The notes under the pieces: model-generated | Database searches by the model: none | What the model was told of the DNA's origin: nothing | Seen by the model: the letters and a program-made list of their open reading frames with translations, nothing else | Position numbers and translations under genes: made by a program | Assembly: GCF_001447785.1 (NCBI RefSeq) | Contig: NW_015169277.1 | Span: forward strand, 62,001 to 126,000 | Direction: 5' to 3' | From: Gekko japonicus | Taxonomy: Eukaryota | Length of the DNA stretch: 64,000 nt | Part shown: positions 1 through 64,000 of the stretch, one piece after another | How the letters are laid out: each line of letters opens with the position of its first letter | Position numbering within the stretch: position 1 is the stretch's first letter

Positions 1-819
1 AAACAGAATTTTCTGCCTTGGGACTTCACTGAATGCTTTAGACAAACCTGAATTCATATCCGTCTTGCACAAGCTATTCATTGCACAGTTCATGGATTAA
101 ACGCTTCTCCTCTTGCAAGGGAGGGGAGGGAAATCAACTCCATTATCAAGAAGAGAAGGCATCGCACTAACTTATTACACAAAGTAATAATCCTCTGTTG
201 AGACATCGCACAATGACACTGGTAACATTAGCAGGCGATATTTATTATAAATAAAAGGTCCCATTGAAGCTTTTGACTCATTAGAGGGAGGTCTGGGAAG
301 ATGACTTCATTGTAGGGAATCTAAAGAATTATGAAAGGAATAAAAGATTTACTTATCCACAAATATGTCCTCATTAGCAATTCAGTACGAGGCCTTTTCA
401 CAAATATTTGGATTAAGGCCTAATGGCTATATTTTGTTTTAATTTGCAAAGCCTTTAAATTTAAAAAACAATATTTACATTCTTACTAATGATGCTGTAC
501 ATTTAGAGACCAAAAACATCCTTAAGGGATTACAGGATGACACCGAAGAAGGGAGAACATACTATCTAACTTCATCACTTGTCAGTTTTCAGAGAATGGA
601 TAGTTTGGTAAATTTCATTCATCGTTACCAGACCTCTTCCCATAACTTTCAAGGGCTCTGGAGAGTGCAAAAATTTGAAGTAGCATGCCTACCCCCTACC
701 CCCAAACCCAGCAGACCTGGAGTCTGGTATGGTATGATCCAGAACTCTACCACTAATACTCAGACCAGTGGTTTTCAAGCTTTGTGGTGGGAAATATCAG
801 ATATCCTACTAAGCATATA

Positions 820-1032
820 ATAGAGGCTCCTGACTGAGAAGACTGGGAGAGGGCCAACGCTCACTTTGGTCCCTGGTTGGATCCCTGGTATCTCCAGCTT
901 AAACAATTTCAGATATTGAGAAAGATGTTTCATTGTACAAGAACCCAGAGAGCTGCTACCAGTCAGAGTAAAGCAATGCTGCTCTAGATGGAGCATTGTT
1001 CTGACTCAGTATAATGCATTTTCATATGTTCA
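820..1032 (+). mobile_element. Squam2-type tRNA-derived SINE, diverged
   Basis: ...GGTTGGATCCCTGGTATCTCCAG...GAGAGCTGCTACCAGTCAGAGTA...CTGACTCAGTATAA; homologous to other copies in the window; boundaries approximate. Confidence 0.6.
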
Positions 1033-1265
1033 TAAAATCTGTTACTGCTGGCAAGCTTTCCGAGCAGAGAGCTTCCCCATCCCTACCAGTCTTCTCTTCA
1101 ATGTACAGCCACAGGGGGGCATTCATTATAGTGCAAACTCAGAAATAGTTTACACGTTCCATCTAATCTGTGGATCTGCTCAGTTTCACACAGTAAGGTT
1201 GTTTGTCCAAACAATTTTTTGTGTGTGCAGGGTTTTTTTTAAATACAAATTCATAGGTATCTAAT

Positions 1266-1383
1266 GCTGCAGTCACACACACTAAATAATCCACTTTCAG
1301 TGCACTTTCTAACTAGATTATTATTGTGTGAACTGGCAAAATCCAGTTGAAAAGTGGATTATTGAGTGTGTGTGACCGCAGCC
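1266..1383. mobile_element. short PIF/Harbinger-type MITE
   Basis: Termini GCTGCAGTCACAC...GTGTGACCGCAGC, same TIR type as 5814-6190; internally self-complementary. Confidence 0.6.
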
Positions 1384-1453
1384 CAATTATCCCTCAGGAC
1401 AGCCTCTCTGGGATGGACTGTGTGTGAGTTTGAGACTATCTATTCTTTACTGA

Positions 1454-1802
1454 GGAGCTGCAGTGGCTCAAGTGGTTAAGACGCTGAACTGGAGGCTGTG
1501 GAAGGTCAGTAGTTCAGCAGTTCGAGACCCGAGTTGCCACATGATGGAGTGAGCTCCTGTCTCTGGACCCAGCTCCTGCCAACCTAGCAGTTCGAAAGCA
1601 AGAAATTGCAAGTAGATAAATAGGTACCACTTCAGTGGGAAGGTAACAGCATTCCGTGTGCCTTGGTGTTTAGTCATGCTGGCCACATGACCACGGAAAA
1701 GTCTTCGGACAGCGCTAGCTCTTCGGCTTTGGAACGGAGATGAGCACCGCAACCCTAGAGTCGGACTCGACTGGCTTTCGAGCAAGGGAACTTTTACCTT
1801 TT
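1454..1802 (+). mobile_element. Sauria SINE (Squam1), full length
   Basis: tRNA-like head GGAGCTGCAGTGGCTCAAGTGG...GTTCGAGACC, (ACCTTT) tail, 13-bp TSD TATTCTTTACTGA at 1441-1453 and 1803-1815. Confidence 0.92.
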
Positions 1803-2019
1803 TATTCTTTACTGATGAGATTGCTGCTGCACAATTCCCTGCCTTTAAGGTGGTACAGACCTCCTTAAATCTGAAGTTTGAAAAGGGGGAGGAAATTGTG
1901 GAAAGGATGAAAACTTGAGAAAGAGCAAGTGGAAACAGACCATGACAGGGCAACAGAGAAGCTACTGTTTCACCAATACACTGCCGCCGAAAATTGGCGG
2001 AGACACCATCAGGGTGCAA

Positions 2020-2255
2020 GCGGGCCCTGGGAAGAAAACTGGTTATCTGCCGCTTTGGAACTTACGTCGTTGGTCTGGATCCACCCTACCGGAACCCATC
2101 TTGGAACTGGGAACATCTGAGCACCAGCACTTTGTTGTATTATTGATATGTTTTTATTCTGTTTTTAATTGTTTTAAATATGGCTTTTGCCCCAGTTGTT
2201 AGCCACCCTGAGCTTTAGGGGAGGGCGGGATATAAATCAAATTATAAATAAATAA
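2020..2255 (+). mobile_element. L2-like LINE 3' end
   Basis: T-rich tract then GTTAGCCACCCTGAG...GGAGGGCGGGGATATAAAT...AATAAATAAA, typical squamate L2 tail; 5' boundary uncertain. Confidence 0.5.
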
Positions 2256-5079
2256 ATTTTGAAAAAAGAGGGGAAAGAACAATATAACTCACAGGGTGGG
2301 GCAGGGGGGAGATAAAAATGTGCAAAAAAATAATAATCCCCACACAGGAAAGATCCACAGGGGGCAGTAAACAAATGTGTGAATTGACACTCAGTTGGTT
2401 CTGCATAGGCCCTTGACAGCCTGTGCATTTCCAAACATGCTTCAGAATCCTATACATTGCACAGGAATTCCACAGCAAATGAGAAGAGGCCATAAGACTT
2501 CTCCAAAGGTGTCTCTAGTTCAGGTCTAAGAGGAACCAAAAGTGTTTTCAAATTTAGTTTAATTTAATTTACACATCAGGAAAGATTACAAAGTCCTATG
2601 ACATCAAGGCAGTGTTGGGGGTGGGGGTGGCCATCTTTCTAATGTGACATTAAAACTACACCACATCGGAGAATCACCGACTTTGCATTAGTGGAACCTC
2701 AACCAATTTTCCCAGAAAGGCCTTAATCATGATAGTAAGTATCCAAAAACTTCAGGGAAACATTTTTTCCTTGGTAAACCCTCCTTAGGAAAGCCAAGAA
2801 GATACTTCCCCCCATGTTCATTAAACAATGGCATTGTAGAAATGCATCTCCCCTCCTCCTTGTAAATAAAATGGGCTCAAAAAGGTTAGATAAGAGCAGA
2901 GGAAGACAGATTCTTCTCTACTTCCTGGAGTTTACAAACTCTGATGGAAGGCAGTTGGACTGAACCCCCTAGGAACAGAGGGAGAACGAATTCTGAACAG
3001 GACAAACCTGGGGGGGGGGTACGATCCTTCCCCCCTCCATCTCCTGCCTCCCTGCTGACATGGGCTGGGACTGAATCACTGCTAACTTGGATCAAGTGGG
3101 CAAATATTAGGAAAATGTGATAAGAAAACACAGAGCCTGAAACCCCAATTTCCTTCTCATTTCTGCACGGCGTGTGGCATAAAAATAGACTTCCTTTGTT
3201 TCCATAATGGATTTTTACAAAGCGGCCGAGGTGGGTTGGTAGCTTTTTGCAATCTGACAAAACAAATATTTCTTTTCACAGAAGACTACATATGAGTTTC
3301 CCCCACCATCACCCAAAAAATCTCAGAAAAAGGCTTTTCAGAACTCAATGCACGTCCATTCCTTTTTGCAACTCATTTTCCCCTCCTTTTTTTTTTTGTG
3401 ACAACCGAGGCAATAATTCACAGCTCACTGGGCCTCTTAAATATCCCCCTTTATATTTACATGGTAGGCATTCCCCCATTACCCAGCGGGGACCAGCTGT
3501 ACTGGCAGGGACTCGTTAAGGCATTCTTCAGATTTGGGGGGTTTAACATACCCCTTCTCTAGTCAGTATCTTTTTAAAAAGATACCCCCTTGCACAGCTA
3601 CTGTCTCAAAAAGTGAACAATAATATAACTGTGTCATTTTGTAATTTTGGGCTTCATCCAGACTCCCACATCAGGCCTTTTTAAAGCTCTGGTGTGTTTC
3701 TATCATGCTGAGGACTGCTATGGGCCCCCTCCCCCCCTCGCTTCCTCCCCCCCCCAATACGCGATTAAATGAGGTACTTGAGTTTTTGTGCCGAAACTTT
3801 TTATATGTGTATCTGCGCTCTGCCTTATGCACCGCAGTTAATTTAATCCAGAGGCATTCAGAAGTCTGGGAAAGAACAACATTTTCACCCACCGCTAAAT
3901 AATGAGAGCTTTTCTTAGAGGCCAAAAATGAACTTGAAAAGTGGAAGGAGAGAGAGGGGGGGAAACCTCCCTAACATATATACACACAGTACAAGAAAGA
4001 CACATTGTTTGGTTCCATAAAAGTGTTCTTTAGAAACCAATTTAGCAGTCAGGGTGCAGGATTAGCTGCTGGAATCCCTGGGTTCAAATGGCTTTATTAC
4101 CAACTCTCATTTAGTCCAGGATTGAAAAGAAGTACACGTATTCAATTACCAGTGGGCATCTTCGGGAGGGGGGGGGACACAGAAACTGAAATAGTAACAA
4201 AACTGAACTTTTAGTTAACTCTGGATCTGGGTAGCTTTGCCCCCCCCCCTGCGTTAAGTGCTTACAGATGCCTGCTTCCGTCAAGTTAATTATGCCCCCC
4301 CAAAATCATTTTGCCTTTTTAATTCTGAACATGTAATGTAATTATTCAAACTCTATGTCTTGAGAGATGATTCTTAGTCACTCCATTCATAATTCCGTAC
4401 CCATGTAAAATTCTTCTCATGCATATATGGTTCCCTCCACAGCCATCTTCTTTCTAACGTAAAAACTCCAGTATCTTGAATTTTTTTTAAAAAAACAGAA
4501 GATGCTGTGTTTCTCCATCGTTTGATTCCATAATTCCATCAGAAATAGGACCAAAAAGGTCTGGTATCTGCGTGGATATGGGTAACATTAGCTATTGTCC
4601 CGTTTCTGAGGCCAATTTTATAGCTGAAGTTAACATTTCAGTTAATTACTTAATCACTTCTTGTTTGTTCTTCAGTGGATGTCCCCTGGCCCTAACCCCA
4701 GATTCTTTAAATGCTTAATCTGCTTCACACATACAGCACTGATCCAAGACAACAGGAGGGCTTTCAACCAACTATGCAAAATACAATCCCTCATTGCTAA
4801 TGATGTCACAGACACTATCCAATATGGTGCCGCCTTATTTTACTTGCAGCAGCATGCTATAGCGTTTGAGTGCTGCAAAAATGCAGTAACCTCACATCAA
4901 ATGCCTAATCATTAAATACAACATCTGGATCCTGCAGAGTTTGCTAAACAGTCATGATTTCTGGGAACTGCAGATGTGAAGGATTCCCTGTTATAGATCT
5001 TCAGCCCCCTCCAACAGAACTACAGTTCCCAGTATCCCCTGGGATAAGAACACAACACTTTAGCCAGTTTAAGCCTGTA

Positions 5080-5490
5080 AGAATATAAAAACGTAAGAAG
5101 AGCCCTGCTGGATCAGATTAGTGGTCCATCTAGTCCAGCATTCTGTCTCACACAGTGGCCAACCAGTTCCTCTGCAGGGCCAACAACAGGGCAGAGAGAC
5201 CGAGATATCCTGGCACGGTGATTCAGAGGCTGACTGCCTTAAAATGTGGAGGTCCCCCTCAGTTACCATGGCTAGTAGCCATTGATAGACCTCTCCTTTA
5301 TGGATCTATCTAATCCCCCTTTAAAACCGTCTATTCCTGTGGTTGTTACTACGTTCCCTGGCAGTGAATTCCACATTTTAATGCATTGATAGACCTCTCC
5401 TTTATGGATCTATCAAATCCCCCTTTAAAACCGTCTGTTCCTGTGGTTGTTACTATGTCCCCTGGCAGTGAATTCCACATTTTAATGAAA
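5080..5490 (-). mobile_element. CR1 LINE 3' fragment with internal 104-bp tandem duplication
   Basis: AAGAAGAGCCCTGCTGGATCAG...CACAGTGGCCAACCAG; minus-strand translation WNSLPGDIV...DGFKGGFDR is the CR1 ORF2 C-terminus. Confidence 0.8.
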
Positions 5491-5517
5491 CTGTGTACAG
5501 GATTATGCCGTATGATA

Positions 5518-5806
5518 GCCATGATACCCCCCCACACACACACACACAGTTGTGTTGGTACTATCCAGGTCTCTGGTGGGGCGGTGGGGAAAGAGCAACA
5601 ACACTCTTATTCATCATCCATGGGCCAGTCCCTGGTTTCACAAGCTGCCATGATACCCCCCCACACACACACACACAGTTGTGTTGGTACTATCCAGGTC
5701 TCTGGTGGGGCAGTGGGGAAAGAGCAACAACACTCCCAACGAGGAACTGGCAAGACGAGCCAGGATTTATTCATCATCCATGGGCCACTCCCTGGTTTCA
5801 CAAGCT
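5518..5806. repeat. tandem duplication (~130/160 bp)
   Basis: 5518-5646 repeated at 5647-5806; the first copy lacks a ~31-bp segment. Confidence 0.9.
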
Positions 5807-5813
5807 ATACTCA

Positions 5814-6190
5814 GGCTGCGGTCACATGGAGCATTAGCCATGCTTCAGAGACAGAAGATAGGTGGATTTTCCGGACGCGATCACAGCGTCACATCTGGGA
5901 AGCATAGAGCTCCCATGGCGAACCCGAGGCTTCCCGCCGAAGATGCGGGGTAAAAAACTAGTACCTCCGAGGTACTAGTTTCCGGAAACCTCAGACGCCC
6001 GCCCTTGCCCCGCAGTTTCTGGAAACTAGTACCTCCAAGGTACTAGTTTTTTGCTGCGCTTTTTCGGCAGGAAGCCTCAGTTGTGCCACGGAAGCGCTAC
6101 GCTTCCCAGATGTGCTGGTGAGATCGCGACCGGAAACTCCGCTTGTCTTCTGTATCTCTTGCGTGGCTAATGTTGCGTGTGACCGCAGCC
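5814..6190. mobile_element. PIF/Harbinger-type foldback MITE
   Basis: TIR GGCTGCGGTCACA...TGTGACCGCAGCC, 3-bp TSD TCA on both sides, whole element imperfectly palindromic. Confidence 0.85.
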
Positions 6191-6877
6191 TCAGTTAAAC
6201 TAAAGCAGGGTTTTGTCCTGAGTCACAACCAACCCACAGAACAGGACTTCTTTGCAACAGCACCCGTTTCGCTGAATAGCCTCTTCCAAAGTGGCTCAAT
6301 TTGTTTGGGCATGTCAAGAGCAAATAAAATAGTTTTATGCACCCAGGACCCTGATGAGTAACTATGATGATAAATTTACTAATGCGTTGTCATTTAATTT
6401 GAATTTTATTTCAGACTGCTGCACTTGAAATTTATCGCAGTTGCATTTTTGTTGCAAGCCACCTTAGGGCACATTGTAGCCAAAATTTGGGCTAAATAAA
6501 CATGGTGAATACACACATGAATATAATTACAATTAGGTGAGTTGCCAACAAAATGCCTGGACATTCCAAGTAGGACAGAAAGGTTTTCCAAGAGTGGTAG
6601 GCAGATAGTTCTATGATAAGTCCTTGAAGTCTCTGATGTAGTGGTTTGAGTGTGAGATTACAACTGGAAAGCCTGGGGTTCAAATCCTTGCCCAGCAACA
6701 AATCCCCCTGGTGATGCTAGACATCGACCTGACCTGCCTCATAGAGCTGTTGTGAGGATAACACGGTGCCTTGGTAGAAGGGTGGCATAGATGCTGTGAT
6801 ACATCAACTTGATGCACCCCATCTTGACCAGCACCTTGCACAATTACCAGGATTATGACAGAATATTTTTGCCGCTC

Positions 6878-7040
6878 AGTCAGTGTGGTGTAATGGTTAG
6901 AGTGTCAGACTAGTATCTGTGAGGCCCAGGTTCGAATCCCCACTCTACCACGGAAGCTCACTGGGTGAGCTTGGGTTAGTCACTGTCTCTCAGTGTAACC
7001 TACCTCATAATAAAAAGATGGGTATAAATATCTAAATAAA
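6878..7040 (+). mobile_element. older tRNA-derived SINE (CORE/MIR-like, L2-type tail)
   Basis: A box TGGTGTAATGG, B box GGTTCGAATCCC, tail GGGTATAAATATCTAAATAAA; a more decayed copy lies at ~6630-6790. Confidence 0.65.
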
Positions 7041-8032
7041 CAGACAGAAGCATTTTAAGGGGGGGATTCTGAAAGTTCAACTTAAGATCCTTCATTCACA
7101 GTATTTCTGATTTGAACTGGTTGTTTATGAGACATTTGCAGGAACTTACATTGTTGGGCGGAGTTGTTTTGTACATACAGCCTCCTGGAAACTTAACACG
7201 CAGTCCCAAATGCTAATTGCTCAAGTTACTAGTCATTCATGAAGCATATGTGGAACATGCTCGGAATTGTCTCCCCAAGTCATAAATCTTTCACAGGTAC
7301 AATTATGTGTGAATTGTGGTCAGAAAAGACACACACTCTCTCTCAACAGCTGGAGTCAGGTGGGTTTACTGCAGCCAAATTGCAAAATTAAATTTAGATG
7401 AACTTAATTAAAAAGTGGGGGGAGGATGCAATTTAATATGGACATTCATCACACACGCTCACTGAAATCCTTTCTTGTGTCAAGAAAATATATTAAAGCA
7501 TGATCCAAAAGCCACATAAAGGCTGAAAGGAAGTGTGAACAAAAGGACACATCAGGTAGCTCAGCCACAAAAAGCTCTATGCATGGGCAGGGGTGGGCAT
7601 TTGTAAGCGCCATGACTGAAGAAAGAACACCTCTGTAGAGACTGAAAAGAAATTAGGAACAACTGAGATGTCACTGAGGGGTGAGCACGCTTTCAAAATT
7701 CCCTCAGAATAAGAATACGTAGGAGATCTAGTGACCTCAGACAATTATACCACCTCAGAAGAAAGACCATACCACCTTCTGAAGAAAAAAGACCTCAGTA
7801 AAGACGGAAAACAAATGAGGAATAACTGAGATGCCACTTAGGAGCAAGTGGGCTTCCAAAACCCCCTCAGAATAAGAGCAGGAAGGAGATCTAGTGACCT
7901 CAGATATTCTGAGAGGGATGCCAAAAGATCCCCCCCCCAATATCATCCCAGAGGATACGTTGCTATAAAGCATGAGGAAAGGCCAGTTCACAACATACAG
8001 GAACTGACATACTATAGCCATTTCAAAGACTA

Positions 8033-8436
8033 TGAGGAATTTCACATTACCCTTTTTAAGCCGGTTTGAAGACGTTTTTGATTTGTCGTGGAGTAAACCG
8101 GTATAGGGCTGCCATTTCACACATGGCTTTCCCCTACTGGTAAACAGCTGGATCTGAAGCAGTTTGCCATTTCAGCCAGAGATTGCCCGCGCGGGCAAAA
8201 AACGGCGGGAAAAAGCATTTTGGATCCGGGAGAAGAAGCTGAAGACTACTTGGAAGTGGTTTACAGATAAAACGGTTCAGCCCCGTTTCCTGAACGGGAC
8301 AGGAGCATTTGTGTGTGAAAGTACAAATATACCGGCAGGGAACCGGTTCTAAAACGGTTCTGTCTGAAATGTCAGACCAGAAACCGTTTGGGAACCGTTC
8401 CTGAACCGGAATATATTGCCTGTCTGAAATTCCTCA
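8033..8436. mobile_element. non-autonomous DNA transposon (MITE), superfamily unclear
   Basis: TIR TGAGGAATTTCA...TGAAATTCCTCA; CpG-rich interior with repeated AACCG/CGGTT motifs; TSD not clean. Confidence 0.6.
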
Positions 8437-10198
8437 ATATCACCTAAAATTTCAGGTGAAGCAGTCGTTTTGTTTTGGAAACTCCCCCTCACTCTATTCT
8501 TGCCATCTCAAAGAGAAGAGCTGCCTTTTTTCCTCTGGGGTAGTAAGCTTCAGTTTGAGCCATTGTGCCATTGACACAGGAAATCTGTCAATGGTGTCCT
8601 CCAAGTGAAATCCAAGCAGGGGTACTGTTGCGTGAAAGGCCATGCTGCATCAAAGAACACACAGTTGGGGAGCAAGAACCAGTCCTCTGGGTAAAGCTCT
8701 TGCAAACTAAGGTGTTGAGCAACCTATGAAGAGTGAGTGAAGTTTTAATAAAACAGCTGTTCTGAGGGCCTTGTCTGCATTCCAACAATCACATCTTTCT
8801 CTTTGCTGTCAGTCCATCTGGTCTGAAGTTAAAAAGCTAGCACTTCGGAGAGGATTCGCACATAACTTTGTAACAATTCATTGCCATTTATCCTTAAAAT
8901 GGCTTAAAAACTCATTGCGGAAACCACCACAAATGGATTCCAAGAATGGATAGCTGTGGATGAGGGCTGCAACAGTACTGCCTCTATTATACTTTGTAAA
9001 ATAGCAAGTGTTTAGAAGTCAGGAGGATCACAAAGCATTCTGGACTGTGCAACAGACAGGCGCCCACAAAAGCCATAAATACATCAAGCCCATTGCCCCA
9101 TGATATTAGAATTAAAACACAAATACAAGCCCTGCGTTGCCCATCTGTCTGGGCCAAGACCCTTTGTGATATCACTGCAGCTGAGCCAATGGCAGTCAGA
9201 AAGTCTTGGACACACTACATATGGCACAAGGTTGCAGTGATGTTCACAAGTGTGAGTCATTCATTAAAAAAACTGAATTCATTTGTATTTTTAAACTATA
9301 TGCTTCTCTGTTTGCTCATACCTCTTATTCTCCAAGTTTGGGTGAGGCTAAGGAGGACTTTGCCAAAGGCAAGACACCATTTCTGTGTCTCAAAGAGTAA
9401 GATTTACCTGCCCCGAGAAGAGCCCACCTGTTTATTTCTTTGTCTTCTGACTGCAAGGAGGCAAAAGCGGCCCAGAGCAGTGATTCATGCAGAAACACAA
9501 CAGGCAAAGTCCTCCAAGGACATGTAAATATACTGGGGGCCTTGTGCAGTAAGGAATTAAAATGGTTTCATGTGAATAGGGAAATCCCTTGTGGCTGAGC
9601 AGAGCATACTCTCACACACATGTTGGCAACTAAAGGCATAAAATAGGGTCTCCTTTTGAGAGTGAGGAAGCCAATTTCCAATTTTTTAAATGTGGAGGTT
9701 CAGCCCATCAGATCCAGCAACAACAAAGTAATACCATCTCTGTCTGTGGAAGGGAAACAATTCATCTTTACTTTATTGTTGTTTTTAAAAATTCTTGGAA
9801 TGGCAGCCTCTCTCTAGGTCTTACCACTGATCCGTAAATTGCCGTCTTTGATGTTTCCCACCAGGTTGGCTTCAGCTCAGGTAGACGATCCTGTTGAAAG
9901 AAGTACTATATCAGACACATGATAAAAAAAGACTTTCAAGGTCTCCAGTATAGTTTTGGGCTGCACATGGCTACAAGAAGTTTAATAATGAAAACAAGAA
10001 GCCAGTAGTGTCACGCCTCCACAGATTCACCCCTTGACTAAGGGAACCATAACATGGATTCCCAGAGAGTATTTTGAAAAGCTTCATCAACACAGCCACA
10101 ACAACCCAAGACGGAAAAGCAAAGCATGACATGGTTAATTTTAAGATGTCTTTTAAAAAACTTAAAATGACTGGTGGGAAGCAAGAAACTCTTACGAG

Positions 10199-10405
10199 CA
10201 GTGTTTCCTCTAAGCCGAGTTAGTGTGAGCTAGCTCACAGTTTTTTTAGCCTCCAGCTCACACATTTTTGTCTTAGCTCAGGAAGGATGGCTCTGGAGCA
10301 AGCTAATTTATGCAGTAGCTAAATCGCTTGCTCACAACTTTAATGCCAATAGCTCACAAAGTAGAATTTTTGCTCACAAGACCCCACAGCTTAGAGGGAG
10401 CATTG
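10199..10405 (+). mobile_element. hAT MITE family A (~206 bp, TIR CAGTGTTCCCTCTAAG)
   Basis: TIRs plus 8-bp TSD CTTACGAG/CTTATGAG. Confidence 0.9.
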
Positions 10406-11028
10406 CTTATGAGCAATACAAGAGGCATGAAGCACAGAATAAGAAGAGGTGTTATTTTAAGTACATGATAAATTCATTCATACACTGGCCTTTCTCCTGA
10501 GTATCCCGTGACCCAAGGTGGATTACAACAATATAAGCAATTTAAAAAAAACATTAAAACAGCAGATACAGAACATCAGATCAGTTTCTTTTGATACTTG
10601 ATCAGCTTGAAAAGTATTAATAAAAACAATGGAAAACACCACATGCACTATGAAGGCCAACAAAAAAAAGACTTATATGCCATTACAATCCAACATTTGA
10701 AAATTCTCATATACAGGCACGATAATGGGGCCGGTTATTTGAAGACTCAACCATCTGCTTTCGTATTTTGCATGCCATTATACAAAATTTTGTTACATTA
10801 CAATCAATTTCTTTAGAGAAGCCCGAAAGGAAGAGGGAAATGTAGAATGGCTCTGATCGTCCTGGGGAATGTATTAAAATTGGTGTAATATATTGAGAAT
10901 GTATATCATTATAGTAGGGACAGTGCAATAATACATTATCATATTTATACACAATATCTTTAAATGATATTAAAAAACCAACCTAAAAACACCTTACACC
11001 CATCTTGGCAGATATTACCCCTTTTGTG

Positions 11029-11250
11029 TAGTGGCTTGGTGTAGTGGTTAGGAGTGCAGACTCTAACCTGGGAGAACCAGGTTTGATTCCCCACTCTTCC
11101 ACATGCAGCTGCTGGAGTGACATTGCTGCAGCTTAAAGAAAACAATGTTGTGGGGAGGGGAAGGGAAAGGAGATTGTAAACTGCTCTGAGACTCCTTCGG
11201 GTAGTGAAGGACAGGGTATAACTCCAATCTCTTATTTCTTCTCTTCTTCT
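11029..11250 (+). mobile_element. Squam3-type tRNA SINE
   Basis: TTGGTGTAGTGGTTAGG...GGTTTGATTCCCCACTC...(TTC)n tail. Confidence 0.85.
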
Positions 11251-11309
11251 TTGTCCTGGCTCAGACTGTTCCAAAATCCCAGGAAGGGGTATTCATAATT
11301 ATAAATGTA

Positions 11310-12121
11310 CAAGTAGGGGGACCCGCGATACTCGCGGGGGGGAGGAGAAGCTCCACGGGAGAAGGAAGCAGCTGCAGGTGAGCCTTCTCCCCTGTCCACC
11401 CCCGTCCCCAGCACCCATGGCGAGGCCCGCGCCTCTCCAAGCTTCCCCCCTCCCCTAGCGGTGGCAGCGGCAGCAAGGCCTTGCTGGCCCACTGAACTTT
11501 CTTCCTCCCTCCCCTTCCGGCAGTGGTGGCAGCGGCAGCGAGCCTTCGCTGGCCCGCTAAGCTTTCTCCCTCCCCCATCCTTCCTCAGCAGTGGCGGCAG
11601 GAAGGCCTTGCTGGCCCACCAAACTTTCTCCCTCTCCCCTCCCCCGGCGGTGGCGAAGCTTTGCTGGCCTGCCAAACTTTCTCCCTCCCCCCTCAGCAGC
11701 GGTGAGGCTTCGCTGGCCCGCCGAACTTTCTCCCTCCCCCCTCCCTCGGCGGCGGTGAAGCCTCGCCAGCCTGCCAATTTTTTCCCTCTCTTCTTCCCTC
11801 CCCGGCGGCAACGGCGAGGCCTCGCCAGCCCTCCAAACTTTCTCCCTCCCCCCCGGGCGGTGGAGAGGGCTGAGCTGCTTACAGCCGCCGGCCGGCCAAG
11901 CCTTCTCCCCCTCCTTCTCTCTGGCGGCGGCAGCAGCAAAGCCGTTCTAAGAGCATTCCCTGCACATGCGCTGGGGATGCTTTTTTAACTTTTGGGGGGA
12001 TTTAATTATTTCCCCTATATTTTTTTACAGTTTTCAGATTTTTCTGCACCCCTCAGGTGCCCCCGATGTGCGGATTTAGATATCTGCACGCAGGGGGTGC
12101 CTTGGGAATTAGATATATAGA
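11310..12121 (-). mobile_element. non-autonomous Helitron with internal GC-rich minisatellite
   Basis: Minus strand: A|TCTATATATCTAATT... 5' end; 3' hairpin CCCGCGAGTATCGCGGG then CCCCCTACTTG|T; sits between A and T with no TSD. Confidence 0.7.
11455..11940. repeat. degenerate ~45-50-bp GC-rich tandem repeat, about 10 units
   Basis: Recurrent unit ~GCGGCGG(T)GAGGC(C)TTCGCTGGCCCGCCAAACTTTCTCCCTCCCC. Confidence 0.8.
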
Positions 12122-12825
12122 TTGTTTTCATGGTAAGCACCTGGTTTATTTTGTAGCGAAGCCTTTCTAGAGCACATTATTCAAGACATGGGTATTCCCA
12201 AAAAGACGTTATGGAAGCAGCACTGGTGAATCTGGACAAACTTCACAAAAATCTGAGGCGCTGGTTTAAAAAAAAACACACAACAAAAAACACACCATGA
12301 GACACTGAGTTTTCCCCCCTTTAAAACCAGGGATTTTGTTTTAAGGTGAAAAATATACCATCCATCTCACTTACTCTGAGGTTTGGTCTCTTCTGCAGTG
12401 CGTCCAAAAAGAACATGGAACCGTTTTTGCCCATTCAGAGCAAGGGTGATGCCAATCCAAGAAGCACTGCCCTCATTCTCAACTGGCTTCATTTGCCCTA
12501 CATGACATTGTGATACAGCCAATCTGACTGGCTACATCATCTTGCAGCATTCATCATGGCCACTATCTGCCTAATGTATTTTAACGCTGCTTTTCCTCCA
12601 AGGAGCTCCAGGAAGCATACAAGGTTCTCTTTTTCCATTCCAGTCTAACAGCCCTTTGAGGAAGGGGTAAGCTAAGAAAACATGACTGCCCCCAAGCTCA
12701 CCAAGCAAGCTTCACAGCGCTGTAGGGATTTAAATCCAAGTCTCCCAGATCTTAGCCTGATGCTCTAACTGCTACACTATGCTGACCCAATACTAGATGA
12801 TCCCCAATAGGTTGTGATTACGGAA

Positions 12826-13070
12826 AAAGAAGAGATTAGATTTATACCTCACCCTTCACTACCTGAAGGAGTCTCAGAGCAGCTTACAATCCCTGGGAGG
12901 TAAGTGGGGCTGAGAGAGCTCTGAGAGAACTGCCTTTGAGAGAACAGCTCTGAGAGAACTTATGACTGACCCAAGGTCACACCAGCAGCTGCATATGGAG
13001 GAGTGGGGAATCAAACCCAGTTCTCCCAGATTACAGTCCACCCTCTTAACCCCTACACCAAACTGGCTCC
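12826..13070 (-). mobile_element. Squam3-type tRNA SINE
   Basis: Reverse complement of the Squam3 head and body; an older CORE-like SINE lies adjacent at ~12580-12790. Confidence 0.85.
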
Positions 13071-13569
13071 AAGTGCTCAAACTTGGAATGAGTGAAGCAG
13101 AGTGAGTGAATGAGTGTGTTTGGGAGGGACGATGGTGTGGAAGCCGCAGGACGAGAACTCCACACCTGTGAACATCAGTAAAATGGTAGGAGGGTGCTTC
13201 AGGTAGAAATTTTGACCTGCCCAAAGGTCATCTTTCAATCCAAAGGCAGCAACGGGTGACCGCCCCAAGAGAGCTCTACCATTGCTCCGTCTGAGAATCA
13301 GTCAGAAGCACCATCAGTGGGAAAAGATGGATCCGCAACATTTGCCCTTGCCCACAAACTCATTGGCACAGTCATTACAAACGAGGACGGGATTCAAGGC
13401 ATTCTGAATCAGATTCACCTCTGTCCTATGGTGGAAATGACATAAACACCTATGGAGAATGAGAGCAAAACTGAAAGTCCCTTAGTGAACTCTACGGATG
13501 AAAACTAAATTCTGCTGAAACAGATGAGTGGACAATCACATCCATAGCATGCCATGGGCAGTTCTTTGG

Positions 13570-13706
13570 GCCAGCCTGATCCCATCAGATCTCAGAAGCT
13601 AAGCAGGGTCAGCCTTGGTTATTATTTGGAAGGGCAACCACCAAGGCATACCAGGGTCATGACACAGAGGCAGGCAACGGCAAACCACCTCTGAAATGTC
13701 TCTTAC
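13570..13706 (+). mobile_element. 5S rRNA-derived SINE
   Basis: GATCTCAGAAGCTAAGCAGGGTCAGCCTTGGTT... matches the 5S internal promoter region, followed by family body GCAGGCAACGGCAAACCACCTCTG. Confidence 0.75.
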
Positions 13707-13740
13707 CTTTAAAAAAAGTATCGCTCACCACCTAGTGGTA

Positions 13741-14092
13741 AAAGTAAAGGTAAAGGTTCCCTTGCTCGAAAGCCAGTCGAATCAGACTCTAGGGTTGCGG
13801 TGCTCATCTCCGTTTCAAAGCCGAAGAGCCAGCGCTGTCCGAAGACGTTTCCGTGGTCATGTGGCCGGCATGATTAAACACCAAGGCGCACGGAACGCTG
13901 TTACCTCCCCAATGAAGTGGTACCTATTTATCTACTTGCAATTTCTTGCTTTCGAGCTGCTAGGTTGGCAGGAGCTGGCACTAGAGATGGGAGCTCACTC
14001 CGTCATGCGGCACCCAGGTCTCGAACTGCTGAACTACCGATCTTCCACAGCCTGCAGTTCAGCGTCTTAACCACTTGAGCCACCGCAGCTCC
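13741..14092 (-). mobile_element. Sauria SINE (Squam1), full length
   Basis: Near-identical to 1454-1802; TSD CCACCTAGTGGTA at 13728-13740 and 14095-14107. Confidence 0.92.
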
Positions 14093-14421
14093 ATCCACCT
14101 AGTGGTACATAATGCTAAAGAGCTAGAACTTCCTGGCTGCCAGACTATCTTAGGATCTCCTGGCTCTTCTACACACAAAGGCCATACAATGATTATTATT
14201 ACCATGCCAGCAATTCTCAGTGCCTTCCCCCTACCCCTGGAAAGTGTGGGTGCAATGGGGATGAGGTGCCAGGCCGGTGCAAATGGCAGGCGCCAGCTGG
14301 TCTCAGGCGCCAAAGTCGACTGGCCACATTCATCATTCCTTCTAGGCAATCTTGACCAAAAATGCTTGTACCCTTGAGTGTTTCTGGCTTTTGCAGATTC
14401 AGAGATTTTGAACTTTTCAAC

Positions 14422-14620
14422 ACAGCTGCCTTACACCGATTCAGACACCTGGTCTATCAAGGTCATTACTGCTTGACTTCACCGGCAGCAGCTCTCCAGG
14501 GTCTCAGGCGGGGGACTTTCCCATCACCAACTACCTGATCTTTTTAACTGGAGATGCTGGGGATTGAACCTCCGACCGTCTGCATACAAAGCAGAGGCTC
14601 CACCAGGGAGCCACAGCCCC
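14422..14620 (-). mobile_element. Squam2-type SINE
   Basis: Reverse-complement tRNA head (GGGCTGTGGCTC...GGTTCAATCCCCAGCATCTCCAGTT) and body. Confidence 0.75.
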
Positions 14621-14974
14621 CCGCCCTATAATTCTGTAGAAACTAGACGACACGACTGCGGAGGCAGCTACAAAAGAGGATGAAACTGATATTATAACGA
14701 CATGCTCTCAAACTTGGAAGTGACAGAGGAGAGCACAGGGAATACGGCTGCAAGAGAGAGGAGGACGCACAGGACTGGATTATGTTTAACACTAGATTGC
14801 TTTTACCATCACAAAATACACAGAGACCTGAAGTGCTTTAAATACATGCTCCGGCACATCAGTACCAAAAGTACATATGTACAGACTGTGAAGAAGTGCG
14901 CAATTCTCTGTAGGATCTGTCAAGATAGTAAGAACTTTTCTTTTGGTATTTTTGCATTTGCATTTGCATTTGCG

Positions 14975-15192
14975 TGTGTGTGTGTGTGTGTGTGTCTGTG
15001 CCTGGAAGTTGTGATGGTGACTCCTACTGGGGCATGGAGGACATTCAGAAAAGTGGCTCGATCACCTGCCTTTGGCCTTCTGGCCCTGGTATTCTCTGGA
15101 GGTCTCCCTTCCAAGTTCTTACCAGGGTCAGCCCTGCTTAGCTTCTGAGATCTGATGAGATCGGGCTTGCCTGGGCTGTCCAGGTCAGGGCA
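14975..15192 (-). mobile_element. 5S rRNA-derived SINE with (CA)n tail
   Basis: Reverse complement contains GCCCGATCTCATCAGATCTCAGAAGCTAAGCAGGG (5S-like). Confidence 0.75.
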
Positions 15193-15994
15193 AGACAGTA
15201 AGAACTTCTTGATGAACAGCAGTTAAGAAGACTGAAAAGGAAGTGTTCTCTGCCATTTTTTTTTGTATAGATATTTTTATTGTTATTATTATTATCGTTC
15301 TGATTATACATTTTCATATTCCATTATACTCTAACAGGTTTTCCCCGTCCTCCCCCCCTCCCTCCAGTCTATTATTTTTAGTCTTTTTCTCTCAGCCAGG
15401 GGCATAGTGTTTGGAGCTTCCACTGAACGTCNNNNNNNNNNNNNNNNNNGAGGCCAAAGGCAGAGGACACAAGGTATATATTTTTTAAAAATACACTGGG
15501 AAAGAGGAGTGAGAGAGAATAAAACCCAGACTCTGGTGGTAGCTGCCACCAAAACGCTATTCAAACCTGCAGTGCCAATCAGATCTCCAGTGTCCAATCA
15601 GAAGCCCTGCTGGGCAGCAGCCCCGCCTGGCCTTGTTCACTTTCTAAAAACACTCAGTGAGCGCCAGGAAAGGTGGGGGTGGGTGCCACGGTGCCAAAAA
15701 CCATCACGTGGGGGGGGCATCCCTGTGCTGGGGCACGAGCCAAATGTGAGAACCTGTCACCAGGCAAACAATCTGAAGACGAATTCCTCACCATGTTCCA
15801 AACAACAGCAAAATGGTCCACTGGTGCCACCGGTGTTCTAGCGATCACAACTGTCAAGTCCGGTGTCTCTGGAGATACGAGCCAGTTGATGCAAGCAAGG
15901 CTGATGACAGGCAAATGTGGGTGGGACGGGACTGAGCAGGTTTCCTTTTCAGTAAATAAATCACCCAGCATGTATTTTCCTTCCCATTCGGCAC

Positions 15995-16622
15995 CAGATC
16001 CACCTTCCAGGTGGGGCCCAGAGACCTCTTGAAATTACAACTTGTTCTTCAGACAGACTACAGACATCAGTCCCCCCAGGGCTATTTTTGGGCAGGAACG
16101 CACAGGAATGGAGTTCCGGCTGGCTCCCGAGTTGGCCACGCCCAGCAAGAACACATTAGCATAACAGGCCACACCCAACAGCAGGAACTCATTAGAATTG
16201 GCTACATTAGGGGTGTGTGGCCTAACATGCAAAGGAGTTCCTGCTACAAAAAAAGCCCCGGATTTTGACCACAAACAAGGTAAACAGAATAAGAAGCAAA
16301 AGGTGGGTGTGGCTGGATGACCACACATCTGGTAACATGGGGGTGTGGCCTAATGTGCTAATGAGCTGTGCTGGCAGGGGTGTGGCCCAATATGCTAATG
16401 AGTTCCTGCTGTTGGGTGTGGCCTATTATGCTAATGAGTTCCTGCTGGGCTTTTTCTACAAAAAGAGCTCTGAGTCCCCCCTGGAAAAAATGGCTGCTTT
16501 GGAGGGTGGAGTCTATATGGCACTGTACCCTGCTATGGTCCCTCTCCATCCCCAAACCCCACCTTCCCCAGTCTCCACCCCCCAGATCTCCAGGAATTTC
16601 CCACCTGGAGCTGGCAACCCTA
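15995..16622. mobile_element. hAT-like MITE (TAGGGTTGCC-type end) carrying a nested insertion
   Basis: Ends ...GGAGCTGGCAACCCTA; an uninterrupted homolog lies at 40542-40790. Confidence 0.65.
16077..16472. mobile_element. hAT MITE (CAGGGCT-type TIR) nested in the previous element
   Basis: 8-bp TSD AGTCCCCC at 16069-16076 and 16473-16480; the site is single-copy in the 40542 homolog; internal CTCATTAGCAT/GGCCACACCC repeats. Confidence 0.75.
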
Positions 16623-16783
16623 GGAAGCATGTGAGATTTTACCAAATTTTAAATGAAGTTCAAGACCCAACCTAAGCATTAGAATCTGTACACCTAAAGA
16701 TGGTCAAAGGGTTGCTTTCAAAAAATACATGAAGGCTGAGCTTACACTGGGGCCGTTTGGCAAGGTCTGGCCAAGATGGCAGA

Positions 16784-17117
16784 GGGAATGATATCCTGCC
16801 CACCAACCAGTTTGCCCAGTGAGCAGGTCTACTTTCAGGCAGGGGACATTGTCAGCCCTCAGCGCTCATACCCAGAACCCGGATCTGTGCAAAACCCTGG
16901 TTTCTTTAAGGTCAACCTACCATCTCAACATAAAAAAAACTAAGATCATGGGGAATGATATCCTGCCCACCAACCAGTTTGCCCAGTGAGCAGGTCTACT
17001 TTCAGGCAGGGGACATTGTCAGCCCTCAGCGCTCATACCCAGAACCCGGATCTGTGCAAAACCCTGGTTTCTTTAAGGTCAACCTACCATCTCAACATAA
17101 AAAAAACTAAGATCATG
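16784..17117. repeat. exact 167-bp tandem duplication spanning the BovB 5' junction
   Basis: 16784-16950 identical to 16951-17117. Confidence 0.95.
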
Positions 17118-17773
17118 GCATCCGCCCCCATCACTCCTTGGCAAATAGAAGGGGAAGTCATGGAAGTAGTGACAGACTTCACGTTCCTGGGATCCCAGAT
17201 CACCACAGACTGTGACAGCAGCCATGAAATTAAAAGACGCCTGCTCCTTGGGAGGAAAGCGATGGCGAACCTAAGCAGCATCATAAAAAGTAGAGACATC
17301 ACCCTGCCAACAAAAGTCCGCATGGTCAAAGCAATGGTATTCCCAGTAGTCATGTATGGCTGCGAGAGTTGGACTATAAGGAAGGCCGAGCGCAGAAGAA
17401 TAGATTCTTTTGAACTATGGTGCTGGAGAAGACTCTTGAGAGTCCCTTGGACTGCAAAAAGATCAAATCAGTCAATCCTAAAAGAAATCAACCCTGACTG
17501 TTCCCTGGAAGGCCAGAGAATGAAGCTGAAGCTCAAATACTTTGGCCACCCAATGAGAAGGAGCACTCACTGGAGAAGACCCTGATGCTGGGAAAGACTG
17601 AAGGTCAAAGAAGACGGGGACGGCAAAGGATGAGAGGGTTAGACAGTGTCAGCGATGCAACGAACATGAAATTGAGCCAACTTCAGAGGACGGCAGAAGA
17701 CAGGAGGGCCTGGCGTGATCTTGTCCATGGGGTCGCGAAGAGTCGGACTCAACTGCGCGACTGAACAACAAAA
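17085..17773 (+). mobile_element. BovB (RTE) LINE, 5'-truncated, frameshifted
   Basis: LNIKKTKIMAS...FLGSQIT...EIKRRLLLGRKAM...VVMYGCESWT...FELWCWRRLLRVPWT; 1-nt frameshift near 17560; tail GGGGTCGCGAAGAGTCGGACTCAACTGCGCGACTGAACAACAAAA. Confidence 0.95.
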
Positions 17774-17819
17774 CCATTCCCGTAATAAGCTTTGTCCACT
17801 TTCTGAAAAGTTCAGAGTT

Positions 17820-18660
17820 TGCCAAGAGAGGTAGCGGTGGACATCTTTTTGGGGGAACCGTGCTCTAAGGTGTGTGGGGTGCCGAGGGAAGTATTAACTT
17901 GGGTCACGTTTCCCTGGACTCTTCCAGTCAGTGACCTCATCAGTGCTAACAGGTTCTCCTCCACCCTCCTGCCTCATCTGCATGTGAACAATTTGCTCGG
18001 GGGCTTCCGAGAATGTGCCGGTTGCGCAGCCCTTGGCTTGTTCTCTTCTTAGCCCACACAGACGCCGTTTGCCACAAGGCCAGGAGACTTTCTGGAACCA
18101 CGCATGCAAATGCGCCACACGGCGAGAGACAGGCCCGTCCGGTCCTCCCTCTGGATTGAGGTCACCCTGCGAGGAGGGTAGGGGCGTGCCGCTTCGCCGT
18201 GGGGAGGCAGAGGAAGGAGTTGTTATGATCTGGCTGGAAGCCACCTCAGAAGTGCCCGGCAGGAGAGGTAAATATTAACTCAGGAGTTCAGGCAGGCTGT
18301 GCAGGATCCGGAATGATTCACTGTGGACGAAGCCGGGGGCCGGGGAAAGTTCACTCTCGGGAGCTGGTTTGTGTTCCTTCACCCCTTTCGGGGTGGGAAC
18401 AGGAGCCCCGCCCGGTTGGCATGAGGGCCACCCTCCACTTCACACCTTTTAATTGCATCCAACCGGCATCGCTGTGCTTTATTTGGGATTCCGAAACCGG
18501 CACCCTCTGCAGAAAGACCGGAGGCACACTTTGGAAACCGGGACGTACCTTTGCCTTCTGCAAAAGCTAGCTGCCCCATTTCAGTGGCAGGTCACTGTGT
18601 CGGGCGTGATCCGTAGGCACGGGAAGAGGCCGAACGAGTCCTTCAAGAGTACGGAATTGT
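17820..18660. promoter_or_regulatory. CpG-enriched non-repeat segment, possible promoter/CpG island
   Basis: Visibly high GC and CpG relative to flanks; octamer ATGCAAAT ~18104; GC box CCCCGCCC ~18406; no repeat homology seen. Confidence 0.35.
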
Positions 18661-18691
18661 GGGATTGGTGGGCTTTTGTTGAATGGGTGGT

Positions 18692-18868
18692 GCAAAGTGC
18701 CATCTAGTTGGCAGCTGACTTACGGCGACTCCATTGGGTTTTCGAGGCAAGTGGTGAAACAGGGATGGTTTGCCGTTCCCTGCTCTCTGTAGCAGCTCTG
18801 GCCTTTCTTGGTGGTTTCCCGTGCAAGTACGAACCAGGGCCGACTCTGCTTAGCATCTGAGACCAGAT
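18692..18868 (-). mobile_element. 5S rRNA-derived SINE
   Basis: Reverse complement TCAGATGCTAAGCAGAGTCGGCCCTGGTTCGTACTTGCACGGGAAACC (5S-like) plus RTE-type tail. Confidence 0.75.
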
Positions 18869-19344
18869 TAAGAGGCCCAGAAATATGACTCTGTCCTTTC
18901 ACACCTAGCGTGTAGTGATAGGATTTTTTTATCGTCCACTCTGTCAAAAAAAGATGCCTTAAAATTAACATTAGTTGGAGGGGAAGGGAGAGGAAAAGCA
19001 GATGCATGCACACACATACAGTTGGGGTGCTGGCATGCACCGTTAAAGTGAGGAGGTAACAACATAGCATTCATACGGGGCTCTGAAATGGAAAGTGCTT
19101 CAGAGATGCAGTCAGATGCCATGACAAACAGAAGTTTGCCAAGGATGGGCATGAACTTGCTGCCATGCTGATGTGCTTCTCTCAATTCCCCCCCCACCCC
19201 AATACACACATGGTGCTCCAGGGGCACAGGTACTATCTTCAGATCCTACCATATGAGATGTTGAGGTCAAACACTACCAGGAGAAGATTGCTAGCATCTG
19301 GCTGACTACCACTAGGAAGCCAAATGCTAGGCCAGATAGACCAC

Positions 19345-19521
19345 TGGATTTGATTTAGTAAGCCACTTTTGTAGATGCTCCTATTGTTGTTTCCCTGGAT
19401 TTGTTGGGTTTGATATAGCAAGCTGCCTTTGTAGATGCGCCTATTGTTGTTTCCCTAGATTTGTTGGGTTTGATCTAGCAAGCTGCCTTTGTAGATGCTC
19501 CTATTGTTGTTTCCCTGGATT
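19345..19521. repeat. 60-bp minisatellite, ~3 units
   Basis: GTAGATGCTCCTATTGTTGTTTCCCTGGATT recurs every 60 bp. Confidence 0.9.
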
Positions 19522-19664
19522 CGTTCCTGAGTTCCTCTGGCTCAGTTAACTCCAGGCCATAAATACATCCACAAACAAAGTAAACTAAGGCCAGAGTTGC
19601 ACCCCACAGTTTTCCAAAGCAATATTTTGCAAATGTGATGAGATTTGCAGATGGAATTAATAAA

Positions 19665-19878
19665 GGGTCAGACCATGGCTGAGTGGTAGAGCATTTTCTT
19701 GCCTTTCAGAAGATCCCAGGTTCAACCTCTGATACCTGCAGGTAAGAAGATCAGGTCGTAGGTGATGTGAAAGATCTCTGCCTGAGACCTTGTAGAGCTG
19801 TTGCCAGTTAGAGTAGACAATACTACCTTGAATAGACCAAAGGTGTGACTTAGGATAAGGCAGCTTTATGCGTGTTCA
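19665..19878 (+). mobile_element. Squam2-type SINE
   Basis: TGGCTGAGTGGTAGAGC...GGTTCAACC...GGTGATGTGAAAGA...GAGTAGACAATACT...ATAAGGCAGCTT. Confidence 0.75.
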
Positions 19879-20074
19879 ATATTTTGATGAATCCAGAAAA
19901 TGCACCCTAGATTTCAATGGGCCCACAGACTCCTCTAGTTGTGCAAGAGCATACACAAATAACTAGCTACCATGAGACATTTCAGCACATCAGCTTTCCT
20001 ATGATGTAGTTAAAAGACCAATCTAAGAGTGTAGTAGCTTGAGGTATTGGCTTGTTAAGACTTGGAGGAATATA

Positions 20075-20503
20075 GGCCCTTTCCACAATAGACCTTTAAT
20101 CCTGGTTCAATGCTGTCTCCTACTAGCTGTTCTGCACTGTTTATCCCAGATTTTTCATCAATTTTGCATTATATTCTGGTCACCCCAGATTCAGACCTGG
20201 ACGTTGCCCCTGAGTATATGGATCCTGTTTTGCTGTGGGCTTTCCCTCATTCTGGAATGGCTCTCGTGCAGATTTAAGTGTGGAATTTTTAACTTGGTTT
20301 CGATCCTCCCCACCCCTTTCCTGCCATATCTAGGATATTAAACCTGGGTGTACTGTTCACAATGCAGAATTTATAACCCAGCGTAGGCAAGCAAATTGGA
20401 GCGAGACAAAATTAGTGCGGAAAACAACAGATAAACAGAGATAACGGCAAAGCAAATGGCCGCGAGAGAAAACCTGGATTGAGGTCCAAGTGCAGAAAGG
20501 GCC
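20075..20503. mobile_element. PIF/Harbinger-type MITE
   Basis: TIR GGCCCTTTCCAC...GCAGAAAGGGCC with 3-bp TSD ATA. Confidence 0.75.
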
Positions 20504-20904
20504 ATAATCAGTTATTTTTCTCCCTGCAGTGGAGGTAACATAAATCGCAAGTTATAAAAATGTAGATTAATACAGGCTGCATCAATGTTTGGATTTTGTA
20601 ACTGGGTAGCTGGTGCACTGTTCTGTCCCTAGAATGGAATGACCTAAGTCAACAAGAGCCTTACTGGGTGTTTTTTTAACAAGAGTACCATTGGGGAGAG
20701 TCTTTTAACCCATGTAACAAAACTCTGAGTCCCAGTTAGAGCACAACAAGACACTGAAAGTCAACTAAACAGATTCCCGGCTATATCCAGCTATATCTGT
20801 ATAACCATTTATAGAACCATGAGTGGATACTATGCTTTTCTTTGTGTCACAAAAACTTGGAGGCTTCTATCAATAATACAGGTCACTGGTTCTTTGTGAA
20901 GTAA

Positions 20905-20940
<36 letters not shown>

Positions 20941-21246
20941 AAGAGAGNNNNNNNNNNNNNNNNNNNNNNNNNNNNNNNNNNNNNNNNNNNNNNNNNNNNN
21001 NNNNNNNNNNNNNNNNNNNNNNNNNNNNNNNNNNNNNNNNNNNNNNNNNNNNNNNNNNNNNNNNNNNNNNNNNNNNNNNNNNNNNNNNNNNNNNNNNNNN
21101 NNNNNNNNNNNNNNNNNNNNNNNNNNNNNNNNNNNNNNNNNNNNNNNNNNNNNNNNNNNNNNNNNNNNNNNNNNNNNNNNNNNNNNNNNNNNNNNNNNNN
21201 NNNNNNNNNNNNNNNNNNNNNNNNNNNNNNNNNNNGATAAGAGTGG

Positions 21247-21298
<52 letters not shown>
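20905..21298. repeat. (GT)n(GA)n microsatellites flanking assembly gap 20948-21235
   Basis: Seen directly. Confidence 0.95.
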
Positions 21299-21301
<3 letters not shown>

Positions 21302-21302
21302 T

Positions 21303-21965
21303 TAAGTGACATCAAGTTGCTCCCAACTTATGGTGACCCTATGAATTAATGTCCTCCAAAACGTCCTATCGTTAACAGGCTTGTTCGGGTCTTGCAAACT
21401 GAGGGCCTTTGTGGCTTCCTTGATTGAGTCAGTCCATATCAGGTTGGGTCTTCCTCTTTTCCTGCGGCCTTCCACTTTCTATAGCATGATTGTCTTTTCC
21501 AGCAACTCTTGCTTGGTGTAGTGGTTTGGTGTAGAGCCAGTTCAATGTAGTGGTTAAGTGCACAGACTCTAATCTGGGAGAACCGGGTTTGATTCCCCAC
21601 TCCTCCACTTGCACCTGCTGGATGACCTTGGGCAAGCCACAGTTCTGTCAGAGGTGTTCTTTTAAAAGAGCAGTTTCTGTCAGAGCTCTCTCAGCCTCAC
21701 CAGCCTCACAGGGAAAGGAGTTTGTAAGCCGCTCTGAGACTCCTTTGGGTAGTGAAGGGTGAGGTATAAATCTAATCTCTTCTTCTTGTCTCCTCATAAT
21801 GTGACCAAAGTATGATAGCCTCCAGTTTGGTCACAGCCTTGGTTCAGTCATCTGATCTTCTAGGGAGAGTTCAGGCCAGAACCCACTTATTTGTCTTTTT
21901 GGCAGTCCACGCTATCTATAAAAATCTCCAACGCTGCATTTTGAAGGAATCAACTTCCTTCCTGC
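21303..21965 (-). mobile_element. RTE-clade LINE 3' fragment (distinct from the BovB copy), interrupted by Squam3
   Basis: Minus-strand remnants WTAKKTNKWVL / YFGHIMR / LLEKTIML.KVEGRRKRGRP; tail GGGTCACCATAAGTTGGGAGCAACTTGATGTCAC. Confidence 0.75.
21513..21787 (+). mobile_element. Squam3-type SINE inserted in the RTE fragment
   Basis: Squam3 head and body; flanks rejoin the RTE sequence. Confidence 0.85.
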
Positions 21966-22871
21966 CAGAAGGAAGTTCTTCTATTACAGTTTAAAATTCA
22001 CAGATGAATATTTAAACCTCTCCTCAAGCATCGAGTTGTCTCTCCCCAAGCACTTTCAATGATCATGCTTTTAAAAAGTTATTGTTTAAAAAGCTGTTAG
22101 TTGGAGCCTGTGCAAGTTTTCTGCAAATGGCAGTATTTTCTTCTGATGCAAGGAACTCTGCAGCAGCGGAAGACCCTCTTGTGCCAGCAGGGAAGCAAGC
22201 AGAAACATTTTCACAGGAGCCCGTGTGTTTGAATTACATGGGTCACTTCCCCTCTATTTTTCTTTTAGTCTCATCCTGCAGTCTCTGCCCTGGGGCTTTT
22301 TCTGGTGGAGAGAACCAGCATGCAATTCTCCCTGCCATCTACCTTTGCAGCAGGCTATGCAACAATAGCTCCACACAAAAAACTAATCTAGAACAGGTGC
22401 AATTTCCATCTGATGAAGGCAGCCCTGAAAAGAAATTCCTAAATACATTTTCTAAATCTCAGTATAAGCGTGCAGCATGACGACAACGATACAACCGTTT
22501 AGCATCATTCTTAATTATGGAAAACTTTTAAGTGATGCTGCTTATTTTAACTGGGATCCATGAGCAGTGCAGTGGGTGTGTGCTTCTTTCAAACAAACAG
22601 CAATAGGTAAGAAATCTTAGAAGTGTACATAACTGCGATGGGACAGCATGGCCAATCTCAACCTAGCTGTGGCGCCAAGCATCTTTTGCAAAGTGAATCA
22701 GATGGGTCTATCGTGCCTATCTGCCAAAACCCTTTGATTAATGAAAAAAGAAAGATAAAACCTTGCTCCGTAGGCAACACTTGAATGTAACTGTGCAGCA
22801 GCCACAGTGTCAATAGAACAGAGATTAGCCTATGTCCAGACAATCTCATATAATACTGTCCAATAACTCTT

Positions 22872-23169
22872 GTTTGGTGTAGTGGTTAAGTGTGTGGACT
22901 CTAATCTGGGAGAACCGGGTTTGATTCCCCACTCCTCCACTTGCACCTGCTGATGTGACCTTGGGTCAGTCACAAGCTCTGGCACAGCTGTCCTTGAAAA
23001 AGAGCAGTTTGTGTCACGAGTTCTCTCAGCCCCACCCATCTCAGAGGGTGTCTGTTGTGGGGAGGGGAAGGGAAAGGAGTTTGTAAGCCGCTCTGAGACT
23101 CCCTTGGGTAGTGAAGGGCGGGGTATAAATCCAGTCTCCTCCTCCTCCTCCTCCTCCTCCTCCTCCTCC
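22872..23169 (+). mobile_element. Squam3-type SINE with (CCT)n tail running into gap 23170-23599
   Basis: Full-length head and body. Confidence 0.9.
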
Positions 23170-24751
23170 NNNNNNNNNNNNNNNNNNNNNNNNNNNNNNN
23201 NNNNNNNNNNNNNNNNNNNNNNNNNNNNNNNNNNNNNNNNNNNNNNNNNNNNNNNNNNNNNNNNNNNNNNNNNNNNNNNNNNNNNNNNNNNNNNNNNNNN
23301 NNNNNNNNNNNNNNNNNNNNNNNNNNNNNNNNNNNNNNNNNNNNNNNNNNNNNNNNNNNNNNNNNNNNNNNNNNNNNNNNNNNNNNNNNNNNNNNNNNNN
23401 NNNNNNNNNNNNNNNNNNNNNNNNNNNNNNNNNNNNNNNNNNNNNNNNNNNNNNNNNNNNNNNNNNNNNNNNNNNNNNNNNNNNNNNNNNNNNNNNNNNN
23501 NNNNNNNNNNNNNNNNNNNNNNNNNNNNNNNNNNNNNNNNNNNNNNNNNNNNNNNNNNNNNNNNNNNNNNNNNNNNNNNNNNNNNNNNNNNNNNNNNNNA
23601 AAACTCTTTTGATTTAATTTCAGCCCACTGGTTCTGGCCCAACCTTCTGGGGCACTGAGGGGGATAACTATTGCAACGCACAGGAAGGCAATGGCAAACT
23701 ACCTCACTTGTCCCTGGCCTTGAAAACCCTGTGAGGTGGAACTCCATGGGGCTACCATGAGTTGGTTGTGACTTGATGGCCCACTTTATTTTATAACTCG
23801 TGTGAGCCAAAGGCCCCTCTGCCTTTGCATCCTGACATTATACGAACCAAGGACATACCACCTGAAACGAAGGAAAGAATTCCTGCCACCCACCAAGTGC
23901 TTCCTTTTTCCTCAGTGCCTCTGTGACATCACCAGCCATCTCACCAATTGCTATCCTCATCTCAGACTTATTTGCATGCCTAGAAACAGCACATCGGGAA
24001 AACCAGGAAACGAATAAAGACTCCCACAATCCATGGGGATGAATCACATAAGACGAGAAGAGGAGATTGGATGTATACCCTGCCCTTCACTCGGAGTCTC
24101 AGAGCAGCTTACAGTCTCCTTTCCCTTCCCCTCCTCACAACAGACACCTTTCAGACGCAGAGTTTTGCCCAGACCTGTTACACGGGTATGAGTGGGCTTG
24201 GAGTACACATACAGTTCATACCGTTTGTGTAAGGAATCGCTCCAGGCAGGTCTTTCATGCTTTATAGTCATCTAGTCATCTGCTCTCCCTCCCCTGCCCC
24301 AACTGCTCGTTGCCATCTTCTTTTCATTTGGTCATTGATGAGTTATGACACATTGACATATTTAGAAATCCATGGAGATTTCCCTTTTGGTTCATGACAG
24401 AGTCACGCTGCTGCTAGCAGCAAGAGAAGAGAAACCTTCGGGACTGCAGGCATAACGTCTTTTGGGAAATGGAAAGGCGGGGGAGTACAAAGTTGGCACG
24501 CCTGCAGCATCCATCTCTTCATTGCTGACATTGTCCATCAGAGGGAACTTCTGTTCCCACTAGCCACTGCTCAATGGCTCCTGTCAAGGCTCCAGTGGCC
24601 CTTCACACCGCAATGATCTAAATGCTATACCAGGAAAAGTGACACAAATTATGTCAGCCACCACAGACCTGTTTACATATATATATAGACTTGCTTATTC
24701 CTAATACAGTCATATGCATGTTGACTTTAAAAAAGTGTCTTGCTGAATTAC

Positions 24752-25053
24752 GAAGAAGAGGAGGAGGAGGAGGAGGAGGAGGAGATTGGATTTATACGCC
24801 ACCCTTCACTACTTGAAAGAGTCTCAGAACTGCTTACAATCTTCCTTTCCCTTCTCCTCCTCACCACAGACAACCTGTGAGGTAGGTGGGGCTGAGAGAG
24901 CTCTTTCGAGAACTGTTCTTTAGAGAACAGCGCTGAGAGAACTTGTGACTGACCCAAGGTCACACCAGCAGCTGCATGTGGAGGAGTGGGGAATCAAGTC
25001 CAGTTTCCCCAGATTAGAGTCTGAACTCTTAACCCCGACACCAAACTGGCTCT
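24752..25053 (-). mobile_element. Squam3-type SINE
   Basis: Full-length reverse-complement copy; a 3' fragment also lies at 24053-24150. Confidence 0.9.
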
Positions 25054-25208
25054 CAAGGAAGCAAATCTCAAGGACAGGGAGAGGAAGGAAACAACTGAAC
25101 TATTCACCTATTATATTTCTAAACCTCTTTTCCTCATTGCTGAAAGTGGCTTACAATAAAACAAGGCAGTTAAAGTCACCACAAAACGGACATTTTAAAA
25201 TGTTAACA

Positions 25209-25380
25209 TAGGGCTGCCAAGCCGCGGCATGGATCCATGTGTCTTCACAGGATCCCTGCCGCGGGGGACAGCGATACGCGTTGCACCACCGTCGCCAGGA
25301 TGTGCAACGCGTATCGCTGTCCCCCACAGCAGGGATCCTGTGAAGATGCATGGATCCCCCGCCGCGGCTTTGCAGCCCTA
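25209..25380. mobile_element. hAT-type foldback MITE (TAGGGCTG...CAGCCCTA)
   Basis: ~78-bp near-perfect inverted arms, CpG-rich; 8-bp TSD TGTTAACA at 25201-25208 and 25381-25388. Confidence 0.8.
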
Positions 25381-25409
25381 TGTTAACATTTTAAAAACCA
25401 TGGAACGCA

Positions 25410-25615
25410 CACACCTGAAGCTGCTTTATGCCGAGTCGGACCATCTGTCCATCCAGCTTAGTATTGTCTATTCGGACTGACAGCAGCTCTCCAGGGCCCC
25501 AGGTCTTTTGCATCACCTGTTACCTTATCCTTTTTAACTGGAGATGCCGGGGATTGAAACTGGGACCTCCTGCATGCCAAGCAGAGGCTCTACCACTGAG
25601 CTGCAGGCCTTTTCC
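25410..25615 (-). mobile_element. Squam2-type SINE
   Basis: Reverse complement GCTCAGTGGTAGAGCC...GGTTTCAATCCCCGGCATCTCCAGTT. Confidence 0.8.
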
Positions 25616-26819
25616 CTTCCTGTTTCAGGTTCCCTATAAACCTGAGGCATGGCCAGAGGGGTCAGCCAAAGAGCAAGTGCTAAAGGGCTTGCGGTCCTCT
25701 GGATCTCAGCCTTCGGCTCATGTCCCATGTCTTCAAGCAAGCAAGCCAGCCAATGAGTCCATCAACTACATCTCAGGCAGGTCCTGTTTGGTTGCTTTTT
25801 TACTGATTCACACGGTGTCTGTTCTAAGAAAAGTTGCTTGGGTCCTTCCAGGGAATAACTAAACAAAGCTCTGGACAGAAGCTAAGGACCCAGTGCACGT
25901 ACAGAGAATGAAACAGGAAGAATGGGAAACAAATGTGGAGAGAAGCCTTCCCCTGGGACGCTTTGGCACGCCCAAAAATCCATTTGTCAAATATCTGGTT
26001 CCCAGGCTGCAGTGTGAACGCCAACGCCCCAGTATGACAAATGAAGAGAACGCCAAGATCAATTATTCAATAAGTCTAAGGATTATCTGTATATCGCTAA
26101 AATACGATTTTAATTCTAACCAAGTCTCCACATCTTTTGTAATGCAATCTCTATATATCCAATCACATAATCATTAACAGGAAACTTCATGAGCCAAACA
26201 AGTGGCTTAGAAGTCACAAAATGTGCTCACAGGCACTAATCAATTGATACACAATTTAAGTGTATCAGTTGATCTGGGCATTCTCTTCATTTGTCAGCTG
26301 CACACGCCGAGCATCTCGATTTCGCTGTACAGTACACCCCAGTATGAGACACGTAACACAGGAGCAGCATTCGACTGCTCTAGCTCCAAGCCTACAGGAG
26401 CAGAGGTCAAACCTTTAAGGTTACTTTGATTAGCTTTTATCTTTAATTGTATGAGTCTTTGGGGGCAGGATTGGGAAGCAGGGATAACAGAGAGGAATAA
26501 TGTGCTCAGAGAGGCATATTTCCTTGTAGGTTTCTCTGCTGCGAAGTCATCGTCTTCCCTCCGCCAAAGCACTTCTGCATGCAGCCTCAGATTATGAACC
26601 TTCGGTGGAGGCAAGATCAGGAAGCGTTTTTACGTTAACAGTGCAAGCTCAAACCACGCATCCTGCGGAGCGAAAGTCTTGAAATGCCTGCCAACCCCCT
26701 TTTAAAACCGGGGGACGTCGCCATGTCTGCTCAGTCCGGCGAACCACGTGTGGGCTTCCCAATGTGTCGGATGCTCTTGTTAAAATCCAAATAAGTGAGC
26801 AAAAGAGGGAAGAATGACA

Positions 26820-27372
26820 GAATCACAGAACCACAGATTTGGAAGGGGCCTACTCCAGCCCCCTGCTCAATGCAGGATCAGCCTAGAGCGTCCCTGACAA
26901 GTGTTTGTTCAGCCGCTGCTTAAAGTGAGGGGGAGCTCACCACCTCCCTAGGCAGCCGATGCCACTGTTGCACAACTCTGACCATAAAAAAAGTTCTTCC
27001 TAATATCCAACCTGTACCTTTCTGTCCATAATTTAAATCTATTATTGCGAGTCCTATCCTCTGCTGCCAACAGCAACAGCTCCCTGCCCTCCTCTAAGTG
27101 ACAGCCCTTCAGATACTTCAAGAGAGCAATCAATCCCCCCCCCCTCAGTCTCCTCTTCTCCAGGCTGAACATGCCCAAGTCCCTCAGCCTTTCCTCCTAG
27201 GGCTTGGTCTCCAGGCCCCCGATCATTCTCATCACTCTCCTCTGCACCTGCTCCATTCTGTCCACGTCCTTTTTGAAGTGAGGCCTCCAGAACTGCACAC
27301 AATACCCCAGGCGCAGCCTGACCAATGCAGTATACAGTGGGACTATGACATCTTGCGATCTGGATGTTATGC
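26820..27372 (-). mobile_element. CR1 LINE 3' fragment (ORF2 C-terminus, disrupted)
   Basis: PLYTALVR..LGYCVQFWRPHFKKDVDRMEQVQRR...[22 protein letters not shown]...[11 protein letters not shown]; ends in ATTCTGTG-type repeats. Confidence 0.95.
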
Positions 27373-27779
27373 ATAGGTTGCCACGAGCAGGAGTCTGTAC
27401 AGAGCTTTTTAGAAGAAGAAGAGGAATTATGATCTTTGAGTTTAGGCCACTTGGCAGTTGAGTCAAATGACGCTCACTTGGTTTTAACCAGAGGGACAAT
27501 CCTTATGAAAGGAAGTGCTAGGTTAGTGATTAATCATATCAAAGACATCCAACAGGAAGGGGGGGGGGGGGGAACCAGACCGGAAACCAAGTACTTGAAT
27601 ATTCAGGTATTGGAATCTGTGCAGCTAATTAATGTTTAGCATTTGAAGATCAGAGACTCTCCTAGAGGGGCCACATGCAGACTCTGAATTTCTTTTAAAT
27701 GCCAAAAGACATTTATAGCATATTGATAGTGCTTCACTGTGCAAAGCACTTCACCCCAAGCCCCTGCTGAAGTTCACCA

Positions 27780-28010
27780 TCTTTATGCGGCCCAAATCAA
27801 GCAGATCTCCGAGACCCAGTGGCACCAGCTCTGGAGATCGCGTGCACAAACAACAAATAGTGCCATCTGTTTTACATTTGTCGTTCTTAACCACTTTTAA
27901 CTTGTTTACTAATGTATTTATATTGTGATGCCGAATGGCCCTGTGATCCACTCTGAGCCCACTTGTGGGGAGGGCGGAATAAAAGTTGGAAAAATAAAAT
28001 ATAATTAAAA
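27780..28010 (+). mobile_element. L2-like LINE 3' end
   Basis: GTGATCCACTCTGAGCCCACTTGTGGGGAGGGCGGAATAAAAG...AATAAAAT. Confidence 0.5.
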
Positions 28011-28186
28011 TAACCCTGCAAAGTAGGCTACCGTACTGTTGCGTCCTCATCATTTCCCTAAGCAGTGAGCAGTTCCCGGGGCAGCTGTGTCAGGTTTGGT
28101 TTCTTCTGAATGAGAATTTGACAGTGGGCTCACTGGAGAATGATGGCATATTTATAATGTTTGCTTTATTGACACACAGAGCATAA

Positions 28187-28466
28187 GAGAAGAAGAAGAG
28201 AAGAGATTGGATTTATACCCCGCCCTTCACTACCCAAGGGAGTCTCAGCGCGGCTTACAATCTCCTTCCCCTCCCCACAACAGACACCCTGTGAGGCAGG
28301 TGGGGCTGAGAGAGCTCTGAGAGAAACTGCTCTTTTTTCAAGAACAGCTGTGCCAGAACTACGGCTTGCCCAAGGTAATCCAGCCAGGTGCAAGTGGAGG
28401 AGTGGGGAATCAAACCCGGTTCTCCCAGATTAGACTCCACACACTTAACCACTACACCAAACTGGC
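28187..28466 (-). mobile_element. Squam3-type SINE
   Basis: Full-length reverse-complement copy; an older CORE-like SINE follows at ~28490-28710. Confidence 0.9.
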
Positions 28467-28899
28467 AAATGTGCCCTCCTCCTTTTATTTATCCTATTCA
28501 CATGTTTATACCCTGCTTTTATCCCCAGTAGAGGCCCCCGGCTGTTGCCCTCCCATCTGTTTTATGTTCAGAACAGAAGCCCTGTGATGCAGACTAGGCT
28601 GGGGGGGGGCCGGGTGCGACTGGTGTCTCTGCTTCCAATCAAGAGTGAAGAGCTGAAGCTGGGACTCCCAGATCCCAGTCTAGCATTTTAACTTCTACAC
28701 CACCAGGCAGCACAACTGCCCCCCCATCAACGCCCAAGAGATGGTTCCTGCACCCAAAATTGCTTCATCTTCCCCCAAACCACCAGCTCTCCCCCATGCT
28801 CTCTCCCCCTCTTTGATGCCCCCCCCATCTCTGCATTGCTTCCCTTCAGCTAGGTGTGCGTCTGCACACACATGTGACAGAGTTATATATTTCCGAAAG

Positions 28900-29322
28900 A
28901 CTTTGATAAAGCAGATAGGTATTTGATCGTTTATATGTCGACAGCTGCAAGGATAGTATCTGCTAAATATTGGAAAACAATGGAAATACCAAATGAAACA
29001 AGAATACGTGAATAAAATATTTGAAACGGCGGAAAATGACAAACTGAAACTTGGGATGAGAGCCAGTACAGAATGGACTTTTCAAAAAACTTGGAAGAGA
29101 TTCTACGATCGGTATAATGTAAATGCAACTGATAGATAAATGTAGTAATTTGAGAACGCAGAAAAGATAAGCTTAGTAAAATAGATAATTAATTCAGAAA
29201 TTTAATAAGCAGAAGAAATGATATAGTCTCTTGTTATATGTTATATGTTGTGGGGGGTAGTTAGGGGTTGTTTGTATGTATGTTTGTATGTCTGTAGTAT
29301 ATAATGGAAAAAATAATAAAAG
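28900..29322 (+). mobile_element. L1/Tx1-type LINE 3' fragment
   Basis: YMSTAARIVSAKYWKTMEIP resembles the ORF2 C-terminal AA..WK...P motif; A-rich body ending AATAATAAAA. Confidence 0.6.
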
Positions 29323-29399
29323 TGTACCCTCGGGTACTTATTAAGTGCAGATGACATTTAAACCGACTCATCATGAACACACACACATACACACACACA

Positions 29400-29582
29400 C
29401 AAAGCTGCCTTACACTGGATCAAACCCTTGGTCCATCAAGCTCAGCAGTGTCTCCTCAGACTGGTCTCAGGCAGAGGTCTTTCATATCACTTACTCAGTG
29501 GCCTTTTCAACTGGAGATGCCGGTCACTGAACCCGGGACCCTCTGCATGCAAAGCAGAGGCTCGTCCACTGAGCCCTGGCCT
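29400..29582 (-). mobile_element. Squam2-type SINE
   Basis: Homologous to other copies, with a (CA)n-adjacent tail. Confidence 0.75.
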
Positions 29583-30460
29583 TTGAAGCAACCATGGGAC
29601 CCAAACTCTGTTTTCAACTCTGCTTTCTGTTTAAAAAGAAAGCCCAGCACACAGAGCTGGTTTAGTTCTCCTCCCTGTCCTACGTTTTGACCTTTACAGT
29701 CCAGAATTGCAAGCAAGCAGCTGAGCAGGCAAGGCCAGTATTTCCCGCGGTCACTTCCACGTTAAATGAGGGGACCGTGACTCTGATGCTTACCCCAAGG
29801 CAGTGTTTAGCTCACCAGCTCCCAAAATAAGCATGGACTTTTTATGGATTTTTAGAACGCTGCCAGCTGCTTCCTTGAGTTGGCCTCGGTGACAGCAGAG
29901 TGGAATAAATACATGTTTCTTAGTGAGGAAGGGAAGTATGAATAAAGAGAAAAGCCCACAGAGAAACAGCCCTGATGAGACCATGTGGCTGAATCTTCAT
30001 GGCTAGACTCCTATTTTACTATGACGAGACGCCTGAGCTTAAGAAGCCACGGTCAGATGGCTGGTGACACCTCCTGCAAAGAAAGACGCTCTAGTATCAG
30101 TTGCAGATTTCATTCCAGGAGGAGAATACTGTGTGGCTTACCATTACAAACAACAACAAAAATTGACTTAACGTCTGGGGTTTGAAGAGCCAGCATTCTG
30201 CCACCCGCTGGGTGCACAGGATTTGAACCCAAAACCAGGGCGTCGCTCCTGGACTAGATAGTGTCCATAGACCTCCAAACAGGAAGTAACTGCGGCAGAA
30301 GATGTCCATTGTAGAAAGAATAACAGCTGGACACCTCTCCCAGGTATAAATCAAGCATTTCAATGATCTTCAACAGCAGCTGGTAAAATAGAACTTTCCC
30401 AAAATAACATAGGCACAGCTCAAAAGTTTCAATGGAATCCTCGCTTTTATGTTCATAACA

Positions 30461-31216
30461 AAGGTCAGGGGGGGGGCCCTTCCTGGGGCTGTACCACTCC
30501 ACACCGCAGAGGGAGGCATGCACAAGTAAATGATCCATGACATTTTTTTTAAAATATCACCCCTAAAGTTCAAAAAGGTGTCCAAGGCCTATCCCCACCC
30601 CAACCTGCCCATTTTTTTTCTTACAGGAACCTTGCAAAGAAGGTTAGGATGAAAGGGGGAAAAAATTATTTTTAAAAAAATTATGCTGGCTTTCCACCTG
30701 CGATCCGTGCCATGGACTAATGACTGGTCCAAAAAAGTTATCTTTTTTGGGACGTGCAGTTCTGAACCCAAGCAAGGGCCAGAACTTCTAGTCATTCTAC
30801 CACACTGGCTCTTCCACATTCCCTGCTTGTGGAAAACCAACACAAGGTCAGGGGGGGGGCCCTTCCTGGGGCTGTACCACTCCACACCGCAGAGGGAGGC
30901 ATGCACAAGTAAATGCTCCATGACATTTTTTTTAAAATCTCACCCCTAAAGTTCAAAAAGGTGTCCAAGGCCTATCCCCACCCCAACCTGCCCATTTTTT
31001 TTCCTTACAGGAAAAGGTTAGGATGAAAGGGGAAAAATTATTTATTTTTAAAAAACTATGCTGCCTTTCCACCTGCGATCCGTGCCATGGACCAATGACT
31101 GGTCCAAAAAAGTTATCTTTTTGGGATGTGCAGTTCTGAACCCAAGCAAGGGCCAGAACGTCTAGTCATTCTACCACACTGGCTCTTCCACATTCCCTGC
31201 TTGTGGAAAACCAACA
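30461..31216. repeat. tandem duplication ~380 bp of unique sequence
   Basis: ~30461-30843 repeated at ~30844-31216 with a few substitutions and indels. Confidence 0.92.
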
Positions 31217-32804
31217 CGGCAGGGGTAAAATGTTCTCGTTTGCGTTCTCCATGACACACTAGCTTTTCACGTGCAGGGCTGGCCTTTTCTTTCTTTTGGG
31301 GGTGGGGGGAAGCCAACATCCAACCCTTGCCACGTCCAGAGGTGCAGCCCAAAAAGTGCTGTCCAGTTCATTTCCTCTGAAGGTGCCTCAGCTCAGAGCC
31401 TTGAGCTGACCTCAGCAACACCCAACCTGGTTTGTGCCTCTCCCCCAGCAAACACGGATGCGTCTGTGATGTTTCAGTGGGGCCTCAGTGCACTGACGTT
31501 TCCCGTCATGAGGCAGCGCTGGGTGCTTTCACTTCCCTTACCGAGGTGAGAATACTGGGAACTGCTCCAATACAAATGGCAGATGCCATAGCTTGAGAAT
31601 TTCAGCTGAACTGGAAGGCACGGGAGTGAGGGTGAAGGTGGAGAAGAGTGGGGTGAGGGCAGGTTGCAATGATTAAATCCCTCTTTTAGTGGAAGGCTGG
31701 TGGTGGGATTCTTGTAACCTGCACGGTGCCACATCCTGAATTCTACACTGCAGAGCCGAGTTCGCAATGCAGCCCCCCTCCCCAAAACACCCTGATTAAT
31801 TATTTGTAGGAATCTATAAAACAGATTACTCTTCTGACTTTATAAAGCAAAAAAACAACAACAACAAAACTTTGAAAAATATTCAAACGGCTTCCTAAAT
31901 GATTGCATACACACCCGGACACTGAGTCATGAGTTCGGCGGAGAAATATATTACCATCTGGTTCCATGAATGTAATTATGCTGTCGCCAGACCTGACTGA
32001 TCACCTTTATGGTGTAAAAAGAACCATGTGATCTGCCCTGCTATATAATCACTCTTAAAGCGTTCCTAAAATACACAAAGGGAAAAGCAAGAGGCAAAAA
32101 AAGGACAAATTATCTGACACGGAAGACAGGAAACACACATTTAAAAATGAAAATAGCTTTCCTAACAGATTGTTGTTTGGAAGCAGATAAATGGGGAAAG
32201 CAGCCACACGCTGTATACGTTACCCGTTATTCTAATTATGTTCTTTCTGCTTGAGACACATCAGGCTCTTGCCTTCCTCATGAAAAATGCCCTTGTTTGG
32301 TATTACAAGGGACCAAAAAAAATAAATGAATGAATGTGTCTGTACAAAACAGCAGCAACGACAAACTACATATTTCGAGGATTTATTCAGAGATCCAGGT
32401 TTCTCTGAGCAAGTTCTCCCATAACCCTTCCTTGGCCTGCAACCAGTGGAGAAGCACAGCACCCACGCTGTAAATCATCAGCATTCCCCTTCAACTTGTG
32501 TACTCCAGCATACTTTGTTATTGCTCCTGAACAGACAATGCTGTTAAGTGATTTCCCACATCTACATCCCCAAGTAACACCAGCAATGAATTCCAAGACA
32601 TCTCTAGTACGATGTAGGAGAGAGATCACCCAGAGCCATTCCAATGCTGGCACTGTGAAATGTCTCTGGCCGACCTATCAGATGTACTGGTGACCAGCAG
32701 AATGCGGTCTTTTCAATACTGAATGTTCTGTTGGGATGGCATGAGGAGCTTCAGTAAGAGAATCCTAGAGTATGACTGGAAGACACACAGAATAGCCAAT
32801 CTGA

Positions 32805-33028
32805 TAGAGAGCAGCTTCCAATCTCCTTCCCTTCCTCTCCCCACAACAGACACCCTGTGAGGCAGGCGGGGCTGAGAGAGCTCTGAGAGAACTGCTCTTG
32901 AGAGAACAGCTCTGTGAGAACTGTGACTGACCCAAGGTCATCCAGCTGGCTGCACATGGAGGAGTGGGGAATCAAACCCAGTTCTCCAGATTACAGTCTG
33001 CCATTCTTAACCACCACACCAAACTGGC
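32805..33028 (-). mobile_element. Squam3-type SINE
   Basis: Reverse-complement head and body. Confidence 0.85.
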
Positions 33029-33084
33029 AGATCACAGCCTGGTCAGCTTCTGGATGGGAGATCTAAGAACATTGCTTTATGCCA

Positions 33085-33290
33085 TATGAAGTTGCCCTAG
33101 ATTGAGTCTGACCCTTGGTCTATTGCGGTCAGTATTGCCTCCTTTGACTGGCAGCAACTCTTTAGGGTATCAGGTTGAGGTCTTTCACATCACCTGTTCC
33201 CTGGCCCTTTTAATTGGAGATGCCAGGGACTGAACCTGGAACCTCTTGAATGCAAAGCAAATGCCCTAGCCCCGGGCCATAGCCCTTCCT
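33085..33290 (-). mobile_element. Squam2-type SINE, diverged
   Basis: Homologous to other copies. Confidence 0.65.
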
Positions 33291-33734
33291 TGTTCAGAGA
33301 AGTCTGCAGGAAAGGTCAAAACCCAAACCAAGATGCCAGTGCTTCTTCTAGATGACTACTGTGGGCAAGTCTACTCAGAAGTCATGTTTTACTCATCAGG
33401 GCTTAACTCCTGAAGTGCTTCTAGGATTGCAGCATTTGTAATTTCCAGTGGTAGTGACATTGAGGGAAGACCACTCCAAGAAACCTTACACTGTTTAGAG
33501 GTCAGATATGTATATAGGAGGAAGCTTCCATTCAAAGGTCTTGAGAGACCCAGGACAACTGGGCATTGAAGGTCAGAATAATCTTCTTCAGTTGGTTACA
33601 AACTGCCCCTATTTTCCAAGGACAATCCCCATATTTCAATCCCTGTTCCTCATAAATCATCCACCATACCTGGCCTTCGGTAGAGAATTTCAGAGAGGCG
33701 TTTTCAGTCTCCTCCTCTGAGACCCAATCTCAAC

Positions 33735-33823
33735 ATAGCCATCCTAAGCAGAGTTATACCCTTCCTAAGTCCACTGAAGTCCATGGACTTAGAAGGGGGT
33801 AACTCTGCTTAGAAATGCACTCT
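33735..33823. mobile_element. short ~90-bp palindromic MITE
   Basis: ATCCTAAGCAGAGTTATACCCTTCCTAAGTCCA...TGGACTTAGAAGGGGGTAACTCTGCTTAG; a second copy lies at 51541-51632. Confidence 0.7.
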
Positions 33824-33896
33824 AAATCTTTGAAACGGGGGAGGGGGACAGAAGAAATGCCTTACGCAAACAGTAAACATTTGTGAGTGTGCTTGC

Positions 33897-34215
33897 AGCA
33901 ATTCTGTAATAGCCACAACAGGACCTATTCTGAGAATAAACGTCTCAAAAGCTTTGGTGAATATGGGGGGAGGTCATGGTATTTATCCTGCCAACCTAGC
34001 AGTTCTAAAGCAAGAAATTGCAAGTAGATAAATAGGGACCACTTCGGTGGGAAGGTAACAGCGTTCCGTGCGCCTTGGTGTTTAGTCATGCCGGCCACAT
34101 GACCACGGAAACGTCTTCGGACAGCTTAGCAATTCTGTAATAGCTACAACAGGACCTATTCTGAGAATAAACATCTCAAAAGCTTTGGTGTATATGGGGG
34201 AGGTCATGGTATTTA
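33897..34215. repeat. 88-bp direct repeat flanking an internal Sauria SINE fragment (33986-34125)
   Basis: 33897-33985 approximately equals 34128-34215; the fragment lacks both the SINE head and the ACCTTT tail. Confidence 0.9.
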
Positions 34216-35518
34216 AGCAGGGATTCTTGAGTATGAATAGAGTGACTCTGTTTCCATCTGTGGAATTCTGGATGGCAGACGAAGCTTCCCCTCCTTTAGC
34301 ATTATTTCCTCTGCTCTCTGTAGGAGGCTTGCTCCACAGAACAGCCAGGTTACCACATTCCAGACCAGCTGCCGTTTTCATACAGTCATCAAGTTCTGTC
34401 TCATATACAGCACGTCACAATAACCCTGGCTAGAAGCTACAAAATACAATTGCAGCTAGAGAAACATGTAGAATTCTGGATCTCCATGGGATTAAATATG
34501 CGCAACCTGTCTTGTTCCAGTAAGCTAACCAAAAGACACGGGATTGCAGCTGTGTACACCAGTAGACAAATATTTATAACTTATGCTATCCCGACTTAAT
34601 GCTAAGGAAATGCTCAAAGTAAGTTACCAAGACGTCTGATTCAGCGCTCAACCAGACTGCTCTCGGCAGATAAATGCCTTCACGTTTTCAATACATGTTG
34701 CAATTTATTTTGCTAAAATATTTAAATCTGTGCTTAATAAAGCAAGGGATGTGTCTGAATCACAGGATCCAGGATTCTAATTTTAAAATTATACTCTGAA
34801 TGGAATAAATTATTAAACCCCCTGGAAGCTGTTCTGCATGATGAGAAGGGGGGAAAAATAGCCTGACTAAAAGGAGACTCTCCTCCTCCGCTTCTCGCAC
34901 GCCTTATACAAGCCATTTGACAGCACAGATGATCTCCGTGTTTCACCCCGTGCAACAAGGCGGATACATTTTTAATATCTGCAATACTGAAAGTCTCATT
35001 CTCATGCTAAATCAGGGTTAAAGTGTAACTGAGAAAGATCTGCTTATCTAATTAACTCCCGTACGTCTAGAAAGTTATTGCAAGGCTGCAAGCAATAAAA
35101 ATTATTGTAATACTCTTTAAATCATTTATTAATTAAGCTTCAGATTATATATTATTGAATGATCAGGGAGTGGAACCTCATGCATATAGCGGTTCTGATT
35201 CCTTCTCTGTTTGTGTAGTAATTGCCAAGCTGATAGTTAACTGCTCCCCCCCTTCATTCACATCTGTTTCCTTTCAGCAACACAATTTAATTTTCGTGTT
35301 CTGGAAATGAAGTATCTCCACTATATGATTTCTTTCCTCAAAGTCAGAGGTTTTGCTCCAGGAAAAGGAGGAGTCTTGGCCCAGAGAGGAAAGATTCTTC
35401 ACTTAGCAGGAAGGAAACTTTGGATTCATCCCATTAGCTTATTGGTTCAGATATCATGGACAACCTGTTCACTTTTGGCTGGGTAGTCCAAGGGAAGTTC
35501 CTGCAGGAACCCCCTAAA

Positions 35519-36072
35519 GCAGAGTTGTCAAACATACAGCCCATGGGCTGGAACCAGCCCATCCAGGGCTCTTATCTGGCCTGCGTGCAACTGGTAATGA
35601 CCTTTATTGCAAGATGACAGAGGCTGTGCATTAAGTCCCTGTATACTGTCCCAGTGCTAATGTGTTATGGGCGATGAAAGTGGGAGGGTGGGCATTGGGG
35701 AGATACTGTAAAGAAATATTGTAAGAGTGTTACTGCATAATCATGTTTGCATTGTGGGTAAAAATAATATCATTAATTGAGTTTGCCTGTGTCATAACAA
35801 CATAAGAGAAGCCAATGTTGGATCAGGCCAATGGCCCATCCAGTCCAACACTCTGTGTCACACAGTGGCCAAAAATACCAGGTGCCATCAGGAGATACAG
35901 AGCATCACTTGCCCTAGACCGAGAGTTCCTATCTTTATAAAGTTTATATCTTTATAAAGTTTATATATCATTTATACAGTTTATATCTCTGGTGCCTGGC
36001 ATTACATTTTATGGCATACATGTCCCGGCCTGACAAAGCAACATTTATGTAACAAATGAGTTTGACACCTTA
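35519..36072. mobile_element. decayed hAT-Charlie-type MITE containing a CR1 3' fragment (~35795-35930)
   Basis: Ends CAGAGTTGTCAAAC...GAGTTTGACACC; CR1 tail GGATCAGGCCAATGGCCCATCCAGTCCAACACTCTG. Confidence 0.55.
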
Positions 36073-36838
36073 GGGCCTAAAGGATTCAATCATAACAGGT
36101 ACTGGTGATCATGCTGTAGAGTCAGGCGTGGCTGGAAGCCCATTTCAGGACCTTGGAGAGTTCCAACTTGTTCCAATTGAGATTAGTGTTAGGCTGAGCT
36201 CCTAAACCAGGCAAAAGACTCACACAGGATCAGCTCCACCCTTTGAGGGCAAGGAGTGCTTCTTAAAGGGCCCATGCTTGTATTTGGAGCCTGAAACTCC
36301 TGGGGTGCTCTGCAACCACCCAGCGAGTGGGACTTGGTGATGGTGGCCTTGGATGCTGTTGAGATACCGGCCTTTGAGGTTGTGGCTGCACATTTGGGGA
36401 GGGGTGGTGGCTGACTGTCAGGCAAAATAGGTGGTCATTGCATTGCTTGACATACTATGCTACAAGAATGCATGTTTTGGCCCCATACTGCTCATATCAT
36501 ATCAAACTTTTATCTGTCACCTTTTTGGTAAATCCCCCTAACTATGAGCCTAGGCCACTGGGTAATACTCATAATTTTTCCCATCTCCACTGTATAGAAG
36601 CTCATCTTTCCCACTACCTTTGGGCAGCCAATATCCCACAATGATTTTCAGCTTTCCTATAGTTTCTTTTTGTCTCTCTCTGTGTGTGGGATCAGTTTAA
36701 AGCATGGCTCCTAAAACAAATACTTTAGGGCTACAAATCAGTACACAACGGATACAATTGGGGTAAGCAAGAGAGCTCAGAGGTGACCAGAAGAGACCCA
36801 CCACGTTCTGAAATTATTAATGGAATTGTAATGTACAA

Positions 36839-37186
36839 GGAGCTGCGGTGGCTCAAGTGGTTAAGACGCTGAACTGCAGGCTGTGGAAGATCGGTAGTTC
36901 AGCAGTTCGAGACCCGGGTGCCGCATGACGGAGTGAGCTCCCGTCTCTAGTTCCAGCTCCTGCCAACCTAGCAGTTCGAAAGCAAGAAATTGCAAGTAGA
37001 TAAATAGGTGCCACTTCAGTGGGAAGGTAACAGCGTTCCGTGAGCCTTGGTGTTTAGTCATGCCGGCTACATGACCACGGAAACGTCTTCGGACAGCGCT
37101 GGCTCTTCGGCTTTGAAACGGAGATGAGCACCACAACCCTAGAGTCGGATTTGACTGGCTTTCGAGAAAGGGAACCTTTACCTTTT
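36839..37186 (+). mobile_element. Sauria SINE (Squam1), full length
   Basis: TSD TAATGTACAA at 36829-36838 and 37187-37196. Confidence 0.92.
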
Positions 37187-37477
37187 TAATGTACAATATA
37201 CAGAACCAATAGTGCAAAATTTAAATACCACAGGTAGAACAAATCTTGATTCTTCAGATTTTGCTCACAGATACAATTGTTTATGGATGGCAGACCACTA
37301 GCCAAAGTTATTGCCAAAGGAAGCTCCCCCCCCCCCGGTCAAGTTTTAGAAACCCTTCCTCCCTCCCACTGTGAACAACTTGTTTTTGCACTGTCAAATG
37401 GCATCTTTCAAAAAGATTTAAAATGGGAAGTCCTGTTAATTTAGTAAGTGCTATTTTTAAAAAGGTATCCCTTAGAA

Positions 37478-37577
37478 ACAGTCAAAAAGAGGAAGCGTCC
37501 AGGAGCACCTTAAAGACTAACAACATATCTGGCAGGGTGGGAACTTTTGTGAGTCACTGCTCACTTCTTCAGATACC
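37478..37577 (-). mobile_element. Penelope-like element terminal fragment with decayed hammerhead core
   Basis: Minus strand TCTGAAGAAGTGAGCAGTGACTCACAAAAG...GTTAGTCTTTAAGGTGCT; homologous to 38491-38565 and 40880-41072. Confidence 0.6.
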
Positions 37578-38248
37578 TCACCTTGTCCAAGTGGCTCAGA
37601 CAAATTCATTGCCTGTTAGTGGAAACTTCTGTTTCACACTTACGTAGGCAGGTTTGCCAGAGATAAGGCTCAATTATTTAAAGTTACAGTTTCTTCAGTT
37701 TCTTGGCTTCCAAAATAGCCTTCCTGTTTTTAGTAAGAATCATCTAAACTATCTCCAGAAAAATAGTTATATTCTGGTTGAAATGTAAATTGTCAGAATT
37801 AGCACACGCTAAATATAAAATTGGATTATTCGCCCGGATTCATTTATCCCTGTTTTTAGACCATAAACCTAATGTCTTTTCTGGGTGGAATATCATAAAT
37901 GGAAGTGACGTGTGTAAACTTTGTATGAAATAAATGGAACTCATTAATTCTGCCAGTCAGATTTTCATTACTTTTCAATAAAAGGCAAGCTTGTATTCTT
38001 AACATGTACACCATTTAACTATTAATAAAATATTGTTTTATTAAAACAAAACAAACCCATATGCTTGTGATCGCCAGTCTCATACAATTTACCGGGGACT
38101 TCAAACACCAGGTTCAAGAGGGGATGAATACAACACACCCTTTCATACTCACCCTCCCAAAGCCTACTGATCCTGAACATTAAATTATTTTTAATCTCTC
38201 TGTCTTTCTTGACAATGTCAACATAACTTCCTTCATATTCTGGACATC

Positions 38249-38848
38249 GCATTTTTCTCCTTTGCCTATCACTCTCTTAAGTACTCATTTTAAAAATCGT
38301 TCCCCCTTTTTTTGCCTTTTCAAAAACACTCCCCTGAAATGGATAGGGATTTTCAATGCCTTGGTCACCTGGAAGAAACTTTTAATCACCACAGGTGTCT
38401 CACAACTGTCAACTACACCTAGTGTTCCCTCTAAGCTGAGTCAGTGTGAGCTAGCTCACAGTTTTTTAGCCTCTGGCTCACACATTTTTTAGTCTGTCTG
38501 TAGCCAAAGAAAACAGTAAGAGTCCAGGGGCACCATAAAGACTAACCAAATTTGTGGCAGGGGTAGTGTCAGCATGCTGCCATTGTGTTTTTAAGCATTT
38601 TTCTCCTTTGCCTACCACTCTCTTAAGTACTCATTTTAAAAACAGTTCCCCCTTTTTCGCATTTTCAAAAACACTCCCTTGAAATGTATAGGGATTTTCA
38701 ATGCCTTGGTCACCTGGAAGAAACTTTTAATCACCACAGGTGTCTCACAACTGTCAACCACACTGTCCACTACACCTAGTGTTCCCTCTAAGCTGAGTTA
38801 GTGTGAGCTAGCTCACAGTTTTTTAGCCTCTGGCTCACACATTTTTTT
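38249..38848. repeat. ~240-bp duplication separated by a Penelope-like fragment
   Basis: 38249-38490 approximately equals 38595-38848 (including the MITE 5' half); filler 38491-38594. Confidence 0.9.
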
Positions 38849-38982
38849 CTTAGCTCAGGAAGGATGGCTCCAGAGCAAACTGATTTATGCAGGAGCCAAA
38901 TCACTCGCTCACAACTTTAACGCTCAGTAGCTCATGAAGTAGAATTTTTGCTCACAAGACTCCACAGCTTAGAGGGAGCATG
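38777..38982 (+). mobile_element. hAT MITE family A
   Basis: Full-length homolog of 10199-10405. Confidence 0.9.
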
Positions 38983-39059
38983 CATCTGTTTTCACTGTTG
39001 GGTGTCAGCTCTGGGATATGTAAAGGACAAGGCTCTCTCTCTCACACACCCCTGAGAGC

Positions 39060-39803
39060 CAATGCCCCCTCCAAGGGGTGGAGTCTTGTGAGCAAAAATT
39101 CTACTTTGTGAGCTACTAGCGTTAAAGTTGTGAGCGAGTGATTTGGCTCCTGCATAAATCAGTTTGCTCTGGAGCCATCCTTCCTGAGTGAAGACAAAAA
39201 GGGGAGCGGTGGCGCAGGCAGTAAGGGAAGCCTGCTTTAAAACCTGGGCGAGCACCTTCGGCTGTTCGAATCCCCACCGCGGCCAGGGTGAGCTCCTGGC
39301 CCTATGTCCCAGCTCACGTTCACCCAGCGGTTCGAAAGCCCGTTAAAGGGTGAGTAGATAAAATGGGGACCTGCTACTAGAGCAGGAGGGCACCCACCTC
39401 CAGTGTAGCGGCGACGGCGGACAAGCGGAGAACGGAGGAACGATGCGGCGGCGGCGGAGGAAAGAATGGCGGCTGGCGAGGCGACGGGCAGGAACGGAGG
39501 CCGGATGAACGAGGTGCGGAGGCGGAGTGACGCGGCAGGCCGGAGCCTGACTTGGACAGAGGCCGCTGCGGAGCATGCGCAGAAGCGCGAAGTGGTCTGG
39601 GCCTAGAGAGTTATGTCTGCCGGTATGGACGGAAGTGCAAAGACCAGCGCCGAAAGAAGGGCCGCCGCCGGGACTGTCCCCTCGCAAGGAAAGATCTGCT
39701 ACAGAAGAAAGGGTGCCTGGTAAGGCTATAAATAAATAAATAAAAACCGGAGGCTAAAAAACTGTGAGCTAGCTCACACTAACTCATCTTAGAGGGAACA
39801 TTG
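39060..39803 (-). mobile_element. hAT MITE family A, inverted, interrupted by a SINE
   Basis: 8-bp TSD CTGAGAGC at 39052-39059 and 39804-39811; halves 39060-39200 and 39747-39803. Confidence 0.88.
39201..39746 (+). mobile_element. CpG-rich SINE with Sauria-related head, unrelated body and (TAAA)n tail
   Basis: A-box-like TGGCGCAGGCAG and B box GTTCGAATCC; blocks GTGAGCTCC, CCAGCTC, GTTCGAAAGC, GTAGATAAA collinear with Squam1; splits a MITE. Confidence 0.75.
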
Positions 39804-40541
39804 CTGAGAGCCCTCTTCCTCACACTGGGCACGAGGAGAGAGGCTTTCAAGACAGAATGGAAATATGGCAGCTTCATTTCCCAAATCTGCGGCAGCAGCA
39901 GAGAATCAGGCCTGAGGTGCCACTAAGGCACAGACACAAATGCTTAACGGTAACCCAGCAAATATCAAACCCTTTGTGCCCAGACTAAGCTCTTTTGTTT
40001 GCTTAAGGAGGATTTTCAGTTCTTCCTCTTTGACAATATAGAGCACCAGTTCACAGACCACACTCAGGTTTGAAGGAAAGAAGAACCAGATGGGAGAGCG
40101 GCTGAGAGGGGCAGCCCTACCCCCCCCCCCAAAAAAAAAGCCATATTGGTTTCCTTCAGACCCACTTCCATCCCTCTCTCTGCTTGGTGTTATCAGACCC
40201 AACCAGCCGCTCACTGGCTCACGGCGCCTGCAGGGCATGGATGGTGGAGCCAAGGCACTCTCCTGCGAGCTTCAGCTCATTAGCACCTGAACAACAAAAG
40301 GAACCTCGCGTCTCTTGCTGACTGCTCTCAAGGAGTCGGTGCTGCTATTCTTCGGCCTCTTCAAACGCCAACCTGAAAAGAAAAGATTCTCTCTCTCCCC
40401 AAGCCAGCAACGTTTCCGACCGGAGCAAACAAAATGAAACAAAACAGGTCCTACTTGAACACAAAATGGCTCTGGACTGAGCGCCCGTTGTTACATTCGC
40501 TACTGTGGCAGGCTCATGATGAATCCCAGCACACATCCAAA

Positions 40542-40790
40542 CAGGGGTGCCAGCCTCCAGGTAGGGCCTGGGGACCCCCCAGAATTACAGCTCATCTCCA
40601 GACTACAGAGATCAGTCCCCCTAGAGAAAATGGCTGCTTGGGAGGGTGGATGCTAGGGCACTGTACTCCACTTAGGTCCCTGCCCTCCCCGGGCTCCAAC
40701 CCCAAATCTCCAAGAGTTTTACAACCTGGAGTTGGCAACCCTACCCACCACCCTCCATCAGGGGGACCTGGAAACCCTACACCCAAATAG
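40542..40790. mobile_element. hAT-like MITE (TAGGGTTGCC-type end)
   Basis: CAGGGGTGCCAGCCTCCAGG...GGAGTTGGCAACCCTA; homolog of 15995-16622. Confidence 0.7.
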
Positions 40791-40879
40791 TGTTTGTCAG
40801 GTGTTAGTTACCCTGACCACCACGCAGCTAGGAGTAAAGAGTTATAGTCGTTGCTGCCAGTTTATTGCACAAGATGGGC

Positions 40880-41072
40880 AGCTGTGTTAGTGTGTCTGTA
40901 GCCAAAGAAAACAGTAAGAGTCCAGGAGCACCATAAAGACTAACCAAATCTGTGGCAGGGGTAGGAGTTTTCCTAAGTCACTGCTCACTTCTTCAGATCT
41001 GAAAAGAACAAGAGTCCAGGAACACCTTAGACTAACCAGATTTGTGGCAGGGCAGGAGCTTTCATGAGTCAT
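40880..41072 (-). mobile_element. Penelope-like terminal repeats, partial tandem pair
   Basis: Two consecutive AAGAGTCCAGGA-CACC--AGACTAACCA--TGTGGCAGGG units; CTGAAGA...GAAA core on the minus strand. Confidence 0.6.
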
Positions 41073-41084
41073 TGTTCCCTTCTC

Positions 41085-41262
41085 CAGTCACAAGTTCTTT
41101 CAGAGCTGTTCTCTCAAGGGCAGTTCTCAAGAGAGCTCTCTCAGCCCCACCTACCTCACAGGGTGTCTGTTGTGGGGAGGGGAAGGGAAAGGAGATTGCC
41201 AGCTGCTCTGAGAGTCCTTTGGGTCATGAAGGGCGGGGGTATCAATCCAGCCTCTTCTTCAT
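41085..41262 (+). mobile_element. Squam3-type SINE, 5'-truncated
   Basis: Body and tail only. Confidence 0.8.
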
Positions 41263-41741
41263 TTTCTAAAAACACTTGATGGGCACCAGCAGGACTATAA
41301 AGGGGTCAGTGGATGCCATGGTGCCCCGGGGCACAAGGCTGGGGACCCCTGCACTACTCAGTCCAACAAGGGATGGGAAAGTGTAGGTGGAACCACGGAA
41401 CCCAACCACAGCCGTGTCAATGGTCACCGAGTTCCTTACAAAAGTGGGTCTAGAGAAAACAGGCGTATTTGAAGATGACCAGCGTCTGCAAGATTCCTCT
41501 TTCATTCCCCACATTTTCCTCTCTAGGATCCTATAGGCTCTAGGGAGTCCAAAAGCACCAATTCCTTCACCTTCCTTTGGTTTTCCCCTCTTAACTCCTA
41601 ACACAAGTTTAGATGGCAGGGCAGATATTCTTCCTGCCCTTCCTTCTCTGCCTTTTCTTGCACGGCGCTTCCAAATTTAATCAACCACCGATTCTCTGTC
41701 AATGGGATATTAATAGTCGCTGTCTTATTTTAGCCCAGCCC

Positions 41742-41989
41742 CTATAAACTTGCCCTTCTAGGTTGTTTTTCAAAACGACCAGGTATGGCCATGCCTAAAA
41801 CCCTCTTTCAATACAAAGAACAAAACACAGATCACATGGAAGTTGCAGTCCTGCTCCAACGAGCCTTATAAACTTCTAGGTTGTTTTTCAAAATGACCAG
41901 GTATGGCCATGGCCATACAAAGAACAAAATACAATACAAAGAACAAAAACACAGATCATATGGAAGTTGCAGTCCTGCTCCAACGAGCC
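41742..41989. repeat. tandem duplication ~123 bp
   Basis: 41742-41866 approximately equals 41867-41989. Confidence 0.9.
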
Positions 41990-42315
41990 CAGAGGACACT
42001 GGGAGGCCCCCTCTCTGTGGAATGACTTCTCCCTCCTGGCAACATGTCCCCATCTTTGAACCTTTAAGGGCCCCCTCTCAAGCCATCCCTTCAGAGTTCA
42101 ACATGCGGCCGCCACCTGCTCTGACGATGCTGGAAGGAAGGGCCAGGTCACATCAGAGGAGGCAACAAGGTGGTTCCTTCCCATACTAGCATTTCCACCA
42201 CTCCTCAGAGAGGTGACACCGTTTGGGATGGACCCATCCTTGTGCAATTCCCCCAGGGGTCTCAGAGTGACACGGGAGGAAATGTGCCAATACATATCAG
42301 CTAAGCTGCCATGGG

Positions 42316-42403
42316 CAGTGTTCCCTCTAAGCTGAGTTAGTGTGAGCTAGCTCACAGTTTTTTAGCCTCCGGCTCACACATTTTTGTCTTAGCTCAGGAA
42401 GGA
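42316..42403 (+). mobile_element. hAT MITE family A, 5' half
   Basis: CAGTGTTCCCTCTAAGCTGAG...AGGAAGGA, truncated by an LTR-like segment. Confidence 0.85.
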
Positions 42404-42689
42404 TGTCTAGAAGTTCTGCAGGTGGTGATGGTGATGTCTGGGTTTCTTGGGGACCGTGGGAGAGAGTTTGGTTCCCAGCTTCAGCGCTAAATGGCCAGAG
42501 CTCTATCTCCCGTGCGTGGGAGTGTGGCTAATTGGCCAGGGCAGTGGGGGGGGTGCATACTAATACCCTATATCCTATTATGCCCAAGGGGCAGCCACCA
42601 TTCTTAATGTTAATGCATCGATAGCTCTTCAATAAAGTATTACCTTTCCCGATAAGCATGTGCTATGTTGTTGGCTGTGGGTTCTGACA
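42404..42689 (+). mobile_element. LTR-like segment
   Basis: TGTC(T)AGAA...TTCTGACA termini and AATAAA ~55 bp from the end; TSD not seen. Confidence 0.45.
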
Positions 42690-42831
42690 ATGCATTGCTG
42701 GAAAAGCCCTTGAGGAATATGGAAATGGGGTTGGAAGAACCACTTGTTTGTTTCCCTTCCACTGTGATGACTCCATCCTCAAATTAGGAGGGTCTGCGCC
42801 TGCATGGCAGAGCACCTCCTTTGCATGCAAA

Positions 42832-43110
42832 AGAAGAGAAAAGAAGAGATTGTATTTATACCCCACCCTTCACTCAGGGTCTCAGAGTGGCTTATGATCT
42901 CCTTCTCTTCCTCTCCCCACAACAGACACCCTTTGAGGTAGGTGGGGCTGAGAGAGCTCCTTTGAAAACTGCTCATGAGACAACAGCTCTGAGAGAACTG
43001 TGACTGACCCAAGGACACCCAGCCGGCTGCAATGTGGGGGAGGAGTGGGGAATCAACCCAGCTCTCCCAAATTAGAGTCCAGACTCATAACCACTATACC
43101 ACAGCTGGCT
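42832..43110 (-). mobile_element. Squam3-type SINE
   Basis: Reverse-complement copy. Confidence 0.85.
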
Positions 43111-43245
43111 ATCAGTTTCAGTCCCTGGCATTTCCATTTAAAAAGATCAGGTAACAGGGGAAATGAAAAACCTCTGCCTTAGAGCCAGGAAAGCTGAGCA
43201 AATCAGAGGAGATAACACTGATCTTGATAGCCCAATGGTCTGATT

Positions 43246-43937
43246 CAGGGGTTGTTTCGTAGAAAAAGAGCTAGGGGAACTCATTAGCACAACTCATTAG
43301 CATATGCCACACCCCCTGACATCACCGGAAGTATGTCATAAGGCCACACCCCCTGACATCACCGGAAGTGTGTCATAAGGCCACACACCCCGCCCCCANN
43401 NNNNNNNNNNNNNNNNNNNNNNNNNNNNNNNNNNNNNNNNNNNNNNNNNNNNNNNNNNNNNNNNNNNNNNNNNNNNNNNNNNNNNNNNNNNNNNNNNNNN
43501 NNNNNNNNNNNNNNNNNNNNNNNNNNNNNNNNNNNNNNNNNNNNNNNNNNNNNNNNNNNNNNNNNNNNNNNNNNNNNNNNNNNNNNNNNNNNNNNNNNNN
43601 NNNNNNNNNNNNNNNNNNNNNNNNNNNNNNNNNNNNNNNNNNNNNNNNNNNNNNNNNNNNNNNNNNNNNNNNNNNNNNNNNNNNNNNNNNNNNNNNNNNN
43701 NNNNNNNNNNNNNNNNNNNNNNNNNNNNNNNNNNNNNNNNNNNNNNNNNNNNNNNNNNNNNNNNNNNNNNNNNNNNNNNNNNNNNNNNNNNNNNNNNNNN
43801 NNNNNNNNNNNNNNNNNNNNNNNNNNNNNNNNNNNNNNNNNNNNNNNNNNNNNNNNNNNNNNNNNNNNNNNNNNNNNNNNNNTACCTCACCCGGGGGGGA
43901 CTGCGATCCCCCGCGATCCCCCCCGAAATGACCTCTG
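43246..43937 (+). mobile_element. hAT MITE family B nested in a Squam2 SINE (contains gap 43399-43882)
   Basis: TIR CAGGGGTTGTTTCG...CGAAATGACCTCTG; 8-bp TSD GTCTGATT. Confidence 0.8.
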
Positions 43938-43964
43938 GTCTGATTAAGTATAAAGCAACTTCAC

Positions 43965-44142
43965 ACAGGTCACAGCTGACTTATGGCGACCCGTAGGGTT
44001 TTCAAGGAAACAGACATTCAGATGCCATCACCTGCCTCTGAGTGGCACAGCCCGGGATTTCCAACTACTAACCAGGGCCGACCCTGCTTATCTTCCAAGA
44101 TCTGATGAGACTGGGCTAGCCTGGGCCCTCCAGGCCAGGGCA
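43965..44142 (-). mobile_element. 5S rRNA-derived SINE
   Basis: Reverse complement CTCATCAGATCTTGGAAGATAAGCAGGGTCGGCCCTGGTTAGTAGTTGG plus tail GGGTCGCCATAAGTCAGCTGTGACC. Confidence 0.75.
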
Positions 44143-44255
44143 CACATGTATACTGTCCACCGTTTCTTTGGGCAGCCAAGGGGAGAGAGTACAATGTATG
44201 GGGAAGGGCCACGGCTTGATGGAAGAGTATCTGCTTTGCACAGAGAAGAACCTGG

Positions 44256-44657
44256 TGTCTTGCCAGAGAGCAAACCTGAAGCAAGTAGCTGAGCCAAAAC
44301 GGAGGTGGAGTTCCAGGGAGAAAGGAACCACAAACCATTTGTTTAGAAGTAGCTAGCATAGTTAGGATAGGATCTGTCTATTGTCTATTTTATGTGTAAA
44401 CTCCCCTTGTTTGTTTTAACCTCTCCAATTAAACCTTTATGTATTATAAGCTGGGAGTCTGAATGAATATCTGGGCAGTAGAGACTGTTTACGTGCCCTC
44501 CTCACCTCTCCTAAGCTGAGCCTGATAGCCTTGGGAAGCAAAGGGGACTCGGGATATCTGAGCACGCTACCTAATTAACCTTGAGTCCCTGGCATACACT
44601 GAGGTCCTGAGTCGGAGGACCTACATTGCTCAAAATATAGAGCGCAAGTATATGATA
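44256..44657 (+). mobile_element. solo LTR inserted in a Squam2 SINE (host ~44200-44255 and 44663-44800)
   Basis: TGTC...GATA (decayed GACA), 5-bp TSD CCTGG/CTTGG, ATTAAA signal; host SINE halves rejoin. Confidence 0.6.
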
Positions 44658-46508
44658 CTTGGGTTCCATCCCCAGTATCTCCAGTTTAAAGGATCATGTG
44701 ATACACTGTGTGAAAGACCACAACCCAGAGACCCACTGTCAGTCAGGGTGGGCAATACAGACTTTGATAGTCCACAGGTCTGATTCATCAGAAGGCGCCT
44801 TCTTCTGGACAACAGAAAACCCCTCTTTCCGCAGAAGGGAACCATTCAGTCCAATCTGGTGCATCTCCGAGTCTTAAGGAATGATGAAAGCACATTGGAA
44901 AATAAGCTATCGGCGTTAACACAAACTTGGAAATGGAGGAAACCTCCCACCACTTCCCTTTGGAGCAAAACCCTAACTCAGAGGATTTGTAAAAGTGCAG
45001 AACGGTCCTGGAAATCTTAATTTGCTGGCGTTGGCAATTTTGCTCTTGCTCATTAGGCACTCAACAGGTGTTCCTTTTCCGAATGACAGGATGCGTAACA
45101 GTAAAGGCAATTAATGGGCAGCATAAGGAGGAGGCGGGGAAGTCTCTTTCCGCCCAACTTTTCTTGCAGCTGCCTTCCAGGCCGCATCCCCCACCCCTGT
45201 GTGAGTCCCGGGGCCGGCCATGCTTTATCATCCTTCATCAAGTGAGATCAAGGCAAGGAGCCCCGATGGTTTGCACACTGCCCCGTAATCCCCTCTCTGC
45301 AGAAAGGCAGGGAGAAAACATGACCATTCTCCACGTTGTGTGCTCCCATTATATATCAGGGGCAAAGCAATACAAAAGAGTCGAAGCCCAGTGGAGAAGA
45401 AAGTTTAATGAGCAACTGACATCATTACTGGAATCACTGCACAGTTTGCCGTGAACAAACAACTTCCTTATAAACAGAACCGAGGAAAAAAAGACAGAAA
45501 GAAAATTAAAGTTGGCTTGGCTGCTTACTTCCGCATTGTCTACTCACATTTGTTTACCGTCCCTGGACAAAGTGCCCCAGGCAGTTGGCATAAAAGCCTC
45601 CCTCCACTCCAGGGATGATTTGGGTTCTGCAGATTAACGTTTGCGTTCCCCCAAAGTAGTAATTTTGCAAGGCACAAGGAACTGGCTAGGAATTAGCTGA
45701 GCACAAGTTAAAAACATCCATTCATGTAACTACCGGGTGGACGGCACTGTCAAGCCAACAGCCACTGCCTTCCGTCTTCCTGCTGCAGAAACAATTTTGC
45801 TGGGCTGGGTTTGTTTGCTTTCTTGGCCAAGATGGACAGCCCAGATTTATACAGAAGTCATTACAGCCGCTTATTTTGGATCAAGCTGAGTGGTATCATG
45901 ACACAGGTAACAACTCAGGATGATAGAATTAAGGTACGCCGGGGGGGAAAGAGGCTCTGAATTTCAATACAAACTGGTAACAATCCAAGGTCAAAGCAAG
46001 CAAGGTGTTCGGATCTTCTGGATCAAACAGATCCTAGATAAATCAGCATTCAACAGCTCAGAAGTATAATAATGACACAGGAGTTTGGAGCACACTACTT
46101 TTTCAGGGGAGACCAAGGGCTGTTTGGAGTTGGTTGCTTCCGCCTCCTCGCCCTTCCGTCTCCTGAGCACTGCACTCTTCTACCCATCCTGACGGCTGCC
46201 TGCAAGGATCCCAGAGTTTCTTGGAGGAGAAGCGGAATGCACATGTGGGGCATGCCTATTCCACAGGTAAGGAGCTGAGAGAGCCCCTCTCCCTGGTCCA
46301 ACCTGTAGCTACAGTGGGGCCTCTCGGGGCCCACCCCCTGACCTACCCCCAAGACCTCCCGACTTCCAATCCAACCCAGGCCCTCCCCGAAAAATATTTG
46401 TGTGTCTGTGCTGCAGTGTGTAGCCGTGCCTCACTGAGCCTGCCTGCTGGAGTCCCGCCCCTGCCCTCACCCCACCCTCCATTCCCATGCCGCCAGAGGG
46501 AGTGCAGG

Positions 46509-46857
46509 TGTTAAATCGTGGGTTTCACAGGGCAGAGGCGAAGGCAGAGTCATTTCAACAAGCAGCAGTTTATTGCATCTCAACAAGAACCCTTTACATG
46601 GGGCAACTGCCCTAACGATATACACCTAAGCCACTCTCAGCCCCCATGCGATTGGTGAGTTGAAATGGCCTCCAGGCTCCAGATTGGCTGGCTGCCCCCA
46701 GGGGCCAATCCACAGGGAGGCTCCAGGATCCCGCCTGCCTTTGTTCTGGGATCCAAGCTCCAACTAGGTGGCCTGCTAGACAAGTCCAGGCGTGCCTCCT
46801 TATGCTGGCTACTGCAGTTAAGTCTGAGTGGAAGAGTGCACATGTCCAGACATAACA
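46509..46857 (-). mobile_element. solo LTR (349 bp)
   Basis: TGTTA...TAACA termini, perfect 5-bp TSD GCAGG, AATAAA and CCAAT boxes on the minus strand. Confidence 0.8.
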
Positions 46858-47466
46858 GCAGGAAAGAAGCCAAGTGGCGGTAGTGGGGGGTGGGGAGGAT
46901 CAATCCAGCAGCCCCCCTCCCCTGGTTTTCATCCACCGTCTTCTTGCTTTGCGGCTCTGGGCGCTGCTGCTGGAAGCTTCCTGGGGAGAGCCGGTGCCAG
47001 GTAAGGAGGACTCCAGGCTTTTATGGGCAGCTGGGGTGGGGGCTGTTGTTAAGCAGCTGGCTTAACTTTTCTAGCATTGTGAATTGTGGCTGCAACAACA
47101 GCAGCAGCAGCAGCAGCAGTGGGGCTCCCCCCCTGCCTGCCTGTGCCCCCTGACTTTTTAAAATGCCCCCCTCAGCTTTAAAAATCCTGGCTACGCCCCT
47201 GGTCAGCAGCCTGTGATAATTAAACTATGTCAACACCCACAGCAAGCTGTCCACAGAGAGCCTGTTTGCATAGTTGAAAGTATACAACTAGACATGATAA
47301 ATCATTGACACACATTGGGTGACAAACCATAACGTTTCCGCAACCCAAACCCTGGTTGTTGGGAGGCCTTTCTTAGGAACACAAGGTCTCACTGACGCTC
47401 CCAAATTGGAGCACCCCGCACGATTGTTATAGTGCACGGGCGTAAATCTGTGCAGGGTTTGCACTT

Positions 47467-47672
47467 GGGTGTTCCCTCTAAGCGGAGTTAGTGTGAGCCA
47501 GCTCACAGTTTTTTAGCCTCCGGCTCACACATTTTTGTCTTCGCTCAGGAAGGATGGCCCCAGAGCAAACTAATTGATGCAGCAGCCAAATCGCTGGCTC
47601 ACAACTTTAATGCCAGCAGCTCACCAAGTAAGACTTTTGCTCACAAGACTCCACAGCTTAGAGGGAACATTG
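47467..47672 (+). mobile_element. hAT MITE family A
   Basis: Full-length homolog of 10199-10405. Confidence 0.88.
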
Positions 47673-48689
47673 GCAAGTATTTGCCTCTGTCATGTCCCTC
47701 TCCGGAAGAAGCCCATTAAAATCTTTGCCTTCCATGTACTGCTTCTTCTAGCATCCCACTTAGCCCTCCAATATACCTTAACTGAAAGATTTCCTTCTTT
47801 CTTTCTTTTTTTTTTAAAAGACAGCCATATTTGGTTTTATACTGGGCCATCTTTGGCCTTGGATGACAGATTGCTGACCCTGGCTGTCATCACAGGGTCA
47901 CCCTAGAGGCCCTTAGAAAGAGCTCGAAGGCCTGCTGGGCACCGGACAAACGCCTTTTATCCAGTTCTAGGCCGGAGTTATCCACAAGGTCCATACGTGG
48001 TTCTGACTGGAGCTGGCTGTAAGTTCCATTAACTCGCCTGTCCTCATAACAGCTGAATCTCAAATGACAGTAGGAGACCCAGCAATCCTGCTGTGATAAT
48101 AAGACCCAAAGCCCGACTTGATGAAGGCTTTAAAAATAGACGGGGACAAGGTGGCTAATGCTGTTTTAAATGGCAGTGATGAAATGGGCTCACATTCTAA
48201 TGCCTTCACTGTAAGCCAAATCGTATTTTTTTTACATTAGTCCGGTAAACAGACAGTAAATCACTCCACTTCCTGNNNNNNNNNNNAAATTTTCATGTAA
48301 AAATGAAGAATAAGTAGGAATAAAAAAGAATCATATCACCGGCTGATGAAGGATGGCAGGCCCTGAGCCCCCCCAAAAAAACCTCCTCCCCTTCCCCCAA
48401 GTCCTCTTAGATGCCACACGGAAGCCCCTCCTGCACCGACCTTCAGCTGCTTAATTTGCACATACTCAGTGTAATTTGTACAATGTGCACACCTTTCCAA
48501 TGAAGGTTTCTACCCTACAGATAACAAAAATTCTGATACGAAAGTCAAAACATGTGAGAATTCAGCTCAGCCCTTTTATAAAGGTAAAATAATGAGACAG
48601 TGTTGGGGGGTTAAGAGTGGACCAAAAACTGCGTGTTCAGTTAAAATGGTAAATGGGTACCCTCATCCCATCCAGTGTAAGCAGGTCAC

Positions 48690-48950
48690 TCCCTTCCAAT
48701 GAATCGATTGTACCAACCTGGGACACTCCCATTTTGCCCGGATTACGCTTCAACTTGTTCTCCAAAAGCCACTCCAGGACAAATTCCAAGCACCAGAGTT
48801 AAGACTGGCACAGTCCAATCTGGGAGGTCAATTAGAGAAATATAGAACTTGCTGTCATCTGCATACTGAAGACACCTAACCCCCAAGCGCCAGACAATCT
48901 CATTTACTAGATGTGAAACAAACATATTCGAAGCCAGTAACACCACACAA
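48690..48950 (-). mobile_element. old L2-type LINE reverse-transcriptase fragment
   Basis: LVNEIVWRLGVRCLQYADDSKFYIS includes the RT YADD motif. Confidence 0.7.
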
Positions 48951-49268
48951 GTCAGATTCCGGGTAATACTCTTACATTCTTCTTATAACTCCTGTGCCAC
49001 AAACTAGACATTCATTTGCCAAGAGTGAAGCACACCAAATAGATTTACATTATTTATAATTCACTTTTCTCACTGAGACTCAAGGTGGACTACACGGAGT
49101 TAAGTCAAACACAATTGACTGGATGGGTCATCGAATAAACAAAAACAATAATGTTTGGACTTCCTAGCCTTGTTTGTGAAAATTCTCACAACAATCTTCC
49201 AGCAGAAGCCATTATGGCCGTTTTACAGAGAACAGAAATGACACTGAGAAATAATAAGTGGTCTGAAG

Positions 49269-49684
49269 CAGGGGTCATTTCATAGAAAAAGAGGTGCAGG
49301 AGCTCATTAACATAACTCATTAGCGTAACTTATTTGCATATGGCACACACCCCGACATCACCGGAAGTGTGACAGAAGCTACACCCACCGCTCAGGCTCC
49401 ACTGGACTGTTTTGGATTGCTAGCTATTGGGGGGAGGAACGTGCAGATCTGTCCTCGCAGAGAAGGGAGAGCTTGTACCTGAATAAAACTTGGTCTTAGA
49501 GATGCCACTGGACTGTTTTGGGCTGGGGGACCGGTGGGGTGCCCTCTGGAACTTACCTGGCTGCTTCTTGCTCTGACTGAGGGCTGCTGGGAGCAGGGGG
49601 TGGGGCTTGTTGCATGTGCCCAACCCCTGGGCTCTTTACTGTCAGAGCTCCGCTCCTGTGCGCTCCTGCAGGAAATGACCCCTG
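49269..49684 (+). mobile_element. hAT MITE family B
   Basis: TIR CAGGGGTCATTTC...GAAATGACCCCTG; perfect 8-bp TSD GTCTGAAG. Confidence 0.92.
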
Positions 49685-49789
49685 GTCTGAAGCCTTATTA
49701 CTAATCAGTCACCAAAATGTTATTCACTGCATACAGGATACACATTTTCAAAAGCCTCATAAACACACCGAGCCCTGACCGGGACAGTG

Positions 49790-49975
49790 GCCGGCCAGCC
49801 TGACCTGGTGAGATCTCGGAAGTGAAGCAGGGTTGACCTTGCTCAGTCCTCGGATGGGAGACCAGCAAGGAAGGCCAGGGTCACTACAGGGAAGCCGGCC
49901 ATGGCAAATCACCTCTGAACACCTCTTGCCTTGAAAACCCTACAGGGTAACCATAAGCCAGCTGTGACCTGACAA
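49790..49975 (+). mobile_element. 5S rRNA-derived SINE
   Basis: GATCTCGGAAGTGAAGCAGGG...TCGGATGGGAGACCAGCAAGGAA plus RTE-type tail. Confidence 0.78.
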
Positions 49976-50793
49976 CAAAAGCAAAACAAGAAACCCCACA
50001 CAACAAGACTCTTGAGCGGCGGAAACTTCTTAACCCCCCCCCCCTTCTTGTTCCAGTTTCGAAATGGAAATTACTGACTCTCCACCAAGCCTGGCCATCA
50101 TTCATACATGAGATAAACTTGCAGGCGGCTCCAATAAGAACTAATTGCCATGCTAAAAGAGGTGTCAGCTTTGGCAGTGTAAAGCACGGGGGAAGGCACG
50201 ACGAGTCCCCTCCCCCAGCTCTAGGAGATATATTAACGATCGCAGGAGGGGTGACAGAGTCCTGGATTCGCGATTATAGCTTTGTGACCTCATTCCAGTG
50301 AGGTTTCCATATTTTGATTTCAAAAGCTAATTTTGATTTTTTTAATAATGTGTTCATAAAAACCAGCGTGGTGTCACTGCAAAGGATATGAGCCACAGAC
50401 TGGACGCGGCTCAAGCGAGATCTTGCCTGAGGGTCAAAACAGAGACAGGGGAAAAATTACCTTCTTTTTTTTTTTTAAGCTGAAAAGCAGCTGCAGGGAG
50501 GAGCTGTGTTTTCATTGGAGGGTCAGCGAGGGGAGGGAATTCTTAACCCTTCCCTTTCCTTCCAGTTGTCTGCTTAGAACAGCCATTGCCAAGTTTATAC
50601 CGAGTTCACTTTTCTCCAGACAGGGGAAAAGGTAGGAAGATCCTATATCCTTCTCCCTGCCCCCAAAGGGCAAATAAGCAGTGTAGGCTGGGATGATTTT
50701 GAGATGGAAAACAGCAGCAAGCAAAGAGAGTAAAGCCCCTGATGCCCCTCCCATAGCAGCTGCAAATGCTGCTGTTTGGTTTAAACAAACTTG

Positions 50794-51392
50794 GGCTGCG
50801 GTCACACGGAGCATTAGCCACGCTACAGAGACGNNNNNNNNNNNNNNNNNNNNNNNNNNNNNNNNNNNNNNNNNNNNNNNNNNNNNNNNNNNNNNNNNNN
50901 NNNNNNNNNNNNNNNNNNNNNNNNNNNNNNNNNNNNNNNNNNNNNNNNNNNNNNNNNNNNNNNNNNNNNNNNNNNNNNNNNNNNNNNNNNNNNNNNNNNN
51001 NNNNNNNNNNNNNNNNNNNNNNNNNNNNNNNNNNNNNNNNNNNNNNNNNNNNNNNNNNNNNNNNNNNNNNNNNNNNNNNNNNNNNNNNNNNNNNNNNNNN
51101 NNNNNNNNNNNNNNNNNNNNNNNNNNNNNNNNNNNNNNNNNNNNNNNNNNNNNNNNNNNNNNNNNNNNNNNNNNNNNNNNNNNNNNNNNNNNNNNNNNNN
51201 NNNNNNNNNNNNNNNNNNNNNNNNNNNNNNNNNNNNNNNNNNNNNNNNNNCAGGATTGTCCTGTGATCGGCACCTCCCCCCTAACCACAGGACCTCGATG
51301 AGACGTCTGATTGCGCAGCCGTGCGTTATTTTGCTCCGGGGCAAACAGCCACACTTCCCCCCCGCATTTTCCTGCCCGTGTGACCGGGGCCT
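50794..51392. mobile_element. Harbinger-type MITE end(s) across gap 50834-51250
   Basis: Left end GGCTGCGGTCACACGGAGCATTAGCC matches 5814; right end TGTGACCGGGGCC. Confidence 0.55.
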
Positions 51393-52184
51393 CAGGAGAC
51401 CTTCCACACGTCTTCCAGGTACTGGTGCGATTGTCCCACAGCCGCCTCATATATAGAAGTCTACAAAAGTGGTAATAAGAAAATAACAATTCCAGAGAAG
51501 GCTGTTACAACAATTAGTAACGTGCATGAAGACACATTTCACAGTGCAATCCTAAGTGGAGTTACACCCTTCTAAGAACACCTAAGTCAACAGGCTTAAG
51601 AAGGGCGTACCTCTGCTTAGGAGCGCACCGTTAAGGAGCTATGTAAATATTAAATATTATTTTAACACTTTTTTGGGGCAAAACTGATCTCTTTCATTTT
51701 GATTTTCCCTAGCTAATGAGAAAACACAGACAGAGTAAGGGCATACCCACACCCCTTGCCATACTTGATCCTTCCAGCCCCTGCAAAATATCCTTCCCTC
51801 AGGCACAACTAGTACAGCACAAGCCTAGTCCCAGGCACAAGCCCACCAAGTTCCACTGTTGGATGTCAGGATAAACAGTTAAGAAACTTGCGCTTGATGT
51901 GGCTCGGGTGGCAGGACTCTCCTCAGTAAGTGAGAAGGCTTCTCCTCTGGAGCAAGGGGTTGGATGCCGCAGCTCCATTCCACTTATGGAAGCTTTTATT
52001 CTCTCTGGCAGCTCGGTCTCTTAGCTTCTCTGCTGCACCAGCTCACAGCTTTACTAAACATTAAAGATGTGACTTTCAAGTTTCTCACATGGAATTCACT
52101 GCCAAAGGAAGTGGTGAAATACGTGACTTTCAGGTTTCTGAAACAATTAAATGGCTCCGTTTCCAACTTTCTTTTCTTTCTAAA

Positions 52185-52660
52185 CTTAACCTTAGAGTTG
52201 GACGGGACCACCAGCATCATGTAGTCTACCGCCTGCCAATGCAAGAACTATAACTATAATATTCCCGACCAGTAGATATCCCATTGATACTTAACAACAC
52301 CCGGTGATGAAGACTCCACCACCTCAAGAGGCAGCAGAGTCAAACACGCCACACCATCAGGAAATTCTTCCTCAAATTTAAACAAAACCTCTGTTGCTGT
52401 ATTTTATATCCGTTAGTCTGAGCCTTGTCATCCAACACTTCTTCTTCACCCAAGTACTTCTTCACTCAAAGAGTGATTAACACAGGGAATTCACTGCCAC
52501 TGGAAGTGGTGGCAGCTACAAGCATGGACGGCTTCAAAAAGGAATTAGATAAGCATATGGAGGGGAGGTCCATCAGTGGCAATTAGCCACAAGGTATAGA
52601 TAGGGGCTCTGGGGCAAGTGATGCTCTGTCATCTTGGTGCTTGGGGGGGGGGACCCACTC
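52185..52660. mobile_element. CR1 3' fragments in opposite orientations
   Basis: GGAATTCACTGCCACTGGAAGTGGTGGCAGC...GGCTTCAAAAAGGAATTAGATAAGCATATGG (+) and an older minus-strand tail. Confidence 0.6.
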
Positions 52661-52669
52661 TGGTTCTAT

Positions 52670-53561
52670 GTGTGTTCGCACACATGTAGCATGTTCGTGT
52701 GCATGTAAAGTGTGTTCCTCTTTTTCGTGCCACCCCATGTTAAAATCCAACCCCCAACACTACTTGGAGAACTTGGAGAACACTAGTAACTTGGAGAACA
52801 CTAGTAGAGGCTGCCTCTGAGCAAGCAGAGTATTCCAAATACTTGAGCCCGTCACCTGTGTGTGCATTTGAGTGTGAGCAAGTAACGAAGGCATGCAAGA
52901 AGGAGTTTGAATCTGAGTCTACTCTCTTAAACAGCAAACTTTATTGCTACAGATTAAGCTGTGCACAAGACAGTGAAAATAACTATCCCCCCTATTGGTT
53001 TACATGGAAAATAACAGGAAAAATACAACACTAAGCTAAACTTACCAATACCAAAGACCAGTCTTTGGACTTATCAATACCAGTACCAATATCAATAACA
53101 TCCCTGTGCTTACACACATGTAGCATGTCCGTGTGCATGTAAAGTGTGTTCCTCTTTTTCATGCCACCCCATGATAAAATCCAACCCCCGACACTACTTG
53201 GAGAACTTGGAGAACACTTGTAGCTTGGAGAACTAGCGACTTGGAGAACACTAGTAGAGGCTGCCTCTGAGCAAGCAGAGTATTCCAATTACTTGAGCCC
53301 TTCACCTGTGTGCGCGTTTGAGTGTGAGCAAGTAATGAAGGCATGCAAAAAGGAGTTTGAATCTGAGTCTACTCTCTTAAACAGCAAACTTTATTGCTAC
53401 AGATTAAGCTGTGCACAAGACAGTGAAAATAACTATCCCCACCTATTGGTTTACAGATCTATGGAAAATAACAGGAAAAATATAACACTAAGCTAAACTT
53501 ACCAATACCAAAGACCAGTCTTTGGACTTATCAATACCAGTACCAATATCAATAACATCCC
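52670..53561. repeat. tandem duplication ~435/455 bp
   Basis: 52670-53104 approximately equals 53105-53561, with variable short ACTTGGAGAAC repeats. Confidence 0.92.
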
Positions 53562-54157
53562 CCCTGGAAGTCCATGGAGCAAATGCCTATCCTGACCACT
53601 ACCTGCTCCATAAAGGGGAATGTGACTCCTATAATTTGTATAAAGATGTTTCCAACTCTTTAACCCTTCCTGCTTTAGCTTGTGGGAGGCCTCTTACCTG
53701 ATCCAGATTTAGGGAACTCACCCCTACATGGGAAAGTAAATCCTGACATCCCAATCAACACACATCTCAATACCCAAATCAAGTTTTACAACAGCTACCC
53801 ATCTTGCCCTTCCTGGGAGTCAGATCTCTCTGTGGAAATATAGCTATGCTCTGTGACCTCTTGGTGCACTTTATGGCTCTCTTCCCTAGGAAAACCAGCA
53901 GGAACTCCCTGGTCCGCTTCAAAACACCTTACATCTCGGGGGAGAGTGATCACACACTCTAGAAAATTTTCCATATTGTTAACTCAAGACATGGGAAGCT
54001 GATACTTAGGTGGGAAAACTTCATCCATGCTCAGATGGCATCTAGCCTGGACAGCTCCAAGGTGCTCAACACAGGGGTGGTTCTGGAAGCAGCTCAGACA
54101 TTTCAATTAGTTCAAAACGGAGCAGAAAGACACCAGTGGGTGCTAGTTACACGAATA

Positions 54158-54497
54158 CATGAAGCTGCCTTACCCTGAATAAGGTCCATTAAGGTCCATT
54201 AATTGGTCCATTAAGGTCAGTACTATCTACTCTAACTGGTAGCAAATCTCCACGGTCTCAGGGGGAAGTCTTTCACATCACCTTCCATCTGGTCCTTTCG
54301 AGTGGAGGTGCTGGTGGTTGAACCTGGGACCTTCTGCATGCCAAGTGAATGCTCTACCACTGAGCCACAGCCCCTCCCCAATCAGAGTTACAAGGACTGC
54401 AGGTGTGGAGGGGGAGGTATTTGTGAATTTCCTGCATTGGGCAGGGGATTGGGCTAGATGACCCTGGAGGTCCCTTCCAACTCTATGATTCTATGAC
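54158..54497. mobile_element. Squam2-type SINE (-, 54158-54380) plus CR1 3' tail (+, 54385-54497)
   Basis: Squam2 homology; GGTCCCTTCCAACTCTATGATTCTATGA CR1 terminus. Confidence 0.75.
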
Positions 54498-54783
54498 TGC
54501 ACCTCACCTGTTTCAAGAGACGTTCTCTGAACACCTCTGACTCAATATAGTGCACAACCATTCAAAGCTCTACAAAGTTTGGAACCCAGATATAAGCACT
54601 GACTGCTCTGATACAACTTATTGCAGTGGACGAGAGGAGGGCTTGTCCGTTTCAGCACTGCTTTCTTTTTATGAGACCTAAACAATGTGCAGTTAATGGG
54701 AGTGCATACTTTTGCACAAGGAAGTTCTGCGTGAGGGGAGAGAACAGCTTAGTTCAGTGGGGAAAGAAGTACATATGTGCAGT

Positions 54784-55359
54784 CATTTCTTCAAAAGTAT
54801 CAAAAGTTTCCATGGGCATTTGATACCAGGGACTGTACAGCAGAATACCTGCATATTCTGAAGACTGACCTACCCTGCAGGGTTCTTGAAGCAATTATTT
54901 AGATTAGGTAGCATAAGCTCCATGAACAAGCTAACGCAATACATAAAATACTATTTATTATTGCTCTTACTATTACAACACGGACTAGTGAAAGGGACAA
55001 TCTCACAGCTCCCACCCCACCGCCAACCCCCCCAATTATCATTTTGATTTCTGATCCAGGATTCTTTATGTTCACATTTCTTCAAAAGTATCAAAAGTTT
55101 CCATGGGCATTTGATACCAGGGACTGTACAGCAGAATACCTGCATATTCTGAGGACTGACCTACCCTGCAGGTTTCTTGAAGCAATTATTTAGATTAGGT
55201 ATCATAAGCTCCATGAACAAGCTAACATAATACATAAAATATTATTTATTATTGCTATTACTATTACAACACGGACTAGTGAAAGGGACAATCTCACAGC
55301 TCCCACCCCACCGCCAACCCCCCAATTATCATTTTGATTCCTGATCCATGATTCTTTAT
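54784..55359. repeat. tandem duplication 291 bp
   Basis: 54784-55074 approximately equals 55075-55359. Confidence 0.92.
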
Positions 55360-55505
55360 TTTCATGTTGTTTTCTGTCTCCTCACTTCTTGCAAAATGAA
55401 GGCCTTTTAAAAACATTATTTGTGCATCCATACACTGGTACCGTATGTTATGTGTACCTTCTTGGGGGTGGGAAACCACCCAGGAAGTTCAGGGTTGCAT
55501 TAGGG

Positions 55506-55821
55506 CAGTGGTGGCGAACCTATGGCATGGGTGCCAGAGGTGGCACTCAGAGCCCTCTCTGTGGGCATGCGTGCCACCGCCCCAGCCAGACCCAGACTAT
55601 CATTAAAGTGTCGAATTCTCCGCCAAATAATTTTAAGTAAATGAAAGCATTTGGGATTGCTTTCCTTACTTTGTTTGGATCATCTTAAGTTAATGTATGA
55701 GTTCTTTTTTCTAAAGTAAAACAGTATTCAGGTTAAATTGCCATGTTGGCACTTTGCGATAAATAAGTGGGTTTTGGGTCGCAGTTTGGGCACTCGGTCT
55801 CTAAAAGGTTCGCCATCACTG
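55506..55821. mobile_element. hAT-Charlie-type MITE nested in a 5S-SINE remnant
   Basis: TIR CAGTGGTGGCGAACCT...AGGTTCGCCATCACTG; TSD CATTAGGG/CTCTAGGG with central TA. Confidence 0.85.
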
Positions 55822-55914
55822 CTCTAGGGTTTGCAAAACCACCTCTGAACGTCTCTTGCCTTGAAAAGTCAGCTGCGACTTGATGGCACTTTACATCACC
55901 GTGTTACTTTTGGC

Positions 55915-56093
55915 CTAGATGGCCCAGATCTCAGAAGTTCAGGAAGGCTGACCCTGGTTACTACATGTATGGGAGACCACTAAGGAAGCCCAGGACTGCT
56001 ACGCAGAGGCAGGCAACTGCAAACCACCTCTGCTCATCTCTGGCCTTGAAAACCCTACAGGACCATCATAAGTTGGCTGCATCTTGATAGCGC

Positions 56094-56136
<43 letters not shown>
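55915..56136 (+). mobile_element. 5S rRNA-derived SINE with (CA)n tail
   Basis: GATCTCAGAAG...CCCTGGTTACTAC...TGGGAGACCAC...GCAAACCACCTCTG...CCTTGAAAACCCTAC. Confidence 0.75.
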
Positions 56137-56139
<3 letters not shown>

Positions 56140-57226
56140 TCTAGCCATACAATACACCATTCAGAGACAAGCCATGCAACAGGCGCACACAATACAAGCA
56201 AATCTTCAAAGCCAGCAGCGGAAAGCAGGGAACCTAACCTACCGACAGAAGCACAAGCAATTTTTAAAAAAATTGTGAACGCTCACCAGCAACAGACCGC
56301 AATCTCTTTTTCCTCCCAGGAAGAAGACAGATCTGTCGTTAGAAAGATGCAGAGACACGACCTAACCAAGCAACGAAAGGCTCCCTTCTCTTACGATCGA
56401 CTGCCCCAAAGTCTGAAAGATGTCAACCTCTGCTAAAGCTAGCTGGAGTAGCAGGATTGGCACACGCTAATGACACCGAGCTGGTTTTAATTCTCACCCA
56501 ACTTGCCTCCCTTTGTCATCTCATTACTGTTGCCCACCCCCCCAAAGGCTGTTGCTTGGCAGATGCCGTTGGAGACAAAGAACCGGTAATTTCTTACCTG
56601 CCATGCACCCCTTGTGCTATTTCTTGGCTGTATTTTGCTACTTTTAAGTGTGAAATATCCCTGCTGCTCTGCCAGATGTTCCATAATCCTATTTTTGTAC
56701 AGCCTTAAAGGCGCGCGAATTCCGGGAGCACTGCGTGTCCTGTAGCGTCCTGAACAGTAGGTGGAGTTGGAGCTAAAAGATACCAAAGAGCCAGAAAAGA
56801 TGCAGAAGAGGGCAACTGAGATGAGCAAGGGCTCCTTTCCTATGAGCAAATGCTGAAGAGTCTGACAAGTTTCAGTTTAGAATGACGATGACTGGTGTGT
56901 GTGTGTGGGGGGGAGACACATGATAGAGGTTTATACAACTACGCAGTGAAACAGAGAGAGCTCCCCTCTCCCTCTTCCCAGGAATACTAGCACCCAGTGA
57001 AGTTGATGAACAACAGCCTGCAAAGAGCACTATGATTTTTTGGAATGGTTTTGGGGTGATTTCTGGACCTTGCAGGACTCTTGTTTCCCCCCCCAAAATA
57101 ACATCACCCTCCACGGTTTATTTCTTCTATCCCAAATGCACACCCCCAGAAGTCAAACCGTGAGCCTGCCAGCATCCAGCATAACTGGCAAGCATGACAG
57201 GATCTTGCAACCTGGACACAGAAAAC

Positions 57227-57475
57227 TAGCCAGTTTGGTGTAGTAGTTAAGAGCGGCAGACTCTAATCTGGAGAACTGGGTTTGATTCCCCACTCCTCCT
57301 TCACATGCAGCAAGCTGGGTGACCTTGGGTCAGTCACAGTTCTCTCAGAGCTGTTCTCTCAAGCACAGTTCTCTCAGAGCTCTCTCAACCCCACCTGACT
57401 GTAAGCTGCTCTGAGATTCTAAGTGAAAGCTGAGGTATAAATCATCATTCTCCTCCTCCTCCTCTTCTTTCTTCA
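57227..57475 (+). mobile_element. Squam3-type SINE
   Basis: Head, body and (CCT/CTT)n tail. Confidence 0.88.
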
Positions 57476-57756
57476 TCTTTGAACTTTTGTAACATCGGCC
57501 TGATGAAGGGAACTCAAAAGCTTGTGCAATACTTTGTGCTGTTTGGGTCGGCATAGATATAAGGTATCACACAACTTTGTTTCTGCTTCTTTATTCTGCA
57601 GGGGCCAATGCAGCTGTTTACACCAGACTCAAGATGGACAAAAGGGGAGCCTACTTTATTCAACAAGCAATACGACAGGATTCACTGCCAGTGGCTGTAG
57701 AGATGGCCACCAGCACAGATGGGATAGAGCGGAGCTGGGGTGTGTGGCTGGGATGA

Positions 57757-58030
57757 CAGCCAGTTTGGTGTAGTGGTTAGGAGCGCGGACTCTAATCTGG
57801 GAGAACCGGGTTTGATTCCCCACTCCTCCACATGCAGCTGCTGGTGTGACCCTGGGTTAGTCACAAGTTCTCTCAGAGCTGTTCTCTCAAGAGCAGTTCT
57901 CTCTGAGCTCTCTCAGCCCCACTGTCCTCACAGGGTGTCTGGGGTGGGGAAGGGAAGGAAAAGGAGACTGTAAGCCATCCCGGTAGTGAAGGGCGGGGTA
58001 TAAACCCAATCTCCTCCTCCTCCTCTTCTT
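57757..58030 (+). mobile_element. Squam3-type SINE
   Basis: Full-length copy. Confidence 0.9.
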
Positions 58031-58361
58031 CCCCTAAGATAGTAATTACTTCTGAGCTGCCATTTCCTTACTTGGGCGAAAAATCATTTTGGTAAGCTTG
58101 AGATTCCTTCATGATTTCCCAATAATTTAAAAGTCTTTACATGAAAATTTAGTTGGCTTTTAGCGCACCCTCCCCTACAAGCAGGCTCAGCGCAGGTTGC
58201 AACAACAATAAATACATAATCCACCATATAAAATACAACCATTGTTAAAACCCAAATCACAGTAAGAACAATCAGTATCAACGGTCGTAGTTGATGACGC
58301 TGCCCGGCCACTCTGTCTCCATCTCCATCTGCTCCCGCACAGGTACCCAAATGCTTGCAGG

Positions 58362-58645
58362 CAGGGGTCATTTCATAGAAAAAGAGGTGCAGGAGCTCAT
58401 TAGCACAACTCATTTGCATATGCCACACCCCCTGACATCACCGGAAGTGTGTCAGAAGGCAACACCCATAAAGGTGCCACTGGACTGTTTTGGACCGGGG
58501 GGTTGGGGAGGGGGCTCTGCAGCTTACCTGGCTGCTTCTTGCTCTGACTGAGGGCTGCTGGGAGCAGGGGGTGGGGCTTGTTGCATGTGCCCGCCCCCTG
58601 GGCTCTTTACTGCCGGAGCTCCGCTCCTGCAGGAAATGACCCCTG
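58362..58645 (+). mobile_element. hAT MITE family B (shorter variant)
   Basis: TIR CAGGGGTCATTTC...GAAATGACCCCTG; perfect 8-bp TSD CTTGCAGG. Confidence 0.92.
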
Positions 58646-60449
58646 CTTGCAGGTGGATGGTTGTTGATATTGGGGGGAACAGGGGGACGAAAAACAGTGC
58701 CGGTGACAACAGTGCCGGGGAGGCCACTCTAAATAGGTTTCTGCTGCCTCAGCCGTAGGCCTGGCAGAACACCTCCATTTTGCAGGCCCTGCAGAACAGC
58801 ATTAAATCCCGCAAGGCCCAGATCTCAGTGGGGAGATTGTTCCACCAGGCAGGCGCCAGAGCTGAAAAGGCTCTGGATCTGGTTGAGGCCACATGGACCT
58901 CTTTAGAGCCGGGGATCACCGGTTAAACCCTTGGCCCTTAAAAAAGGAAATTCTTTATAAAATATAAATTAAGAAGTAGCTGCAAGCTCTTACAAGTACC
59001 TTCTACTTGCTCTGGAGCAACTGTCGTGACGATGCTCCAGTGCCTGTTAAAGCTTGCCTCCTTGCCCTGTGTCATGTTAAACAGCTGCCGCTCCTCATTA
59101 AGAAATGAATATTTTATTTAATACACTCCAAGCAACACTCATAATGTTTTACAAACATTCAGATTTCTTTACAAAAAACAAGAACCCCAAATTAACACAG
59201 ATGTTGCAAGCTCTTGAGAGAAGCGCAAAGGATTTTCCACCGAAAAAGCACTTGGTGGCTTTCATTTTAGCGGGATGCCTTCTATCCATATTGGTGAACG
59301 CCGCTTTGCAACAGAGGATTTATGCAGTACAGCTCCTGATAACATTTCTCTGGGTGGTGTATGGTCTTCACTTGTTTTATCCACCACACTAAGTTTAAAA
59401 AACAAACAACCCCCAAAGAACTACTATATGGAAGTTGTAAAATTTGTGTCGCTCTTGAGTCTTTTTTTTTAAGTGCAGCGAAACTGTGCAAACGACAAGA
59501 TAACAGCAAATATATCCAGCATCCAAGCTGATGGGGGCAATCCTTAAAATATTTCAAAACATGGATAAATTTTGTGCAGAGATGCTCTTCTGTGAAGCTC
59601 TGGGAGTCTGGAGTAACACATGCACCAGGAGTGTAAGACTCTTATTTAGGAAGCCATGTTGGCTGCTAAAAAAACCCCTGTTCCCTGAGCAGAATACTTG
59701 CAAAATTTTATTGTCGGGGGCCGACCAAAGAACCTACTGTATCTGTAGCTAACAAAGAAAATGGGCTGAGATAATGTCCTGTGTATAATTTAATCAGATT
59801 CTGACTCTTAAACTGTTAGATACAAGGGGTTGAATGAAGTATGTACAGATTTTATGTAGGCAATTAATTTAATGACATTGTTTTCTCTGCTTCTGTATGG
59901 CTTATGGGCCATAATAAGACTATTTAGAAACAGCTGAAAAGCCACAAATTTACTTTGGCATCCCCAAAACTCTTCTCCAGAGGAGTCTAGAATTATTCAA
60001 CTTGGCTGCTTTTGATTGAATACAGTCACATCATCATACCCTGGCAAAAAGCACACCCTAAAACAATATAGGAACCTAAGAGCATCCCAAAGGTTCACCG
60101 ATCCACTACCCCGTTTCCCACAATGGTCCATCAGATGTTCTGGAAGGCCTACAGAGCCAGAGAGACCAAAGCCTTCTCCTGCTGCTGCTCCCCTGCAGCC
60201 ACTGATATCCAGATGTTTACTGCTCTAAATGTGGACATCCCATTCAGCCATCATGATTACCAGACAGTCATGAAGGATAAGCCAATCAATGGCTCATCAT
60301 CATTTAAAGCCAACAACGTCACTGACAGTCACTATTTCCCCTGGCAGTGAGTTCCACAAGTCATCTGTTGTATGAAGCAGTACCTTTATCTTTCTCGAAT
60401 CTCCTGTTGATCAATTTCAGAGCCAGTTTGGTGTAGTGGTTAAGTGCGC

Positions 60450-60657
60450 AAGGGGCGGAGATTGGAAGCTACTCTGAGAATCTGAGTGAAGGGTGAGGTA
60501 TAAATCCAGCTCTTCTTCTTTTCTCCTCCTCCTCCTCCTCTTCTTCTTCTTCATGAAGAAGAAGAAGAGGAGGAGGAGGAGGAGAAAAGAAGAAGAGCTG
60601 GATTTATACCTCACCCTTCACTCAGATTCTCAGAGTAGCTTCCAATCTCCGCCCCTT
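60450..60657. repeat. perfect 208-bp spacerless palindrome made of Squam3 3' ends
   Basis: Centre TCA|TGA at 60553/60554; arms exactly complementary. Confidence 0.95.
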
Positions 60658-61049
60658 CCTCTCCCCACAACCATGCCGCCACTGAATTGGACCCTGCCTA
60701 GTACCTGTGATCTCAGACTGCTGGCCCACTCCACGTCTTGTGCTCTACAATGTCTTGGAATGCTCTTGGACTTGGCTACTGGATTTGCCCTACTAGCTTC
60801 GGTAACCCAGGGGCCATCTCTTTGACTACACTATTTGGACTCTGCATCCCTGTTCTGCCTTGCTCGGTCCAGAGATACCCCAACACGTGCCGGGAACTAG
60901 TGGGAACGGGACACTGACTTCTGTCCAACTTCTCTTCAGCAAGCAGGCAACATGTGTGAGGCCAGCTGTTTAGCTTTGAACTTAGCATTAGCCCCTAGTT
61001 TCCCACACATACTTGTCTACAAAGGAATGAAGAATGAAATATGCCATTT

Positions 61050-61455
61050 ATTAGCAACCGACTCATGGTGACCCCAGGAGGACCATGGAGTGTTCAAGGC
61101 AAGAGATCAGCAGAGGTGGTTTTGCCTCAGCTTTCCTCGGCATAGCGGCCCCAGTCTTCATTGGTGGCCTCCAGTGTTCCCTCTAAGCAGAGTTAGTGTG
61201 AGCTAGCTCACTGTTTTTTAGCCTCCAGCTCACACGTTTTTGTCTCAGCTCAGGAAGGATGGCTCCAGAGCAAACTTATTTATGTAGTAGCCGAATCGCT
61301 TGCTCACAACTTTAATGCCAGTAGCTCACAAAGTAGAATTTTTGCTCTCAAGACTCCACGGCTTAGAGGGAACACTGGTGGCCTCCCATCCCAATCCGAA
61401 GCGTGGCCCACCCTCTTTAGCTCCCACTCCCTGACAAGCCCAGGAGACTCTGGGA
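61050..61455 (-). mobile_element. 5S rRNA-derived SINE (decayed), split by a MITE
   Basis: Tail at 61050-61171 and 5S-like head at 61386-61455. Confidence 0.6.
61172..61377 (+). mobile_element. hAT MITE family A
   Basis: Perfect TIR CAGTGTTCCCTCTAAG...CTTAGAGGGAACACTG; perfect 8-bp TSD GTGGCCTC. Confidence 0.95.
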
Positions 61456-62323
61456 CAAACAAACATCAAGGGAAGATTTGCATGTACAGGAGAAGGCTGG
61501 TTTTCCAAACGAGTGTCGTTCTAGGATGGTTATACGGCTCCGTTTCCAGGATCACAGAAGAATATGAAGCCGCAGTAGAAAGGAGGTAGAAATAAGCCTA
61601 ATTAGTACAAATTCAACCCAACTCATTAGTACTCTACATCATCAAACACAGACTCAATTAGGCTGCCGTCGAGCCAAAGTTAAGCGCTCTGGAATCGCAT
61701 CCATTTCAACAGGAGAAAGTGTGAAGCACGATCTGACAAGGACATTTCCCTCAAAACATAAATAATACAACGACGTCGCAAAGCCCACCTCTCGTTGGTG
61801 CCTTGCATCTGACTCCTCTTCACAATATTATCCCCGGACGTACCAAAGCTTATTGCAATAATCCAACGAGCAAGCAAGCAAACAAAAATACAATCTCCCT
61901 TCTCAGAGCCTTATAAAATGCTGTAAATAACATCTAACTTTAATCTTACGCAATATATGCATTTAAATACTCTCTCCATTTCCCAGATTTTGGATAATCA
62001 ACTTTGAGTTGCAGGCACTGTCCTTTTTCCGGCGGCAGCAGAAAGTGCATGAGCATTTATTGGTCGGAGGCAGACGTCTGGAAGTTCACAGGGTTGTTTG
62101 CAGGCAAACACGTTTTCATGTAAAAAATAGGGGATTCCCTGAAAGATTTCCCCAACAATCCCCCCCTTTTTAGCTTCTATACTGTTGCTTCAGCATAGTT
62201 TTTGTTTCCTGCAATAGTTTTCTTCCTCCCAATGATTTCAGCCAACCAGATTTCAGTGTACACCATTTGAGTTCAGAGGCACCACCCCCAGGATGTCCAG
62301 TCACCCACGGCTTCCAGGTTCTC

Positions 62324-62884
62324 CTCAGCGCCTGTGCATGAGCGGCCGATTCAGATTGTGACTGTTTGCTCGTGTGAAGGAGGGAATTCAGCCTCTCCCC
62401 TGCACCAGAAGAAGAAGAAGAAGAGTTTGTATTTATACCCCACCCAAAACTACTCAAAGGTGTCTCAGAGCGGCTTACAAACTCCTTTCCCTTCCCCTCC
62501 CCACAACAGATACCACTTGGCTCAGCTCCTGTGTATGAGTGGCCGATTCAGATCGTGACTGTTTGCTTGTGTGAAGGAGGGAATTCAGCCTCCCCCCTGC
62601 ACCAGAAGAAGAGATTGGATTTATACCCTGCCCTTTCCTACCCAAAGGAGTCTCAGAGTGGCTTACAAACTCCTTTCCCTTCCCCTCCCCCCAACAGACA
62701 CCCTGTGAGGTAGGTGGGGCTGAGAGAACTCTTGACAGAAACTGCTCTTTTTCAAGAACAGCTCTTATCGGAACTACGGCTTGCCCAAGGTCATCCAGCC
62801 AGGTGCAAGCGGAGGAGTGGGGAATCAAACCCGGTTCTCCCAGGTTAGAGTCCGCGCACTCAACCACTACACCAAACTGGCTCT
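62324..62884 (-). mobile_element. Squam3 SINE (62604-62884) with a duplicated flank plus tail (62324-62511 approximately equals 62521-62700)
   Basis: ~85 bp of unique flank and the SINE 3' part occur twice. Confidence 0.85.
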
Positions 62885-62914
62885 CACCAGATCCAGAAGT
62901 GGATATGCAAGTAT

Positions 62915-63135
62915 ATTATTTATTTACACCTCACTTTTCTCCCCAGTGGGAGCCCAAAGTAGCTTACATCGTTCTCTTCTCCTCCATTTCATCTTCACAA
63001 CAACCCTGGGATGTAGGTTAAGCTGAGTGTGGGTGACTGGCCCAAGGTCTCCCAGCAAGCTTCCATGGCCAAGTGGGGATTCAAAGCTGGGTCTTCCAGA
63101 TGCTAGTCCAGCACTTTGGCCACTACACCACACTG
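62915..63135 (-). mobile_element. older CORE/MIR-like tRNA SINE
   Basis: Reverse complement GTGTGGTGTAGTGGCC...GTGACCTTGGGCCAGTCAC-like core and TAAATAA tail. Confidence 0.6.
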
Positions 63136-63409
63136 CTTCTCCAGTGGGCCAGACACACCCCTGGAACCACCACAGAGTGGGACAGTGGTGCAAGGGGAAG
63201 GCAGAGCCAAAACTGCAATCTGAATTGGGCACTGCCCTCTGCCACACACGGTCAGAACCCAGGACCCTACTGTGCACTGCTGCTCTAGGTGCCCAAGGCT
63301 AGAGAGGGAGGGGCGAGGACAGAGAGACCTTCGCTGAGAGAATCCCCCCATCCACACAACTCTTGTGTGCTTGTGAGTTGTGAGGGACTCCACAATCGAT
63401 TTGTGCAAG

Positions 63410-63712
63410 AAGAGGAAGAGGAAGAAGAAGAAGACAAGAACAAGGAGGAGGAGGAGGACACTGGATTTATACCCCACCCTTCACTCGGCATTTCAGAGTG
63501 GCTTACAATCTCCTTTCCCTTCCTCTCCCCGCAACAGATACTCCATAAGGTTGGTGGGGCTGAGAGAGCTCAGAGAGAACTGCTCTTGAGAGAACAGCTC
63601 TGAGAGAACTGTGACTGACCCAAGGTCACCCAGCTGGCTGCATGTGGAGGAGTGGGGAATCAAACCTGGCTCTCCCAGGTTAGAGCCTGCCATTCTTAAC
63701 CACTACACCAAA
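63410..63712 (-). mobile_element. Squam3-type SINE
   Basis: Full-length reverse-complement copy with a (GAA/GAG)n tail. Confidence 0.9.
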
Positions 63713-64000
63713 GTGCAAGATGCAGTTCTGACTTGTTTTTGATACTGAGACGCGGTCTGAATGGTGAGCTGCCTTGAATAGGACCCTGAAGAGGCAGCCC
63801 AGAAATATCTTAAATAAATACATTCTGATAATAACCGGGAGGTTTCTTGGTTATACAAAGAAGGGTGGGCCATAATTATTTCAAACAAAGAGAAGAGCAG
63901 CAATGCAAGATATTGTACAACTGCCGTCAGTGCAGTGATTTGATGGACTGAACAGAATGCAGGGAACCCCGCTGGGCCCTGGACAACCGTCCATGGGAAA

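Follow-up and report, generated by a model that had tools for sequence, protein, structure and literature searches.

The 546-bp insert at 39201..39746 of the window, the whole stretch of 64,000 nucleotides of Gekko japonicus DNA analysed here, is very probably one copy, damaged at its 3' end, of a non-coding element of ~655 nt that is present many times in the genome. In this element a tRNA-like head is followed by a Sauria domain, a body rich in CpG and a stem-loop of L2 type; its RNA is likely made by Pol III and likely copied into DNA by an L2 reverse transcriptase.

The insert interrupts a hAT-type MITE of 206 bp, which spans 39060-39803 with the insert included. Its left half (39060..39200), aligned to the ~205-bp MITE copies at 10200, 47469 and 61173, and its right half (39747..39803) lie between identical 8-bp target-site duplications (CTGAGAGC) at 39052..39059 and 39804..39811. 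An 8-bp target-site duplication is a hallmark of hAT elements, and we take the host to be a hAT element from its own. In the alignment, TGTGTGAG occupies the insertion point in the neighbouring inverted MITE arm and in three other MITE copies of the window. Congruently, 656 reads of run X21 that derive from other MITE copies bridge the gap with TGTGTGAG, and the read cover over the left half of the host was very deep. The two MITE halves, the flanking duplication and the presence of TGTGTGAG in the other copies thus bear out the preliminary description, in which the insert splits the MITE exactly and removes 8 nt of it; the inserted copy itself (+ strand) has no target-site duplication. Beside the host, a second MITE copy (38777-38981) lies in inverted orientation, forming a long imperfect palindrome at ~38780-39800, and its end is taken in by a ~345-bp tandem duplication at 38249-38981.

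A search of the genome returned 4,333 candidates, and all 40 of those that were scored matched the insert at 83-100%. At least 159 exact matches to a motif of the window copy's branch were counted with none for the reversed-pattern control, all motif counts given here being lower bounds. A multi-copy SINE lineage, as originally proposed, is in agreement with these results. Full-length copies (n=20) measure 605-738 nt from head to tail end and have unrelated flanks. The family consensus is ~655 nt long; over its positions 2-529 the identity of the window copy is 97%. Beyond the point at which the window copy breaks off, 25 of the 29 other fetched copies have a further ~107 nt, which lead into a stem-loop and the (TAAA)n repeat; among the remaining four, two reach N, L009 has a different deletion and L023 is cut short. 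In the assembly, both the short 3' junction of the window copy and its exact form of 546 bp are found a single time. The description of a body ending directly in (TAAA)n is therefore not valid for the family. The window copy is 5'-complete and retains only the start of the conserved 3' block (39711..39727, + strand), ending after consensus position 529, and a (TAAA)n tail remnant (39728..39746, + strand), while the L2-type stem-loop that precedes the tail in other copies is missing.

These features indicate a broken member of the family that is probably inert. The simplest single event that would account for it is likely a skip at the 3' end during reverse transcription combined with the loss of 8 nt of target: after copying 19 nt of the tail, the enzyme would have jumped over ~107 nt of structured RNA, and 8 nt of the MITE would have disappeared when the joint was closed. 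Alternatively, the 107 nt could have been deleted after insertion or be missing through misassembly; among the matches listed, none of the contigs of X1 and X2 spans either insert junction. Lacking its 3' part, such a copy would probably give rise to no further ones. Other copies carry internal deletions or tandem duplications of their own (L009, L030, L036, L028, L008 and L071/L072), which suggests frequent slips near structured regions; in L009 the 3' block is lost from 4 nt past the window copy's break, and in L071/L072 the 3' 160 nt are duplicated. Short direct duplications of the first 20-30 nt of the head were observed in L014 (1266-1456), L143 and L167, and L014 also bears a second copy head-to-head with the first.

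We compared 20 copies of the closest subfamily with their consensus and found a divergence of 1.6% outside CpG sites and 11.1% within them, a seven times faster decay at CpG; the corresponding values for the window copy are 1.9% and 6.6%. At the rate of 0.0013 per site per million years given in a table note of PMC13295347, the subfamily divergence corresponds to roughly 12 million years, which is recent. The notion of a recently active lineage thus stands as far as low divergence is concerned (~1.6% at non-CpG sites), but drew no evidence for activity at present.

The family belongs to a much larger group. A motif of the central domain has at least 2,062 exact matches in the genome, and we refer to the elements that carry it as the clan; the clan tail motif has at least 931 and the Squam1 motif at least 42,718, with no match for any of the reversed controls. 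The first 100 Squam1 matches listed are nearly uniform, while the first 100 clan matches listed display many different hairpins at a variable site. Clan elements are roughly 600-740 nt long and have conserved ends and a fast-changing, CpG-rich body. Conservation across the clan extends to the head, the domain and a 3' block of ~130 nt. The bodies of 39 gap-free elements, 18 of which belong to the window's branch through the choice of query, fall into 16 clusters at 75% identity, and the distance from domain to tail varies from 319 to 505 nt. A sequencing-run index, which detects near-identical DNA only, matched 20 runs; 18 came from one organism, and the two others matched at 0.04 of words.

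To place Squam1 relative to these lineages, we built an unrooted tree from 30 head-plus-domain rows (38 were found and 8 near-copies dropped). Squam1 lies on a branch of 0.52 changes per site and a lineage with a UUCG hairpin on one of 0.47, and within the clan the distance between lineages reaches 0.47. A long Squam1 branch beside such deep divergence within the clan indicates that, judged from sequence, the split between the two is old. An unrooted tree gives no direction, and Sauria may equally have descended from an L2-tailed ancestor. The preliminary description of a young chimeric SINE needs correction, the family being one branch of an old and diverse clan. The UUCG-hairpin lineage is abundant, has an (ATT)n tail and is the most frequent among the matches listed (L147, L148, L150, L152, L160, L162, L165 and L166). 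It has different head arms and a shorter, less CpG-rich body, is as distant from the rest as Squam1, and may deserve a family name of its own.

The tRNA-like head occupies 39202..39279 (+ strand). Of the Pol III boxes reported in it, the B-box (GTTCGAATC, 39264-39272) is present at 39264, but the A-box (39210-39221) is partial and the strict pattern gives no match. ARAGORN called no tRNA in the heads of nine loci, the window copy among them, and an Rfam scan gave no tRNA match and three chance matches, all outside the insert. The head is predicted to fold into two arms closed by CGGTGG/CCACCG. This fold is predicted in most of 14 GCAGGC-type heads, with z from -0.3 (window copy) to -5.9, and a two-armed, stem-closed head is predicted in most lineages.

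Three copies in the window served as Squam1 references: 1454..1800 (+ strand, end approximate), with an ACCTTT-type tail and a 15-bp target-site duplication, 13746..14092 (- strand) and 36839..37185 (+ strand). We labelled them by their ACCTTT tails and target-site duplications, following the accounts in PMC13295347 and PMC10702118. The sequence blocks quoted at the outset as shared are present in all three. Similarity to Squam1 had been ascribed to the first ~170 bp of the insert. For consensus positions 85-190 this was confirmed, since none of 200 shuffles scored as well against any of the three copies, but for the head (1-85) the similarity is marginal (2, 6 and 13 of 200 shuffles score as well). 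Consensus positions 190-655 are similar to the three copies at the chance level of shuffles only. On sequence grounds the homology to Squam1 can thus be regarded as firm only for a central domain of ~105 nt, which in the window copy lies at 39281..39371 (+ strand).

Next, we studied the predicted fold of this domain. On the + strand of the window copy, the five-helix model comprises a hairpin, H1, with the fixed loop GTGAGCT (39281-39301), a stem (39316-19/39327-30), a variable hairpin (39338-39351) and two predicted sets of pseudoknot pairs (39290-94/39311-15 and 39322-26/39364-68). Over an alignment of 36 rows (29 clan and 7 Squam1), 94% of cells pair, compared with 86% when shuffled and 24-38% when slid. 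The model was drawn from the same sequences on which it was scored, the pattern used to select most clan rows prescribes two of the strands, and the rows are related, so these totals overstate the pairing. Both sides change in seven of seven pairs of H1, which RNAalifold also recovers, and this predicted hairpin is well supported by covariation. Pseudoknot 1 (GAGCT/AGCTC) shows no paired change among the 36 rows. Pseudoknot 2 (ACCYA/TRGGT) shows one, from C-G to U-A, a single event between the clan and Squam1; its end pair is disrupted in the window's branch, and decay of a CpG could account for the paired change in the neighbouring stem. Both pseudoknots are therefore weakly supported predictions.

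Downstream of the domain lie a hairpin that varies between lineages (39370-39386) and a conserved GGCACCC (39389-39395), together 39370..39395 on the + strand. GGCACCC is complementary to GGGTGCC at 39711-39717, on the far side of the body, and in one lineage the two strands, GCACCC upstream of the body and GGGTGC downstream, shift together to GCACAC/GTGTGC. When 13 of the 16 lineages were used (two were mis-anchored), the 5' and 3' body segments of the same lineage paired slightly better than segments combined across lineages (permutation p 0.04). Deeper pairing within the body is thus weak, so that only the 6-7-bp GCACCC/GGGTGC closure is kept. We also considered, and discarded, an exceptional folding of the whole RNA (z only -1.7 in sense and -1.4 in antisense) and a self-cleaving ribozyme of the HDV-like, hammerhead or twister kind, for which Rfam gave no match up to E 5. 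The core residues of these ribozymes were missing from the clan alignment on inspection. A scan of metagenomes for the central domain gave no match.

The body (39396..39710, + strand) is non-coding and hypervariable among lineages. In the window copy its CpG observed/expected ratio is 1.01 and its purine content 65%, against 0.34 and 49% for the window; in the consensus the ratio is 1.16. With no similarity to Squam1 in addition, the initial account of a purine-rich, CpG-retaining body unlike Squam1 was accurate. The fast CpG decay in copies, set against a consensus body so rich in CpG, suggests that the source copies escape or outrun decay. Six-frame translation of the copies revealed no conserved ORF. 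TTTT is absent from the consensus and from 16 of 16 lineage representatives, with AAAA occurring 46 times, which would suit transcription by Pol III; given an expectation of 0.3 from dinucleotide content, composition alone predicts this absence. To look for a Pol III transcript, we inspected RNA runs X21 and X22 and saw none: there was no pile of read starts, and the thin cover of ~1-16 reads per position was family-wide rather than locus-specific. The bias between mates corresponds to antisense in the usual stranded library and is compatible with passage in longer transcripts.

We then examined the 3' end against LINE 3' ends. With an ORF fragment abutting one copy (L044) as the query, we fetched 30 LINE ends and 4 longer loci. 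The fetched LINEs encode RVT_1 (E 9e-38) and Exo_endo_phos (E 9e-14), and in 18 of the 34 loci there is a match of 73-81% to the final 70 nt of the consensus. SINE and LINE form the same stem-loop, with paired changes between them (CCGCTCA/TGAGCGG vs CCGCCCT/AGGGCGG). We presume that these LINEs are L2 from a C-terminal motif, together with the Squam3 paper, Pfam and Atlas giving no clade. A target-site duplication of at least 7 nt was found in one of 20 full-length clan copies vs four of four Squam1 copies; the lone clan case is a match to the tail repeat, and shuffled flanks give 0-2. Moreover, 13 of 20 tail-anchored copies are 5'-truncated. The lack of duplications and the frequent truncation fit an L2 partner. 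PMC7983390 relates Squam3 to L2 and ascribes to it (TAAA)n and few target-site duplications; by eye, the clan tail resembles the Squam3 tails in the supplement of that paper. The partner LINE is thus likely L2-type, a label given by sequence likeness, and a match of only 73-81% does not reach the level of its subfamily. That the LINE partner differs from Bov-B, as had been surmised, is supported by the stem-loop shared with L2-type LINEs and by the absence of a Bov-B/(ACCTTT)n tail.

Several related observations were made. An L2-type LINE 3' end with the same class of stem-loop and a (TAAA)n tail lies in the window at 2000-2260 (+ strand). L2-type LINEs at L112-L140 and L171-L174 have ORF2 ends that are 82-93% similar and very different 3' UTRs; these begin with a conserved GC-rich part and finish in the stem-loop, and the divergent stretch between the two is reminiscent of the clan body. 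LINEs fetched through RVT_1 gave no match to the SINE in 30 loci, which mostly stop before the 3' UTR and so cannot serve as a control for other LINE clades. L101, L102 and L105-L109 carry a long RT-encoding ORF of up to 1,247 aa with no stops and with identical C-termini and scores; they make up a LINE family of very recent origin. At L044 (791-1655, G000:C9525) an L2-type ORF2 C-terminus with its stop codon is fused to SINE consensus positions 115-655, and no LINE 3' UTR lies downstream of the SINE part; this is probably a SINE-to-LINE template switch. At L054 (1290-1600, G000:C6) a Squam3-type head and body are joined to a clan tail over a shared GAAATTG, probably a chimera of two L2-dependent SINEs. 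Both joints fit template switches by one enzyme.

We propose that Pol III would transcribe a few source copies from the head, that L2 ORF2 would capture the RNA through its 3' stem-loop, and that priming on the (TAAA)n end would lead to insertion without a target-site duplication. Many source lineages would be active side by side. Selection would keep the folded head, the central domain and the 3' block, whereas the body would drift fast by slippage and exchange, and new copies would decay at CpG after insertion.

Other origins have to be weighed against this reading. The family could already be catalogued under another name, either in Repbase or Dfam or as a variant of Squam2, which we consider possible although doubtful. 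Gekkotan genomes have been screened for Squam1-3 according to PMC10702118 and PMC7983390, and de novo libraries would catch a repeat of 2,000 copies; however, Squam1-3 span only 190-350 nt in the account of PMC10702118, no mention was found in the papers searched, and the diversity of the bodies would scatter the clan over many small unlabelled models. We judge it unlikely that a Squam1 copy recently swapped its body and tail and so founded a young chimeric family. Squam1 and the clan do have the central domain in common, Squam1 is ~20 times commoner (at least 42,718 vs at least 2,062 motif matches) and module exchange is seen in this genome (L044 and L054), but Squam1 is uniform and stands 0.52 changes per site from a clan whose internal spread reaches 0.47, and the similarity of the heads is marginal.

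It is less likely still that the element is a non-autonomous LINE derivative, with a body from a LINE 5' UTR (Pol II promoter), a LINE 3' end and a captured Sauria-type 5' part. PMC5786205 describes bipartite elements whose bodies derive from the LINEs RTE and Vingi, the CpG observed/expected ratio of the body is 0.5-1.0 in 16 lineages, and the transcription-factor motifs GGCGGAG, GACGTC and ATGGCG exceed shuffles in the bodies (0, 0 and 2 of 100). These motifs stand at homologous places, so that their counts are not independent of descent. Against 64 LINE loci, few of which reach the 5' UTR, consensus positions 1-585 matched only the SINE itself and a Squam1 copy, and RTE and Vingi are the only suppliers of middle bodies found in the account of PMC5786205. 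As for a one-off template-switch chimera or a pseudogene processed from a cellular RNA, it is true that no second copy has exactly the 546-bp form of the insert, but the head-domain-body joint is common to all full-length copies and there are many diverged source lineages, no Rfam family and no conserved reading frame; this origin is barely conceivable. A single-copy chimera is excluded for the family, and a one-off event applies to the 3' deletion alone.

Our preferred reading, a multi-copy L2-tailed SINE of which the window copy is a damaged member, could be carried further. The Sauria central region could be an unrecognised SINE superfamily domain with two tandem pseudoknots, needed for retrotransposition with any LINE; in this lizard it would anchor a clan that counts among the longest known SINEs and in which co-existing lineages would combine a closed RNA scaffold with a fast, CpG-island-like body, perhaps for transcription of the source copies or escape from silencing. 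We offer this as speculation in which our confidence is low.

The clan has several of the features by which SINEBase defines a SINE: it is interspersed and shorter than 1 kb, has at least 100 copies, is non-coding and shares its 3' end with a LINE; of the A and B boxes of a tRNA-related head, the B-box matches and the A-box is partial. No description of it was found in the literature searched, and the suggestion of an undescribed family holds for those papers only. New SINE families are common, and this one is set apart by its length, its many parallel lineages and a shared domain that covaries. The kind of SINE is known, but we regard the insert's family as a likely undescribed lineage whose structured domain is of interest. 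Why SINE central domains are conserved is an open question, and here one domain serves two LINE partners in one genome; the diverged natural lineages reveal which base pairs are kept and thereby the exact mutations for a retrotransposition assay. Moreover, annotation would wrongly split clan copies into Sauria fragments and L2 ends.

Sauria/Squam1 and the clan share the ~105-nt central domain, which is 76% identical over 75 nt and has the same predicted helices; both have a tRNA-like head with a similar start, the likeness of the heads as a whole being marginal. They differ in length (about 600-740 nt in the clan, ~350 in Squam1), in the tail (an L2-type stem-loop with (TAAA)n or (ATT)n, as opposed to a Bov-B tail with (ACCTTT)n), in target-site duplications (none above chance, as opposed to 13-17 nt) and in diversity (many diverged lineages, as opposed to one uniform family of >42,000). 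Congruently, PMC13295347 describes the Sauria SINE with a Bov-B-derived 3' region and an (ACCTTT)n tail, and PMC10058329 gives its length as 360 nt. Squam3, which is Ther1/MIR-derived and L2-dependent, has the same class of 3' stem-loop, (TAAA)n and few target-site duplications, but the clan consensus is unlike the Squam3 head and CORE body of L054, the sole reference copy, hits its tail only, and is nearly three times as long. Squam2 and Anolis SINE 2, compared by length only, do not fit with their range of 190-350 nt. The clan domain may resemble the Meta domain. According to PMC4824008, MetaSINE carries a 66-bp Meta domain after the head. Bipartite SINEs (Bov-tA, SINE2-1_ACar, SINE2-2_ACar and SINE-1_Pmo) are likewise modular, have a long body and include reptile examples, but their bodies come from RTE or Vingi, and no LINE source was found for the clan body; 5S-Sauria, in PMC5786205, carries Sauria parts under another head. 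The central-domain superfamilies (CORE, V, Deu, Ceph, Meta, alpha and beta), among whose domains the accounts of PMC4824008 and SINEBase do not name that of Sauria, reuse a domain with different LINE tails (PMC4824008). Like them, the clan has one conserved domain directly after the head, and it is longer than almost all catalogued SINEs, which measure 75-662 nt without the tail in the SINEBase account of 2012.
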